IMG/VR virus record: IMGVR_UViG_3300020030_000095
Location: 1-5,982 of that record
Reading direction: 5' to 3' (one strand)
DNA: 5,982 nucleotides
Source: a virus
This document shows, piece after piece, positions 1 through 5,982 of the stretch. A program made the translations under genes and the position numbers. How positions within the stretch are numbered: position 1 is the first letter of the stretch; each line of letters begins with the position of its first letter. The notes beneath the pieces are model-generated. The model was not told the DNA's origin. It did no database searches and saw only the letters and a list, made by a program, of their open reading frames with translations.

Positions 1-121
1 TATTTGCACCGGCCTGATTCATGACTACCTGCACATTGACGGTCTGAGAAGCAGCAAAGAGTAATTTCGGGCGATCGACATGGGCGATCTTCGAAGCGAA
101 GAACGTTTCGATCCAGTCCGA
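1..121. repeat. Terminal direct repeat, left copy (circular-genome assembly overlap)
   Basis: I compared 1..121 base by base with 5862..5982 and they are identical. The repeat runs to both window edges and lies inside an open reading frame that is continuous across the junction. Confidence 0.97.
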
Positions 122-1213
122 ATAACGAGAACCGCCAGCACCAAGGAGGTCTTTATACTCCTGAAGGCGAGAAGCGATAGCCAGCTGGGGAATAGTCGTA
201 ACACCCGTCATCGAAACGGCATCCGAATTGCCGTTGGGAAGCAGACGACTGAAACGGTCGGGATTCGAGGGAACAACGGCCATCGGAAACGCCAAACGAG
301 TGCAGAAGTAAGGCGTAACGGAGGTGGTGGTAACCAGCGTACCGTCGAACTGCGAAGTCGGAACAGTCGTGAGAGTTTTAGTAGGAGTCGCGGCAACGGG
401 GAAGCCATTAGAGTCAGCAGAACCACTACTGATGAACGAACTCTTGATGATCTGGAAATAGAGGTTCACACGGTTGTACGTGTTATTCGTAGACTGAACA
501 GCCGACGGATAGAACTGGGTTTCATAGTAAGAATCCAAGAACTCGAGGTTAGCCCAGTTCTGATTGAAGTACGAACGAGTGGCAATGGAATCACCGCCGA
601 CAAACGAATACTGATCTCCATCGGAGTTGTAGTACACCGACCACGAAGCAGGCGTAGCGAACGAGTACACAGACCACTGCGAGTACGCATAGTAGTTGCG
701 AACGATATCCCAGTACGCCAAAAGGGAATCGCAGTTGAACCAATCTGAACGAGAGGTGTCCGGACTCAAAGCAGTATCGGACATCTCCTGCATGGTAAGC
801 GAAGAAGCATGAGGGGCCTGAACAGCTCGAAGCCAGAACAAGAGAGAGTTAGGAAGCGCACTACGAATAGACGCCGCAGAGCCAGCGCCATAATACGGCG
901 CGATCGGGAACCAGTTGAGCGACAAGCTATTCATATCGAATTTACTGCTGTTCGTTCTCATTTCAGGATGATACAACTGCAGGGGTACCCAAAAACGGTG
1001 AAGCCGTACCGTGTACGGGTTGAACGACGGCACAGCGAGGGGGTTGGAACGTACATCAATACCCTGTTCGATAGTCACCCGGTCGCGGGCATTAATAAAA
1101 TCGATACGAACAGGATACAAAATACCAGGAGTGCAAGTGAATGCCTTGGACTCCGGGACGTCGTAGCGAGAATAACCGTTGACGACATGAGAAATAAAAG
1201 GTTGTTTTCCCAT
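1..1213 (-). CDS. VP1: Major capsid protein VP1 (Microviridae F-type jelly-roll), N-terminal about 404 codons; the gene continues across the circular junction into 5861..5254
   Basis: A minus-strand ORF starts at ATG 1213..1211 and stays open to the left window edge. It is missing from the ORF track because it has no stop inside this segment. My translation reads MGKQPFISHVVNGYSRYDVPESKAFTCTPGILYPVRIDF..TVRLHRFWVPLQLY...IPQLAIASRLQEYKDLLGAGGSRYSDWIETFFASKIAHVDRPKLLFAASQTVNVQVVMNQ. The frame is continuous with ORF 5254..5895: 1213 mod 3 = 1, and shifting by 5861 gives the frame of 5895. Joined, the gene is 1,821 nt (606 aa). The F-x-V-P block and the LQ..........GSRY....I...F.......DRP block match my recollection of conserved Microviridae capsid motifs. 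This was not aligned. Confidence 0.93.
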   Translation of the reverse strand, partial: MGKQPFISHVVNGYSRYDVPESKAFTCTPGILYPVRIDFINARDRVTIEQGIDVRSNPLAVPSFNPYTVRLHRFWVPLQLYHPEMRTNSSKFDMNSLSLNWFPIAPYYGAGSAASIRSALPNSLLFWLRAVQAPHASSLTMQEMSDTALSPDTSRSDWFNCDSLLAYWDIVRNYYAYSQWSVYSFATPASWSVYYNSDGDQYSFVGGDSIATRSYFNQNWANLEFLDSYYETQFYPSAVQSTNNTYNRVNLYFQIIKSSFISSGSADSNGFPVAATPTKTLTTVPTSQFDGTLVTTTSVTPYFCTRLAFPMAVVPSNPDRFSRLLPNGNSDAVSMTGVTTIPQLAIASRLQEYKDLLGAGGSRYSDWIETFFASKIAHVDRPKLLFAASQTVNVQVVMNQAGAN

Positions 1214-1225
1214 AAACAAAAAAGA

Positions 1226-2296
1226 TTATGTTAGATTAAGGCCATAATGGTCATGCCAGAACCGGACAACATCCCGATCCAGCCACACGGGGGCCTGAAT
1301 GTCCGGGATATCGCCGGCAGAGGTGAACTCGCGGAACTTCTTCAGTTCCCACGAATACGTCTCTCGAGAGGATAGGGAGGAAGCGGGAAGCGCCATTTTA
1401 ACACACAAATCAACGATGCGACGAACCAAAGGAGAGTTGCTGAAGCGTGCATAAGCGTCAGCAGAACGAATCGCGCGCTTCTGCTCGTCTTTCGGTTGCA
1501 AATATCGGTTATAGTAGCGAGGAATCGCATAGTTATACGTGACACCGCGGCCAAGATCGGTATAAGACCAAGTCGACACAGAAAAAGTAGGAGCAGGCCG
1601 ACGGCCAAGATAATCACCAACGCCAGCAGATACGAATTTTCTCGTATAACGCTTATGTTGGAGGAGATGAGCCAATAATATAGGTTTTCCATCTATAGTA
1701 ACAGTTTTATCGCCGAGTTCGGCTGAATTATAACCAATTTGCTTAACCACGTACTTGACACAGTATCGCGCACGCTTATGTGTAGCTTTTGAGAGCCACA
1801 CAAATCCAAGATCAGAAACAGCCGACCGAATTTCATTGTACAGGACATCCGTTCCGAAAAGGAATCCGTGAAAATGCAAACGCGGTTCCGAACCTTGCTC
1901 GGGATGACAACCAAATTCTTGGAAAAAAACGTGTTTAAAGGAATGTCCGATTTTATGACGAACTCGTTCGTTCCATTTTCGAATGAATTTAGAAGGATCT
2001 CGAAGTGCGGACTCATAGTACTTTGGATTAATGGTTATAGTTATAAAAATGGCCTGCCGAGATTCAGCCTTACAACGAGCTAATTCTCGTTCTATACGGA
2101 CGAACCAGTCATTCCGAAGACGTCGAAGACAGTCCTCACACTTACCACAAGGGACCATAAGCCATTGACGAGATACATCCCACGGACGAAGAGCTAAAGC
2201 TGACTTATGATCATCATCAACATTGAAACCGCGGCGAGGACGGCTCTTGTCGAAATATCGACGGTTGCGAATCCATATAGGGTGCTTGCAGGCCAT
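1226..2296 (-). CDS. VP4: Replication initiation protein VP4 (HUH rolling-circle endonuclease, phiX174 gpA-like superfamily)
   Basis: 356-aa ORF with an ATG start. It carries the Cys cluster VPCGKCEDC (C50/C53/C56, nt 2129..2149) and motif 1 FITITIN (nt 2027..2047). The HUH motif PRLHFHGFLF has H141-F-H143, which I verified as CAT TTT CAC at 1876..1868. The two-tyrosine catalytic motif is Y178-CVK-Y182-VVK (nt 1751..1765). The order and spacing of these motifs are characteristic of Microviridae Rep. Confidence 0.93.
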   Translation of the reverse strand: MACKHPIWIRNRRYFDKSRPRRGFNVDDDHKSALALRPWDVSRQWLMVPCGKCEDCLRRLRNDWFVRIERELARCKAESRQAIFITITINPKYYESALRDPSKFIRKWNERVRHKIGHSFKHVFFQEFGCHPEQGSEPRLHFHGFLFGTDVLYNEIRSAVSDLGFVWLSKATHKRARYCVKYVVKQIGYNSAELGDKTVTIDGKPILLAHLLQHKRYTRKFVSAGVGDYLGRRPAPTFSVSTWSYTDLGRGVTYNYAIPRYYNRYLQPKDEQKRAIRSADAYARFSNSPLVRRIVDLCVKMALPASSLSSRETYSWELKKFREFTSAGDIPDIQAPVWLDRDVVRFWHDHYGLNLT

Positions 2297-2299
2297 AAT

Positions 2300-2497
2300 T
2301 CAAAAAATCGTTTGCAATACGTCTATCTTATAATGCGGGTTATCCCGGCGCAAACGAACGGCATATTCCTGAGCATCGTTGTGCTCCAAAAACCACGCAA
2401 GGATAACCCTTTTTTGACCACGGTAGTAACCAACGGAGAACCGAAAGGGTTTGTCGGTCGCTACGCATGGTCTGCAAGGGCAGTAGAAAGGGTCCAT
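2300..2497 (-). CDS. Hypothetical 65-aa protein, possible small DNA-binding protein, immediately upstream of the Rep gene
   Basis: The ATG at 2497..2495 overlaps the TAA of the upstream basic-peptide ORF (TAATG). Its TGA stop lies 3 nt before the VP4 ATG. The ORF is in the same frame as VP4. The sequence MDPFYCPCRPCVATDKPFRFSVGYYRGQKRVILAWFLEHNDAQEYAVRLRRDNPHY has a CxCxxC motif followed by a beta-strand/helix pattern. No family was recognised with certainty. Confidence 0.6.
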   Translation of the reverse strand: MDPFYCPCRPCVATDKPFRFSVGYYRGQKRVILAWFLEHNDAQEYAVRLRRDNPHYKIDVLQTIF

Positions 2498-2574
2498 TAC
2501 AGAACCTTACCACCGACGGGACGAGTAACTACCCGCGTGCCGTTACCGCGACTTTTTTTCTTCTTTCGTGCCAT
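2497..2574 (-). CDS. Putative small basic DNA-binding/packaging peptide (phiX174 J / chlamydiaphage VP8 analogue), 25 aa
   Basis: This ORF is too short for the ORF track; I found it by hand translation. ATG 2574..2572 reads MARKKKKSRGNGTRVVTRPVGGKVL then TAA 2499..2497. Nine of 25 residues are K/R and none are acidic. Its stop overlaps the next start (TAATG). It overlaps the 3' end of the 107-aa ORF by 32 nt in another frame. Confidence 0.5.
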   Translation of the reverse strand: MARKKKKSRGNGTRVVTRPVGGKVL

Positions 2575-2866
2575 GATCATTAATTTTAATTACGATAAAA
2601 TTGGGATAGAATTCCAAGCCTGAAAAAGCAGGATTTACAACGAGAGAACGGATGAGAAAACCGAGGTTGTCCGAAGTAACAAAAGCCTTTCCGCCGAGAA
2701 TCTCGTCAAATCGTACCAAATCGACAGCATGTTCAGCAAGTTGAGCAAGAACACCTTCAACGTCGGAATCAGGAAGAAACTGACCCTGTTTTTCATCAAT
2801 ATGGCCGGTCTGAATATCGAAGACCGGAACCTGCGGAGCAAGGATGCGAATCACAATCTGTTTCAT
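2543..2866 (-). CDS. Hypothetical acidic 107-aa protein (unknown function)
   Basis: The ATG at 2866..2864 overlaps the TGA of the upstream 90-aa ORF (ATGA), suggesting translational coupling. It is on the same strand as all core genes. No motif was recognised. Confidence 0.65.
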   Translation of the reverse strand: MKQIVIRILAPQVPVFDIQTGHIDEKQGQFLPDSDVEGVLAQLAEHAVDLVRFDEILGGKAFVTSDNLGFLIRSLVVNPAFSGLEFYPNFIVIKINDHGTKEEKKSR

Positions 2867-3135
2867 AGCTTATCAAAATTTTTGGTTAAAAAGTCATTCC
2901 ATTTAATATCAACGTTCATCCAATAGTCAAAACCCTGCCTTGTCTTATCAAATTTAAAAGCGGCAGAAACAAACATATCGGAAGGAACGAAAGTGAGGTA
3001 ATCAAAGAGCGACATGCCCTTTGCGTGATGTGGAGAGCGCATAAAATTGTCCATGAAATACCGAAAGGCGCAACGCTCATGGAGGAATTTAATAAAGGTA
3101 ATAGCCAAGCGGAAGCGTTTCATCAAAGATCGCAT
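2863..3135 (-). CDS. Hypothetical 90-aa protein (unknown function)
   Basis: ATG at 3135..3133, 5 nt downstream of the 3184..3141 hairpin. It is ATGA-coupled to the next ORF. The aromatic-rich C-terminal half reads FVSAAFKFDKTRQGFDYWMNVDIKWNDFL. No family can be named from memory. Confidence 0.6.
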   Translation of the reverse strand: MRSLMKRFRLAITFIKFLHERCAFRYFMDNFMRSPHHAKGMSLFDYLTFVPSDMFVSAAFKFDKTRQGFDYWMNVDIKWNDFLTKNFDKL

Positions 3136-3140
3136 AATAA

Positions 3141-3184
3141 AAACGGTTTAATGTTGTACTGCAAAAATACAACACAAACCGTTT
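3141..3184 (-). terminator. Strong hairpin plus U-tract between VP2 and the 90-aa ORF (candidate intrinsic terminator or attenuator)
   Basis: AAACGGTTT (3141..3149) pairs with AAACCGTTT (3176..3184), and TGTTGTA (3152..3158) pairs with TACAACA (3168..3174). That is 16 bp with a small internal bulge and a 9-nt loop. In mRNA sense the 3' arm ends ...CCGUUU followed by UUAUU and then the ATG at 3135. Confidence 0.5.
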
Positions 3185-3214
3185 ACAAACAAGATCAAAA
3201 CCGGAACAAAATTG

Positions 3215-4462
3215 TCACTTTCGGGAACGAGAGCGCAAATCTTCGCGGCGGACATAGGTTCCACTGACATATTCACCATTCCGATCGTAGTTTTCGCGCA
3301 TCTCTTCCATAAAGGAGGTCTGAGGTGCGGCGAGAGCTTTACCACCAGCGTAGGCGGTACCGACGGAAATAGCACCTTGGAGAGCAGTACGGGCAAGCGA
3401 GTAGCCAAAAGCATTCTTCTCAGAACGATTACGGAACCAATTGCCAGCCATCTCCTGATTACCAGTAGAGACGTCGAGACCGATCAGGTACTTGTGGATT
3501 TGCTCACCTGTCATCTTAACCGTCTTTCCGGTAGGCTTGCCTGATTCGGTGACCTGAGGAACAGCGATCTCCGTAGTCCAATTCAGGTTGAACCAGTTTT
3601 GAAGGTCCTGCAACTTAACACCGAGGATTTCCTTGTCGGCCTTGGCAAGATCACCGGAAGCGGAAGCCTCATACGCGCGGGCATAGTCCAACGCCAGCTG
3701 AGCGGCATAGACCTTGTCCATATACTCGACATTGTACTTGCGGAGATTCTCGTATTCCTCACGGTGCTTCGCATACTGGGCGACGAGGTCTTGGAACTTG
3801 TAGGTCGCGGAGAGATCAGCGTAGGAAGCATCAGCCTGATAAATATCGGCAAGAGCGCGATTCATATCAGCTACAGCATTGGCATTATTGACACCAGCGC
3901 GCTGAATGGAGACATTGAGGTCTGCAACGGACTTATAGTAATCAGGAGTCTGCATCTTCGCTCTGATATCGTCGGCTTCAGCACGATCGCGCTGGGCAGC
4001 GGCATCGTTGCGATCAACAGCAGAACGGGCCTGCATCATACCAATGGCAGAGCCAGCAGCGGTAGAACCAAGACCAGGGACAGGATTACTAAAGTCAAGA
4101 GAACCGGCCGAAGGACCAGAAGCACCACCAGCAGAAGCACCAGAAGCGCTCATTGTAGCGTTAACACCAACACCAGAGGAGCCAAGAACGCCAGCGGGAG
4201 TAACTCCGGCCTTAAGGTAGCGATCAAAGACCTTGGAGGGATCGTTATAAGCGTTTTCATAGTCGAATTGCTTCTGCCAATTCTGGTAATTCAACTCAGA
4301 CTGTTTAGCAAGCTGTTCAAGCGCATATTGCTGCTGAAGAGCCATTTGCTTTTGTTGATACCTCCATTGCTTCTTCAAGGAAGGCTTAAACATGCCACCA
4401 ACAGCATTACCGACGGCACCAGCACCAAGACCAATAAGGGCAGAGGTAGTAACGGGATCCAT
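3215..4462 (-). CDS. VP2: DNA pilot / minor capsid protein VP2 (phiX174 H analogue)
   Basis: 415-aa ORF with an ATG start. It has a glycine-zipper hydrophobic N-terminus (TSALIGLGAGAVGNAVGGMF). Next comes a Q/N-rich helical segment ending in YLKAGVTPAGVLG, which resembles the ...AAGLNP.L.. motif I recall from gokushovirus/alpavirus VP2. A Gly/Ala/Ser low-complexity tract (about nt 4027..4189) and a long Ala/Asp/Tyr-rich helical region follow. Size and position fit VP2. Confidence 0.8.
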   Translation of the reverse strand: MDPVTTSALIGLGAGAVGNAVGGMFKPSLKKQWRYQQKQMALQQQYALEQLAKQSELNYQNWQKQFDYENAYNDPSKVFDRYLKAGVTPAGVLGSSGVGVNATMSASGASAGGASGPSAGSLDFSNPVPGLGSTAAGSAIGMMQARSAVDRNDAAAQRDRAEADDIRAKMQTPDYYKSVADLNVSIQRAGVNNANAVADMNRALADIYQADASYADLSATYKFQDLVAQYAKHREEYENLRKYNVEYMDKVYAAQLALDYARAYEASASGDLAKADKEILGVKLQDLQNWFNLNWTTEIAVPQVTESGKPTGKTVKMTGEQIHKYLIGLDVSTGNQEMAGNWFRNRSEKNAFGYSLARTALQGAISVGTAYAGGKALAAPQTSFMEEMRENYDRNGEYVSGTYVRREDLRSRSRK

Positions 4463-4464
4463 AG

Positions 4465-4662
4465 CTACGGACGTTTGAAGTCGCCTACCTGTTCGTAAGT
4501 AATAGTAGTGCGGGTCGTATCACCTGACTTGATGGAGGACGCGGACTGAACAACGTAATGACGTGTAGTGCATCCGCTAATAAAGAATGCTGCTAAAGCG
4601 GCAACAATGGCGGAAATAAGCGTCCAAAACTTTTTGGAAGTAATAATCTGCTTGAAAGTCAT
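4465..4662 (-). CDS. Small predicted lipoprotein (65-aa precursor, about 35-aa mature), function unknown
   Basis: The first ATG is at 4662..4660; the 82-aa track version starts at a GTG at 4713. Hand-verified translation: MTFKQIITSKKFWTLISAIVAALAAFFISGCTTRHYVVQSASSIKSGDTTRTTITYEQVGDFKRP. It has a basic n-region (K4, K10, K11), an uncharged h-region, and lipobox I-S-G-C with Cys31 (nt 4570..4581). The TAG stop lies 2 nt before the VP2 ATG. Confidence 0.6.
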   Translation of the reverse strand: MTFKQIITSKKFWTLISAIVAALAAFFISGCTTRHYVVQSASSIKSGDTTRTTITYEQVGDFKRP

Positions 4663-4844
4663 AATAAGCGAAATTTGGGGCAAATAAGAAACGATAAGAA
4701 AATGCGCGGACACTTGGGGATGCGTTGACGTTCGAAGAAGCTATGCAACAGGAGATTCACCAACTCTCTCCAGTTGTCCCGCGCACGTAGCATATATCGT
4801 CTAGTAAAGAGACAACTATTTTCTTTCAGAGATGCCGAGACGTC

Positions 4845-4859
4845 CACGGGACACCCGTG
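4845..4859. other. Short GC-rich hairpin CACGGG-aca-CCCGTG next to a CCCGGG palindrome
   Basis: Perfect 6-bp stem (4845..4850 with 4854..4859) and a 3-nt loop. The CCCGGG palindrome lies at 4862..4867. Confidence 0.35.
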
Positions 4860-4878
4860 AACCCGGGGTATTTTACGA

Positions 4879-4909
4879 GAAGAATATGGCCACAGGGGCC
4901 ACATTCTTC
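4879..4909 (-). terminator. 13-bp hairpin 24 nt downstream of the last gene (candidate terminator and/or ssDNA origin hairpin)
   Basis: GAAGAATATGGCC (4879..4891) pairs with GGCCACATTCTTC (4897..4909). This gives 12 of 13 pairs and a 5-nt loop. No U-tract follows in mRNA sense (UCGUAAAAUACC). Confidence 0.4.
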
Positions 4910-4932
4910 AACAGCGGCCGGACAGAGCAAGG

Positions 4933-5241
4933 TCATTTACCTCCGCCTGCGGCGTCGGTGGTTGCAGACTCCGTCTGCTTGCTCTCGGCCGACAACGTAG
5001 AGTCAATCAACTCCTGTCCAACTTCAAGGCCATCAAACTTATCCATTCGACTGAAAGAGTTGGGGTCGAAGTCAATATCGGGGTCAAACTTTTCACGCTT
5101 ATCCCAATCCGACTGCTGGGCAGGGACATCGGGGCGGCCAGGGAGAACTTCAACAGAGCCAGAACCGTCCAAAACAGACCGAATACGTTCACCACGCGAA
5201 AGATACTCAGGACGATCTTCGATCAGATAAGAAACAGGCAT
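4933..5241 (-). CDS. Acidic 102-aa protein; possible internal scaffolding protein (VP3-like), assignment uncertain
   Basis: The ATG at 5241..5239 lies 12 nt after the VP1 stop, on the same strand. By my count there are about 22 D/E against 12 K/R, with a DPDIDFDPNSFSRMDKFDGLEVGQELID block. The scaffold call rests on small size, acidity and adjacency to the capsid gene, not on a recognised motif. Confidence 0.6.
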   Translation of the reverse strand: MPVSYLIEDRPEYLSRGERIRSVLDGSGSVEVLPGRPDVPAQQSDWDKREKFDPDIDFDPNSFSRMDKFDGLEVGQELIDSTLSAESKQTESATTDAAGGGK

Positions 5242-5253
5242 AGATAAGAAATT

Positions 5254-5982
5254 TTAGCGGTTAGACAAACGTGTTGCGAAGGTTTTGTTAACGAGGTTCT
5301 TCTTCCTCACGGCGTACGACATATTTACAAAGAAGTTATCTTCGGTATTCGAAGCAAACGGGCTGTTCACCTGCTTCATGTCAACGAACAGAGCCGGGAT
5401 ATAACCCAGATTTTCCTGCCCTTGATAAGCGAAAATATCATTCGAACGCTGTTGAACCCAGTAAGAATACAACGGAAGCGAACTCGGGTAGGTAGTACCA
5501 GCGTAGACAGAAAGCTGACCGAGGACCTCGTCATACGAAGAGCGGAACTCATTAAAACAAGGCTCCGAAGCCATGGAACCAGTCTCTTCCGAAGAAAGCA
5601 TATAGAACGGAACATCCTGATAGCCAATATCATTGTAAATCGGATTAAAATAATCCGCGCCCTGATAATTGAGATAATCAGGACGAACACCTGCCCAGTA
5701 ATACACCGGACGAATCGACAACATGTCGATCAGGTAACCGGGCTCATCGAAGTAGTACGACTGCGAACGGCCAAGGCGCTCGTTGAAAGCAATAGAACCA
5801 CCTTGCTGACCAAGAGGATTAGCGGCGATGTCACCAGTGGAAGCGTTAGGGTCGCCAAAATTATTTGCACCGGCCTGATTCATGACTACCTGCACATTGA
5901 CGGTCTGAGAAGCAGCAAAGAGTAATTTCGGGCGATCGACATGGGCGATCTTCGAAGCGAAGAACGTTTCGATCCAGTCCGA
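5254..5982 (-). CDS. VP1: Major capsid protein VP1, C-terminal part (open to the right window edge; 5862..5982 duplicates 1..121)
   Basis: ORF-track entry 5254..5895 begins at a GTG shown as M, but the frame stays open upstream to 5982 (SDWIETFFASKIAHVDRPKLLFAASQTVNVQVVMNQAG...). The C-terminal sequence YYFDEPGYLIDMLSIRPVYYWAGVRPDYLNYQGADYFNPIYNDIGYQDVPF is typical of VP1/F family C-terminal strands. The stop is TAA at 5256..5254. Confidence 0.93.
   Translation of the reverse strand, partial: SDWIETFFASKIAHVDRPKLLFAASQTVNVQVVMNQAGANNFGDPNASTGDIAANPLGQQGGSIAFNERLGRSQSYYFDEPGYLIDMLSIRPVYYWAGVRPDYLNYQGADYFNPIYNDIGYQDVPFYMLSSEETGSMASEPCFNEFRSSYDEVLGQLSVYAGTTYPSSLPLYSYWVQQRSNDIFAYQGQENLGYIPALFVDMKQVNSPFASNTEDNFFVNMSYAVRKKNLVNKTFATRLSNR
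5862..5982. repeat. Terminal direct repeat, right copy (circular-genome assembly overlap)
   Basis: Exact 121-nt copy of 1..121. This implies a unit length of 5,861 nt. Confidence 0.97.

Follow-up and report, generated by a model that had tools for sequence, protein, structure and literature searches.

We report that a small gene of a gut microvirus, here called LIPO, is very probably a genuine lipoprotein gene, and that it belongs to an undescribed, unannotated family restricted to microviruses of Bacteroidota. LIPO is conserved vertically in a large clade of gut microviruses. Judging from sequence, the product would be exported by Sec, lipidated on Cys31 and cut by signal peptidase II, and the processed form would be a 35-residue, Ser/Thr-rich beta-hairpin lipopeptide, tethered to the membrane and facing the periplasm. 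As to its function, we lean, with somewhat less than even confidence, towards a lysis or egress factor acting in the periplasm.

The window, by which we mean the whole stretch of 5982 nt that was analyzed, is a complete circular microvirus genome with all genes on the minus strand (Table 1). An apparent frameshift in VP1 was rejected as an artefact of the 121-nt terminal redundancy of the contig. The homologue of VP2 in OM869610 carries the annotation DNA pilot protein. Among GenBank records, Dipodfec virus UA23Rod_963 from rodent faeces is the closest, with 84% nucleotide identity; other relatives were obtained from faeces of pig, lemur, rodent and human. No Shine-Dalgarno motif was found upstream of any gene in the window, and missing Shine-Dalgarno motifs are usual in Bacteroidota. 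Because of this, and because a relative is integrated in Alistipes, we infer that the host belongs to Bacteroidota. A Bacteroides-infecting microvirus isolate now exists (PMC13064476).

Table 1 Features of the window, with coordinates and strand
Feature	Coordinates	Strand	Description
Terminal redundancy	5862..5982		121 nt, exact copy of bases 1-121; true circle 5861 nt
VP4 replication initiator (Rep)	1226..2296	-	356 aa; Pfam PF23343 and PHROG 942
e116, membrane-protein ORF	1342..1692	-	116 codons, ATG start; overprinted in the +1 frame of VP4
VP1	1213..1 joined to 5861..5254	-	606 aa; intact across the junction once the redundancy is removed
Acidic ORF		-	102 aa; in the VP3 scaffold position, between VP1 and the intergenic region
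Intergenic region			~270 nt, between the 102-aa acidic ORF and LIPO
Conserved intergenic element	4684..4829	-	directly upstream of LIPO; contains GATATATGCTACGTGCGCGG and a GCGCGG/CCGCGC long-range stem
LIPO, lipoprotein gene	4465..4662	-	65 codons and TAG stop; translation MTFKQIITSKKFWTLISAIVAALAAFFISGCTTRHYVVQSASSIKSGDTTRTTITYEQVGDFKRP; homologues; dN/dS 0.08-0.21
LIPO n-region, residues 1-11	4630..4662	-	MTFKQIITSKK, with K4, K10, K11; from the alignment
LIPO h-region, residues 12-27	4582..4629	-	FWTLISAIVAALAAFF; predicted helix; 19-residue Kyte-Doolittle maximum 2.06
LIPO lipobox ISGC	4570..4581	-	Cys31 codon 4570-4572; predicted lipid attachment and cleavage site
LIPO mature polar domain, residues 32-65	4468..4569	-	predicted beta-hairpin; H.V.QS.S...GD[ST]T...I.YEQ.G..K conserved
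LIPO/VP2 junction TAG-ct-ATG	4460..4467	-	TAG 4467-4465, VP2 ATG 4462-4460; termination-reinitiation distance
VP2 / DNA pilot protein	3215..4462	-	415 aa; PHROG 8689 pilot protein, E 9e-8
Three small ORFs		-	90, 107 and 65 aa; after VP2 in gene order

The first-pass annotation had described LIPO as a signal-peptidase-II substrate with a basic n-region, a 15-residue uncharged h-region, the lipobox ISG|C31 and a polar, Thr/Ser-rich mature peptide of about 35 residues, and most of this description held. The n-region is basic, residues F12 to G30 carry no charge, and the mature part amounts to 35 residues counting the Cys, 11 of them Ser or Thr (31%); the count of 15 needs revision, as 16 strongly hydrophobic residues lie within F12-G30. 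The mature part has no Cys beyond C31, and its lone Pro is the final residue. LIPO reads from the minus strand, a correction to the earlier description. A rule-based lipoprotein prediction with PROSITE PS51257 was positive in full: K4 lies within the first seven residues, Cys31 falls in the range 15-35, and A21-F26, F27-I28, S29, G30 and C31 all fit the pattern {DERK}(6)-[LIVMFWSTAG](2)-[LIVMFYSTAGCQ]-[AGS]-C. AlphaFold2 run on the LIPO alignment predicted a helix at residues 10-31 and a beta-hairpin at 36-46/49-59, with a mean pLDDT of 71 and values of ~60 in the hairpin.

Among the ATG-initiated ORFs of at least 40 aa in all six frames of the genome, LIPO alone passes PS51257. Mononucleotide-shuffled genomes yielded 0.115 passing ORFs per genome, so that the pattern alone corresponds to p ~0.1. 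A chance ORF, that is, a lipobox-like pattern in a non-coding or mis-framed stretch, would therefore arise in about 11% of shuffled genomes, and the relatives do have spurious lipobox ORFs in alternative frames. LIPO is placed beyond chance by its conservation, and the synteny, low dN/dS and free synonymous variation described below leave this explanation effectively refuted, with a negligible probability. Two other ORFs of this region were rejected. A longer, 82-codon version of LIPO with a GTG start (4713) has neither its start nor its frame conserved. An 81-codon ATG ORF at 4904..4659, in the intergenic region before LIPO, is not conserved in frame among the relatives; LIPO is thus the first conserved gene past the intergenic region, but not, as had been proposed, the first ATG-initiated ORF there.

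By tblastn, homologues of LIPO were found in 64 GenBank microvirus records, many of them without an annotation of the gene. An index of 5.8 billion proteins yielded 36 protein clusters and IMG/VR 117 contigs, for 80 of which sequences were retrieved, and a profile search gave 80 matches among 1.84 billion representatives. The top HMM match (P0037; 2657 aa, 41 stretches) was rejected as an artefact of tandem repeats, the unit of which has only a superficial likeness to a signal peptide plus Cys. The resulting family set comprised 213 unique segments, and the lipobox Cys was scored in 204, the other nine being set aside: eight are fragments that end before the lipobox, and in the ninth, the N-terminally cut P0095, the heuristic used to locate the Cys overlooked the lipobox FFTVGC. 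Every one of the 204 intact unique members carries the Cys, including those with unrelated signal peptides. The PS51257 core pattern fits 177 of the 204, a few of the misfitting rows being cases in which the heuristic picked the wrong Cys, and the commonest misfit is LESC, with Glu at -2 (17 members). LSSC, LESC, LTSC, VSGC and ISGC are the commonest lipoboxes, with S, T or A at +2. In Bacteroidota, export of lipoproteins to the surface relies on a negatively charged signal after the Cys. An acidic residue occurs within +2 to +6 in just 6 of the 204 members, and because this signal is absent the LIPO peptide should remain periplasmic.

Residues S9, K10, F12, W13, T14, L15, A22, A25, F27, C31 and D48 are invariant in the LIPO alignment, and in the A1 alignment K11 reaches a conservation of at least 90%. 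Each invariant residue is encoded by two to five synonymous codons (TCG, TCC, TCA, TCT and AGT for Ser9, five codons for Leu15), indicating that selection constrains the protein rather than a DNA element or an overlapping frame. With this codon variation and a pS of 0.44-0.69, a DNA-level cause of the N-terminal conservation, be it an origin, a promoter or an overlapping frame, was rejected. Pooled Nei-Gojobori estimates of dN/dS were 0.21 overall, where dS is saturated, and 0.08 within subtype A, to which the window belongs; the mature domain of subtype A reached 0.025. In the first-pass annotation, a lack of conservation of the ORF or its lipobox Cys in relatives, a dN/dS near 1 or a negative lipoprotein prediction had been named as refuting the proposal; ORF and Cys proved conserved, dN/dS was 0.08-0.21 and the rule-based prediction was positive.

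Compared across the subtypes of the main subfamily, the core of the signal peptide varies less than the mature part (dN/dS 0.08 versus 0.31). This difference, along with the fact that the invariance of the signal peptide is at the protein level, would suit a hydrophobic N-terminus that is itself the effector. The helix SKKFWTL...IVAALAAFF would then work within the inner membrane, in the manner of the phiX174 E transmembrane domain; it would be part of an uncleaved protein or, as in the pCloDF13 release protein, a signal peptide that persists after its release, the lipobox being secondary. The signal peptide of the pCloDF13 BRP is unusually conserved or functional. We consider an N-terminal effector very unlikely: within subtype A it is the mature domain that is most constrained, and distant members of the family (L088-L094, P0092-P0115) have unrelated signal peptides, such as MNKGRAVVWIVLIIAIAVVTIFASC, yet keep the border Cys and the mature motif C-[ST][ST][ST]H.V.QS.S...GD[ST]T...I.YEQ.G..K. 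The retention of Cys and motif under unrelated signal peptides is as expected of a signal-peptidase-II substrate that acts as a lipidated mature peptide.

Searches of Pfam, PHROG, NCBIfam and PDB sequence profiles gave no family match for LIPO above noise, and the colicin lysis, Rz1, entericidin, Llp and Cor families were absent from the matches. PF02402 (Lysis_col) was not among the Pfam matches at E up to 5 for any of 37 LIPO members; PHROGs returned only noise-level matches to families of unknown function, and the sub-threshold NCBIfam matches (YgdI/YgdR, LppK, EexN, LpoB, MBA) were restricted to the signal/lipobox region. The name 'chitin synthase regulator', given to LIPO in one nr entry, is probably spurious, since the 37 members had no Pfam match of the RCR (PF12273) type at E up to 5; the name would reflect a low-complexity or transmembrane match. 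In a literature corpus of 8 million papers we found no description of a lipoprotein, a lipobox or a spanin in microviruses or Alpavirinae, nor of the LIPO family.

Throughout the lytic clade, defined by a VP4 at least 45% identical to that of the window, the order intergenic region-LIPO-VP2 is kept with a gap of 1-2 nt between LIPO and VP2, in agreement with the tight coupling (TAG-ct-ATG) pointed out in the first-pass annotation. LIPO adjoins VP2 in 11 of 11 complete relatives chosen by VP4 alone, and is present in at least 12 of 14 relatives retrieved by nucleotide similarity. The conserved element upstream of LIPO is a probable origin and/or promoter region. Its motif occurs in 73 of 107 loci, all within the lytic clade, and on this ground the notion that the element travels jointly with LIPO was rejected. 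The conserved spacing to VP2, the lack of Shine-Dalgarno motifs in the genome and the lack of a family assignment that would constrain function leave room for another envelope role, in which LIPO would modulate the host's outer-membrane or peptidoglycan machinery to the benefit of replication or assembly, counter an envelope defence or, as the upstream cistron, deliver ribosomes to VP2 in a host that makes no use of Shine-Dalgarno sites. We rate such a role as quite unlikely. Pure coupling would not yield purifying selection at the protein level and an invariant Cys, and LIPO does not adjoin VP2 in the temperate lineage.

Of 185,579 reference genomes, only that of Alistipes montrealensis (Bacteroidales) gave a LIPO match, which belongs to an intact microvirus provirus, and no stand-alone or domesticated copy was found in that set. 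More long-form homologues lie on chromosomal contigs at the same host locus, which is bounded by a formate/nitrite-transporter gene and by HTH/HIT genes. Because the provirus occupies this site in either orientation, the HTH gene adjoining LIPO is a host gene, and it was rejected as a phage repressor. LIPO is the first gene after the attachment end in these proviruses and precedes VP4. VP1 and VP4 of the temperate lineage are only ~26% identical to those of the window; LIPO is 62-65% identical between the two lineages, and mature types A and C are found in both. These observations suggest that the partner of LIPO is a host component and not the virus's own capsid or pilot protein. In both insertion orientations the provirus LIPO is co-directional with the flanking host gene, so that read-through could express it in lysogens.

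At three provirus loci with a long LIPO (L105, L106 and L107) the only called genes are the long LIPO, VP4, VP1, a VP3-like gene and VP2, which makes LIPO the only called gene outside replication and structure. The long form adds a Ser-rich linker of ~100 aa, an uncharged C-terminal segment of 12-16 residues and a +7 basic tail. By analogy, this layout suggests a unimolecular spanin; the C-terminal hydrophobic segment has a KD19 of ~1.4, borderline for a membrane span.

Expression in lysogens bears on superinfection exclusion or receptor masking. Here the lipopeptide, anchored in the outer membrane and facing the periplasm, would bind a receptor, for example a TonB-dependent transporter or TonB; further virions would be blocked from adsorption or DNA delivery and progeny spared the debris. 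The models are T5 Llp and the Cor proteins of phi80/N15/HK022, phage-encoded outer-membrane lipoproteins with a mature part of ~60 aa or less, which are expressed early and act periplasmically on a host receptor, and whose genes lie beside an entry-protein gene. LIPO matches these lipoproteins in size and architecture, is the first gene expressed, adjoins the pilot-protein gene and is the end gene of the provirus. The mature domain, moreover, comes in discrete types (A, B and C) on a common signal peptide, and contains the invariant D48-[TS]-[TV] strand, which may loosely resemble a TonB box. Even so, we regard exclusion as unlikely, although it is a serious rival. Such genes are normally accessory and patchy, whereas LIPO is a core gene that occurs in every complete relative examined, in a genome of 5.9 kb, and evolves slowly, the very strong purifying selection on its mature domain giving no sign of an arms race. 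The LIPO types do not follow the divergence of VP1 or VP2, the 185,579 reference genomes yielded no copy outside a provirus, and neither PHROGs nor Pfam reveals a likeness to the Llp or Cor families.

Lysis and superinfection exclusion, the two roles raised in the first-pass annotation, are still the leading alternatives. Our tentative preference for lysis or egress is based on six observations: LIPO is a core gene in every complete relative examined, no ORF of the window has an endolysin, peptidase or muralytic domain, LIPO and an M15 endolysin are mutually exclusive in our sample, LIPO is the sole gene outside replication and structure in the five-gene proviruses, the long provirus forms are spanin-like, and the colicin-release lipoproteins provide a functional precedent. 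In the proposed mechanism, LIPO would be the leading cistron of the main transcript, and translation of VP2 would be coupled to its own. By binding a conserved component of the host envelope, the lipopeptide would help to make the envelope fail and let virus out as infection ends. Its mode of action would be that of a small colicin-release lipoprotein or of the spanin subunit in the outer membrane, possibly in concert with the overprinted inner-membrane protein e116. A more far-reaching version, in which LIPO would represent a new single-gene lysis class, is doubtful: a lipid-anchored, periplasm-acting, 35-residue beta-hairpin 'protein antibiotic' directed against a conserved envelope function of Bacteroidota, alternative to M15, and spanin-like in proviruses, possibly with e116.

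Pfam and PHROG searches detected no endolysin, holin or peptidase domain in any ORF of the window, consistent with the earlier remark that the genome has no recognizable endolysin. That the lysis of non-phiX microviruses is largely unresolved, another point of the first-pass annotation, is stated explicitly by Roux et al., who name phiX174 as the sole microvirus whose lysis mechanism is known and treat the M15 peptidase as sporadic (PMC3394797). This peptidase has been proposed as the endolysin of Bacteroidota microviruses (PMC3394797, PMC13064476). Like LIPO, the M15 peptidase of the Alpavirinae/phiHBP1 type is a non-structural 'extra' gene of these viruses; it differs in being an enzyme of 134-146 aa that was acquired horizontally from hosts or tailed phages. 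An M15 peptidase occurred in 0 of 96 LIPO-positive loci, and LIPO in 0 of 7 M15-carrying microviruses (the cultured Bacteroides phage phiHBP1, two IMG/VR relatives and four bajarodmic viruses; best HMM E-value 0.09), an exclusivity that comes from few M15 genomes and is confounded by lineage, as the M15 microviruses differ in gene order and encode a Rep ~500 aa long.

Of the known lysis systems, the colicin release lipoproteins (BRP, Kil; Lysis_col) resemble LIPO in that their precursor, 45-65 aa long, has a signal-peptidase-II lipobox and yields a polar mature lipopeptide of ~28-35 aa, rich in Ser, Thr, Gly and Gln. There, one small gene permeabilizes the envelope without a muralytic enzyme; a lytic activity of LIPO is only a candidate one. 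The two share no detectable sequence similarity, and the release proteins are encoded by enterobacterial plasmids, LIPO by a virus of Bacteroidota. With spanins (Rz1, T1 gp11), LIPO shares the type of a small phage-encoded outer-membrane lipoprotein, including the outer-membrane lipoprotein signal of the Rz1 o-spanin (S, T or A at +2). It also adjoins VP2, whose product has an N-terminal hydrophobic segment and a coiled coil (PMC3091885). Unlike Rz1, however, the mature part of LIPO is not Pro-rich and lacks the internal Cys for an intermolecular disulfide, and its 34 aa cannot span the periplasm. The window contains no endolysin/holin cassette, and the neighbouring VP2 is a pilot protein, not a known i-spanin; spanins accompany endolysins, whereas LIPO was never found with the M15 endolysin in the sample. 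The layout of T1 gp11, an N-terminal lipobox followed by a long linker and a C-terminal hydrophobic segment, has a candidate counterpart in the long provirus LIPO, whereas the LIPO of the window ends at residue 65 without a second hydrophobic segment.

Several observations count against lysis. No known lysis protein was found to be homologous to LIPO. Its place as first cistron predicts expression from the onset of infection, and its expression in lysogens by read-through would suit exclusion better than a lethal gene. Single-gene lysis proteins are usually poorly conserved, unlike LIPO, which is very conserved.

The genome also contains a second candidate. According to the first-pass annotation there was no phiX E-like gene, a claim contradicted by e116, a conserved membrane-protein ORF overprinted inside VP4. 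The e116 product has ~3 hydrophobic segments in a conserved pattern, with a 19-residue Kyte-Doolittle maximum of 3.09. All 72 relatives that cover its full length, the most distant at 45% VP4 identity, have the frame open, with an ATG start and a length of 116-120 codons; the ORF that directly precedes it in this frame is open in just 26 of 53. The synonymous diversity of VP4 drops to 0.27 over the overlap with e116 (codons 202-318) from 0.49-0.52 elsewhere. A conserved open frame combined with a local drop in synonymous diversity is the classic signature of an overprinted gene. The other embedded hydrophobic ORFs (e88, e37, e54, e53 and e107) were rejected as lysis candidates, their open frames not being conserved.

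phiX174 E is an uncleaved N-terminal transmembrane protein overprinted in gene D that blocks MraY within the inner membrane. Like LIPO, it is small and membrane-targeted, and it is the lysis solution of a microvirus without a muralytic enzyme. It differs from LIPO, which occupies its own non-overlapping frame with free synonymous variation and has a cleavable lipobox; the overprinted, E-like feature of the present genome is e116. Krupovic and Forterre found no homologues of E, J, C, D or G in Bacteroidetes proviruses (PMC3091885). From its sequence, e116 is a candidate analogue of phiX174 E or a candidate holin-like protein, and so either a rival of LIPO or its partner. We consider it a lysis candidate as good as LIPO or better, and because of this LIPO is not needed to explain lysis.

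Microviruses of this sort are among the most abundant viruses in mammalian guts, and the LIPO family marks an annotation gap: it is missing from Pfam and PHROGs, several records leave the gene blank and one nr entry misnames it. The question of how these microviruses exit their hosts is narrowed to two short, conserved genes that can be cloned, the 65-codon LIPO and the overprinted 116-codon e116, as candidates. If LIPO is an exclusion factor, it would be the first in Microviridae and would point to the receptor. If it is lytic, it would identify a conserved, periplasm-accessible weak point of Bacteroidota envelopes.

The ends of the window are an exact direct repeat, which is assembly redundancy of a circular genome; once it is removed, the genome is 5861 nt long and VP1 is a single intact 606-aa ORF. 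The VP1 frameshift is thus only apparent, being seen when the terminal repeat is kept in.

The intergenic region upstream of the 65-codon lipoprotein gene contains a strongly conserved non-coding element with the consensus CTTTACTnGAyGATATATGCTACGTGCGCGG ... GAGAGTnCGTGAAT ... CCGCGCATTTTTCTATCGTTCTTTA. It was found in 73 loci, all belonging to the lytic clade (relatives with VP4, the replication initiator, at least 45% identical), and in none outside that clade. The element contains a GCGCGG/CCGCGC long-range stem and an inner stem showing covariation among relatives; its fold stability was not out of the ordinary (z -1.1). We consider it likely to be a replication origin and/or a promoter-leader. 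No Shine-Dalgarno-like motif was detected upstream of any window gene (for example 4663-4687, 2297-2321 and 1214-1238, minus strand), and the gene starts have A/T-rich leaders, a combination that fits a Bacteroidota host. The lack of such motifs may also be the reason why VP2, the pilot protein gene, starts 2 nt past the lipoprotein stop codon.

Coordinates of features in the window and in provirus-bearing loci
Feature	Sequence	Position	Strand	Remarks
Non-coding element, strongly conserved	window	4684-4829	minus	intergenic, upstream of lipoprotein gene
e116, membrane-protein ORF	window	1342-1692	minus	116 codons, +1 frame of VP4 (1226-2296)
Terminal direct repeat	window	1-121 and 5862-5982		exact, 121 nt
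Long-form lipoprotein ORF	L041	1440-2027
Long-form lipoprotein ORF	L082	7992-8600
Long-form lipoprotein ORF	L105	7001-7585
Long-form lipoprotein ORF	L106	1512-2114
Long-form lipoprotein ORF	L107	7001-7606
Host locus holding a microvirus provirus	L082	6070-14457
Host locus holding a microvirus provirus	L107	6034-14290

Seventeen unique members of the lipoprotein family, including those of loci L008-L016 and relatives, carry the lipobox LESC. Glu at position -2 is ruled out by the PROSITE and DOLOP lipobox definitions; these variants are either tolerated by Bacteroidota signal peptidase II and Lgt or processed differently. One public annotation (nr entry P0009) calls the lipoprotein 'chitin synthase regulator'; this name appears spurious, as none of the 37 members searched matches a chitin-synthase-regulation family in Pfam (E up to 5). 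The top profile match, P0037, is not a relative but an artefact, a tandem-repeat ORF of 2657 aa.

In integrated proviruses, the lipoprotein ORF is extended by ~130 codons. The extension includes a Ser-rich, unconserved stretch that is overlapped, in a different frame, by an ORF of 116-135 aa showing better conservation. Next is a short run of hydrophobic residues, and then the conserved tail RRGGRRGKPRPKxKxIPLGGSHL, which resembles the J/VP8 small basic DNA-binding proteins. J-type proteins of this kind were reported missing from Bacteroidetes proviruses (PMC3091885). The extended ORF may encode a single spanin-like protein, or translation from an internal Met may give a separate J-like peptide. 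Two of these proviruses, L082 and L107, occupy the same host locus in opposite orientations, which fits insertion into a dif-like, symmetric site. Flanking them are a formate/nitrite-transporter gene at one end and, at the other, genes for HIT and HTH proteins; the HTH gene belongs to the host, not the virus.

No microvirus genome combined the lipoprotein gene with an M15 peptidase, a putative endolysin (0 cases; 96 lipoprotein-positive loci versus seven M15 loci, namely L097 (phiHBP1), L098, L099 and L101-L104). The M15 lineage differs in gene order (VP1-VP2-M15-VP4), and its Rep is ~500-570 aa long.

A further lysis candidate, e116, is overprinted on VP4. Its ATG start and open frame are present in 72 of 72 relatives, and synonymous diversity of VP4, about 0.5 elsewhere, falls to 0.27 across the overlap. 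Conservation extends to about three hydrophobic segments and to a PPYP motif. Searches of Pfam, PHROG and NCBIfam matched no family; e116 is probably a phiX174-E-like or holin-like gene.
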